Sequence record: DRR378314_201
DNA: 44,407 nt
Direction: 5' to 3' (one strand)
This document shows, in pieces, positions 1 to 44,407 of the stretch. How positions within the stretch are numbered: position 1 is the first letter of the stretch; each line of letters opens with the position of its first letter. Under the pieces are notes generated by a model. The model had not been told where the DNA came from and made no database searches. It saw nothing but the letters and a program-made list of their open reading frames with translations. The position numbers and the translations under genes were made by a program.

Positions 1-28
1 CTGCTGTTGCTATTTTTAGTACTTCCAT
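1..28 (-). CDS. cysN: sulfate adenylyltransferase subunit 1, N-terminal fragment (runs off the window)
   Basis: Minus-strand ATG at 28 reads MEVLKIATA(G), the typical CysN start leading into the P-loop; lies directly downstream of cysD. Only 9 codons are visible. Confidence 0.7.
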
Positions 29-103
29 TTCTTTTGTGTTTTGTATTTGGCGTTAGATTTTGTTGACATTATTTTAATTGTCAACCTGCTTCAAATGCCG
101 ACT

Positions 104-1060
104 TTAAAAGTATCCTTGTTGTTTTCTTTTCTCCATTGCAGCTTCGGAACGCTTGTCGTCTATCCTTGCTCCCCTTTCGGATATCTTGGATTCCCTAATT
201 TCCCCTACTACCTTTTCAATGGTATCTGCATGGGAAAGCACCGCGGAAGTACAACTCATATCCCCTACAGTTCTAAAACGAACCATACGTTCCTCCACTT
301 TTTCATCTTCAGCACGGAAAACCACATCATCTTCTGCAGACCATATAAATCCGTCCCTTAGGAATATCTTTCTCTTATGGGCAAAATAGATGGAAGGTAT
401 TTCTATTTCCTCTTTTTGGATATAGCTCCAAACATCCAATTCCGTCCAGTTACTAATTGGAAAAACCCTTACGTTCTGTCCCAACTCAATCTGACCGTTC
501 AACATGTCGAACAATTCTGGACGCTGATTTTTCTCATCCCACTGACCAAAATCGTCACGAACGGAGAAGATACGTTCTTTGGCACGTGCCTTTTCCTCAT
601 CCCTTCTTGCTCCACCAATACAGGCATCAAATTTAAATTCCTCAATGGCATCCAACAAAGTGGTGGTCTGCAACATATTCCTACTGGAGTATTTACCCGT
701 TTCCTCGACCACTTTTCCTTGATCTATGGAATCTTGAACATTACGTACAATTAACTCCACTCCCAATTCCTTGACCAATTTATCCCTAAAGGCAATGGTC
801 TCAGGAAAATTATGTCCGGTATCTATATGCATTAAAGGGAAAGGTATCTTAGCCGGATAAAAGGCCTTCTGGGCCAATCTCACCAAAGTAATGGAATCCT
901 TACCCCCCGAAAACAGCAACACAGGCTTTTCAAACTGGGCCGCAACTTCCCTTAAAATATAAATAGCTTCGTTCTCCAAAGCATTATTGTTCAATACTTC
1001 CAATTCAGTCGATTCGTTCACGCCTACTAATGTTTCCAATTCTGATTCTACAATGCTCAC
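104..1060 (-). CDS. cysD: sulfate adenylyltransferase subunit 2
   Basis: SGGKDS PP-loop, HIDTGHNF, GGARRDEEKARAKER, RFRTVGD and C-terminal MEKRKQQGYF; GTG start, exact start uncertain. Confidence 0.95.
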   Translation of the reverse strand: MSIVESELETLVGVNESTELEVLNNNALENEAIYILREVAAQFEKPVLLFSGGKDSITLVRLAQKAFYPAKIPFPLMHIDTGHNFPETIAFRDKLVKELGVELIVRNVQDSIDQGKVVEETGKYSSRNMLQTTTLLDAIEEFKFDACIGGARRDEEKARAKERIFSVRDDFGQWDEKNQRPELFDMLNGQIELGQNVRVFPISNWTELDVWSYIQKEEIEIPSIYFAHKRKIFLRDGFIWSAEDDVVFRAEDEKVEERMVRFRTVGDMSCTSAVLSHADTIEKVVGEIRESKISERGARIDDKRSEAAMEKRKQQGYF

Positions 1061-1124
1061 AATAATTCTGAATTTAATTGGCTTCCCCTAAAGGAACAGT
1101 TCACCAATTGTTAATATTATTTTC

Positions 1125-1748
1125 TTAGGTATGTAATCCACATTCCCGGTTTTCCAAAACCTTGGTGGGGTCAAAATATTTATGTTCATTGGGCAAATTC
1201 CTATCCTTGAGGTAGGCATCCAACTGACTATCGTTATAATGGTAAAAAGGACTCACCTTCAAAACCCCGTCCCTACTTAAACTTAGAATATCCAAAGAAT
1301 CCCTCAAAGCTGTTTGACCTTGTCTTAGGTTCGTAAACCAAACATCTGGCTTATGCTCCTCCATAGCCCTTCTAAACGGCTCCAATTTCACCTGCTCCGT
1401 AAAAAGCTGATGCCTTGGATCATCTATCCCAGGAATTCCCATTATGGCATCCCTATGAGAGGAAGTTTGTTTGGGCACATATAATTTCACATTCAAATGC
1501 AATCTTGCAATCAGCTCTTCGGCATGCTTGTAGGTATTGGGCGTATTATAACCAGTATCGCACCAAACAACAGGGATATGAGGGGATACATCCGTCACCG
1601 CATGCAAAATAGCCACTTCATATGGACGGAAATTTGTGGTTACCAATGGATTCTTGGCAGACTGTATTGCCCAGGAAATTATTTCTTCTGGTGGTATACC
1701 TTTAAATTGTTGGTTTAATTTGTGTATTTGCTCCTCTGTATATGCCAT
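1125..1748 (-). CDS. cysH: phosphoadenosine phosphosulfate (PAPS/APS) reductase family protein
   Basis: DTGY motif, KLEPF and C-terminal ECGLH; start moved to ATG 1748 (MAYTEE) to avoid overlap with the upstream gene. Confidence 0.88.
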   Translation of the reverse strand: MAYTEEQIHKLNQQFKGIPPEEIISWAIQSAKNPLVTTNFRPYEVAILHAVTDVSPHIPVVWCDTGYNTPNTYKHAEELIARLHLNVKLYVPKQTSSHRDAIMGIPGIDDPRHQLFTEQVKLEPFRRAMEEHKPDVWFTNLRQGQTALRDSLDILSLSRDGVLKVSPFYHYNDSQLDAYLKDRNLPNEHKYFDPTKVLENRECGLHT

Positions 1749-1785
1749 TGTCCTCAAATCTTTAATTACTTTGAATTTTGCCTTT

Positions 1786-2055
1786 TTATTTTCCCCAATT
1801 AATCTTGTTCCAGATTCTTTCATGAAAGAAATACAACAACATCTTGGTAAACAACTCTACAACACCTATTGAAAATGCAACTGACAATGTCCCGGTAACG
1901 ATCCAAGAAATAAGAATGGTATCCAAGGTTCCAATAATTCTCCAACTAATAGATTTGGCAATACTCCTTTTAGGATTTTCGGAAATCTTATCCGCCTTAT
2001 AGCTTTTAGTGACAGTACTTGAATTATTATTTGCAATTAATTGTTCAGCAATCAT
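1786..2055 (-). CDS. DUF2061 family small membrane protein
   Basis: RSIAKSISWRIIG...YFFHERIW signature with two hydrophobic segments; first gene of the cys operon. Confidence 0.8.
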   Translation of the reverse strand: MIAEQLIANNNSSTVTKSYKADKISENPKRSIAKSISWRIIGTLDTILISWIVTGTLSVAFSIGVVELFTKMLLYFFHERIWNKINWGK

Positions 2056-2076
2056 ATGACAAAAAACTTAAATTTA

Positions 2077-2101
2077 TTACCCTATCGATTTAATAGAGTA
2101 A
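2077..2101. promoter_or_regulatory. candidate Rrf2-family operator 1
   Basis: TTACCCTAT-CGATTTA-ATAGAGTAA, a 9-7-9 inverted repeat (8/9 match) directly next to the -7 box. Confidence 0.6.
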
Positions 2102-2102
2102 G

Positions 2103-2110
2103 CAAAAATA
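2103..2110 (-). promoter_or_regulatory. Bacteroidota -7 promoter box of the cys operon
   Basis: Minus strand TATTTTTG fits TAnnTTTG, about 50 nt upstream of the ATG at 2055. Confidence 0.55.
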
Positions 2111-2156
2111 GAAATATTTTGCAAACCACCATAAAAAAATAAAGTTAAAATTCAAC

Positions 2157-2181
2157 TTACCCTATAAATTTAGTAGATTAA
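2157..2181. promoter_or_regulatory. candidate Rrf2-family operator 2
   Basis: TTACCCTATAAATTTAGTAGATTAA, 21/25 identical to the site at 2077-2101 and 80 bp from it. Confidence 0.55.
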
Positions 2182-2273
2182 TAAAATATCGCTCGAATTT
2201 TGAAGATTATTAATGCTTCTAACCAAATTGAAGCATAAACCAAAACACTAACCTAAAAATTATTACTTATCCC

Positions 2274-2684
2274 CTAGGGTACCAGATCGGCAAGCGTATT
2301 GTTCTTAAAGACCTCAAGGGTACTGTCCCTGACCTGTAGCATCAATTTATGTACGGAACAGCTGGCCTCATCGGGACAGTCCTCACATTTCTCGTAGAAG
2401 TTTAAACTTACACAGGGAACCATAGCGATAGGACCTTCCAGCACCCTCATGACCGTAGTCATTGGAATATCCTTGGGTTCCTTAATAAGGTAATAGCCTC
2501 CACCTTTTCCTTTTTTGGAACCGAGAAGTCCTGTTTTTCTCAAAGTGAGAAGAATACTCTCCAGAAACTTTTGGGAAATGTTCTCATGTTTGGCTATTTC
2601 AGAAATCTGAACAGGGGAACGTCCTTTTTGTGCCGCCAAGAAGGTCAGCGCCTTTAATCCGTATTTTGTCTTTTTGGAAAGCAT
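2274..2684 (-). CDS. Rrf2 family transcriptional regulator
   Basis: MLSKKTKYGLKAL start, winged HTH with SKKGKGGGYYL, and C-terminal Cys cluster CVSLNFYEKCEDCPDEASC; start set at ATG 2684. Confidence 0.92.
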   Translation of the reverse strand: MLSKKTKYGLKALTFLAAQKGRSPVQISEIAKHENISQKFLESILLTLRKTGLLGSKKGKGGGYYLIKEPKDIPMTTVMRVLEGPIAMVPCVSLNFYEKCEDCPDEASCSVHKLMLQVRDSTLEVFKNNTLADLVP

Positions 2685-2779
2685 GAAGCGAAGATAAGGA
2701 AAATTAACATTCGCAATAAGACATGCCACATTTTTACAAAAACAGCTTGGGCACCACCTCAAGCTCACTAAAAAATAGC

Positions 2780-3949
2780 CTATCCCAGTGCTTGTTCAAT
2801 ATCCGCAATGATATCATCTATATGCTCCAAGCCTACCGAAACCCGTACCATACCATCCGTGATTCCGGACGCCATTCTTTCTTCCACGGACAATTTACTA
2901 TGCGTGGTAGACGCAGGGTGTGTGACTATACTTCTTGAGTCCCCTAAATTAGCGGACAATGACAACATTTTTATAGCATTGAAGAATTTTTGTCCGGCTT
3001 CAACCCCTCCCTTTACTTCAAAAGCTACAACGCAGCCCCCTGCCTTCATCTGTTTCTTGGCCACTTCATATTTGGGATGTGATTTTAAAAAGGGATATTT
3101 TACCCAATTCACCTTGGGGTGACCTTCCAAGAATTCGGCCAGCCTCAGTGCATTGTCACAATGTTTATCTACGCGCAATGCCAAAGTCTCCAAGCTTTTG
3201 GATAGCACCCAGGCATTAAACGGAGATAAAGAAGGACCAGTGATCCTGGAAAAACGATACACTTTATCTATCAAAGCTTTGTTACCCACTGTAATACCGG
3301 CCAAAACCCTTCCTTGACCATCCATTAATTTTGTTCCAGAATGGATGACTAAATCGGCCCCATACTTAATAGGTTGCTGTAAATAGGGCGAAGCAAAACA
3401 ATTATCTATGATATAGATCAAATTGTGTTTTTTGGCAAACTTGCCCAATTCCTCCAGGTCCAAAACATCCACTCCAGGATTGGTTGGAGTTTCCGCATAG
3501 ATAATTTTAGTTTTAGGAGTGACCAATTCCTCCAATTTATCCAACTCATCTATCTTGAAGTAGCTGGTTGAAACATTCCATTTTGGAAAAAATTGAGTAA
3601 ACAGACTATGGGTAGACCCAAATATACTTCTAGAAGAAATGATGTGATCCCCACTGTCCAACAGAGCAGCAAAAGTGGAAAACACCGCCGCCATACCCGA
3701 TGCAAAGGCAAAACCATCCTCGGCCCCTTCCATCTTGCAAACCTTTTCTATAAACTCGGAAGAATTGGGGTTGCTATATCTTGAATAAATATTGCGTTCC
3801 TTTTCCTCCGCGAAGGAAGCCCTCATATCTTCCGCATCCTCGAAGATAAAACTAGAGGTTAAATACATAGGTGTGGAATGCTCCAAAAATTGGGTACGCT
3901 CCGTTTGGGTGCGTATAGCTTCCGTTTCAAATTTAAAATTCTTCTTCAT
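2780..3949 (-). CDS. metZ: O-acylhomoserine sulfhydrylase, MetZ-like (trans-sulfuration PLP enzyme)
   Basis: YSRYSNP, FASGMAA, HSGTKLMDGQGR (PLP lysine, MetZ-type DGQGR), NLGD and HPASTTH. Confidence 0.8.
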   Translation of the reverse strand: MKKNFKFETEAIRTQTERTQFLEHSTPMYLTSSFIFEDAEDMRASFAEEKERNIYSRYSNPNSSEFIEKVCKMEGAEDGFAFASGMAAVFSTFAALLDSGDHIISSRSIFGSTHSLFTQFFPKWNVSTSYFKIDELDKLEELVTPKTKIIYAETPTNPGVDVLDLEELGKFAKKHNLIYIIDNCFASPYLQQPIKYGADLVIHSGTKLMDGQGRVLAGITVGNKALIDKVYRFSRITGPSLSPFNAWVLSKSLETLALRVDKHCDNALRLAEFLEGHPKVNWVKYPFLKSHPKYEVAKKQMKAGGCVVAFEVKGGVEAGQKFFNAIKMLSLSANLGDSRSIVTHPASTTHSKLSVEERMASGITDGMVRVSVGLEHIDDIIADIEQALG

Positions 3950-4022
3950 TATTTCTTATCTATCTAATTCTTTTATCTGCCATTGTCAATCATAACATTA
4001 GGCCTCGGCACACTTCTTATCG

Positions 4023-4160
4023 CTCTACTTTATCTCCGAATCCCAAAGGTGGCTAAGTGGAGTAGAAACCATACCCAACATTCTCCTTTTCAAATTTATC
4101 CGATTTCGACTACGCTCAATCTCCGGTATTCCTTGGTGGCTGAGCGGAGCCGAAGCCACA
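4023..4160. repeat. left REP-like array: two tandem units of about 87 bp, each an inverted pair of hairpin motifs
   Basis: Intact GATTTCGACTACGCTCAATC (4102-4121) and GGTGGCTGAGCGGAGCCGAAGCCAC (4135-4159); degenerate copy GGTGGCTAAGTGGAGTAGAAACCA (4048-4071, 19/24 match). Confidence 0.85.
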
Positions 4161-4166
4161 ATTCAC

Positions 4167-4490
4167 TTACGACTTGTTCTTCTCTTCAATATAATACTTA
4201 AAGTGGGTTTCATTTTTACATTCGGCAAGGCCATTTAATTTAGCCAAATCCCCGCTTATCAACACCTCTTTTTTGTCACGACTCCAACCTTGGATTTGCT
4301 TTTCACGATAAAATGCTTTATCAATCCTATCATATTCCTCTACGTAAACCAACTTAACAGGAAGTCTCTTCTTAGTATGGTTAGCACCTTTCCCTGTATT
4401 GTGTTCCTTCAACCTTTTGTCCAAATCTACCGTACTACCACAATAATAACTCCCATCTGAGCATTCCAATATGTACAGGAAACCTCTCAC
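4167..4490 (-). CDS. stand-alone GIY-YIG nuclease (UPF0213/YhbQ-like)
   Basis: FLYILECSDGSYYCGST (GIY..YIG), RLKEH and the AFYREKQI helix with the catalytic Glu; GTG start. Confidence 0.9.
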   Translation of the reverse strand: MRGFLYILECSDGSYYCGSTVDLDKRLKEHNTGKGANHTKKRLPVKLVYVEEYDRIDKAFYREKQIQGWSRDKKEVLISGDLAKLNGLAECKNETHFKYYIEEKNKS

Positions 4491-4532
4491 ACTTTATATA
4501 TAATTAAAACTGTTTTATCTCCAAAACGCATA

Positions 4533-4686
4533 ATCTCTACCTCTCAATCTAGGACATTTCCCCGGTGGCTGAGCCTGGCTGTCGGCAGACAGGCGGAGCC
4601 GAAGCCACATTCAAATTCTTTCCCTTTCAATTCTAACCGATTTCGACTACGCTCAATCTACAGCATTCCTTGGTGGCTGAGCCACA
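4533..4686. repeat. right REP-like array, a direct repeat of the left array
   Basis: 4637-4682 matches 4100-4145 at 43/46 positions; the copy at 4564-4608 has a 20-bp insertion and the copy at 4672-4685 has an 11-bp deletion. Confidence 0.85.
4574..4593. mobile_element. 20-bp imperfect palindrome inserted into a REP-like motif
   Basis: CCTGGCTGTCGGCAGACAGG; removing it restores GGTGGCTGAGCGGAGCCGAAGCCAC exactly as seen at 4135-4159. Confidence 0.65.
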
Positions 4687-4690
4687 AAAC

Positions 4691-7600
4691 TTATCCTTTT
4701 TCCGCAATACGCAATATATCCCCAAAAACACCTCTGGCAGTTACCGCAGCTCCAGCACCTGCGCCTTGTATAACCAATGGATGCTGCCCATAAGACTCCG
4801 TATATATTTCAATGATGGAATCGGACCCCTTAATCTGTCCGAGCGCGCTTTCTTTGGGAACCGAAATCAACTTTACTTCCAATTTCCCTTTTTCCTTCTG
4901 TAGGTCACCGGATAGATCCCCTACATAACGCAGAACATGACCTGGTTTTTGTGAATTCTTTATCTTGCTAAACTTTTCATCCAAGATATCCAATCGCTCC
5001 AAAAAGCCCTTTACATCACCATCCTGCAAAGATTCCGGGATTAAATTTTCAATGAGAATGTCCGAAAACTCATTGCTAAGATCCAGCTCCCTGGCCAAAA
5101 TCAATAATTTCCTGCCCACATCATTGCCGGAAAGGTCTTCGCGTGGATCCGGTTCTGTATACCCCAAGTCCATGGCTTCTTTCAAAATTTCGGAGAACAA
5201 GGCATCCTTTTCCGAAAAAGTGTTGAAGATATAGCTTAAGGATCCAGAGAACACCCCTTTTATCCTTGTAATATTTTCCCCTGAAAGATGTAACAATTTA
5301 ATAGTGTCTATCAACGGCAATCCCGCACCTACATTGGTTTCATATAAATATTGCTTTTGATGCTTGGCGAGTTCTTCCCTAAGCAGCTGATAATAATCAA
5401 AGCGCAAGGTATTGGCAATCTTATTGGACGACACCAAATCGAAACCATTGTCCACAAAATCAAAATAAGAGGCCACAAATTCTTCATTGGCAGTATTGTC
5501 TACCGCAATAAGGTTCTCCAAATGATTGTCCTTGGCATATTTAAATATATCGTCTAACTCGTAAGGTACTGCCTTTGTTTCCATGGAGCTTTTCCAATTT
5601 TTGGAAATGCCGTTTTTATTCAAAAGCACCTTTTTAGAATTGGCCACTGCAAAAACATTGATATGGATGCCCTTTCTTTTTTCGATGGTTTTGTTCGATT
5701 TAAGAATTTGATCAATGAGGGTCCCCCCCACATTTCCATGACCAAAAATGGCCAAATTTACTTTTTTGCTTATGCCAAATATCTGCCCGTGTACTACATT
5801 TAGTGCCTTGTGCAAATCTGATTTCTTTACCACCAGACTCACATTTTTTCCCGAAACGGTATTGTTGAACAACAAGGGAACCACTTGGTTTTTTATAAGC
5901 GCATTGAAAGGCTTGTGAAAAGTACTCAAGTCCTGTCCTACGATAGAAATAACGGATACTTGATCTATAACGGTAATATTGTTTATATCCTGTAGCTTGA
6001 AATCGGTCTGAAATTCCTCTTCCAAAGAAGATTTGGCCAAGGCGGCATTTTTAGCGTCGACCACCAAACCAATACCTCTTTCCGATGACCCCTGGGAAAT
6101 AATACTAACACTTATGTTATTATTGCCCATTGTCCTAAAGATACGGGCATCTACCCCTACCTTGCCCAATAAACCGCGCCCTTCCAAATTGATCAAGGCC
6201 ATATTTTCAATAACGGACAAGGATTTTATACCTTCCTTACTGGTCTTGGCACTGATCAAGGTGCCCTCGTTATCGTTATTGAAGGTATTTAGGATCCGCA
6301 GTGGAATATTCTTTTCTATTAATGGAATAATAGTCTTCGCATGCAGAATGTTGGTTCCAAAATTTGCCAACTCATTGGCCTCACTATAGGAAAGTTCAGA
6401 AATTCTTTTGGCCTCTGTAACCAAATCAGGGTTGGCCGTAAATATACCATCTACATGGGTATAGTTCTGCAACTCTTCGGCATTGAGGTAATTGGCCAAT
6501 AAGGCGGCGGAATAATTACTTCCGTTTCTACCCAAGGTGGTTGTTTCGTTAAGTTCATTGGATGCAATAAAACCAGTAGTTACCACTACGGCATCCAGAT
6601 CCAATTTCCCAAACTCACTTTTTACATTTTCCTTGGACAGGGTCTCCAAGACTTTGGCATCCCCAAAGTTGGAATCTGTTTTAATGAGCTGTCTGGAATC
6701 AATAAACTTGGCATTGACACCTCTACCAATTAGTAATTTGGTCACCAATTTTGCCGAAAGCAACTCTCCAAAAGCTAAAACCTGATCTTTTATTTTAGGG
6801 CTATAATCTCCCAACAGTGCCACACCTTCAAATAACTTTACCAATCCCTTAAATTCCTCTGAGAGATTTACATTACCGTAAGCGTGTTGTTGATATTTTT
6901 CAAATTCTTCAAAATCCTTTACATAATCCAACCCCTTGGCCGCTTTGTCCAGCATCGCTTCCAATTCGTCCGTAGCCTTGTTCCTGGCAGAAACCACTAC
7001 GGCAATATTCTCACCATCTGTAACCTTGTCGGTTATTATCTGAAGTACAGTATCCAAGCCCTCTCCATTGGCCAATGACTTGCCACCAAATTTAAGGACC
7101 TTGACTTTTTTAGATCTTCCATTACGCTCAAAAACTCCCTTTAGCAACTCCTCCATTTGATTGAATTCGATCAAGAAGGCATCGTGCCCGTGCAGGGAAT
7201 GTATTTCCCCATAAGTGACATTGCTGTTGGCCTGGGCCAATTTCTTAAAGGTATCCTTGTTTTCCTGTGCAGTAAAAAAAAGGTCGGAATCTACTCCAAT
7301 GATATGGATATTGGTATCACTATTCTGAAGATTAATGAATGCCTCTTCCCCATTTCTATTGATATCAATAGTCTTCAGCAGTTGATTCATTAGTTTATAG
7401 GCCGACAATTGAAAACGTTCCTGTAATTTTTTACCATGGTGCGTTAGCCAACTCTCTACATTAAAGACTTTAAGTTCCTCGTTGGTGCTTCTTTTAAAAC
7501 GCTCCTTAAAGGATTCCGGCGTCCTATAGCATAGCATGGCATGCATACGCGCATCATGTACGGGCTGCTTGGAGTTCACCAAAAACTGCTCCTGAATCTG

Positions 7601-8077
7601 GCAATTGGCAATAAGCCAGTCCGTAGACTTCCAATCAGATGCTACCGGAATAAGATGCTCCGTTAAGTGAGGATCAATAGCCGCCATTTCCCACGCGATA
7701 CCTCCACCTAAAGAACCACCTATAAGGGCATATAACTTACTTATTTTTAAGGCCTCCAGTCCCAGAAGGAAAATCTTGGCTATGTCCTTGGCAACAAAAT
7801 CCTTATAATTATCTATTACAAAACCGTCGTACCCATTTCCTGGTATATTAAAGCAAAGAATGGTGTATTTCTTGGTATCTATACATTTGCCCTCTCCTAT
7901 CAAGGTTGTCCACCAGCCATTTTCGCCTGCCACATTGGAATTACCTGTAAGGGCATGGTTCACCATTATAATTGGTGCGGAATGCAAGGGTTGGCCAAAG
8001 AGCTCGTAGGACAAATTAATATCCAAGGTTTTGCCGCTATAGGTAACGTATTTATTTATTGAAAGATGATGTAACAT
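4691..8077 (-). CDS. thrA: trifunctional fusion: homoserine O-acyltransferase (MetX fold) + aspartate kinase + homoserine dehydrogenase
   Basis: N-terminal ~315 aa with HALTG, GGSLGG and HGHDAFL; then KFGGKSL, TTTLGRNGSNYSA, ACT region, GHGNVG, YETNVGAGLP, EPDPREDLSG and GAGAAVTA, all in one frame. Confidence 0.93.
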   Translation of the reverse strand: MLHHLSINKYVTYSGKTLDINLSYELFGQPLHSAPIIMVNHALTGNSNVAGENGWWTTLIGEGKCIDTKKYTILCFNIPGNGYDGFVIDNYKDFVAKDIAKIFLLGLEALKISKLYALIGGSLGGGIAWEMAAIDPHLTEHLIPVASDWKSTDWLIANCQIQEQFLVNSKQPVHDARMHAMLCYRTPESFKERFKRSTNEELKVFNVESWLTHHGKKLQERFQLSAYKLMNQLLKTIDINRNGEEAFINLQNSDTNIHIIGVDSDLFFTAQENKDTFKKLAQANSNVTYGEIHSLHGHDAFLIEFNQMEELLKGVFERNGRSKKVKVLKFGGKSLANGEGLDTVLQIITDKVTDGENIAVVVSARNKATDELEAMLDKAAKGLDYVKDFEEFEKYQQHAYGNVNLSEEFKGLVKLFEGVALLGDYSPKIKDQVLAFGELLSAKLVTKLLIGRGVNAKFIDSRQLIKTDSNFGDAKVLETLSKENVKSEFGKLDLDAVVVTTGFIASNELNETTTLGRNGSNYSAALLANYLNAEELQNYTHVDGIFTANPDLVTEAKRISELSYSEANELANFGTNILHAKTIIPLIEKNIPLRILNTFNNDNEGTLISAKTSKEGIKSLSVIENMALINLEGRGLLGKVGVDARIFRTMGNNNISVSIISQGSSERGIGLVVDAKNAALAKSSLEEEFQTDFKLQDINNITVIDQVSVISIVGQDLSTFHKPFNALIKNQVVPLLFNNTVSGKNVSLVVKKSDLHKALNVVHGQIFGISKKVNLAIFGHGNVGGTLIDQILKSNKTIEKRKGIHINVFAVANSKKVLLNKNGISKNWKSSMETKAVPYELDDIFKYAKDNHLENLIAVDNTANEEFVASYFDFVDNGFDLVSSNKIANTLRFDYYQLLREELAKHQKQYLYETNVGAGLPLIDTIKLLHLSGENITRIKGVFSGSLSYIFNTFSEKDALFSEILKEAMDLGYTEPDPREDLSGNDVGRKLLILARELDLSNEFSDILIENLIPESLQDGDVKGFLERLDILDEKFSKIKNSQKPGHVLRYVGDLSGDLQKEKGKLEVKLISVPKESALGQIKGSDSIIEIYTESYGQHPLVIQGAGAGAAVTARGVFGDILRIAEKG

Positions 8078-8126
8078 AGATTGTTTGAACTAGTAATTTT
8101 CTTGAAAGAACATGGTCATTTATTAT

Positions 8127-8177
8127 GAAAAGACAAGGGAGTGCATTGATATTTCACATATTAATTGCAGCACTCCC
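8127..8177 (-). terminator. intergenic hairpin, possible leaky terminator between metY and the fusion gene
   Basis: GGGAGTGC (8137-8144)/GCACTCCC (8170-8177) stem with further AT pairing inside; followed on the minus strand by TTGTCTTTTC. Confidence 0.45.
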
Positions 8178-8219
8178 GTATCAATTTGATAATGACTTTA
8201 TAAGGAAATAAAATAATTT

Positions 8220-9512
8220 TTATGCTAAAACAGATTTATCAATGACTGAAAATGCCTGCACCAAATCCGCTTTTATATCTTCAATATCCTCCAACCCCAC
8301 ACATAAACGTATTAGATCTTTGGTTACTCCTGTAGCTTGTTGGGCTTCATCATCCAACTGTTGGTGCGTTGTACTGGCAGGGTGAATAATTAAGGACTTG
8401 GTATCCCCAATATTTGCCAATAGGGAAAATAGCTTGGTTTCATCTACCACCTTTTTGGCCGAATCGTATCCACCCTTAACTCCGAAGGTCACTATTCCAC
8501 TTTGTCCTTTTGGAAGGTATTTTTTGGCCAAGGAATAATACGGACTGGTTGAAAGGCCTGGATAGTTTACCCATGCCACTTCTTTTCTATCCTGTAACCA
8601 TTTAGCCAATTCCAAAGCATTTTCACTGTGTTTCTTGATACGAAGTTCCAAGGTTTCCAAACCTTGAATAATTTGAAAGGCATTAAATGGGCTCAAGGCA
8701 GCACCAAGATCCCTTAAACCTTCAATTCTTACTTTTGCAATAAAGGCTGCAGCACCCAAGACATCGTGATAAACCAAACCGTGGTATCCTGGGGATGGCT
8801 CCGTAAACTCAGGGAATTTACCACTGCTCCAATCGAAAGTACCTGCATCTACAATGACACCCCCCATAGAAGTTCCATTACCATTGATATATTTTGTAAG
8901 TGAATGTATTACAATATTTGCCCCGTGTTCAATTGGCTTTATCAAAGCACTTGTAGCTACCGTGTTATCCACAATAAATGGTATTTTGGCTTTTTTGGCC
9001 ACTTCTGATATTGCCTTCAAATCCAGCACGTCCAATTTTGGATTCCCAAGGGATTCCACAAAAATAGCTCTTGTATTTTCCTGAATGGCATTGGCAAAGT
9101 TCTCCTCGTCCCCTGGCTCAACAAAGGTGGTTGTGATACCCAATCTAGGTAAAGTCACCGCCAAAAGATTATAGGTACCTCCATAAAGACTGCTGGAAGC
9201 CACAATATGATCCCCGGTTTTAAGCAAAACCAATAGAGCGGTAGAAATAGCTGCCGTACCAGATGCCGTTACCACACTGGCCAGTCCACCTTCCAAAGCC
9301 GCCAAACGCTGCTCTAAAATGTCATTGGTAGGGTTGTTTAGCCTGGTGTAAATAAAGCCAGGTTCCGATAAGTTAAAAAGATTGGCCGCATGGTCCGTAT
9401 TATTAAACACATAGGCGGTATTCTGATAAATAGGCACTGCCCTGGTGCCAGCTGTTAATTTTGTGTCATGTCCTGCATGCAAAGCGTTTGTTGAAAATTT
9501 TTGAGTACTCAT
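8220..9512 (-). CDS. metY: O-acetylhomoserine aminocarboxypropyltransferase (sulfhydrylase)
   Basis: AVPIYQ, IYTRLNNPT, HSLTKY, F(T)EPSPGYHGL insertion, LANIGDTKSLIIHPASTTHQQL. Confidence 0.92.
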   Translation of the reverse strand: MSTQKFSTNALHAGHDTKLTAGTRAVPIYQNTAYVFNNTDHAANLFNLSEPGFIYTRLNNPTNDILEQRLAALEGGLASVVTASGTAAISTALLVLLKTGDHIVASSSLYGGTYNLLAVTLPRLGITTTFVEPGDEENFANAIQENTRAIFVESLGNPKLDVLDLKAISEVAKKAKIPFIVDNTVATSALIKPIEHGANIVIHSLTKYINGNGTSMGGVIVDAGTFDWSSGKFPEFTEPSPGYHGLVYHDVLGAAAFIAKVRIEGLRDLGAALSPFNAFQIIQGLETLELRIKKHSENALELAKWLQDRKEVAWVNYPGLSTSPYYSLAKKYLPKGQSGIVTFGVKGGYDSAKKVVDETKLFSLLANIGDTKSLIIHPASTTHQQLDDEAQQATGVTKDLIRLCVGLEDIEDIKADLVQAFSVIDKSVLA

Positions 9513-9635
9513 GATTTCTTGTTTTTTATATTATTAAAATAGATAAAATAAAAAGCCAAAACAAATAATGCGGACAATGCAATATTATAAAATCAAAAAG
9601 TTAAAAAGAAAATCCGTTACAGAAGTAACCGTTAG

Positions 9636-9776
9636 TGTTATCTGCCATGGATACTGTAAAACAAGCCATAATAATTTGGCCCAGTATTTAGGTAGAATTT
9701 AGCACCTTCTTTAATAAATGATCAAAGGGTTGCTAAGGCTTCAAAGGGTCTATTCCCTCCACCTTTCTTGATAACA
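9636..9776 (-). promoter_or_regulatory. SAM-I (S-box) riboswitch upstream of metY
   Basis: Minus strand TGTTATCAAGAAAGGTGGAGGGAATAGACCC..GAAGCCTTAGCAACC..GGTGCTAAATTC..GATAACA; 7-bp P1 and the conserved S-box core. Confidence 0.92.
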
Positions 9777-9805
9777 ATTCAATAAGTGTTTGAACTTTAG
9801 GTTTG

Positions 9806-9813
9806 CAAATATA
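9806..9813 (-). promoter_or_regulatory. -7 promoter box of the metY operon
   Basis: TATATTTG on the minus strand, about 30 nt upstream of the SAM-I aptamer. Confidence 0.6.
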
Positions 9814-9852
9814 GGTATGGAAAATTCTTTTTTCCTAATCTTTTCAATAAAA

Positions 9853-11109
9853 TTATAAATCGAAAGCTTCTTTCACCAAATCCACAGCATCCAATTTCTC
9901 CCAGGTAAATAATTCCACTTCCTTTTCTACACGTCCGTTGTAAGGCGATTCAAACACCTTGATCATTTTTTTAGGGTCTTTGCCCATATGACCGTAGGCG
10001 GCTGTTTCCAAATAAATGGGATTTCTTAATTTTAGCCTTTCTTCTATGGAAAAAGGACGCATATCGAACAATTGGGCAACTTTCTTGGCAATCTCGCCAT
10101 CACTCAAAGCTACTTTAGCGGAACCATAGGTATCCACAAAAATAGAAGTGGGCTCCACAACCCCAATAGCGTAACTAACCTGAACCAAAATTTCATCGGC
10201 AACCCCTGCAGCAACAAGATTTTTGGCTGCATGCCTAGCGGCATATGCGGCACTGCGATCTACCTTACTGGGATCTTTTCCACTAAACGCACCCCCACCA
10301 TGGGCTCCCTTGCCTCCATAAGTATCCACAATAATCTTTCTTCCAGTTAGACCGGTATCACCGTGGGGACCTCCAATTACAAATTTCCCCGTAGGATTAA
10401 TATGGTACTTTATAGTATCGTTAAAAAGCTTTTGTATTGCCGCTGGCAATTGCTCCTTTACCCTTGGAATAAGAATGGAAATAATATCCTTCTTAATTTT
10501 GGCCAACATTACATCATCATCCTTATCAAACTCGTCATGTTGGGTAGATACAACAATAGTATCTATACGTTGCGGAACATTATCATCGGAATATTCGATG
10601 GTCACTTGTGCCTTGGCATCTGGCCTTAGATAAGAAATTGCATCTCCTACCCTTCTCAAATCTGCCAAAACCTGCAATATTTTATGGGAAATATCCAGGG
10701 CCAGGGGCATATAGTTTTCCGTTTCCTTAGTAGCATAGCCGAACATCATACCTTGATCTCCAGCCCCCTGATCTTCTTTTGCTCCACGATCCACTCCTTG
10801 GTTGATCTCTTTGGACTGCTCGTGTATCAAGGAAATAACACCACAGGAATCTCCGCTAAACTTATAATCACCATTGGTGTAGCCAATTTTATTGATAACA
10901 TCCCTCGCAATTTGCTGAACATCAAGATAGGTGTGGCTTTTAACCTCCCCGGCCAATACCACCTGACCAGTAGTGACCAAAGTTTCGCAAGCCACCTTAC
11001 TTTCCGAGTCAAAAGCCAAAAAATGATCCAATAACGCATCACTAATTTGATCCGCTATTTTATCTGGATGCCCTTCACTAACCGATTCCGAAGTAAATAA
11101 ATATGCCAT
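9853..11109 (-). CDS. metK: S-adenosylmethionine synthetase
   Basis: [33 protein letters not shown] and [16 protein letters not shown]. Confidence 0.98.
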
Positions 11110-11201
11110 AAATCCTTTCTAAATAAAAATTAATAGGGATTTGACGAAGCACACTAGAGAAGAGTGGATGTTACAGCTCCAATGGAACAGAACAACTTAA
11201 A

Positions 11202-11270
11202 CTGCTTTAGCATTTAGTTATGCCGAAACTAATTCAGCACATGAGGTTGCAATCAGTCAAATCCTTCCTC
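11202..11270 (-). promoter_or_regulatory. SAM-II-like (long-loop) riboswitch upstream of metK
   Basis: Minus strand GAGG-AAGGATTTGA-CTG-ATTGCAA-CCTC-[hairpin TGTGCTGAA..TTCGGCATA]-AAATGCTAAAG-CAG follows the SAM-II pseudoknot order (GAUUU loop, UUGCA, GCUAAA). Confidence 0.75.
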
Positions 11271-11286
11271 GATATTTTTTCGCGTA

Positions 11287-11294
11287 CAAAAGTA
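11287..11294 (-). promoter_or_regulatory. -7 promoter box of metK
   Basis: TACTTTTG on the minus strand just upstream of the aptamer. Confidence 0.6.
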
Positions 11295-11354
11295 CAAGAA
11301 TTCTTGACGTAACTAAAAATGTTTAACAACAATTTTAAAATTGACCCTAAAAAC

Positions 11355-14042
11355 CTATAAATCGTATTTTACGGTAAACAGGATATACCGGGGTTGAATG
11401 AAATAAGAGGAGGTCGTAAAAAATAATTCGTTGGTGCTATCCCTATTCAAAGTATCCGTTCCGAGTAGGTTGGTACCCTTTATTCCAAATTCCCAATGAC
11501 TATCCCTTTTCTGATAACTGAGGTTACCTTCCAAAAAACTATAAGTATTGTCTATGGTATTTTCTTTGTCCATATACTTATAGTAATCGTAGTCCAAGGT
11601 AAAAATGAAACTTTTTAGAAAGTTGGCGTCAAATTTGGCATAGGGTTGGTTGGTATAAAAGGTAGTATTCCTACCCCCATTATCGTAGTTATTTACGGTA
11701 TATCTATAACCCACCTCCAAATTAGGGGCATTCCTAAAATTAGTGGCCAAAGAGGAATTATAGTTTTGTGTAAAGGATTCCGATCTCCTTGGCTGAAGGT
11801 CAATAATATTATTGGTAGCAGACCATGAAACATTTGCTCCTACAGAGGCCTTTATTTTTCCAAATGTCCGTTGATACCTACCGTTGCCACTTAAGGATTC
11901 GTCTTCCAAATTGGAGTTTATAGTAGTACCAATCCTGTTTATTCCAATAATTTCAGAAGCACTTTTAAGTGCGTCTATTCGTTTCGTATAGGTAATATTC
12001 CCAAAAATATTGGTGAAATTGAACATATTAAAACTGAAGAAGTTCAATGATAGGTTGTGGTTCAAAGCACTCTCCAAGTCCCTGTTTCCGGAATAAACGG
12101 AGTTGTAGTTATTGAGCACGTAGGCCTCCGCAAAGCTATTGACATCTGTAAAAGATCTTGATACCCTATAATTAAATCGAATGTTTTCGGATTTTTTAAG
12201 TTGAACATTTATGTACAAATCCGGCAGCAAAGCGGTTAAATTATCCTCAACAGTAGTTCCCAGCTGTTCGTTTTTAGTACCGTATTGATGCAAGGTAACA
12301 CCAGGATTAAAGGTGAATATCCCGGCTATTACCTTATAATGAAAACCTAAATACAAATCCGAAACATTATAGGTTACATCGTTGTTGAAGGCGCTGTCGG
12401 TAAAAGTCAATGGGGCCCCACCATCCAATATTTGAAAAATGCCGGAATTAAAATTCTGATGGCTCTGTGTAGTACCCAGTGTAAAATTTAAATTACTCTT
12501 TTGGCCCGTTACCCAATAATAATCCAGCTTCGCGTCCACTTTATTGGTTATGGTATTATTGCCCTGATTAAGGTTATAGATACTCTGATCTTCATCTACC
12601 GGGAAAATATCGGTAAAGGCAAAATTATCCCTGATAGCATTGTAAAATGGATCTTCATCCTGATAAATATGTTGGGCTTCAAAGGCAAAAATATTTTTTG
12701 AATTTAAAGTAGTATAATAAATATTGGCATTTTGATTCACGGAAATAGGCTTTTGCCTCTTAGTTTCCGTAATTTCATCAGTAATCGTGGAAATTGATAT
12801 AACATTCTCAATTTCATCATCGTCAGATTGCTTCAAAAGTATGTCGTAATCAAATTGGAACCTGTCATTAGGTTTATACTTAGAACTAAATTTTGCCAAT
12901 CCCAAATGAGCGGTTTGATCTGTGGACGTGGTAGCATCCTCCGTTTCGTTGGAGGAAATATAAACCCTTCTCGTTTGGTCTTCCATTAAGGTCCCAGTAT
13001 AGGAATAAATACCAAATCCGCTCAAATCCCAATTTTCTTTGGGAGAATAACTAAAATTCACGGCAGCAAACTTGGTATCTATATTTTTTGCCCTATTGTT
13101 CTGAAGGCTGGAAAGTCCCAAGCCATCCCCTCCTATATCTATGGAGCTTCCACTTGAGCTGCCCAGATTTCTAAATCCTCCGGTAAAACTCTGGTAATCC
13201 CTTCTATTAAAGGGTGCTTCCCCAATATTATTGAGATCGGTAATAATATTAATACTATAATCAGGGCTATAAAAAAAGAGTTTTGGATGTGCCAGATAAC
13301 TATCATTAGTACCATAACCCGCCGTTATTTCCCCAAACCAAAATCTCTTTTTACCCTGCTTCAACTTAATATTGAGCGCTACATTATCAGTATCATTGGT
13401 CAGGCCCTGCATTTGGGTTACTTCGTTAAAATTTCTCAACACCTCTATCTTGTCCAATGCATTCGCTGGAATATTATCTGCCGCCAACTTTGAGTCCCCG
13501 TCGAAAAAATCCTTCCCCTCTACCATTACCTTGGTCACTTTTTTTCCTTCCACCTCTATTTGCCCATCATCATTTATTTCTACACCGGGCAAATTGGCCA
13601 GCACATCCTTAAGTTTCTTTTCCGTACCTGTAACAAAGGAATCCGTATCATAGACTATGGTATCACCTTTCACCGAAATAGGCATCTCATAGGTAACTTC
13701 AACCTCGTCCAATTGATTGGTTTGTTCGTAAAGAACAATGTCCTTATTTACATCGGCTGCAGGTGCCGTAAAAGAGAATTCTTCCGTTTTAAAACCCAAA
13801 TAGCTTACACGGACGTTAAAATTTGACCCCGCTTTTAAATTTAGTTTATAGAGTCCACTATGGTTAGTAATACCGTAAGATTCCAAGGCCTTGGTTTCTG
13901 TATTTATGGCAATAACATTTGCCATATCTACCCCCACTCCGGTGGAATCCTTAACAATTCCCGTAAGGGTAATTTCTTGACCCAAAGCTGCAGAAAAAGC
14001 AAAAACAGCTACTAGTACAGAATAAAAACATTTATTGTACAT
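11355..14042 (-). CDS. outer-membrane beta-barrel protein with N-terminal carboxypeptidase-regulatory-like domain (TonB-dependent-receptor-like)
   Basis: Signal peptide, ITLTGIVKDS..VSYLGFK domain, GDTIVY..LPGVEI..DFF plug-like region, alternating beta-strands and C-terminal QPRYILFTVKYDL. Confidence 0.8.
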   Translation of the reverse strand: MYNKCFYSVLVAVFAFSAALGQEITLTGIVKDSTGVGVDMANVIAINTETKALESYGITNHSGLYKLNLKAGSNFNVRVSYLGFKTEEFSFTAPAADVNKDIVLYEQTNQLDEVEVTYEMPISVKGDTIVYDTDSFVTGTEKKLKDVLANLPGVEINDDGQIEVEGKKVTKVMVEGKDFFDGDSKLAADNIPANALDKIEVLRNFNEVTQMQGLTNDTDNVALNIKLKQGKKRFWFGEITAGYGTNDSYLAHPKLFFYSPDYSINIITDLNNIGEAPFNRRDYQSFTGGFRNLGSSSGSSIDIGGDGLGLSSLQNNRAKNIDTKFAAVNFSYSPKENWDLSGFGIYSYTGTLMEDQTRRVYISSNETEDATTSTDQTAHLGLAKFSSKYKPNDRFQFDYDILLKQSDDDEIENVISISTITDEITETKRQKPISVNQNANIYYTTLNSKNIFAFEAQHIYQDEDPFYNAIRDNFAFTDIFPVDEDQSIYNLNQGNNTITNKVDAKLDYYWVTGQKSNLNFTLGTTQSHQNFNSGIFQILDGGAPLTFTDSAFNNDVTYNVSDLYLGFHYKVIAGIFTFNPGVTLHQYGTKNEQLGTTVEDNLTALLPDLYINVQLKKSENIRFNYRVSRSFTDVNSFAEAYVLNNYNSVYSGNRDLESALNHNLSLNFFSFNMFNFTNIFGNITYTKRIDALKSASEIIGINRIGTTINSNLEDESLSGNGRYQRTFGKIKASVGANVSWSATNNIIDLQPRRSESFTQNYNSSLATNFRNAPNLEVGYRYTVNNYDNGGRNTTFYTNQPYAKFDANFLKSFIFTLDYDYYKYMDKENTIDNTYSFLEGNLSYQKRDSHWEFGIKGTNLLGTDTLNRDSTNELFFTTSSYFIQPRYILFTVKYDL

Positions 14043-14094
14043 CTATAAAAAATTTAAAATATCTAATGGTTGATAATAAAAAAAAAGGACAGAA

Positions 14095-14943
14095 TTAAGG
14101 CCTGCCACCGCCTCCACCTCTATTTCCTCCACCTCCGCCACCACGACGGAAATTCTCCCTCATTTCGGCCATCTTGTCCTTGGATATTTTATCATATTCC
14201 TCCTGGGTAACGGTCTTACCTTTACTTGGAGCCTTTATCTCCTTCTTCTCTGTTGGGTTGAGCACTAATTTTGTACATAGTATAACCGTAACATCATCCT
14301 TGACCTCCAAAATTAGGCCTGGTAGTCCCCAATATTCTCCTGGACCTTGATTTACAGGAACATTCGGGGCATACCAAGCGGTTATCTCAATTTCCTTTTC
14401 TGTAAATTCCTCCTCCTTATTTTCATCGTTGTCCCCTCCCCTACGAAAAATAGCCCTCATATTGGGCCTCTTAATGGTTCTGGTTGCTGTAGCCTTAAAG
14501 GCAGTATAATTACCGATCTGTTTTGTTTCTCCACCGAGTTTCCATTCCAAGATTGGCAATTTATCATCCACCAAAAAAATCTTTCCAAAAAGTTCATTTT
14601 TAACCAAATATCTACCATCCCTCACATCTTTATAATAATCACCTCCGGCTCCGCTCATCATTCCAAATCGCCCACCACCCCTTTGGTTGCCAGGCTGCTC
14701 CAACCTTTCCTCCTCCTTATAAATAGATGTGGATTTGTCAAAGGTTAAAATATAGGTCCGCTCATTGGCTTCCTTCATCCTTTGAATTATTTCCTTCTTT
14801 CTATCCTCCGGTATTTGTCTTCCGCCAAAATCCATATTAACAGTAGTCTTACTAAAATAGGTAGCCTCTCCCTGAAAATCCTGGGCATAAATTCCGAAAT
14901 GGGATGCAAACAGCATCAAAAAAAAGAAATAGAAATTTTTCAT
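14095..14943 (-). CDS. GLPGLI family secreted protein
   Basis: Signal peptide, AWYAPNVPVNQGPGEYWGLPGLILEV motif and a Gly/Arg-rich tail. Confidence 0.92.
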   Translation of the reverse strand: MKNFYFFFLMLFASHFGIYAQDFQGEATYFSKTTVNMDFGGRQIPEDRKKEIIQRMKEANERTYILTFDKSTSIYKEEERLEQPGNQRGGGRFGMMSGAGGDYYKDVRDGRYLVKNELFGKIFLVDDKLPILEWKLGGETKQIGNYTAFKATATRTIKRPNMRAIFRRGGDNDENKEEEFTEKEIEITAWYAPNVPVNQGPGEYWGLPGLILEVKDDVTVILCTKLVLNPTEKKEIKAPSKGKTVTQEEYDKISKDKMAEMRENFRRGGGGGGNRGGGGGRP

Positions 14944-15140
14944 TATTTTACATTTTATATCAAGCTTAAGACTACAACAATTTGATTTGGTTTAATCCAA
15001 AATCAATAAAAAATACAAATATCCTGTCCTGTAAATTTTTTATCGGATTATCATCCAAAGATTTTAACATGCACCCGATATCTTGTATATTGTACCTCTT
15101 TATTACGAGTGCAAAAAACACTAACCATAATTACAAACCT

Positions 15141-15755
15141 ATGCATATCGCCGTTGCAGGAAATATTGGGGCTGGCAAAACAACCTTGACAAGATTACTA
15201 TCCAAACACTACCAATGGGAGGCCCAATTTGAAGATGTGGTTGACAATCCCTATTTGGACGACTTTTACAATCAAATGGAAAGATGGAGCTTTAATCTCC
15301 AGATATACTTTTTAAATAATAGGTACAGACAAATTTTACAGATAAGGAAGGGCGGCAAAGACACTATTCAAGACCGTACCATCTACGAGGATGCCCATAT
15401 TTTTGCCCCCAACCTCCATGCCATGGGTTTAATGACCAATAGGGATTTTAGCAATTACACCAGTCTATTCGAATTAATGGAAACGTTGGTACAACCTCCA
15501 GATCTATTAATTTATTTAAGAAGTTCCATCCCAAACTTGGTGAATCAAATCCACAAGCGAGGACGCGAATATGAAAACAGCATTTCTATCGACTATCTAA
15601 GCCGATTGAACGAACGTTATGAAGCATGGGCGCAAAGCTATGAAAAGGGCAACCTCTTGGTCATTGATGTAGACAAATTAAATTTTGTGGACGAACCGGA
15701 AGATTTGGGCTTGGTCATCAATAAAATTGATGCCGAGATCAATGGCCTTTTTTAA
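15141..15755 (+). CDS. deoxynucleoside kinase
   Basis: GNIGAGKTT P-loop, DRTIYED, PDLLIYL and KRGREYE lid; start set at ATG 15141. Confidence 0.92.
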   Translation: MHIAVAGNIGAGKTTLTRLLSKHYQWEAQFEDVVDNPYLDDFYNQMERWSFNLQIYFLNNRYRQILQIRKGGKDTIQDRTIYEDAHIFAPNLHAMGLMTNRDFSNYTSLFELMETLVQPPDLLIYLRSSIPNLVNQIHKRGREYENSISIDYLSRLNERYEAWAQSYEKGNLLVIDVDKLNFVDEPEDLGLVINKIDAEINGLF

Positions 15756-15862
15756 ACCACGAACCTAAGAAACCTTATAGGCAATAGAAAAATTACACCT
15801 GCAATAGTTCTTATCTTATTTCATCCAAAGGCCTTTGATCACAATTTTTTAAACCCACTTGA

Positions 15863-17128
15863 TCATAAATGCCAGGATGCAGGCCATAGCCATATTAAAA
15901 ATATGCCTACAATTATAGCTATTCCAAAGGAAAGCGCAATCCATTTCGCCAACTGTTTTGTCCCCAAAATTCCTGCCATAACACCCTTAAAAACCAAATT
16001 TGACAAGCTGGCCAATAGAATAAGTTTCCAACCCGTAGACACGTTTAAGGCATCGATTTTAATTAGCTGTGACAAAGATAGGGTTATGGCATCCACGTCT
16101 GTTAGTCCGCTTATTATAGCCACAATATATAGGGCGTTATCTCCAAACTCCTCATTGGCAAATGCTACCGCCAACAATATGGCCCCGTAAAGCAACCCAA
16201 ATACCAACGCACTTTTAAATTCGGCAGGGTTTTCCGGTTCAGGCATTGTATCATCCTTGGAATCCTTGTTTATACTATAGAACATACCCAGACAAATAAG
16301 TGCCATGACTACAAATTCTACCATTAATGGCAGTAGAATTACAGGTAATTTTTCTGGTATTACCACCCCTATCTCTACCATTACCCTGGCCAGGGATATG
16401 GCAGAAGCAACGGTGATCACAAAGGCCGCCATTTTGCTTATAGATGCCGTATCTACAGTTTTACGCGCATAACTAACGGTGGTTGCCGTACTACTGATCA
16501 ATCCCCCCAAAACACCATTGGAAATAATCCCCAACTTTTTCCCGACAAACTTATAAATAAAATATCCCAAGACACTCAGCCCTACTATAAGCGTAATCAT
16601 TAACCAAATGTTTTGAGGATTAAGCACGTTGTAAGGCCCATAGGTTTTATTGGGCAGAATGGGAAGCACTACCAAGGAAATTCCTGCAAAGGTCATAATA
16701 GCGGAAAGATCCTTTTCCTGTAGTCTATTTATAAAACCATGAAGCCTTTCCTTCACATAAAGAAGTACAGACATGGAGACCCCAATTACAATGCCCAACA
16801 CCCTATCCCCCATTACCAAATAAGCACCAATAGCAAACATCAATAAGGCGGCCACCTCCGTTGTCTGCCCAACATCCGGATTAGTAAATACCTTTATCTT
16901 TATAAAATTGGCGGCTACTAGAAGGGAGGTTAGGGCAACACCGAGAACAGGCAAAATAAAAGGGTTTTGATAGTCCCTACTTAAAAACCCCGCCAAAACT
17001 CCTAAAATTGCAATCAGGGTAAAGGTCCTTACCCCCGCCAACTCACTATTTGCCTTTTCCCGCTGAAGACCAACCAAAAGGCCCAATCCGAAAGCAATGC
17101 CGAGTGTAGTTAAATCGTGATAATCCAT
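15863..17128 (-). CDS. MgtC/SapB family membrane protein with DUF4010 domain
   Basis: GLLVGLQRE, AGVRTF, GQTTE, GGLISSTATT and SGLTDVDAI; many transmembrane segments. Confidence 0.85.
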   Translation of the reverse strand: MDYHDLTTLGIAFGLGLLVGLQREKANSELAGVRTFTLIAILGVLAGFLSRDYQNPFILPVLGVALTSLLVAANFIKIKVFTNPDVGQTTEVAALLMFAIGAYLVMGDRVLGIVIGVSMSVLLYVKERLHGFINRLQEKDLSAIMTFAGISLVVLPILPNKTYGPYNVLNPQNIWLMITLIVGLSVLGYFIYKFVGKKLGIISNGVLGGLISSTATTVSYARKTVDTASISKMAAFVITVASAISLARVMVEIGVVIPEKLPVILLPLMVEFVVMALICLGMFYSINKDSKDDTMPEPENPAEFKSALVFGLLYGAILLAVAFANEEFGDNALYIVAIISGLTDVDAITLSLSQLIKIDALNVSTGWKLILLASLSNLVFKGVMAGILGTKQLAKWIALSFGIAIIVGIFLIWLWPASWHL

Positions 17129-17157
17129 TTGCCGTTAAGTATTAACAACTTAAAATG

Positions 17158-17185
17158 TAAAAACCCCGTTTAAACGGGGTTTTTA
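17158..17185. terminator. intrinsic terminator downstream of hppA
   Basis: Perfect palindrome TAAAAACCCCGTTTAAACGGGGTTTTTA with A/T tracts, 30 nt past the stop codon. Confidence 0.8.
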
Positions 17186-17214
17186 ATATAGCGCCAAAAT
17201 ATAAGTTTTGCAAC

Positions 17215-19629
17215 TTACTTTTTAATATCTATTTTTTCAATAACCACTTTTTTATCATTTTCACCGCTTACTTGAGTAGTCTTTTCGAATGCTTCCAATT
17301 GGGATTTTACTTCCGCCTGGGTTCCTTTGAAGGTTTTTTCCTCAGTAGTGGTTTCACCATTTACCGTAGTGCTATAAGTAATTACAGCCTGTGCCAAATC
17401 TGCTGATTCCACATTCAATTCAATCTGCACATCTTGCTCCACTACCCCTGTTTCCATATGTCCTCCCAATATTGGGGCGATTACCAATCCAATTAAACAG
17501 GTAAGTTTTATAAGAATATTCATTGAAGGTCCGGAAGTATCCTTAAATGGATCTCCTACGGTATCCCCTGTTACTGCCGCTTTATGGGCATCAGACCCCT
17601 TGTAGGTCATTTCACCATTAATTTCCACTCCAGCCTCGAAAGATTTTTTAGCGTTATCCCAAGCACCACCGGCATTGTTTTGGAATATGGCCCAAAGCAC
17701 CCCAGAAACGGTAACACCGGCCATATAACCTCCCAACATTTCGGCGATCAATTGATTATCACTTCCATAAACCAATTTTCCCAAAAGCACAATAGCAATT
17801 GGAAAACCTATGGTAAGTATACCAGGCAACATCATTTCACGTAGTGCAGCCTTGGTAGAAATATCCACACACTTGGCATAATCAGGCTTACCTGTACCTG
17901 CCATTATCCCTGGAATTTCCTTAAATTGTCTACGTACTTCATAAACCATATCCATAGCGGCCTTACCAACAGAATTCATAGCCAAGGCGGAAAAAACAAC
18001 TGGAATCATACCACCTACGAACAACATGGCCAATACCGGGGCTTTAAAAATGTTGATTCCGTCGATTCCCGTAAAGGTTACATAAGCTGCGAATAATGCC
18101 AAGGAAGTCAATGCAGCAGAGGCAATAGCAAATCCTTTTCCAGTAGCTGCCGTTGTATTTCCTACGGAATCCAATATATCCGTACGTTCCCTTACAATTG
18201 GATCCTGCTCGCTCATTTCTGCAATACCTCCTGCGTTATCGGAAATAGGTCCGAACGCATCAATTGCCAACTGCATGGCCGTAGTTGCCATCATTGCAGA
18301 AGCGGCCAATGCCACTCCATAAAAACCGGCAAAGGCGTAAGAAGACCAAATGGCAGCAGCGAACAAAAGAACCGTTGGAAAGGTAGAGATCATACCTGTT
18401 GCCAATCCGGCAATTACGTTGGTTCCCGCACCAGTACTTGATTTTTGAACTATGGCCAATACCGGCTTTGTTCCCAGACCTGTATAATATTCGGTAACGG
18501 AGGAGATAACTCCACCAACAACCAAACCTACAACCGTGGCATAAAACACCCTTATAGATGAAATATCCTTTAAACCTTCACCAAAAAACTCCATTTGCAT
18601 GGTTTCTGGCAACATATATTTCACCAAAACAAAACAGGCAATCAGGGTCAACGCAATAGAAACCCAGTTTCCTACGTTCAAGGCACCTTGTACTTCTTTT
18701 TCCTTAGCCTCATTGTTTTTTATTTTCACCAACATGGTACCAATAATCGAAAATATAATTCCGAAACCGGCAATTGCCATGGGCAATAAAATTGGCCCTA
18801 TTCCACCAAAGGCGTCCTGAATTGCACCTCCCATATCCTTAATAACATAATTCCCAAGGACCATGGCCGCCAATACGGTAGCTACATATGATCCAAATAA
18901 ATCGGCTCCCATACCTGCAACATCACCCACATTATCCCCCACGTTGTCGGCAATGGTGGCCGGATTACGGGGATCATCTTCAGGAATACCCGCTTCTACC
19001 TTTCCAACCAAATCAGCCCCAACATCGGCAGCCTTAGTATAGATACCTCCACCAACTCTTGCAAACAAGGCAATGGATTCCGCTCCAAGGGAAAAACCGG
19101 CCAATGTTTCAAGAACAATAGTCATGTCCTCTGTAGAAGTCCAAGCACCGTTCATAAAAAAGTGAAACAATAGAATAAAAGCCGTAGTCAGACCCAATAC
19201 GGCCAGACCTGCAACACCAAGTCCCATTACGGTACCACCTCCAAAAGACACCTTTAATGCCTGTGGTAAACTGGTACGGGCAGCCTGCGTGGTCCTAACA
19301 TTTGTTTTTGTGGCAATTTTCATTCCCATATTCCCCGCCAATGCAGAAAAGAATGCGCCAAAAATAAAAGCTACTACAATTAGTATATGGGTAGTAGGCA
19401 CTATAAAAGAAATTGCGGCCAATGCAACACTGGCCCCTATAACGAAAAATGTCAATAATTTATACTCTGCTTTTAGAAAAGCCAAGGCCCCTTCATAGAT
19501 ATAATCTGAAATTTCTTTCATTTTACCGTCCCCGGCATTTTGTTTTAATACCCAAGACCTTTTTACCGCCATAAAAGCAAGACCTACCAATGCCATAATT
19601 ACTGGCAAGTAAATAATTATTGATTCCAT
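17215..19629 (-). CDS. hppA: membrane-bound ion-translocating pyrophosphatase, K+-dependent type
   Basis: [44 protein letters not shown] and [14 protein letters not shown]. Confidence 0.96.
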
Positions 19630-19661
19630 TTGTTTGATTGTTTGTTATATATTTTGAGGGG

Positions 19662-19669
19662 CAAAAGTA
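19662..19669 (-). promoter_or_regulatory. -7 promoter box of hppA
   Basis: TACTTTTG on the minus strand, between the ppa terminator and the hppA ATG. Confidence 0.55.
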
Positions 19670-19686
19670 GTAAAATATGGCAGAAT

Positions 19687-19722
19687 AAAAAAAGCAATAT
19701 TACTTCCGCAATATTGCTTTTT
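19687..19722 (-). terminator. intrinsic terminator downstream of ppa
   Basis: AAAAAGCAATATT/AATATTGCTTTTT inverted repeat with an 8-nt loop. Confidence 0.7.
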
Positions 19723-19743
19723 AACTTTTTAAAAAATTAAGAC

Positions 19744-20274
19744 TTAATACTTTATACTTACATCTTGTTTTGGCACGTCGCTATCCTTAAACCTCTGTAT
19801 ACATTTTGCCACAATTTCCCTAGCTTCCTGTTGCTCTCCCCAGCCACCAACATCAACTTTTTTCTTTTCAAGATCTTTGTAAACTTTAAAGAAATGTTCA
19901 ATTTCCTTTATTAAATGGGGATTTAATTCGCTTAGATCATTGATCTTATTCCAGATCGGATCGGATACGGGCACACAGATCACCTTTTCATCGGGTCCTT
20001 TTTCATCGGTCATATGAAATACGCCAATAGGCTTTACCTCCATTACACAACCGGGAAATGTTGCTTCGGTCACCAACACAAGGACATCCAACGGATCGCC
20101 ATCCAATGCCAAGGTTTCCGGGACAAACCCATAATCGGCCGGATACATCATGGATGAAAAAATCATCCTATCGTACCTTATCTTCTTTAGGGCAAAATCG
20201 TATTCATATTTGTTTCTACTACCCTTTGGTATTTCGATCAATACATCGAACGACGTAATATCTTCACTGCTCAT
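19744..20274 (-). CDS. ppa: soluble inorganic pyrophosphatase, family I
   Basis: EIPKGSRNKYE, YPADYG, DGDPLD and FFKVYKDLE. Confidence 0.96.
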   Translation of the reverse strand: MSSEDITSFDVLIEIPKGSRNKYEYDFALKKIRYDRMIFSSMMYPADYGFVPETLALDGDPLDVLVLVTEATFPGCVMEVKPIGVFHMTDEKGPDEKVICVPVSDPIWNKINDLSELNPHLIKEIEHFFKVYKDLEKKKVDVGGWGEQQEAREIVAKCIQRFKDSDVPKQDVSIKY

Positions 20275-20344
20275 ATGGTTATGTTTAAACTTATAATTTT
20301 TCTAAAATAACAAATTAATATCAGGTAGCGGTCAAAAAAGTATA

Positions 20345-22840
20345 TCAGAAATGAAATCCGAAAGACCCAGTTACCCCAAAAGACCTTGCACCAAGGTTTT
20401 CCAAATAATTTCCCCTAAAATTAAAATCTATCCTTAAAATCTTTAATATATTCCCCACTCCTACCGAATACTCCCAATATATCTTATCATTTGGAGCTAT
20501 TAAAGGAATATTTGCCGGAGCGCTCAAGGCCCTGTTTTCATCCGAAAGTTCTCCCCAGACTCCTCTTAGGCCAATTATTTCCCTCAGGTTCCATTTTCTC
20601 ATAAAGGGAATCCTGGAAAAAAACCTTCCATTAAAATTGTGTTCCAAATGTGCCGAAACATAAGTATCGGTAACGAATTCATAAAAATCGAGATTCGAGA
20701 AAGTATTGTAAACAGAGAAAAATGTTTGATTTCCCGGAATGGCATTAAGCAATCCCAGTGGAACCTCTCCAAAGGTCTTCCCTGTCTCCACTGTACTTAG
20801 TAACCTGCCAAGACCACCCACCTGCCAAGGCTGTGTATAGCTGAACTGAACCTTTTTATAATCGAAATCACTATCCAAGAAATTTTTAACTCCATTGGTA
20901 TAGGACAAAAACAAGGTACTGTAGTTATCGTTTACATCACGCCTTTCCACGCCGTTTCCTATGGTTTTCTTTCCCGGGGTATATATAAGAATGGTAGAAA
21001 GGTCAAATTGATTAATTTCCGACGATATCCCTGTAGGCGCGGAAGGATCTATATAATCCAAGCTAAAAGCATCGGGCAAGGCAGAACTGAGTGTCCTATA
21101 GGACCCGCCTACTCCTATCCTAAGGTTAGTGACCGGTTCCAGCTCCAGATTAAAAGTTGTAAGATCTATATTGGTAAGGCGGTCATTGGAACCAACGGTA
21201 AACACGGAAGAAGAGGCTATACTCCTTCCCAGCACATCAGTAGTAGCCGTTAAACTAATCCCCAATTGTTCTATATCCCTTCTTTTACCACCTGAAATTA
21301 TAAACCGAGATTTTTTGTCCACCAGCCATTTTCCGGAAATCCCATATTTAAACTTATCGTCTCCAAACCCATAAGCCAGATAACCCTGCAATCGCCACGG
21401 ATCATTTTGCCCAAAATAAGTCCGGGCCCCTGCCCTTAGTCGGACACCCTCCGCTTCATTATAGCCAAAAATACTGTACACATCCCCCAGGTCCAAATTC
21501 CATTTATCTATTTCCACATATCCGGATCCCAGGATACTTACTATGTTATAGTAACTTTTAAACTTGGGCACTGTCTTTAAGGTATCCAACAATTTATAAA
21601 TCCCTTTTTCATCAGCATTTAAGGACTCCAATCTATTGGCTTCCCAAAAGTCATCTTCCTTATTCAAGACCAAAGGGTCAAATGGGTCGGTTTTGGCCTT
21701 ATAAAATTCATTGGGTTTGGGTTGATCAAATTTATAATCCCCGTAGACCGTAGTCCTCTTGCCATATACCCCTCTTGAATTTTCCTTTTTATTAAAGCTA
21801 AAATCAGACAACATATAATCCCGGGTCAAAAGAAAAACCGAATCATTGACCACATCGAACTCCTGTTCAATATAAATTTCCTTTACCCAGTTGATATTGG
21901 CACTTTTGGTGACGGCCAAATTTATATTCTTCACCGCATAGGTGGAATCGTTCACCCAAAAATCCCCTTTAAACGTAAGTTCATTTTTTCGCCTGGGATA
22001 ATAAATAATATTATAACACCATTTATTATCTATAAAGGCACTATCCGCCAAGACATAATTGTAGGTATCCACACCTGTCTTAGACAATGGACTGGTAAAA
22101 CTCTTGTCGAAAAATTTTAAATAATTGTTGTAAATATCGTAGTCAGAATAAAGATCCTCAATAAAGGCAATTATAGCCTGATTATTGCTGAAACCAGAGT
22201 TCTTGCTCCCCAAAACATCTTCCTTTACCACGGCTGTCTCATTATTGCCATAGACCTTGGAAAAAGTTTCGTTCAAAAAAATGGGCAAATAGGTCTTCCC
22301 TGTTATCCGCGAAGTATCCAAATCGTTGAAAACAAATTCCAACCCCCTAAAAACCCTACTCTTCATTAGGGCACTATCTATAGTATTTAGATCGAACTCT
22401 ACTTTCTCATACTTGTCAAACTGATATTGTTTAAACATATGAACCCCGTTCTTACGCTTTTTGGCCCATATTTTTTTAAGTATATCTATCGCCGGATTAT
22501 TTTTTTTGTCGGTTTTGCCAAAATATACCACCACCTCATCCAACTGTTCGCTGGACTCTGTGAGTACAACATTCATGTTATAGGTAACCTTAGTGGTAAG
22601 AGTTATTTCCTTGGTTTCGTATCCAATAAAAGACACCAATAAAGTAGTATAGGTATTCTCCGATTCCATATAAAACCTACCATTGTCATTGGTTATGGTA
22701 CCTTCTGAAGAATCCTTGAACAGAACATTGGCAAATGAAACGGGTTCACCCGACTCATCCACTACAATACCCCCAACCTTGGTCTGGGAAACAGAGTATT
22801 GAACAATAAATAGAAATAAGATTAAAAGGATTCTTGTCAT
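20345..22840 (-). CDS. outer-membrane protein, DUF5686 plus carboxypeptidase-regulatory-like domain
   Basis: Signal peptide, VSFIGYETK domain, KKNNPAIDI..YEKVEFD, YNEAEGVRLR, barrel-type C-terminus ending in Phe; domain name from recall. Confidence 0.75.
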   Translation of the reverse strand: MTRILLILFLFIVQYSVSQTKVGGIVVDESGEPVSFANVLFKDSSEGTITNDNGRFYMESENTYTTLLVSFIGYETKEITLTTKVTYNMNVVLTESSEQLDEVVVYFGKTDKKNNPAIDILKKIWAKKRKNGVHMFKQYQFDKYEKVEFDLNTIDSALMKSRVFRGLEFVFNDLDTSRITGKTYLPIFLNETFSKVYGNNETAVVKEDVLGSKNSGFSNNQAIIAFIEDLYSDYDIYNNYLKFFDKSFTSPLSKTGVDTYNYVLADSAFIDNKWCYNIIYYPRRKNELTFKGDFWVNDSTYAVKNINLAVTKSANINWVKEIYIEQEFDVVNDSVFLLTRDYMLSDFSFNKKENSRGVYGKRTTVYGDYKFDQPKPNEFYKAKTDPFDPLVLNKEDDFWEANRLESLNADEKGIYKLLDTLKTVPKFKSYYNIVSILGSGYVEIDKWNLDLGDVYSIFGYNEAEGVRLRAGARTYFGQNDPWRLQGYLAYGFGDDKFKYGISGKWLVDKKSRFIISGGKRRDIEQLGISLTATTDVLGRSIASSSVFTVGSNDRLTNIDLTTFNLELEPVTNLRIGVGGSYRTLSSALPDAFSLDYIDPSAPTGISSEINQFDLSTILIYTPGKKTIGNGVERRDVNDNYSTLFLSYTNGVKNFLDSDFDYKKVQFSYTQPWQVGGLGRLLSTVETGKTFGEVPLGLLNAIPGNQTFFSVYNTFSNLDFYEFVTDTYVSAHLEHNFNGRFFSRIPFMRKWNLREIIGLRGVWGELSDENRALSAPANIPLIAPNDKIYWEYSVGVGNILKILRIDFNFRGNYLENLGARSFGVTGSFGFHF

Positions 22841-22954
22841 TTTCTCATTTAAAAAGACTTCTAATAAAAAAGCACCTCTCCATTATAGCAAGGAACCGAA
22901 CGTATAGACGTAACCAAAAGTCCATACTTACCCTTTTAATTAGATTTATAATAT

Positions 22955-22986
22955 AAAAGCTCCGTTAACCCAAAGTCAACGAAGCC
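22955..22986 (-). terminator. intrinsic terminator downstream of pdhB
   Basis: Minus strand GCTTCGTTGAC-TTTGG-GTTAACGGAGC-TTTT, 11-bp stem with G-U pairs. Confidence 0.65.
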
Positions 22987-23010
22987 ATAACATCATTTCT
23001 CAGATATGTA

Positions 23011-23991
23011 TTATAATTTGTACATAACCTTCTTTACCGCCTTAACAACATCCTCATGATTAGGCAACCATTCTGCCAATAGCACTGGGGAATATGGTGC
23101 GGGGGTATCGGCCGTATTGATCTTGACGATCGGAGCATCCAAATAATCGAATGCGTTGGACTGAACATGATAGGTAATCTCAGTAGCCACATTGCCAAAA
23201 GGCCAAGCCTCTTCCAAAATAACCAATCTATTGGTTTTCTTTACCGATTTTAAAACCGCCTCGTAATCCAATGGCTTAACCGTACGTAAATCAATAATTT
23301 CTACACTAATATTTTCCTTGGCCAATTCGTCGGCCGCTTTATCCGCTTCCTTAATTATTTTACCAAAGGAAACAATGGTGACATCCGTACCTTCCCTCCT
23401 AATATCGGCAACACCTAATGGGATGGTAAAATCTCCTTCGGGCACTTCGCCTTTATCGCCGTACATTTGTTCCGACTCCATAAATATAACCGGATCATTA
23501 TCACGTATAGATGCTTTTAAAAGACCCTTGGCATCCCTTGGATTGGAAGGAACCACCACTTTTAGCCCAGGGCAGTTGGCATACCAACTTTCAAAAGCTT
23601 GGGAATGTGTTGCTGCCAATTGACCCGCAGAGGCAGTTGGACCGCGAAAAACAATAGGACAATTAAACTGGCCTCCGGACATTTGTCTGATCTTAGCTGC
23701 GTTATTGATAATTTGATCAATACCTACCAATGCGAAATTGAAAGTCATAAATTCTATAATGGGTCTATTCCCGATCATAGCCGACCCTACACCAATACCG
23801 GCAAAACCAAGCTCGGATATAGGGGTATCTATTACCCTTTCAGGTCCAAATTCATCCAACATTCCTTTGGAAGCCTTATAGGCTCCATTGTATTCAGCAA
23901 CTTCCTCACCCATTAAATAAATGGTCTCATCCCTCCTCATCTCCTCGGACATTGCCTCCTGTATAGCCTCCCTAAACTGTAGTGTTTTCAT
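23011..23991 (-). CDS. pdhB: pyruvate dehydrogenase E1 beta subunit
   Basis: GEEVAEYNGAYK, DTPISE, EFMTFNF, HSQAFESW and AFDYLDAP. Confidence 0.95.
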   Translation of the reverse strand: MKTLQFREAIQEAMSEEMRRDETIYLMGEEVAEYNGAYKASKGMLDEFGPERVIDTPISELGFAGIGVGSAMIGNRPIIEFMTFNFALVGIDQIINNAAKIRQMSGGQFNCPIVFRGPTASAGQLAATHSQAFESWYANCPGLKVVVPSNPRDAKGLLKASIRDNDPVIFMESEQMYGDKGEVPEGDFTIPLGVADIRREGTDVTIVSFGKIIKEADKAADELAKENISVEIIDLRTVKPLDYEAVLKSVKKTNRLVILEEAWPFGNVATEITYHVQSNAFDYLDAPIVKINTADTPAPYSPVLLAEWLPNHEDVVKAVKKVMYKL

Positions 23992-24090
23992 CTTTAAAAT
24001 GGAATCTTTATGTTAAAATGCTTAAAGCGCTAGCAAAAGTAGGAAATAATATATCAAAACTAAGAAGTTAATAATTAAAAATACCTCAAA

Positions 24091-24116
24091 AAAATACTAT
24101 GCATGCATAGTATTTT
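24091..24116. promoter_or_regulatory. perfect 26-bp palindrome, candidate operator in the pdhB/etfB divergent region
   Basis: AAAATACTATGCA|TGCATAGTATTTT, with no loop, located between divergent start codons. Confidence 0.7.
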
Positions 24117-24177
24117 AAAAAATTATTGAGTATCTTAGCCACCATTTCTTAATTAACGGTCAACAAAATATTAATAT

Positions 24178-24924
24178 ATGAAAATTTTAGTATGTCTAAG
24201 TAATGTCCCGGACACCACTTCAAAAATAAACTTCACGGATGGCGACACCAAATTTGACACCAATGGGGTTCAATTTGTAATTAATCCCAATGATGAATTT
24301 GGTCTGACACGTGCCATGTGGTTCAAAGAAAAACAAGGCGCCACTGTGCATGTAGCCACTGTGGGCGAGGCCAGCACCGAACCGACCATTAGAAAAGCGC
24401 TCGCCATAGGCGCAGATGAAGCAATACGTGTAAACGCAGTTCCCGTAGATGGCTTTTTTGTTGCCGAGCAGTTGGCAGAAATTGTTAAAAACGGAGAATA
24501 CGACCTAGTAATCGCCGGGCGGGAATCCATTGATTACAATGGTGGCATGGTACCTGGTATTCTGGCCACCTTATTGGGCATGAACTTCGTTAACACCTGT
24601 ATAAGTTTGGAAATTGACGGAAACAATGCCACCGCTACTAGGGAGATCGATGGTGGAAAGGAAAAAATAGCAACTACTTTGCCATTGATAATAGGGGGAC
24701 AAAAAGGACTTGTTGCGGAGAGCGACCTACGAATTCCGAACATGAGGGGTATCATGATGGCGCGCCAGAAGAAATTAAATGTAGTTGAACCCACTTCTTC
24801 CAATAGTGCAACTGCCGATGTTAAGTTCGAAAAACCTGAGCCAAAAGGCAAGGTTACATTGGTGGATGCCGATAATATAGACGAATTGATCAATTTATTG
24901 CACAATGAGGCGAAGGTTATCTAA
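24178..24924 (+). CDS. etfB: electron transfer flavoprotein beta subunit
   Basis: MKILVC..VPDT, ALAIGAD, GRESIDYNGG and RIPNMRGIMMA. Confidence 0.95.
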   Translation: MKILVCLSNVPDTTSKINFTDGDTKFDTNGVQFVINPNDEFGLTRAMWFKEKQGATVHVATVGEASTEPTIRKALAIGADEAIRVNAVPVDGFFVAEQLAEIVKNGEYDLVIAGRESIDYNGGMVPGILATLLGMNFVNTCISLEIDGNNATATREIDGGKEKIATTLPLIIGGQKGLVAESDLRIPNMRGIMMARQKKLNVVEPTSSNSATADVKFEKPEPKGKVTLVDADNIDELINLLHNEAKVI

Positions 24925-25051
24925 AAGATCTTCCTGCCGTAGGACAGCATCCTTTAAAAGCAATGATTTTATCAATCCAAAAGAAAATAACTTATAGCGC
25001 CCATTACTATGTTTCCTTGGAACAGGGCACTTATTAAAAAACATTAACTCT

Positions 25052-26020
25052 ATGTCAGTTTTAGTATATACAGAATCCGAAAACGGGAAATTTAAAAAGA
25101 ATGCCCATGAGGTTGCCTCCTACGCCTATGAGGTAGCAAAGCAATTGGGAACCACGGCTACGGCCATTGCCATAAATGCCAGTAAGGCCGAAGAGCTGGG
25201 AGACTTTGGAATTTCCAAAGTGTTGAATGTTTCCAATGACCAATTGAAAACCTTTAACGCAAAAGCTTTTGCCCAGGTAATTGGGCAAGCGGCAGAAAAG
25301 GAAACCGCCAAAGTCATAATTCTCAGTTCCAGTGCGGACACTAAATTCTTAGCGCCAATCCTAACTGCACAATTAAAGGCAGGCTATGTACCCAATGTGG
25401 TATCTGCCCCGGAAAGTACCAGCCCGTTCAAGGTAAAAAGAACAGTCTTTAGCAATAAGGGTTTTGCCATTACCGAAATTAGTTCTGAAATTAAAATTGT
25501 TGGCGTTTCCAATAATGCTTTTGGGAGTGCAGAAAACAAAACTACTGCCGCTGTTGAAAGTTATGAACCCAACCTTGGGGACGATTCCTTTACCACCAAA
25601 TCTATAGAAATAGATAAGGTAGTTGGAAAAGCCACTATTGCCGATGCCGATATTGTAGTTTCTGGAGGACGTGGTTTAAAAGGACCTGAAAACTGGGGAA
25701 TGATAGAAGAATTGGCAGAAGTATTGGGAGCCGCAACAGCATGCTCCAAACCTGTCTCCGATCTAGGCTGGAGACCTCACGGGGAGCACGTTGGACAGAC
25801 CGGAAAACCGGTAGCAAGTAATCTATACATAGCCATAGGCATCTCCGGGGCAATTCAACATTTGGCAGGAGTTAGTTCCTCCAAGGTAAAAGTGGTGATC
25901 AATACAGACCCGGAAGCCCCATTTTTCAAAGCTGCCGACTATGGTATAGTTGGCGATGCTTTTGAAGTGGTCCCCAAGCTAATCGAAAAATTAAAGGAAT
26001 TTAAGGCGCAAAACGCTTAA
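25052..26020 (+). CDS. etfA: electron transfer flavoprotein alpha subunit
   Basis: VVSGGRG, VGQTGK, LYIAIGISGAIQHLAG and INTDPEAPFF. Confidence 0.96.
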   Translation: MSVLVYTESENGKFKKNAHEVASYAYEVAKQLGTTATAIAINASKAEELGDFGISKVLNVSNDQLKTFNAKAFAQVIGQAAEKETAKVIILSSSADTKFLAPILTAQLKAGYVPNVVSAPESTSPFKVKRTVFSNKGFAITEISSEIKIVGVSNNAFGSAENKTTAAVESYEPNLGDDSFTTKSIEIDKVVGKATIADADIVVSGGRGLKGPENWGMIEELAEVLGAATACSKPVSDLGWRPHGEHVGQTGKPVASNLYIAIGISGAIQHLAGVSSSKVKVVINTDPEAPFFKAADYGIVGDAFEVVPKLIEKLKEFKAQNA

Positions 26021-26042
26021 TTTTTGTTAAATTGTGCCCCTT

Positions 26043-26095
26043 AAAGGGCTGCTCAAACATACTTGGCCTGTCCTGTATTTTGAACAGCCTTTTTT
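26043..26095 (+). terminator. long hairpin with U-tract downstream of etfA
   Basis: GGCTG-C-TCAAA-C-ATAC pairs with GTAT-TTTGA-A-CAGCC and is followed by TTTTTT. Confidence 0.6.
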
Positions 26096-26110
26096 AGTTG
26101 ATAAATTTCT

Positions 26111-26740
26111 ATGAGTTTAGTTAGATTAAAAATAAAGGGGATTTCCTATAGCCAAACGCAAAATGGCGCGTATGCCCTTATATTGAATGAAGTTGATGGT
26201 GACCGAAAACTACCTATTGTTATAGGAGCGTTTGAAGCCCAGTCCATAGCCATTGCCTTGGAGAAGGAAATTAAGCCTCCAAGACCACTGACCCATGATC
26301 TTTTTAAGAATTTTGCCGATCGCTTCGATATTGTAATCAAGCAAGTCATCATCCACAAATTGGTTGATGGGGTTTTCTATTCCAGTATTATTTGTGAACG
26401 TGATAAAATAGAGGAGATCATAGATGCCAGGACCAGTGATGCAATTGCTCTGGCCCTAAGGTTCAATGCCCCTATTTTCACTTACAAGACCATATTGGAC
26501 AAAGCGGGTATATTCCTTAAATTTTCTTCAAAAGAAAAGGACAAGGAAGATTCTGACGACAGTATAATGGTCGATGAAATTCTTCAGGAAGGAGAAACCG
26601 TAGAAATAAATCCAGGTGCTTCCGAAGCTTACAAAGAACTCAGTATCGAGGAATTATATGCCGAGCTGGACAAGGCCGTTGCCAGCGAAGATTATGAGAA
26701 GGCGGCAAAACTCAGGGACGAAATCTCCAAACGTAAATAG
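26111..26740 (+). CDS. bifunctional nuclease family (DUF151) protein with C-terminal UVR domain
   Basis: LPIVIGAFEA, RPLTHDL, DARTSDAIALA and EDYEKAAKLRD. Confidence 0.9.
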   Translation: MSLVRLKIKGISYSQTQNGAYALILNEVDGDRKLPIVIGAFEAQSIAIALEKEIKPPRPLTHDLFKNFADRFDIVIKQVIIHKLVDGVFYSSIICERDKIEEIIDARTSDAIALALRFNAPIFTYKTILDKAGIFLKFSSKEKDKEDSDDSIMVDEILQEGETVEINPGASEAYKELSIEELYAELDKAVASEDYEKAAKLRDEISKRK

Positions 26741-26764
26741 TTTAGGAATAAATAAGATTACTGG

Positions 26765-28225
26765 ATGAGAAATAAGCTTTGGGTTTTATTTATTTTCTGC
26801 TTTATAGCATTTCCATCCCTAGCCCAAGAAATAAGCAACCCAAACTTACCGCAGAATTCTCCCGAAATCATCGCCAATCAAGGGGCATCATTTCAAAGTC
26901 TATGGAGAGGAATTCTTGGAATGATATCGTTGATTTTTATTGCCTACCTCTTTAGCAATAACAAGAAAGCCATTAATTGGAAAACGGCGGGAATTGGACT
27001 CTTTATCCAACTGCTTTTGGCCATTTGTATTTTAATTGGCGAAAAAATAGGTTTCAATGCTTTCGGATATAGATTCGACCTCAGCTTTGTTTCAAAAATC
27101 TTCGAAGTTGGAGGAAAAATTTTTGTCAGCATTCTGGATTTCACGAGGGCTGGAAGCAAATTCCTGTTTGAAGGTCTGGTAGTGGACATGGATACCTTCG
27201 GTTTTATTTTTGCATTTCAAGTCCTCCCTACGATTATCTTCTTTTCGGCCTTGACATCGGTCCTGTTCTATTTGGGCATTATCCAAAAGGTAGTGCAAGC
27301 ATTGGCTTGGTTACTGACCAAATCATTGGGGATTTCGGGTGCCGAAAGTTTAAGCGTAACCGGAAATATATTCTTAGGGCAAACAGAAGCTCCTTTATTA
27401 ATCAAGGCCTATTTGGAAAAAATGACCCGATCGGAAATGCTTTTGGTGATGATCGGAGGTATGGCAACCGTTGCCGGGGCCGTTTTAGCGGCCTATATTG
27501 GTTTTTTAGGTGGAGACGACCCAATCCTAAGATTGCAGTTTGCAAAACACCTCCTGGCCGCATCGGTCATGGCCGCTCCGGGAGCCATTGTTATCTCCAA
27601 AATTTTATACCCACAAACCGAAGCAATCAATACAGATGTACATGTTTCCAATGAAAAAATTGGTTCCAATATTCTGGATTCCATCTCCAACGGAACCACC
27701 GAAGGCTTAAAATTGGCCGTAAATGTCGGCGCTATGCTCCTGGTATTTGTAGCCTTTATTGCTATGATAAATGGTATTTTAAATTGGACTGGCAACATTA
27801 CAGATCTAAACTCATGGATTGCACTGAATTCTCCCTACGAGAATTTTTCCCTGGAAGCCATTCTCGGAACTATTTTTGCCCCCCTTATGTGGCTAATAGG
27901 AGTGGATTCGGTAGATATTATGCTAATGGGGCAGCTTTTGGGCATCAAATTGGCCGCAAGTGAATTTATTGGATACATACAATTGGCCGAACTAAAAAAT
28001 ATTGCCAGCAGCACCCATTTTACCTATAACAAGTCGGTGATAATGGCTACTTATATGTTATGTGGTTTTGCCAATTTTGCTTCTATAGGCATTCAGATCG
28101 GGGGCATAGGTTCCCTGGCACCAGGACAGAGAAAAACGTTGTCGGAATTTGGAATGAAAGCCGTTTTGGGCGGATCTATCGCCTCTTTGCTTTCGGCTAC
28201 TATTGCCGGTATGATTTTGGGGTAA
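26765..28225 (+). CDS. concentrative nucleoside transporter (CNT/NupC family)
   Basis: FAFQVLPTIIFFS, NIFLGQTEAPL, GMATVAG and LCGFANFASIGIQIGG. Confidence 0.93.
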   Translation: MRNKLWVLFIFCFIAFPSLAQEISNPNLPQNSPEIIANQGASFQSLWRGILGMISLIFIAYLFSNNKKAINWKTAGIGLFIQLLLAICILIGEKIGFNAFGYRFDLSFVSKIFEVGGKIFVSILDFTRAGSKFLFEGLVVDMDTFGFIFAFQVLPTIIFFSALTSVLFYLGIIQKVVQALAWLLTKSLGISGAESLSVTGNIFLGQTEAPLLIKAYLEKMTRSEMLLVMIGGMATVAGAVLAAYIGFLGGDDPILRLQFAKHLLAASVMAAPGAIVISKILYPQTEAINTDVHVSNEKIGSNILDSISNGTTEGLKLAVNVGAMLLVFVAFIAMINGILNWTGNITDLNSWIALNSPYENFSLEAILGTIFAPLMWLIGVDSVDIMLMGQLLGIKLAASEFIGYIQLAELKNIASSTHFTYNKSVIMATYMLCGFANFASIGIQIGGIGSLAPGQRKTLSEFGMKAVLGGSIASLLSATIAGMILG

Positions 28226-28420
28226 CCATCCCCAATTTTTTTCGACGAAATGGCTCGCTTAAGAAGTATTCTCCTATGAACCCCGTTAATAAAATTTAAT
28301 AACTTAAAACGTTTCCCAATCCTACGGACGCTAGTTTTGCCTAATTTCGTTATACATTATTTTTGGATATAATTCTAAAATAGGTTCTCCATATTTTGAA
28401 GAGCGTACAGGCTAAAGCTT

Positions 28421-29245
28421 ATGAAACAATACCACGATTTACTAAAACATGTATTGGAAAATGGAACCCAGAAGGGAGACAGGACCGGTACAGGTACCAA
28501 AAGTGTTTTTGGATATCAAATGCGTTTTGACCTAGCGGAGGGTTTCCCCATGGTCACAACGAAAAAACTCCACTTAAAATCCATTGTCCATGAATTGCTC
28601 TGGTTTTTAAAGGGCGATACCAATATTGGCTATTTGCAGGAAAACGGCGTACGCATTTGGAACGAATGGGCAGATGAAAATGGAGATTTGGGTCCTGTTT
28701 ATGGTTATCAGTGGCGTAATTGGAATGGTGATGAGATAGACCAAATAAAAGAAATTGTACACGCCCTCAAAACTAACCCCAACAGTCGCCGCATGCTGGT
28801 TTCCGCTTGGAACCCGAGTGTTCTTCCCGACACCTCATTGTCATTTTCGGAAAATGTAGCCAATGGAAAAGCCGCATTGCCTCCTTGCCATGCCTTTTTT
28901 CAGTTCTATGTTGCCGATGGTAAGTTGTCCTGTCAATTATATCAAAGAAGCGCCGATATATTTTTGGGCGTACCCTTCAATATAGCATCCTATGCCCTGT
29001 TCACACTTATGATGGCACAGGTTTGCGGATTACAACCAGGCGAATTCATTCACACCTTTGGAGACGCACATATTTACAACAACCATTTTGAACAAGTAGA
29101 ATTGCAATTAAGTAGAGAACCTAGACCCTTACCAAAAATGGTTTTAAATCCAGAGGTAAAGGATATATTCCACTTTAGTTTCGACGACTTTAGTTTGTTG
29201 GATTATGATCCACACCCACACATAAAGGGTATTGTGGCAGTCTAG
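28421..29245 (+). CDS. thyA: thymidylate synthase
   Basis: DRTGTGT, ELLWFL, GPVYG, LPPCH and [18 protein letters not shown]. Confidence 0.98.
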
Positions 29246-29342
29246 CAAAGTACACTAGGCCTGTACCGGGAAGCAAGATATTTAGAATATAATTGCCCCG
29301 TAAAACGGCAGCAATAAAATAGCCCTTAAACATGGCTGTACA

Positions 29343-29435
29343 TCCACCTTTACTTTTGGTATTCTGTCTAAAAGGTGGAGAAAATACCTTTATAAATCCG
29401 ACACCATTGAAAGTTGGATTCCAATGGTATCGGAT
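29343..29435. terminator. two hairpins between convergent genes
   Basis: TCCACCTTT/AAAGGTGGA (29343-29379) and ATCCGACACCATTG/CAATGGTATCGGAT (29396-29435). Confidence 0.55.
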
Positions 29436-29444
29436 GTAATTTCG

Positions 29445-29741
29445 TTAAAGTTCCAATACTGAATTCTCAGTTCCGGCAAATTCGTTCCACTGGTAGCGAT
29501 CGGCCTCAGCTTCGTTTACATAATTGCCATCCACTATATATTTAAACTCGTATGTACCTTCCTTTGGCAAATCGAAAGTTCCCTTGAAGGTTCCGTTTTT
29601 TAATTTCTTCAATGCGCTTCCTTTTGGGCTCCAATTATTAAAATCTCCAACTACAGCCACCTTCTTTGCATCCTCAGCAGGAACAGAAAAAGTTACCTTG
29701 CATATTGGCTTACTCTTTAAGTATTGTTTTGTAATTCCCAT
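29445..29741 (-). CDS. isoamylase early-set / CBM48-like glycogen-binding domain protein
   Basis: VAVVGDFNNW, YEFKYIVDG and the NSVL terminus. Confidence 0.87.
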   Translation of the reverse strand: MGITKQYLKSKPICKVTFSVPAEDAKKVAVVGDFNNWSPKGSALKKLKNGTFKGTFDLPKEGTYEFKYIVDGNYVNEAEADRYQWNEFAGTENSVLEL

Positions 29742-29895
29742 AACCTCTATATTTTAGATTAAAGCGCAAAATTACACCATTAAATGCCTCATTCCCAATG
29801 ACCAATATCATTTTTATCATTTTCTTAAAATAAGTTTAACAATTGACCTTCTTTGATAATTTTACTAGGTAAAATTCCTAAGTAATTAACATTGT

Positions 29896-30978
29896 CTAAC
29901 TACTTTTTAAGATTCCAATAATCTTATCTATCTCATTTTCTGTATTGTAGAAATGAAAACTTAAACGAATGCCATTTCCACGTTGTGCACAAACCACATC
30001 GTGCTCCATAAACTTGGCGAACAAATCCTTATTCCCCTGGATATTGAATATAGAACTATGTACTTTTCTTTTGACAACGGACTCTTCCAACAAACCTAAA
30101 TTTTCCAGTTCACCCTTTGCCTTTAAAGCAAGTTTTTTGATCTGCTCGGAAATAATATCCATTCCAACTTCATTCAAAAACCCCAAGGAATAGTTTAAAC
30201 TCCCGAAATTGAAGGTATCCAAATGTCCCGGTTCAAATTGTTTGGCAAAGGAAACTTTCTCCCTACCTTCTATATCCCCACCGGCGGCATTAAAACCTGT
30301 AGCTCTAACCTTGAATTTGACCGGAACGTCATCCGCAAACATCATAAAACCGTTGCCATAGCCACCTAGCAACCATTTATAGGAACTGGCGCCCAGTACA
30401 TCTATACCAGAGTCTTCAAAATTAAAGCTCTCGGTGCCCAAAAATTGCGTGCCGTCCGCAATGATCAATAGATCGGGGAAATCTTTTTTCAAATTCCTAA
30501 GGAACCCCAGATCTACCTTGATCCCATTTAGCCACTGCACCAAACTAAGGGCCAAAACATTTATGTTGTCCAATTTTATCCTATCATAAATATTTTCCTC
30601 CAAAGCATCCGTTACTTTTAGAAAATAAGTGGCATGCCCCCTACTTTCAAATGGCCAGTTCAGGGAAGGATAATCGCCTTCCAACAGTAAAACCTTCCCT
30701 TTAGGTTCCAAGCCTTCCAACAATAAATTGAGTCCAATGGAAAAATTTGGTACCAAGGCCACATTATCGGTTTTGCAGCCAAAGAATTTTCCAACAGAAT
30801 TTCTAGTTTCCGAGATAAGCCGGTGACCTTCCATCTTCATTGTGCTCCCGCCAATCAGAAAATCAAGGTCATGTTCTTGCCGCCAATCCAGAAGACCGTC
30901 ATAAAGAAGGCCCGATGTAGCAGTGTTGACATAGGTATACTGACTTAAAACTGGGAATTGCTTGATAAACTTTTGCAT
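29896..30978 (-). CDS. aminotransferase class V-fold PLP-dependent enzyme
   Basis: YVNTATSG, ADGTQ, SSYKWLLG (PLP lysine), FEPG and IRLSFHFYN. Confidence 0.87.
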   Translation of the reverse strand: MQKFIKQFPVLSQYTYVNTATSGLLYDGLLDWRQEHDLDFLIGGSTMKMEGHRLISETRNSVGKFFGCKTDNVALVPNFSIGLNLLLEGLEPKGKVLLLEGDYPSLNWPFESRGHATYFLKVTDALEENIYDRIKLDNINVLALSLVQWLNGIKVDLGFLRNLKKDFPDLLIIADGTQFLGTESFNFEDSGIDVLGASSYKWLLGGYGNGFMMFADDVPVKFKVRATGFNAAGGDIEGREKVSFAKQFEPGHLDTFNFGSLNYSLGFLNEVGMDIISEQIKKLALKAKGELENLGLLEESVVKRKVHSSIFNIQGNKDLFAKFMEHDVVCAQRGNGIRLSFHFYNTENEIDKIIGILKSS

Positions 30979-31034
30979 ATCCAAAGAGGTAAAATTTGTA
31001 TTTATGGTATCTTTGTCTAAAGATAGGAATTAGG

Positions 31035-31424
31035 ATGTTCTCCAAGAATAAAAAAAAATCACTTATAGAAATAGAACAGCATGAACTACTGGAACATGCC
31101 CAAACCAGAATAAAGCAAAAGAAGCGACTTTATAATCATTTTGTTGTGTTTTTGATCGGCAGTGTATTTATGATCATCATCAATAAAATATTAAAGTATG
31201 GTGTGGAGTACAACTGGTTTGTCTGGGCCATTACCTTTTGGGCCTTTTTGTTCGCAATCCACATATTTAACGTATTTGTCACCTCCAAATTTATGGGACT
31301 GGAGTGGGAAAGGGCACAGAGGGAAAAATTGGTCCTGAAACAGAAACAGAAAATATCAGAATTGCAGAAGGAAATAGAAACGGAATTTCCATTGTCCAAC
31401 ATCAATAAAAAAAAAGAAGAGTGA
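31035..31424 (+). CDS. 2TM domain membrane protein
   Basis: RIKQKKRLYNHF, two hydrophobic helices and WER motif; TATCTTTG -7 box at 31008-31015; stop codon overlaps the folA GTG. Confidence 0.8.
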   Translation: MFSKNKKKSLIEIEQHELLEHAQTRIKQKKRLYNHFVVFLIGSVFMIIINKILKYGVEYNWFVWAITFWAFLFAIHIFNVFVTSKFMGLEWERAQREKLVLKQKQKISELQKEIETEFPLSNINKKKEE

Positions 31425-31918
31425 ACATTCTATCCATAATAGCCGCCGCTGCAGAGAACAACGCTTTGGGAAAAGACAACGACCTGTTGTGGCATCTACC
31501 CGACGATTTTAAACGCTTCAAAAGCCTTACTTCAGGGCATAAAATAATCATGGGGCGCAAAACCTTCGAGAGCTTTCCCAAACCTCTACCCAACAGAACC
31601 CATATCATCATAACCAGAGATAAGAACTATACTGTAAAACATGAAGATTGCCTGATTGTACATTCCTTGCAAGATGCCTTGAATCTTGTAAAAGAGGATC
31701 CCTTATCCTTTATTATAGGTGGGGGTGAAATATACAAACTGGGATTGGAATACGCCAACCAAATTGAACTGACCAGAGTACATGGAACCTTTGAAGCGGA
31801 TACCTTTTTTCCAGAATTTGACAAATCCCAATGGCAATTGATAAAAGAGGAATACCACCCCAAGGATGAGCGGCATAAATATGATTTTACGTATTTGACC
31901 TACACAAAAAAACAATAA
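31421..31918 (+). CDS. folA: dihydrofolate reductase
   Basis: LLWHLPDDFKRFK, IMGRKTFES, LPNR, IIGGGEIY and ADTFFP. Confidence 0.96.
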   Translation: MNILSIIAAAAENNALGKDNDLLWHLPDDFKRFKSLTSGHKIIMGRKTFESFPKPLPNRTHIIITRDKNYTVKHEDCLIVHSLQDALNLVKEDPLSFIIGGGEIYKLGLEYANQIELTRVHGTFEADTFFPEFDKSQWQLIKEEYHPKDERHKYDFTYLTYTKKQ

Positions 31919-31946
31919 GGAATAAATGACCGCAAAAGGTTAGAAG

Positions 31947-32738
31947 CTAAAAATTCAGAAACTGTGCCTCATAAGGTACACTTACATCCTTTAAAAAGAA
32001 TCTTAATACATTAACATCCCCATTGGTAAAAAACTGGTGCGAATTACTTTCACCATCCGGTCCTGCCAATAAATTATTTAGTTGCAATACATTTTTGGTA
32101 TGTCTGGCCACTCCCTCGCCAGAATCGATAATACTAATATTTTCAGGTAAAATTTCCTTTATCAAGGGAATCAAATAGGGATAATGTGTGCAGCCCAAAA
32201 CCAATTGATCCATCCCCTGACTCAACATGGGTTTCAGGTAGTTTTGCAACAACTCCCTTGTTTTGGCAGTATTGACCTCCCCTTTCTCGATCTGCTCAAC
32301 CAGGCCAGTACCAACTTGATCAAGGACCTTTATGCCATTGGCATGTATTTCCGATGTATTATTAAATAGTGCGCTGGATAAAGTTCCCTTGGTAGCCAAA
32401 ACGCCTACTGTTTTGGTTTTAGAGTTTAGGGCGGCAGGCTTAATGGCCGGCTCAATTCCTATCATCGGCACATGGTATCTTTCCCTAAGCTCCTTAATAG
32501 CGTTGGTGGTAGCCGTGTTACAGGCAACCACTATAAGCTTACAACCCTTTTGCAGAAGTAGCTCAACGTTTTTTATACTAAGCTGAAGTATCTGTTCCTT
32601 TGATTTTTCCCCATATGGGGCATTCTTACTATCCGCGAGATAAATAGTAGATTCATAGGGAAGCACCCTGTTGATTTCCCTCCATATGGAGGTACCTCCA
32701 ATGCCGGAATCAAAAATGCCTATGGGACCTTTATTCAT
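31947..32738 (-). CDS. murI: glutamate racemase
   Basis: FDSGIGG, PYG, VACNTAT and LGCTHYP. Confidence 0.97.
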   Translation of the reverse strand: MNKGPIGIFDSGIGGTSIWREINRVLPYESTIYLADSKNAPYGEKSKEQILQLSIKNVELLLQKGCKLIVVACNTATTNAIKELRERYHVPMIGIEPAIKPAALNSKTKTVGVLATKGTLSSALFNNTSEIHANGIKVLDQVGTGLVEQIEKGEVNTAKTRELLQNYLKPMLSQGMDQLVLGCTHYPYLIPLIKEILPENISIIDSGEGVARHTKNVLQLNNLLAGPDGESNSHQFFTNGDVNVLRFFLKDVSVPYEAQFLNF

Positions 32739-32876
32739 TTAAAATAAAAAGATTAAACAGCCATAAAGTTACATTAATATTGTTTTTTGAAGCAGTTCTT
32801 TTCAGGAAATAAAACTGCTCCTTCCCTACAGTGTATTTTATTTTCTATGGTTCAATACAACCGAAAGATCAGCTGC

Positions 32877-34238
32877 CTAAAACTTTTTAACCAGCGCTTT
32901 TACCTCCTCGAGATCCAACCCGCCATAATTCCCAGAGCTCATTAAAAGAAGTACGGAATTATCATATTTCTGACCAAACACAAAATTTTTGAAATCCTCG
33001 GACTCGGTAAAAATCTTTAAATCGTCACGAACAAAGGCTTCAGATATTTGTTCAGGGGTAACCTCCTTAAGCTTCTTTATCCTGACCGATTCAGGCAAAT
33101 AGAAAACCGCCGCTACATCTGCAGCCTCCAAGGCACCTTTATACTCCTTTAAAAATTCCGGGTTAAAACTGCTATAAGTGTGCAGCTCCAGACACGCAAT
33201 TAATTTTCTGTCCGGATACTGCTCTTTAACGGCATTGGTCGTGGCCATTACTTTACTGGGTGAATGGGCAAAATCCTTATAGGCGACACAGGTCCTACCT
33301 TCAGCAATTTTTTCCAATCTTTTGGAAGCGCCTTTAAAGGAGGCAATAGCCTCATAGAAGTCGTCTTCATCCACGCCCATATTTTGACATATCCATTTTG
33401 CCCCCGCCAGATTACTAAGGTTATGCCTTCCAAAAACTTCTATAGGCATAGGGCCCTCCGGGGTTTCCAAAATAGTCTGCCCATTTTCAACCGTATATTC
33501 AGGAGTGTTATAGGGGAGCTTGCGTATGGCATTTTCAGAGGCTTTTACCACCCTATCTACCTCTGGGTCTTCCTCATTGTAGGTAATACTTCCTCCTTTT
33601 ACAATACTATCCACAAAAATCCGGAATTGCTCCACATAATTGTCATAAGTAGGAAATACATTGATATGATCCCAAGCTATTCCGCTCAACAATGCAATAT
33701 TGGGTTGGTAAAGGTGAAATTTCGGCCGCCTATCTATAGGAGAGGACAAATATTCATCACCTTCCAGCACTATAAAATCGTTCTCCTCGGTAAGATGAAC
33801 CATACGGTCAAACCCTTCCAATTGGGCACCTACCATAAAATCTACAGCTTTGTCATGATAATTTAGAACATGCAATATCATGGAAGTAATGGTAGTCTTG
33901 CCGTGACTCCCCCCTATGACCACTCTGGTCTTATTCTTGGATTGCTCGTACAGGAACTCGGGATAGGAAAATATTTTCAATCCCAATTCCTGGGCCTTTA
34001 AAAGCTCAGGATTGTCGGCCTTGGCGTGCATACCCAAAATTACCGCATCCAAATTGGAATTCAATTTCTCTGGAAACCAACCAAATTGTTCCGGCAATAG
34101 CCCTTTGGCTGCCAACCTGGTTTTGGAAGGTTCAAAAATTACGTCATCACTACCTGAAACAGTATATCCTTTATGATGTAATGCCAAAGCCAAATTGTGC
34201 ATAGCACTGCCCCCTATGGCAATAAAATGAATGTGCAT
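32877..34238 (-). CDS. mpl: Mur ligase, murein peptide ligase (Mpl)-like
   Basis: HIHFIAIGGSAM, GSHGKTT, EGDEY, DFAHSP and MSSGNYGG; closer to Mpl than MurC in my reading and outside a dcw cluster. Confidence 0.78.
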   Translation of the reverse strand: MHIHFIAIGGSAMHNLALALHHKGYTVSGSDDVIFEPSKTRLAAKGLLPEQFGWFPEKLNSNLDAVILGMHAKADNPELLKAQELGLKIFSYPEFLYEQSKNKTRVVIGGSHGKTTITSMILHVLNYHDKAVDFMVGAQLEGFDRMVHLTEENDFIVLEGDEYLSSPIDRRPKFHLYQPNIALLSGIAWDHINVFPTYDNYVEQFRIFVDSIVKGGSITYNEEDPEVDRVVKASENAIRKLPYNTPEYTVENGQTILETPEGPMPIEVFGRHNLSNLAGAKWICQNMGVDEDDFYEAIASFKGASKRLEKIAEGRTCVAYKDFAHSPSKVMATTNAVKEQYPDRKLIACLELHTYSSFNPEFLKEYKGALEAADVAAVFYLPESVRIKKLKEVTPEQISEAFVRDDLKIFTESEDFKNFVFGQKYDNSVLLLMSSGNYGGLDLEEVKALVKKF

Positions 34239-34397
34239 GAAAAGATCGGTTTAAGGGGTAAAGATAATCATTGTTCAAGGCTATCAAAAAAGTTATTGAA
34301 TGGTTTCAGTTATTCCAAGAACAAATACCGGAAATAGTATTAAAACAATAACTTAAACCTCAATATTTTTTTAATTTAGTGCCAAACAACACTATCC

Positions 34398-34716
34398 ATG
34401 AAAATAAAACTTGCCGAAATTGTCCCCAAGGAAATTATGCCAGGCTACCACGGCAAACTCATTCATACCCAAAACATGAGTTTAGCTTTTTGGGAGGTGG
34501 AAGCCGGAGCCAAAGTTCCCGAACATGCACACATGAATGAACAGCTAATGCAGGTTTTGGAGGGAAAATTTGAATTTACCCTAGACGGCATTACCAAAAC
34601 CTATGAACCGGGCGACCTGGTAATAATTCCACCCCACGTTCCACATAGCGGTTTAGCACTTACCCCCCTGTAAATTAATGGATGTTTTTAGTCCCACAAG
34701 GGAAGAATATAGATAA
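34398..34716 (+). pseudogene. cupin (KdgF-like) with a frameshift in a C6 run
   Basis: PEHAHMNEQ and IPPHVPH cupin motifs; the frame stops at 34673, but deleting one C in 34663-34668 continues it as CKLMDVFSPTREEYR* (105 aa). Confidence 0.8.
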
Positions 34717-34761
34717 ACAAACCATTGTCCCAATGGGATAGTGTTAAAACCTATTAGCAAG

Positions 34762-35547
34762 ATGAAGATATCACTCAAAAACAAAAAAGCATTGATCGGC
34801 GGCAGTAGTCGTGGAATTGGCAGGGCCATTGCCCAACAATTGGCTGCCAGTGGTGCAAGCGTTACCGTCATGGCCCGTAGCGAGGAACAGTTAAAATCCC
34901 TGGTTTCCAATTTACCTACGGACAGCGGACAGCAACACCAGTATTTGGCAGTAGATTATTCCAATTTTGAGGCCTATAAGAAAAGTATATCCACCTTCTT
35001 TAAAACCAACACGGTAGATATTTTAGTGAACAATACCCAAGGACCGTCCGCAGGGGGTGCCTTGGAGAAAAAGATCGATGATTACCAGGAAGCTTTTGAC
35101 CTTCTTTTTAAGACTGTGGTATTTACCACAGAACAGGCGCTTAAGGGAATGATATCCCAGAAATACGGTCGTATTATCAATGTTGCCTCAGTTTCAGTAA
35201 AGGAACCCCTACCCTATTTGGCTCTTTCCAATAGCATACGTGCTGCTGTAGTTACCTGGTCCAAAACCTTGGCTTCCGATGTAGGCAAATACAACATTAC
35301 TGCAAACTGTACCCTAACCGGATATTTCAACACGGAAAGACTAAAAAATCTTAACGGTGCAAAGGCCAAATCCTTGGGCATTCCTCTTTCTGAAGTCGAG
35401 AATCAAATGCTCTCCCATGTACCTGTGGGACGATTTGGAGACCCCACGGAATATGGCCACTTAGTTACTTTTTTGGCTTCTGATTACGCCTCTTTTATAA
35501 CAGGGACCAATATTCCCATTGATGGCGGTTTGCTAAAGTCGCTTTAA
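34762..35547 (+). CDS. SDR family oxidoreductase
   Basis: GSSRGIG, DILVNN, GRIINVAS, atypical LSNSIR active-site segment and ITGTNIPIDGG; start set at ATG 34762. Confidence 0.9.
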   Translation: MKISLKNKKALIGGSSRGIGRAIAQQLAASGASVTVMARSEEQLKSLVSNLPTDSGQQHQYLAVDYSNFEAYKKSISTFFKTNTVDILVNNTQGPSAGGALEKKIDDYQEAFDLLFKTVVFTTEQALKGMISQKYGRIINVASVSVKEPLPYLALSNSIRAAVVTWSKTLASDVGKYNITANCTLTGYFNTERLKNLNGAKAKSLGIPLSEVENQMLSHVPVGRFGDPTEYGHLVTFLASDYASFITGTNIPIDGGLLKSL

Positions 35548-35754
35548 ATGGCCGGTAAATAAACAAAGAATAGTATACAGGAGCCAAGGCTTCAAAGGAT
35601 ACTAAAAAAATCCCCGTGCTAATAAAGCAACGTTGGTATTCTTTTTGCATCTAATCACTTCATGGCGTGTTTACTCACTTAAAAGTGTGTTTCACTCATT
35701 ATGGATTGTAACGCCATGAAATAAACGCCAATTTTGTTATATATACTTATTCAG

Positions 35755-38700
35755 ATGAAAAAAATAGCAACAATATTTACCTTAATCTTATTCTCTCAAA
35801 TGGCACAATCCCAATCTCCCAACGATTCCTATTCTTCCTTATGGCAAAGGGTACAAAAATTGGAGAACGAGGCCATGACCAAATCCGCATTGGACATAGT
35901 AGCTTTAATTTCAAAAAAGGCCAAAAAAGAGCAGAATTCCGTTCAAATCATAAGATCACTTATCTACACCTCCAAATATGCACTAACCTTGGAGGAGGAT
36001 GCCCAATTAAAAATTGTACGCGATTTTAAAGAAGAAATAGACCAAAGCCCATTCCCGACCAAAAATATCTTGGAAGGCTATTTGGCAAATATGTATTGGC
36101 AATACTTTCAACAAAACAGATATCGATTCTACGACAGGACAACAACAGAGGAAAAAGTAGACAGCATTGATTTTAGAACCTGGGACCTTAGCACTATTTT
36201 TCAAGAAATAAGTGTACATTTTGATGCCTCATTGCATAAGCCTTTAGAGTTACAGCAACTAAAAGTGGATGCTTTTAAAGAAATCCTCAATGAACAAAAA
36301 GGCTCCGAGACTTATCGGCCCACCCTATTTGATCTATTGGCCCATTCGGCATTGGATTTTTATAAAACCAGTGAAAATAGCATTGCACGTCCAGCAGATA
36401 AATTTGAGTTGGACAACCCAGAAATATTATGCGAGGGAAAACAATTCGTAGAACAACAAATTAACACTAAGGACCAAACTTCCTTACAGCACAAGGCCAT
36501 AACACTTTATCAGCAACTCTTGGATTTTCATGACACTGCAGGTGAAGCATATATAGATGTTGATATTGAACGTCTTAGGTTTATTAAGGAAAATGCGGTA
36601 TTTCCCAACAAGGACCAACAATACCTGGAGGTTTTGCTAAATACCGCCGAATCTATAAAGGGCCATAAAAATTCGGCTTTATACCAGTATGAAATTGCCA
36701 TATTGTACCGCGAATGGGGCAACAGTTATCAACCTAACATAAAGGATGAGTACAGATGGAAGCAGAAAGAGGCTATGGCCATATGTGATACTGTATTGGA
36801 TCAGTTTCCAAAAAGTAGGGGCGCTGAAAAATGTAAGGCACTAAAATCGGAGATTTTATCCAAAGACCTTCGATTGACCGCGGAAAGACATATACCGGTT
36901 AACCTACCTTCACGTTTACTATTGGAATATAAAAATCTCCACACACTTCAATTGTCGGCCCGTAAGATTTCCCAAAAGGACATAAAGCAGCTAAACACCC
37001 TTTATCCCGAGGAAAAAATATTGGCCTTTATTAAAAAACTCCCGGAAGTCAAGAGTTGGGATGCCCAACTTATTAACGAAAATGACTATCAATCGCACAA
37101 AGTAGAAATCTTTTTGCCAGAATTAAGTAACGGGTCCTACATTATATTGGCCACCCCTTATGCAGATTCGGGCAACAGCTTTGCCTATAGCCCTATCCAA
37201 GTCACCAATTTGGCATTGGTGGAGGGAGATACCAGCACGGAACATAACTTTCAAGTAATTGATCGTAACAACGGAAAACCCATATCCGGAGCCACCCTAA
37301 AATTCTCCTATCAACAAAACTACGAAAGACCCATCCTGACCAAGACTTTGATTTCCGATGAGAAAGGGATGGTAACCCTACCCCTATCCGATGAGCGGTG
37401 GACCAACGTTGATATCCTGATCAGCACCAAAAATGAAGAGGCTTTCTTTGAAGATTTTTATGTTAATGCCAAATACGACCAAGGGGAGGAAGACGACCTC
37501 TATTCCTGTTTTTTGTTTACGGACCGTAGCATTTACAGGCCTGGTCAACCCCTATATTTTAAAGGGTTGGCTATGGTACAAAAAGACGATAGTTCCTCCG
37601 TGCTTACCAAAACCAAAATAACGGTTAGCCTTATGGATGTCAATCATCAAGAAGTTTCCCTACAGGAATTTAAAACCAATGATTATGGCTCCATTTCAGG
37701 CACATTCATTTTACCCAATAATGGGCTTACCGGAAATTATTATTTGAAATTGGATTCTGACGAAGTTGAAATTAGTGGCAACAGCTATTTTTCAGTGGAA
37801 GAATACAAGCGTCCCAAATTTGAAACCTCATTGGAATCCATTACAGAGACCTATAGGGTCAACGATACTATCTCCGTTAAGGGAAAGGCCAATGCCTACG
37901 CCGGAAGCCTTATTACAGATGCCAAGGTAAGCTATACGGTTAGGCGAGTGGTGTATTACCCTAAATGGTATTATTGGCACCTGCCCTATTTTGATGGGGT
38001 CCCCCAGGAAATTGCCCATGGCGAAACGATTACCGATGCCAACGGCAACTACGAGATTAACTTCAAGGCCATACCGGATCTAAGTATCGCCAAGGAAAAT
38101 ATGCCCACTTTTAACTATGAGGTTACGGCAGATGTCACGGACCTCAATGGCGAAACCCACAGTGCAACTACCATGGTCAATGTGGGCTATCATGCGCTTA
38201 CGGCCGATATCCAAATTGAAGATCCATTGGACAAGGACGGCAAAAATCCTAAAATAACATTTTCCACCTATAACCTTAATGGTGAGAACGTTGCGGCACA
38301 GGGAAGCCTAAAAATGTACAAATTAAAAGCACCGGGCAATGTCCTAAGACCAAGACCTTGGGCCGCCCCTGATTATGATGGCTTTGGAGAAGCTAAATTC
38401 AGGGAACTATTCCCCCATGATGCCTTTGGCAAAGAAGACAACCCAGCCTTTTGGGGTAAAGGGGAATTGGTATGGGAATCTAGCTTTGACACAGGGAAAT
38501 CCAGGGAAATTGACTTGGGCAACCTAAAAAAGTGGTTGTCCGGAAAATATATCATTGAATTGGAGACAAAGGATAAATTTGGTCAACTTGTAAAGGACAT
38601 TACACAAACTACTATTTACAGTGATAAGGATAAGATATTGGCAGACAATCAGCTTTTTCAAATAAAGACCGATAAAAACTCCTATTCCATTGGGGAAAAA

Positions 38701-41700
38701 GTGAAACTTACTTTGCGCAGCGCCGCGGAAGACCTTACCATTTCCTTATTTATTGAAAAGGATCGGAAAATTGTGGCAACACAGCTAATTGGATTGGACA
38801 ATAATTCGAAGACCATCGAAATTCCTGTTACTGTGGAAGACCAAGGAGGATTTGCCATAAATTATAGCTTCTCGGCATACAATTCCTTTCAATCTGGCAG
38901 CCTTTCCATTACTGTCCCCTATCCCAGTGCCGATCTAAAAATTGAAACAATTACTTTCCGGGATAAGCTTCAGCCCGGAAAAGAAGAAACATGGTCCTTT
39001 AATATTAAAGGTCCCGAAGGTGATAAGGTAACAGCTGAACTATTGGCCAGTATGTATGATGCTTCATTGGATGCCTTTAAAGGACATCATTGGAATTTTT
39101 CCCCGAATTACAGAGGACAATATTACTCCAACAGAAATTTGAATGCCTATAAAAGTTTCGGGACAACCTCTTTTAATACCTATCTAAATTTTGGAGACAG
39201 ATTTACTTTTACCCCTCAATATTATGACTCCTTTGATTGGTTCGGTCTACATTTTGGATATGGCTATGCCATGCGCGATAGAATGATGATTAAAGGTAGT
39301 GCACCAGGTATACAAAGGGAGGAATTAGCTGACAGCGAAGCCTTGGAAGAAACAGTTATTACCGGCAGTGCTGTACCGGCCCCAGAAAACAATGGGAACA
39401 ACAACGCAGTTGCCCCTAAAGGGAATGATGGTAAAAATGGCTTTGACGACATCCAAATCAGAAAAAACCTTCAGGAAACCGCCTTTTTCTTTCCCCAGCT
39501 CCTAACCGATAAAGACGGAAATATTTCCTTTAGCTTCACTACCCCAGAGGCTTTGACCAAATGGAAACTACAGCTACTGGCACATACCAAGACCATGAAA
39601 AGTGCCACTTCCACCTTGCAAACCGTTACACAAAAGGAATTGATGGTTACCCCAAATGCACCCCGTTTTTTGCGCGAGGGAGATAAAATAGTGATCAGCA
39701 CCAAAATCGCGAACCTAACCAACAAATTGCTAAGTGGTAATGCCAGGTTAGAATTAGTGGATGCCTTCAGCGGAAGGGATATAACCCAAGAGCTATTGAT
39801 CAGTGATCCAACTTCCGGAACTCTTATGTCCGAAAATAGTTTTACGGTAGATGCCATGGGAAACACCCAAGTGTCTTGGAACTTAAAAATTCCTGAAGGT
39901 ATTGGAGCTGTGCAGTACAAGATAATGGCCAAGGCCGGTGATTTTAGCGATGGGGAACAAAATGTACTTCCAGTACTTACAAACCGAATGTTGGTCACCG
40001 AAACACTGCCAATGTGGGTGCGGGGCAATGAGAGCAAGACCTTTACTTTGGACAAATTAAAGAACATCTCCTCCACTACCCTAAAGCATCATCAACTTAG
40101 TCTGGAGATAACTTCCAATCCGGCATGGTATGCCGTTCAGGCTCTACCATACTTAATGGAATATCCCTATGACTGTAACGAGCAAATATTCTCGAGATAC
40201 TACGCCAACACCTTGGGAGGGTTTATTGCCAATTCCAATCCTAGAATACGACAAGTATTTGACCAATGGGCCAATTCCGATGCGCTGTTGAGCAATCTTG
40301 AGAAAAATGAAGAATTAAAATCGATTTTAATTCAGGAATCTCCATGGCTGCGCGATGCCCAATCTGAAACCGAACAAAAGAAACGTATAGCACTGCTCTT
40401 CGATCTCAACAAATTGAAAAATGATCAAGACAACACCTTTAATAAACTGGTTCAGAACCAAATGTCGTCCGGGGCTTGGGCATGGTTCAAGGGAGGCCCT
40501 GAAAACCGATTTATTACCCAACATATTGTTACCGGACTAGGACATCTTAAGAAATTAACATCGTCCAGTGGAAGTGAGGAAAAATCGGGGATTGGAAAGA
40601 GCGTTAATGCCAAGGAACAGCAGGTAATAAAAAATGCGGTTGCCTATTTGGACGATGAGTTTGTGAAAGAATACGAGCAAATGAAAAAATACGCCACGGA
40701 CCTTAACGATGACCATTTGAGCCATACCCAAATACATTATTTGTACATGCGCAGTTATTATCCAGAAATAAAGGTTTCCAAAAAAGTAACCGAAATTATG
40801 GACTACTACACCCGGCAGGCACAAAAATATTGGGTAAAAAGGGATCTATATTCAAAAGGGCTACTTTCCCTAATTCTCTTTAGAGACGGAAGTACAGCTA
40901 CCGCCAATAAAATAATTAAGTCCTTGGAGGAAAATAGTATTTTGAGTGATGAATTGGGAATGTACTGGAAAGAAAACAACAATTCCTGGTATTGGTACCA
41001 GGCACCAATTGAGACCCAATCCCTGTTAATAGAAGCCTTTTCCGAAATTAAGGATGACGATAAGTTAGTAGATAACCTAAAAATATGGTTGCTGAAAAAC
41101 AAACAGACCAATCAATGGAAAACCACCAAAGCTACCACAGATGCAGTATATGCGCTACTTTTAGAGGGAAGTGAATGGTTGTCCGTAACCGAAGCTGTAG
41201 ATGTATTGGTCGGAGGTGAAAAAATTGAACCCTCCAAACTCGAAAATGTTCAAGTGGAAGCAGGAACAGGATATTACAGAACCACTTGGAACAAAAACGA
41301 AATAAGTCCAAAAATGGCAGAGGTTCAGCTTAACAAAAAAGGGGATGGCATTGCTTGGGGCGCTTTGTACTGGCAATATTTTGAAGATTTGGACAAAATA
41401 ACCCCTGCCGATACACCTTTGAAATTAAAAAAGAAAGTCTTCTTAAAAAAGAACACGGATACCGGTGAAGTATTGTCCGAAATTAATGGCAAAACACCTT
41501 TGCATGTTGGGGATCTGGTTCGTATAAGAATTGAATTAAGGGCAGATAGGCAAATGGAATATGTGCATATGAAGGATATGAGGGCAGCGGGGATGGAACC
41601 CATCAATGTGCTGTCCAGCTATAAATGGCAAGATGGTCTAGGATATTATGAAAGCACAAAAGATGCCAGTACCAATTTCTTTTTCGACTACCTGCCCAAG

Positions 41701-41835
41701 GGGATATATGTCTTTGAATACGACCTAAGGGTCAACAATGCCGGGGATTTCAGCAACGGAATTTCCACCATCCAGAGTATGTACGCCCCGGAATTTAGTA
41801 GTCATAGCGAAGGAGTGAGAATCCTTATCGAATGA
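35755..41835 (+). CDS. bacterial alpha-2-macroglobulin family protein
   Basis: Signal peptide, FTDRSIYRPGQ (MG2), FSVEEYKRP, RKNLQETAFFFP, PRFLREGD, YPYDCNEQ thioester motif and MYAPEFSSHS. Confidence 0.95.
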   Translation: MKKIATIFTLILFSQMAQSQSPNDSYSSLWQRVQKLENEAMTKSALDIVALISKKAKKEQNSVQIIRSLIYTSKYALTLEEDAQLKIVRDFKEEIDQSPFPTKNILEGYLANMYWQYFQQNRYRFYDRTTTEEKVDSIDFRTWDLSTIFQEISVHFDASLHKPLELQQLKVDAFKEILNEQKGSETYRPTLFDLLAHSALDFYKTSENSIARPADKFELDNPEILCEGKQFVEQQINTKDQTSLQHKAITLYQQLLDFHDTAGEAYIDVDIERLRFIKENAVFPNKDQQYLEVLLNTAESIKGHKNSALYQYEIAILYREWGNSYQPNIKDEYRWKQKEAMAICDTVLDQFPKSRGAEKCKALKSEILSKDLRLTAERHIPVNLPSRLLLEYKNLHTLQLSARKISQKDIKQLNTLYPEEKILAFIKKLPEVKSWDAQLINENDYQSHKVEIFLPELSNGSYIILATPYADSGNSFAYSPIQVTNLALVEGDTSTEHNFQVIDRNNGKPISGATLKFSYQQNYERPILTKTLISDEKGMVTLPLSDERWTNVDILISTKNEEAFFEDFYVNAKYDQGEEDDLYSCFLFTDRSIYRPGQPLYFKGLAMVQKDDSSSVLTKTKITVSLMDVNHQEVSLQEFKTNDYGSISGTFILPNNGLTGNYYLKLDSDEVEISGNSYFSVEEYKRPKFETSLESITETYRVNDTISVKGKANAYAGSLITDAKVSYTVRRVVYYPKWYYWHLPYFDGVPQEIAHGETITDANGNYEINFKAIPDLSIAKENMPTFNYEVTADVTDLNGETHSATTMVNVGYHALTADIQIEDPLDKDGKNPKITFSTYNLNGENVAAQGSLKMYKLKAPGNVLRPRPWAAPDYDGFGEAKFRELFPHDAFGKEDNPAFWGKGELVWESSFDTGKSREIDLGNLKKWLSGKYIIELETKDKFGQLVKDITQTTIYSDKDKILADNQLFQIKTDKNSYSIGEKVKLTLRSAAEDLTISLFIEKDRKIVATQLIGLDNNSKTIEIPVTVEDQGGFAINYSFSAYNSFQSGSLSITVPYPSADLKIETITFRDKLQPGKEETWSFNIKGPEGDKVTAELLASMYDASLDAFKGHHWNFSPNYRGQYYSNRNLNAYKSFGTTSFNTYLNFGDRFTFTPQYYDSFDWFGLHFGYGYAMRDRMMIKGSAPGIQREELADSEALEETVITGSAVPAPENNGNNNAVAPKGNDGKNGFDDIQIRKNLQETAFFFPQLLTDKDGNISFSFTTPEALTKWKLQLLAHTKTMKSATSTLQTVTQKELMVTPNAPRFLREGDKIVISTKIANLTNKLLSGNARLELVDAFSGRDITQELLISDPTSGTLMSENSFTVDAMGNTQVSWNLKIPEGIGAVQYKIMAKAGDFSDGEQNVLPVLTNRMLVTETLPMWVRGNESKTFTLDKLKNISSTTLKHHQLSLEITSNPAWYAVQALPYLMEYPYDCNEQIFSRYYANTLGGFIANSNPRIRQVFDQWANSDALLSNLEKNEELKSILIQESPWLRDAQSETEQKKRIALLFDLNKLKNDQDNTFNKLVQNQMSSGAWAWFKGGPENRFITQHIVTGLGHLKKLTSSSGSEEKSGIGKSVNAKEQQVIKNAVAYLDDEFVKEYEQMKKYATDLNDDHLSHTQIHYLYMRSYYPEIKVSKKVTEIMDYYTRQAQKYWVKRDLYSKGLLSLILFRDGSTATANKIIKSLEENSILSDELGMYWKENNNSWYWYQAPIETQSLLIEAFSEIKDDDKLVDNLKIWLLKNKQTNQWKTTKATTDAVYALLLEGSEWLSVTEAVDVLVGGEKIEPSKLENVQVEAGTGYYRTTWNKNEISPKMAEVQLNKKGDGIAWGALYWQYFEDLDKITPADTPLKLKKKVFLKKNTDTGEVLSEINGKTPLHVGDLVRIRIELRADRQMEYVHMKDMRAAGMEPINVLSSYKWQDGLGYYESTKDASTNFFFDYLPKGIYVFEYDLRVNNAGDFSNGISTIQSMYAPEFSSHSEGVRILIE

Positions 41836-41913
41836 CAAAAAAATAAAATATTGTTAAAAAGGTATTGCTTTTTTTTATAAATTCATAAATAACTAACGTA
41901 AATTCAAAGAATT

Positions 41914-42288
41914 ATGAACTCTACCTTTTTTATCGCGTTACGCTTTGTTTTTGGAATTTTTCTGATCGTCTTCGGGACGAATAAATTCTTACATTTTATG
42001 CCGGCAGGGCAAATGTCCGAAGCGGCCATGAACTATTTTTCAGCCTTAATGAGCACCAACACCCTTTATGTGGTAGCCATAGTGGAAATTCTTTCGGGAC
42101 TTTCCTTGTTGACGAACAAATTTGGAGCCTTAATGATGATCATACTGATGACCGTCTCTATTAATGCATTATTGTTCAATGCATTTTTGGAACCAGGTTC
42201 CATTGGCCTAACCTTGGTATTGCTTATTCTTAATATAGTAATGCTGTACGCCTACAAAGAAAGATATAAGGATATCCTGAGACCATAA
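41914..42288 (+). CDS. DoxX family membrane protein
   Basis: LRFVFGIFLIVFGTNKF, VEILSG and four hydrophobic segments. Confidence 0.8.
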   Translation: MNSTFFIALRFVFGIFLIVFGTNKFLHFMPAGQMSEAAMNYFSALMSTNTLYVVAIVEILSGLSLLTNKFGALMMIILMTVSINALLFNAFLEPGSIGLTLVLLILNIVMLYAYKERYKDILRP

Positions 42289-42312
42289 CCTCTATTGATT
42301 ACATCTAAGAAT

Positions 42313-42349
42313 ATAAGAAGCGGGACCCATAGTGGATCCCGCTTCTTAT
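42313..42349. terminator. probable bidirectional terminator
   Basis: ATAAGAAGCGGGA/TCCCGCTTCTTAT 13-bp stem between convergent genes. Confidence 0.75.
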
Positions 42350-42392
42350 TTATAATATTTTAGCCCTATAACAAATACACTTGCCATGGGTA

Positions 42393-42920
42393 TTACTTTC
42401 TACTTTTAGGCGGATATTTTTCAAGAGTTTTGGTTACCAAAGCCTGTAATTTACCCTCCCTTTCACTAGGAGAACTGTTTTCCCTTAGACTACTTACCGC
42501 TATTGCCTGCCAAAAAAGTTCATCCTTCTGACTATCAACAAAATCGAACTGAATCTCCCGTTCCACATTCGCTGCTCCCACAGGAATACCAATAGATACT
42601 CCACCACCAACGTTTCTCCCTGTACCGCCTATGCCAACCCCTACTGAATTGTTTCTAGGCGTCCTAAAAGAGCTGCTCAAAATATTTATTAAAAATTCTG
42701 GCTCTTCGGATAGCAAAAATCCTTTACCCCGCATAGTGGAATCAATGGCCCTTAATAATCGCCGGGTATCCAATTCGCTTAAACCGGTATCCATGTCCGA
42801 AAAGTAGTTATAGGTGGTATATTTAGTATAATCGGTGTCCCTATCATAGTCATAATTTACACGAATGGCACTACAGGAAGCTAAAAAGAGCAAGAGCAAG
42901 AATGGGATTATACTTTTCAT
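42393..42920 (-). CDS. DUF4136 family lipoprotein
   Basis: Lipobox LASC, VNYDYD..YTTY, Gly-rich GVGIGG..GGGVSIG and C-terminal YPP; start set at ATG 42920. Confidence 0.82.
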   Translation of the reverse strand: MKSIIPFLLLLFLASCSAIRVNYDYDRDTDYTKYTTYNYFSDMDTGLSELDTRRLLRAIDSTMRGKGFLLSEEPEFLINILSSSFRTPRNNSVGVGIGGTGRNVGGGVSIGIPVGAANVEREIQFDFVDSQKDELFWQAIAVSSLRENSSPSEREGKLQALVTKTLEKYPPKSRK

Positions 42921-43091
42921 TATTCCAATTTTTATAAGAGCCTGCTTAAGAAATTGTGATTGCAATTTCCTAAATAGACTCTAAAATAGTGAAAATTATT
43001 ATTGCCGTTTTTTATGAGAGTAAGTATTCGTTAAAACGCAGGACATTATAACCAATAAAAACGGGCATATATATTCAATAAACCAATGGGA

Positions 43092-44093
43092 CTATTTATT
43101 CAACATGGCCCACAATCTGTCCTTAAGCTCCACCAGCCCAATCTGGGCCACGGAGGATATGAACATATAAGGCACATCCTTGAAATCTTTGTCCAGCTCA
43201 ATTCTCATTTCCGCAATAAGCTCCTCGTCCAGCATATCGGTTTTGGAGATGGCTATCAATCGGTCCTTGTCCAATAATTCCGGGTTATATCTGCGCAGCT
43301 CGTCCAATAAAATTTCATACTCCTTGGATATATACTTGCTGTCTGCAGGAATCAGGAACAACAAAGTGGAATTGCGTTCTATATGCCTTAAAAAATAATG
43401 TCCAAGTCCCTTTCCTTCGGCTGCTCCTTCAATGATACCGGGAATATCCGCAATAACAAAACTTTTAAAATCCCTGTATTCCACTATCCCCAAATTGGGC
43501 TTTAGGGTCGTAAATTCGTAATCCGCAATTTTGGGTTGGGCAGAAGTAAGCACGGATAGAAGGGTAGATTTACCGGCATTTGGAAAACCTACCAGGCCTA
43601 CGTCGGCCAATACTTTCAACTCCAAAATAAGGTCCAATTCCTCGCCACTTTTTCCAGGTTGGGCGTATCTTGGCGTCTGATTGGTAGCCGTTCTAAAGTG
43701 CCAGTTACCGCGACCTCCCATACCACCTTCCAAAAGAATTTTTTCCTCCTGATCCTCGGTAATTTCCATTAAAACTTCTAGAGTTTCAGCGTCTTTGATT
43801 ACGGTTCCCAAGGGCACCTCCAAATATACATCCTGTCCGTCTGCACCACTACTTCGGTTCTTACTTCCATGTTCCCCATGACCAGCCCTAAAAGTCCTGG
43901 TAAACTTAAAACCCAACAGGGTCCACAAATTTTTGTTGCCACGGACAATAATGTGCCCCCCGCGACCACCATCACCTCCATCTGGTCCACCTTTTGTGAT
44001 AAACTTTTCCCTATGCAAATGCACGGAACCTTTTCCTCCGTTACCGGATTCAAGATGCACTTTTACATAATCCACAAAATTTCCTTCCGTCAT
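43092..44093 (-). CDS. obgE: GTPase ObgE/CgtA
   Basis: [37 protein letters not shown] and FLRHIER. Confidence 0.97.
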
Positions 44094-44256
44094 TTTTTTA
44101 GTTTATTGTTCCGAGTTCTATCAAAGTAGGACCACAAAATTTTATAGTTCAACTTTTAAACCAAGAAATTATGGGTGGCCAACATTAGGACCACCGAGGC
44201 ATATAAAAAGTTAATTCCTCTTAACTGGGAGCATCTATTTACAGTACACTCCTAGC

Positions 44257-44407
44257 TTAGACTGCCTGCAACTCCTCTATTACTTTTGCCAAGCGGCTTG
44301 TAATATCTTCTATAGAACCTATTCCGTTAACACTATGAAATTTCCCCTGATCATCATAGTAATCCTTTAAGGGAGCTGTTTTTTCATTGTATTCATCAAA
44401 ACGGTTA
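44257..44407 (-). CDS. adk: adenylate kinase, C-terminal fragment
   Basis: Manual translation NRFDEYNEKTAPLKDYYDDQGKFHSVNGIGSIEDITSRLAKVIEELQAV*, the typical Adk C-terminus; lies upstream of obgE. Confidence 0.85.
   Translation of the reverse strand, partial: NRFDEYNEKTAPLKDYYDDQGKFHSVNGIGSIEDITSRLAKVIEELQAV

Follow-up and report, generated by a model that had tools for sequence, protein, structure and literature searches.

A GIY-YIG gene and its flanking repeats in the met operon

The window (the whole stretch of DNA analyzed, 44,407 bp) contains a same-strand row of genes behind a SAM riboswitch, comprising a metY-like gene, a thrA fusion, a GIY-YIG nuclease gene, and a metZ-like gene (Table 1). 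The first-pass annotation had reported a stand-alone 107-aa GIY-YIG gene between the thrA fusion and metZ, and this was confirmed by a Pfam match to PF01541 over residues 3 to 74 of the encoded protein, P0001 (E 5.1e-19; 68.8 bits against a cutoff of 22.6). Pfam found this domain alone across the 107 aa, with no added domain. The AF2 model (mean pLDDT 83.8) consists of one compact domain followed, from about residue 95, by a tail of low confidence; residues 91 to 100 have a mean pLDDT of 62, and values below 50 occur only at residues 103 to 107. No HUH/Y1 transposase was found by the Pfam scan among the 33 ORFs of the window (the GIY-YIG gene and 32 others), and the PADLOC and PHROGs libraries gave no match.

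The gene is flanked on each side by approximately two repeat units of about 88 bp. Two sequences previously named motif A and motif B have two exact matches (4102 and 4639) and one exact match (4138), respectively, and no further match to either was found at up to three mismatches in 44,407 bp, where none was expected (100 shuffles). The sequence GGTGGCTGAGC occurs three times (4135, 4564, and 4672), compared with 0.39 expected. Direct repeats are spaced by 87 nt (4048 to 4135) and by 108 nt (4564 to 4672), the latter becoming 88 nt once a 20-nt insertion is subtracted. In addition, the 62 nt at 4084 to 4145 are repeated at 4621 to 4682 with 89% identity. The proposed arrangement of two tandem units of 87 to 88 bp per side holds roughly with regard to spacing, but only one of the four units is intact (4084 to 4160).

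The copies differ in their state of preservation. The hairpins at 4096 and 4132 form one inverted doublet. The former has a GAT/ATC stem and a core (4105 to 4118) that reads TTCGACTACGCTCA on the plus strand, and the latter, which is the nearest copy past the GIY-YIG stop codon, has a stem of GTGGC (4136 to 4140) and GCCAC (4155 to 4159) around the loop TGAGCGGAGCCGAA (4141 to 4154). In unit 1, GGTGGCTAAGTGGAGTAGAAACCA (4048 to 4071) is 79% identical to motif B and is preceded by a decayed A part. The decayed copy nearest the gene start corresponds in position to a copy that is intact in two relatives' loci, L002 and L003. The loop-split hairpin reads GGTGGC, TGAGC, the insert, GGAGCCGAA, and GCCAC, giving a 34-nt loop with perfect 5-bp closure; its DNA fold has an energy of -13.8 kcal/mol (z -2.43). 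The second motif A copy has its core at 4642 to 4655 (plus-strand coordinates). The truncated hairpin, GTGGC-TGA-GCCAC (4673 to 4685), has lost most of its loop and adjoins the stop codon of the upstream gene.

A covariance model (R1), trained on 132 hairpins and run with filters off, matched the window at E < 0.05 only at the four hairpins with R1 scores in Table 1. It detected no dispersed hairpin copies in the remaining 43.7 kb, in agreement with the earlier statement that no others were noticed in the window, and three other Arenibacter loci had no copies away from the gene. Because such copies were absent from 44 kb and from those three loci, the Arenibacter genome here may offer the nuclease little substrate beyond its own flanks.

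Table 1. Coordinates of the genes, riboswitch, and repeat copies at the locus
Feature	Position	Strand	Description and evidence
metZ-like gene	2780-3949	minus	Downstream neighbor; Cys_Met_Meta_PP (PLP) enzyme, Pfam E 1.3e-133
Decayed repeat unit 1	~4010-4071	plus	Repeat search; no covariance model match at E <= 10
Opposite-orientation hairpin (motif A)	4096-4127	minus	R1 35 bits, E 8.4e-08; exact motif at 4102
Intact hairpin (motif B)	4132-4163	plus	R1 44.4 bits, E 1.7e-10
GIY-YIG nuclease gene	4167-4490	minus	P0001, 107 aa, single-domain, GTG start; SsnA-like
Decayed hairpin copy nearest gene start (unit 3 A part)	4530-4549	minus	Sequence; no covariance model match
Loop-split hairpin (unit 3 B part)	4564-4608	plus	20-nt palindromic insertion at 4575-4594; covariance model fragments only (E 0.99 and 3.7)
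Intact hairpin (second motif A copy)	4633-4664	minus	R1 32 bits, E 6.3e-07; exact motif at 4639
Truncated hairpin (unit 4 B part)	4669-4689	plus	R1 15.2 bits, E 0.045
thrA fusion	4691-8077	minus	Upstream neighbor, 1128 aa; abhydrolase, AA_kinase (aspartokinase), ACT, homoserine dehydrogenase (Pfam)
SAM riboswitch	9669-9777	minus	Rfam RF00162, 67.5 bits against a gathering score of 44.4

Structure of the hairpin and its association with the gene family

The repeat is a hairpin in which a covarying stem of 3 to 6 bp closes a conserved 14-nt loop, TGAGCGNAGYCGAA; the base immediately 5' of the stem is a conserved G. Among 132 sequences, pairing at the three innermost stem positions is about 95%, with 41 to 58 double changes per pair. 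There are 23 distinct 3-bp stem closures. The covariation score was 0.614, compared with 0.205 after shuffling (reached in 0 of 500 shuffles), and all slid controls scored lower. The folding energies of the intact units were no better than those of shuffles (z -1.3 to +1.5), so the case for structure rests on covariation. Motifs A and B, previously described as two motifs, are one motif in opposite orientations, and the covariation identifies each small hairpin, not a long pairing of A with B, as the structural unit. A long A:B stem predicted by MFE was rejected, since its arms differ in their closing stems and its variable positions are mismatched; the covariation agrees with the small-hairpin model. 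Perfect 5-bp closure of a long or split loop was seen 97 times, versus 3 in the control, and these cases include partial tandem copies broken inside the loop and one hairpin nested within the loop of another. A search of Rfam, which had been suggested as a check, found nothing relevant at 3800 to 4900 (E <= 10) or at the gathering score in the whole window. Flavo-1 (RF01705), the family named in that suggestion, had no match in the window; its single match, at locus L071, is an unrelated structure.

The hairpin was found within 700 bp of the gene in 77 of 81 homologue loci, and a clear near copy was absent from 4 of these 81 close loci. Near the gene, the core (at most one mismatch) occurred 344 times in 136,443 bp (2.52/kb), compared with 63 times in 1,182,025 bp elsewhere (0.053/kb), an approximately 47-fold higher density. 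Only 36 of 629 control tiles of 1.7 kb were positive (5.7%), compared with 95% of gene tiles. These data bear out the predicted enrichment next to GIY-YIG homologues and support the conclusion that the repeat is specifically tied to this gene family. At more distant homologue loci, the hairpin was absent from 11 of 12. The family is large: a single search retrieved more than 4,500 relatives, and over 600 loci were found in species genomes.

The copies alternate in orientation and follow a fixed layout, [< >] gene [< >]. Where the gene strand carries TGAGCG, copies are most frequent at -50 to -25 relative to the start (30 copies), and opposite-orientation copies peak at +300 to +325, at the end of the gene (40 copies). 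This layout is that of REP doublets around a RAYT gene without an HUH transposase, as the first-pass annotation had proposed. Both the layout and the 14-nt loop are the same in Bacteroidota and in an alphaproteobacterium (Sphingomonas).

Hairpins at fixed positions relative to the start and stop codons could also act in RNA, in the processing, stability, or translation of the SAM-riboswitch operon transcript, with the protein perhaps binding its own mRNA. Such a role would suit the placement of the gene on the same strand inside operons (met here, HMG-CoA reductase and type I R-M elsewhere) and a 3' copy that often overlaps the coding end. We consider it improbable, however. The orientations are nearly equal in total (224 versus 183), so in RNA the loop would be the complementary one in half of the copies. 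G.T and A.C mismatches in the stems show no asymmetry that would point to one strand, and G.U is not tolerated preferentially on the strand of the gene (G.T 23 versus A.C 27; 11 versus 29). Moreover, the stems lack a following T run, dispersed copies in Sphingomonas are found between convergent genes, and SsnA, a Neisseria meningitidis nuclease of similar organization, did not bind RNA (PMC11893778).

Relationship of P0001 to Ssn nucleases and other GIY-YIG proteins

The first-pass annotation knew of no established mechanism and implied that the association was new. That view has been superseded, since a 2025 paper on the Ssn family, site-specific ssDNA nucleases of the GIY-YIG type that are flanked by the hairpin repeats NTS/SRM, had described the association, its biochemistry, and the analogy with REP/RAYT (Chenal et al. 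2025, PMC11893778). Ssn nucleases cut adjacent to their flanking hairpins and were likened to REP/RAYT by the authors; SsnA of N. meningitidis binds its flanking hairpin as ssDNA and cuts beside it (PMC11893778). Spreading of the repeats by Ssn is a hypothesis of the Discussion of that paper (PMC11893778). Because the principle of a nuclease with flanking hairpins is already in print, the headline idea is not new. The literature searched contained nothing else relevant; PMC8565304 mentions a GIY-YIG protein that is unrelated.

The locus resembles Ssn loci in having a single-domain GIY-YIG protein of about 94 to 107 aa whose gene is bracketed by inverted hairpin repeats, and in the further dispersal of the repeats in genomes (in this clade, in Sphingomonas and related loci, not in the window). 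The [< >] gene [< >] layout also surrounds a canonical member in Shinella, where SRMs of the published pattern lie at 1333 (minus) and 1445 (plus), the gene at 1495 to 1779, and further SRMs at 1796 (minus) and 1905 (plus). Residues Y6, Y16, R26, H30, and E63 of P0001 are invariant in 33 homologues, and we take R26 and H30 to be the catalytic Arg and His. Both catalytic Tyr residues and the Glu are retained: Y6, Y16, and E63 align with SsnA Y6, Y17, and E64, mutation of which abolished cleavage (PMC11893778). A REKQ-x-x-W-x-R signature is common to the P0001 clade and SsnA. In a tree of 20 sequences (midpoint root), the P0001 clade joins the canonical Ssn clade with 90/86 support, and YazA/YhbQ-like proteins without repeats form a separate group. 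The relationship is nevertheless distant: P0001 is only 32% identical to a gonococcal SsnA-like ORF of 94 aa that is located among 16 dRS3/NTS palindrome sites (38 bits, E 8e-10; hhalign probability 96%).

The hairpins also differ. The hairpin here has a 3- to 6-bp stem, a conserved 14-nt loop, and no CGTC-type tag, whereas the NTS of Ssn is CGTCATTCCCGCGMAVGCGGGAATCYRG (PMC11893778). The published SRM pattern had no match in the 81 sources (1.32 Mb), compared with nine in a 2.6-kb gonococcal control. This failure concerns the pattern and not the principle, since many different nuclease/repeat pairs are expected (PMC11893778). In the tables of that paper, Arenibacter genomes are flagged with a cd10448 homologue, which is not necessarily the 107-aa gene, and have no SRM enrichment (0.67- to 1.23-fold); enrichment is likewise absent from Sphingomonas parapaucimobilis (0.76-fold) and, among the rows listed, from two Maribacter and two Winogradskyella genomes (1.8- to 2.6-fold) (PMC11893778). 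The 29 genomes that define the SRM include no Bacteroidota, a word absent from the main text (PMC11893778). Judged by its sequence, P0001 is a distant SsnA homologue in a sister clade with a new putative cognate hairpin, and cleavage is predicted. What is added here is a cognate repeat for a large branch of small GIY-YIG proteins, together with a defined motif, a covariance model, and a rule for the fixed orientation of copies around the gene. This branch was missed by the published pattern and tables, in which Flavobacteriaceae and S. parapaucimobilis are given as having a homologue without repeat enrichment (PMC11893778).

The best match of P0001 in both sequence and fold is to the UPF0213 proteins (BH0048, 1zg2; EF2693, 1ywl; Bacillus subtilis YazA; Escherichia coli YhbQ). 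P0001 matches BH0048, which is uncharacterized, with 63 bits (E 2.1e-16), more strongly than it matches the SsnA-like ORF, and SsnA itself barely matches 1zg2 (E 0.1). The N-terminal half, including a G-KGA motif, is common to P0001 and 1zg2. Foldseek ranked UPF0213 structures first and second, followed by Slx1 nucleases as the best PDB matches; the likeness to Slx1/HIGLE lies in the catalytic fold (6seh, 7cq2, 4xlg, and 7wme; query-normalized TM-score 0.53 to 0.58). Slx1/HIGLE proteins are eukaryotic, have several domains, and act on branched DNA together with partners, and we know of no repeat partnership for them. These structural neighbors, together with the repeat-free housekeeping operons in which classical members (B. 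subtilis yazA, for example) are located, would fit an ordinary UPF0213/Slx1-like structure-specific repair nuclease alongside which a host REP family happens to collect. That coincidence is very unlikely, given that the repeat marks nearly all gene tiles and few control tiles and that Bacteroidota and an alphaproteobacterium have the same loop and layout. Furthermore, the P0001 clade carries the REKQ-x-x-W-x-R signature, as in SsnA, and the classical UPF0213 members examined (B. subtilis yazA and Salinivibrio loci) lack hairpins.

A tentative extension of these comparisons is that the clade may stand apart as a UPF0213-like lineage, sister to Ssn, with a structurally different recognition element, namely, a loop of 14 nt (13 nt in a variant) that is framed by invariant TGAG...CGAA boxes and carried on a short, variable stem. 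These boxes could extend the helix on one strand only, through U-A, tandem G.A/A.G, and G-C pairs. If so, the partnership of nuclease and hairpin would reach further into the small GIY-YIG proteins, towards YazA/YhbQ, than has been published, thousands of Bacteroidota proteins would have a testable substrate, and a new specificity of ssDNA cutting would be added. That the loop is nearly invariant between Bacteroidota and an alphaproteobacterium would, in this case, suggest that gene and repeat spread horizontally together as one cassette.

Inheritance, dispersal, and a probable mode of action

The thrA/metZ site is shared by nine loci in at least four genera (Arenibacter, Maribacter, Flagellimonas, and Muricauda). 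Pairwise identities of the GIY-YIG protein and of thrA are correlated (r = 0.95; reached in 0 of 5,000 Mantel permutations). The gene is inherited vertically at this site across these genera; its vertical conservation here without repeats, which had been raised as a refuting outcome, was not observed. Array length varies among Arenibacter species, with 1 to 2 units upstream and 1.5 to 3 downstream. The 81 loci represent 61 different gene contexts.

GIY-YIG homing endonucleases such as I-TevI and Seg share the catalytic domain with P0001 and can be free-standing between host genes. The occurrence of the cassette between co-oriented genes in many different operons, and a weak match of P0001 residues 2 to 36 to the group I intron endonuclease model TIGR01453 (21.2 bits, E 2.4e-4), could be read as signs of a free-standing homing endonuclease gene or of a currently active selfish cassette inserted into a preexisting host repeat. 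We regard this origin as highly doubtful. The match spans 35 residues only and falls far under the cutoff of 56.05, and P0001 has no DNA-binding domain beyond its 107-aa GIY-YIG core. The gene codiverges with its neighbors over several genera, no second copy was found in any of the 81 sources (tblastn and family HMM), and the plasmid and phage collections contained no close relative, all protein matches being less than 60% identical.

In S. parapaucimobilis YK209, at least 175 doublet copies of about 100 bp were present in nine records, with one gene of this type. Across 49 kb of this genome there are 12 hairpins, of which 5 are next to the gene; each of the remaining 7 lies between annotated CDS. 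A tblastn search with E. coli RayT matched 32 plasmid-collection records, none of them from Sphingomonas. Stem variants are genome specific: copies distant from the gene had the stem triplet of the near copies of the same locus in 20 of 43 cases, compared with 7.3 expected (0 of 2,000 permutations).

These features resemble those of REPtrons, in which inverted hairpin doublets of about 100 bp likewise flank the gene and are dispersed extragenically. A single-copy, vertically inherited nuclease gene at a fixed extragenic site is also described for RAYTs in the available text of a preprint (10.1101/2021.07.10.451892), and absence from plasmids, a further RAYT trait in the text available, has its counterpart in the plasmid-collection matches reported above. 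The enzymes differ, being a GIY-YIG hydrolase here and a Y1 HUH transposase in REPtrons. The GTAG/CGTC REP families were rejected as a counterpart of the hairpin because of their different build: according to the available text of Di Nocera 2013 (PMC3733652), they have 6- to 13-bp stems and mostly short loops, whereas here the loop is long and conserved and the stem varies.

We consider it probable that the locus encodes an Ssn-type system, in which the gene for a small single-domain GIY-YIG nuclease lies between arrays of its own cognate hairpin. On the strength of its homology to SsnA, P0001 is predicted to cut DNA, and its binding and cleavage would be specific for ssDNA. By analogy with the Neisseria enzyme, recognition by the nuclease would most likely depend on both the sequence and the shape of the hairpin and be confined to one strand and to single-stranded DNA, with the cut placed a few nucleotides from the hairpin. 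Because recognition would be limited to ssDNA, its targets would be repeat-bearing ssDNA intermediates, for example, incoming, replicating, or repairing DNA. Gene and repeats would together be a long-resident, vertically inherited fixture of the met operon whose array size shifts between species, and the nuclease may also have had a role in spreading the repeats.

That last role is central to a replicative, REPIN/RAYT-like partnership, in which the nuclease serves mainly to duplicate and disperse doublets, by nicking DNA that is then repaired or undergoes template switching, and the gene is the domesticated remnant of a hairpin-bounded mobile cassette. We view this as a possible but less likely account. 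GIY-YIG enzymes hydrolyze DNA and, to our knowledge, form no covalent intermediate for strand transfer. Copies away from the gene are lacking in Arenibacter, and replication slippage alone can yield tandem variation. On the other hand, the many dispersed doublets in a Sphingomonas genome with a single gene, the genome-specific stems, the differing array lengths in Arenibacter, the excess of long and split loops (some of them partial tandem or nested), and the number of gene contexts are consistent with such activity. The vertical single-site pattern is as described for RAYTs in the available preprint text, and the same idea is raised in the Ssn Discussion (PMC11893778). The replicative account overlaps the Ssn-type explanation and differs from it only in the purpose of cutting.

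For an uncharacterized enzyme clade, the hairpin provides a concrete candidate substrate and possibly a new specificity for ssDNA tools. The hairpins also explain a recurrent annotation artifact, in which over-long ORFs read through them.

A repeat-flanked nuclease gene in the methionine operon

The gene for P0001, the 107-aa GIY-YIG protein, is flanked by a 1,128-aa fusion gene and a PLP enzyme gene, all on one strand. Because a SAM riboswitch heads this row of genes, the nuclease gene lies inside a riboswitch-controlled operon. The 29 further window ORFs covered by a Pfam scan included no transposase, and all are ordinary chromosomal genes. The first-pass annotation had proposed that the REP-like repeats have a nuclease partner other than an HUH enzyme, which was right in kind.

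Exact copies of motif A lie at 4102 and 4639, and one of motif B at 4138. As previously noted, there are no other copies in the window: at ≤3 mismatches, no extra matches were found in 44 kb, where 0 were expected. A 62-nt stretch is present on both sides of the gene with 89% identity. The four repeat units described earlier do lie two on each side, at spacings of 87 and 108 nt, but only one of the four is intact. Of the others, one has decayed, a second carries a palindromic insertion of 20 nt (CTGTC..GACAG core) within the hairpin loop, and the neighbour of the insertion-bearing copy has lost most of its loop. The insertion and the loop loss both start directly after TGAGC, and the hairpins orthologous to these two damaged copies are intact in three other Arenibacter species.

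Features of the window and of homologue loci from other genomes (L-handles)
Feature	Location	Strand	Remarks
GIY-YIG nuclease gene, 107 aa	4167-4490	-	PF01541 sole domain match, E 5.1e-19
1128-aa fusion	4691-8077	-	abhydrolase, aspartokinase, ACT, homoserine dehydrogenase domains (Pfam)
Cys/Met-metabolism PLP enzyme (metZ-like)	2780-3949	-	Pfam
SAM (S-box) riboswitch	9669-9777	-	head of same-strand row metY-like/thrA fusion/GIY-YIG/metZ-like
SAM-II riboswitch	11197-11276	-	precedes SAM synthetase gene 9853-11109
Palindromic insertion in loop	4575-4594
Hairpin copy, loop mostly lost	4673-4685
13-nt loop hairpins	L056 10278-10460; L066 9635-9880; L064 5071, 13272, 17852; L079 5527
Partial-copy tandem arrays	L023 2955-3040; L078 1324-1410; L026 6649-6940; L065 3495-3570
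Nested hairpin	L021 3557
Flavo-1 RNA	L071 9204-9299	-	58.4 bits; gathering score 42
Type I restriction R-subunit ORF	L032 12999-16118		HSDR_N, SWI2_SNF2, T1R_D3-like, EcoR124_C
GIY-YIG cassette between hsdM and hsdS	L074 336-3470; L016 10001-11716		Bacteroidia MAGs

A conserved hairpin beside the gene

A search of species-representative genomes with an alignment of 33 homologues confirmed at least 596 loci, of which the best 80 were compared. At these loci, motif A and motif B, originally presented as its diverged inverse, are a single motif in two orientations. The hairpin consists of a 14-nt core, TGAGCGNAGYCGAA, and a short closing stem whose sequence varies by site while complementarity is kept. 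Among 132 hairpins, with no source contributing more than two, the inner three stem pairs were ~95% paired, with 41 to 58 double changes each. The stem covariation score was 0.614, versus 0.205 in shuffles; none of 500 shuffles reached the real score, and all slid controls were far below it. The G immediately 5' of the stem was at least 90% conserved, paired or not. A 13-nt loop variant, TGAG-N5-CGAA, was found in 16 cases, and hairpins of this class (for example, TGAGGCTCTCGAA) at times share a locus with the 14-nt class. The TGAG and CGAA boxes could extend the helix, on one strand only, through U-A, tandem G.A/A.G, and G-C pairs. Folding energies of the hairpins were not exceptional, and stem counts of G.T versus A.C revealed no strand-marking asymmetry.

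Several tandem arrays consist of partial copies, each breaking off within the loop, followed by one complete copy at the array end, and at one locus a hairpin is nested within the loop of another. When nine loci and the window were scanned against Rfam, a bona fide Flavo-1 RNA was found in L071 alone, ~250 bp away from an array of 20 hairpin copies and unrelated to the hairpin in structure.

The repeats around the gene, as reported in the first-pass annotation, are real and far beyond chance. Within 700 bp of the gene, the 81 sources hold 344 copies of the core at ≤1 mismatch (2.52/kb), versus 63 copies in the other 1.18 Mb (0.053/kb). A near copy was present in 77/81 sources, compared with a core copy in 36/629 control tiles of equal size; of the four sources lacking one (L035, L056, L073, and L079), L056 and L079 have the 13-nt variant. 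The layout is fixed. The gene-start copy reads TGAGCG on the gene strand, 25 to 50 nt upstream of the start, the gene-end copy has the opposite orientation, and outer partner copies complete the arrangement [< >] gene [< >]. Since the gene-end hairpin frequently overlaps the last codons, many database ORFs continue through hairpins, yielding tails (FDYAQ, WLRLRSATEN repeats, WWLSGAEA) or spurious 416- to 436-aa fusions with the downstream gene. Examples are loci L009, L011, L013, L022, L024, L061, and L068 (from about 10001) and proteins P0037, P0101, P0109, P0119, and P0120. Such read-through probably gives rise to mis-annotated ends of database proteins.

Because none of the 81 sources has a second homologue of the nuclease, the distant core copies are solo. 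Of these 63 copies, 37 are not within long ORFs and often form doublets, and a stem triplet is common to distant and same-locus gene-flanking copies in 20/43 cases versus 7.3 expected. The full-length R-subunit ORF of L032 contains four in-frame hairpin cores, reminiscent of Rickettsia in-frame palindromic elements.

The same hairpin was absent in 11 of 12 more distant homologue loci. The remaining locus, in Sphingomonas parapaucimobilis YK209 (40.7% identity), has the same core and layout. Its ~100-bp doublet has at least 175 matches, an undercount, across nine records and none in other organisms of the same collection. In a 49-kb YK209 stretch (L095, NZ_CP155752.1 270000-319000), 5/12 hairpins are placed around the gene and all seven others fall between annotated genes. 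The YK209 records hold a single gene of the nuclease type and no detectable RayT homologue. L095 and its eight sister records are labelled plasmids, yet they carry housekeeping genes (rpsD, topA, glyA, hisG, nusB, and similar genes) and look like pieces of chromosome.

Relation to the Ssn nucleases

The pairing of a nuclease with hairpin repeats is itself not new. The first-pass annotation knew of no established mechanism; both association and mechanism are already in print in Chenal et al. 2025 (PMC11893778). As described there, N. meningitidis SsnA (CDD cd10448) has 94 aa and GIY-YIG as its single domain. Its target, the NTS hairpin repeat, is bound on one strand and in ssDNA form only, with cutting a few nucleotides upstream; Y6A, Y17A, and E64A abolish cutting. 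At least one SRM repeat is near 71% of homologues and SRMs lie on both sides of 42%, 137/169 genomes with >200 SRMs encode a homologue, and the NTS-ssnA-NTS arrangement is likened to IS200/IS605 and REP/RAYT. The 29 SRM-defining genomes include no Bacteroidota. In the paper's table, the 13 Arenibacter rows (SRM 0.67- to 1.23-fold) and S. parapaucimobilis (0.76-fold) have a homologue, possibly the present gene, without enrichment, and two Maribacter and two Winogradskyella rows have a homologue and no SRM enrichment (1.8- to 2.6-fold) (PMC11893778).

For comparison, we used an SsnA-like 94-aa gonococcal ORF that lies amid 16 dRS3/NTS palindrome sites. P0001 is 32% identical to this ORF (E 8e-10) with the three catalytic residues aligned, and the P0001 family alignment matched it with an hhalign probability of 96%. 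A Shinella homologue has SRMs of the published pattern in the identical [< >] gene [< >] layout. In a small tree of 20 sequences, midpoint-rooted and with one long branch, the canonical Ssn clade groups at 90/86 support with the present clade (Bacteroidota, S. parapaucimobilis, and a Methylobacterium), and YazA/YhbQ-like proteins, which are without repeats, fall outside both. However, P0001 scores 63 bits against the UPF0213 structure 1zg2 and 38 bits against the gonococcal ORF, which, unlike P0001, scarcely matches 1zg2, and the published SRM pattern has 0 matches in 1.32 Mb here versus 9 in a 2.6-kb gonococcal control. The locus is best read as an Ssn-type nuclease that has a cognate hairpin of a new class and has long resided in the methionine operon. 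Judging from its 32%-identical relative and the shared architecture, P0001 would cut ssDNA beside the hairpin; a role in spreading the repeat is hypothetical. What the analysis adds is the hairpin motif, its model, and the layout rule, together with their connection to a sizeable Bacteroidota branch missed by published searches.

Inheritance and genomic contexts

The thrA/metZ site holds the gene in the window and at eight loci having both neighbours (three Arenibacter, two Maribacter, one Flagellimonas, one Muricauda, and one MAG); a ninth, on a short Maribacter contig (L005), has the upstream thrA only. Pairwise identities of the nuclease and thrA correlate (r = 0.95), and 0/5,000 Mantel permutations reach this value. 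At 11 loci (Winogradskyella, Olleya, Bizionia, Urechidicola, Tenacibaculum, Polaribacter, and Lutibacter), the gene is placed after HMG-CoA reductase, the hsdM/hsdS interval is another site, and there are 61 contexts among the 81 sources. The gene is therefore stably placed over the long term, yet further back in its history it moved many times. Array length varies even among Arenibacter species, and relatives in plasmid and phage collections are all <60% identical.

Homologues that share 62 to 73% identity with the Arenibacter protein, most of them accompanied by the same hairpins, lie on MAG contigs (L027, L039, L046, L048, L060, L063, L069, L070, L073, and L078) labelled Gemmatimonas, Geobacter, Ignavibacteriales, Moraxellaceae, Halioglobus, Cloacimonadota, Hydrocarboniphaga, Sulfuricella, Dojkabacteria, and Electrothrix, a distribution due to horizontal transfer or, alternatively, to binning error. 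Some Bacteroidia MAGs carry the GIY-YIG cassette within a type I restriction-modification operon, and in L016 the ORF continues in frame via hairpin-derived codons into HsdS.
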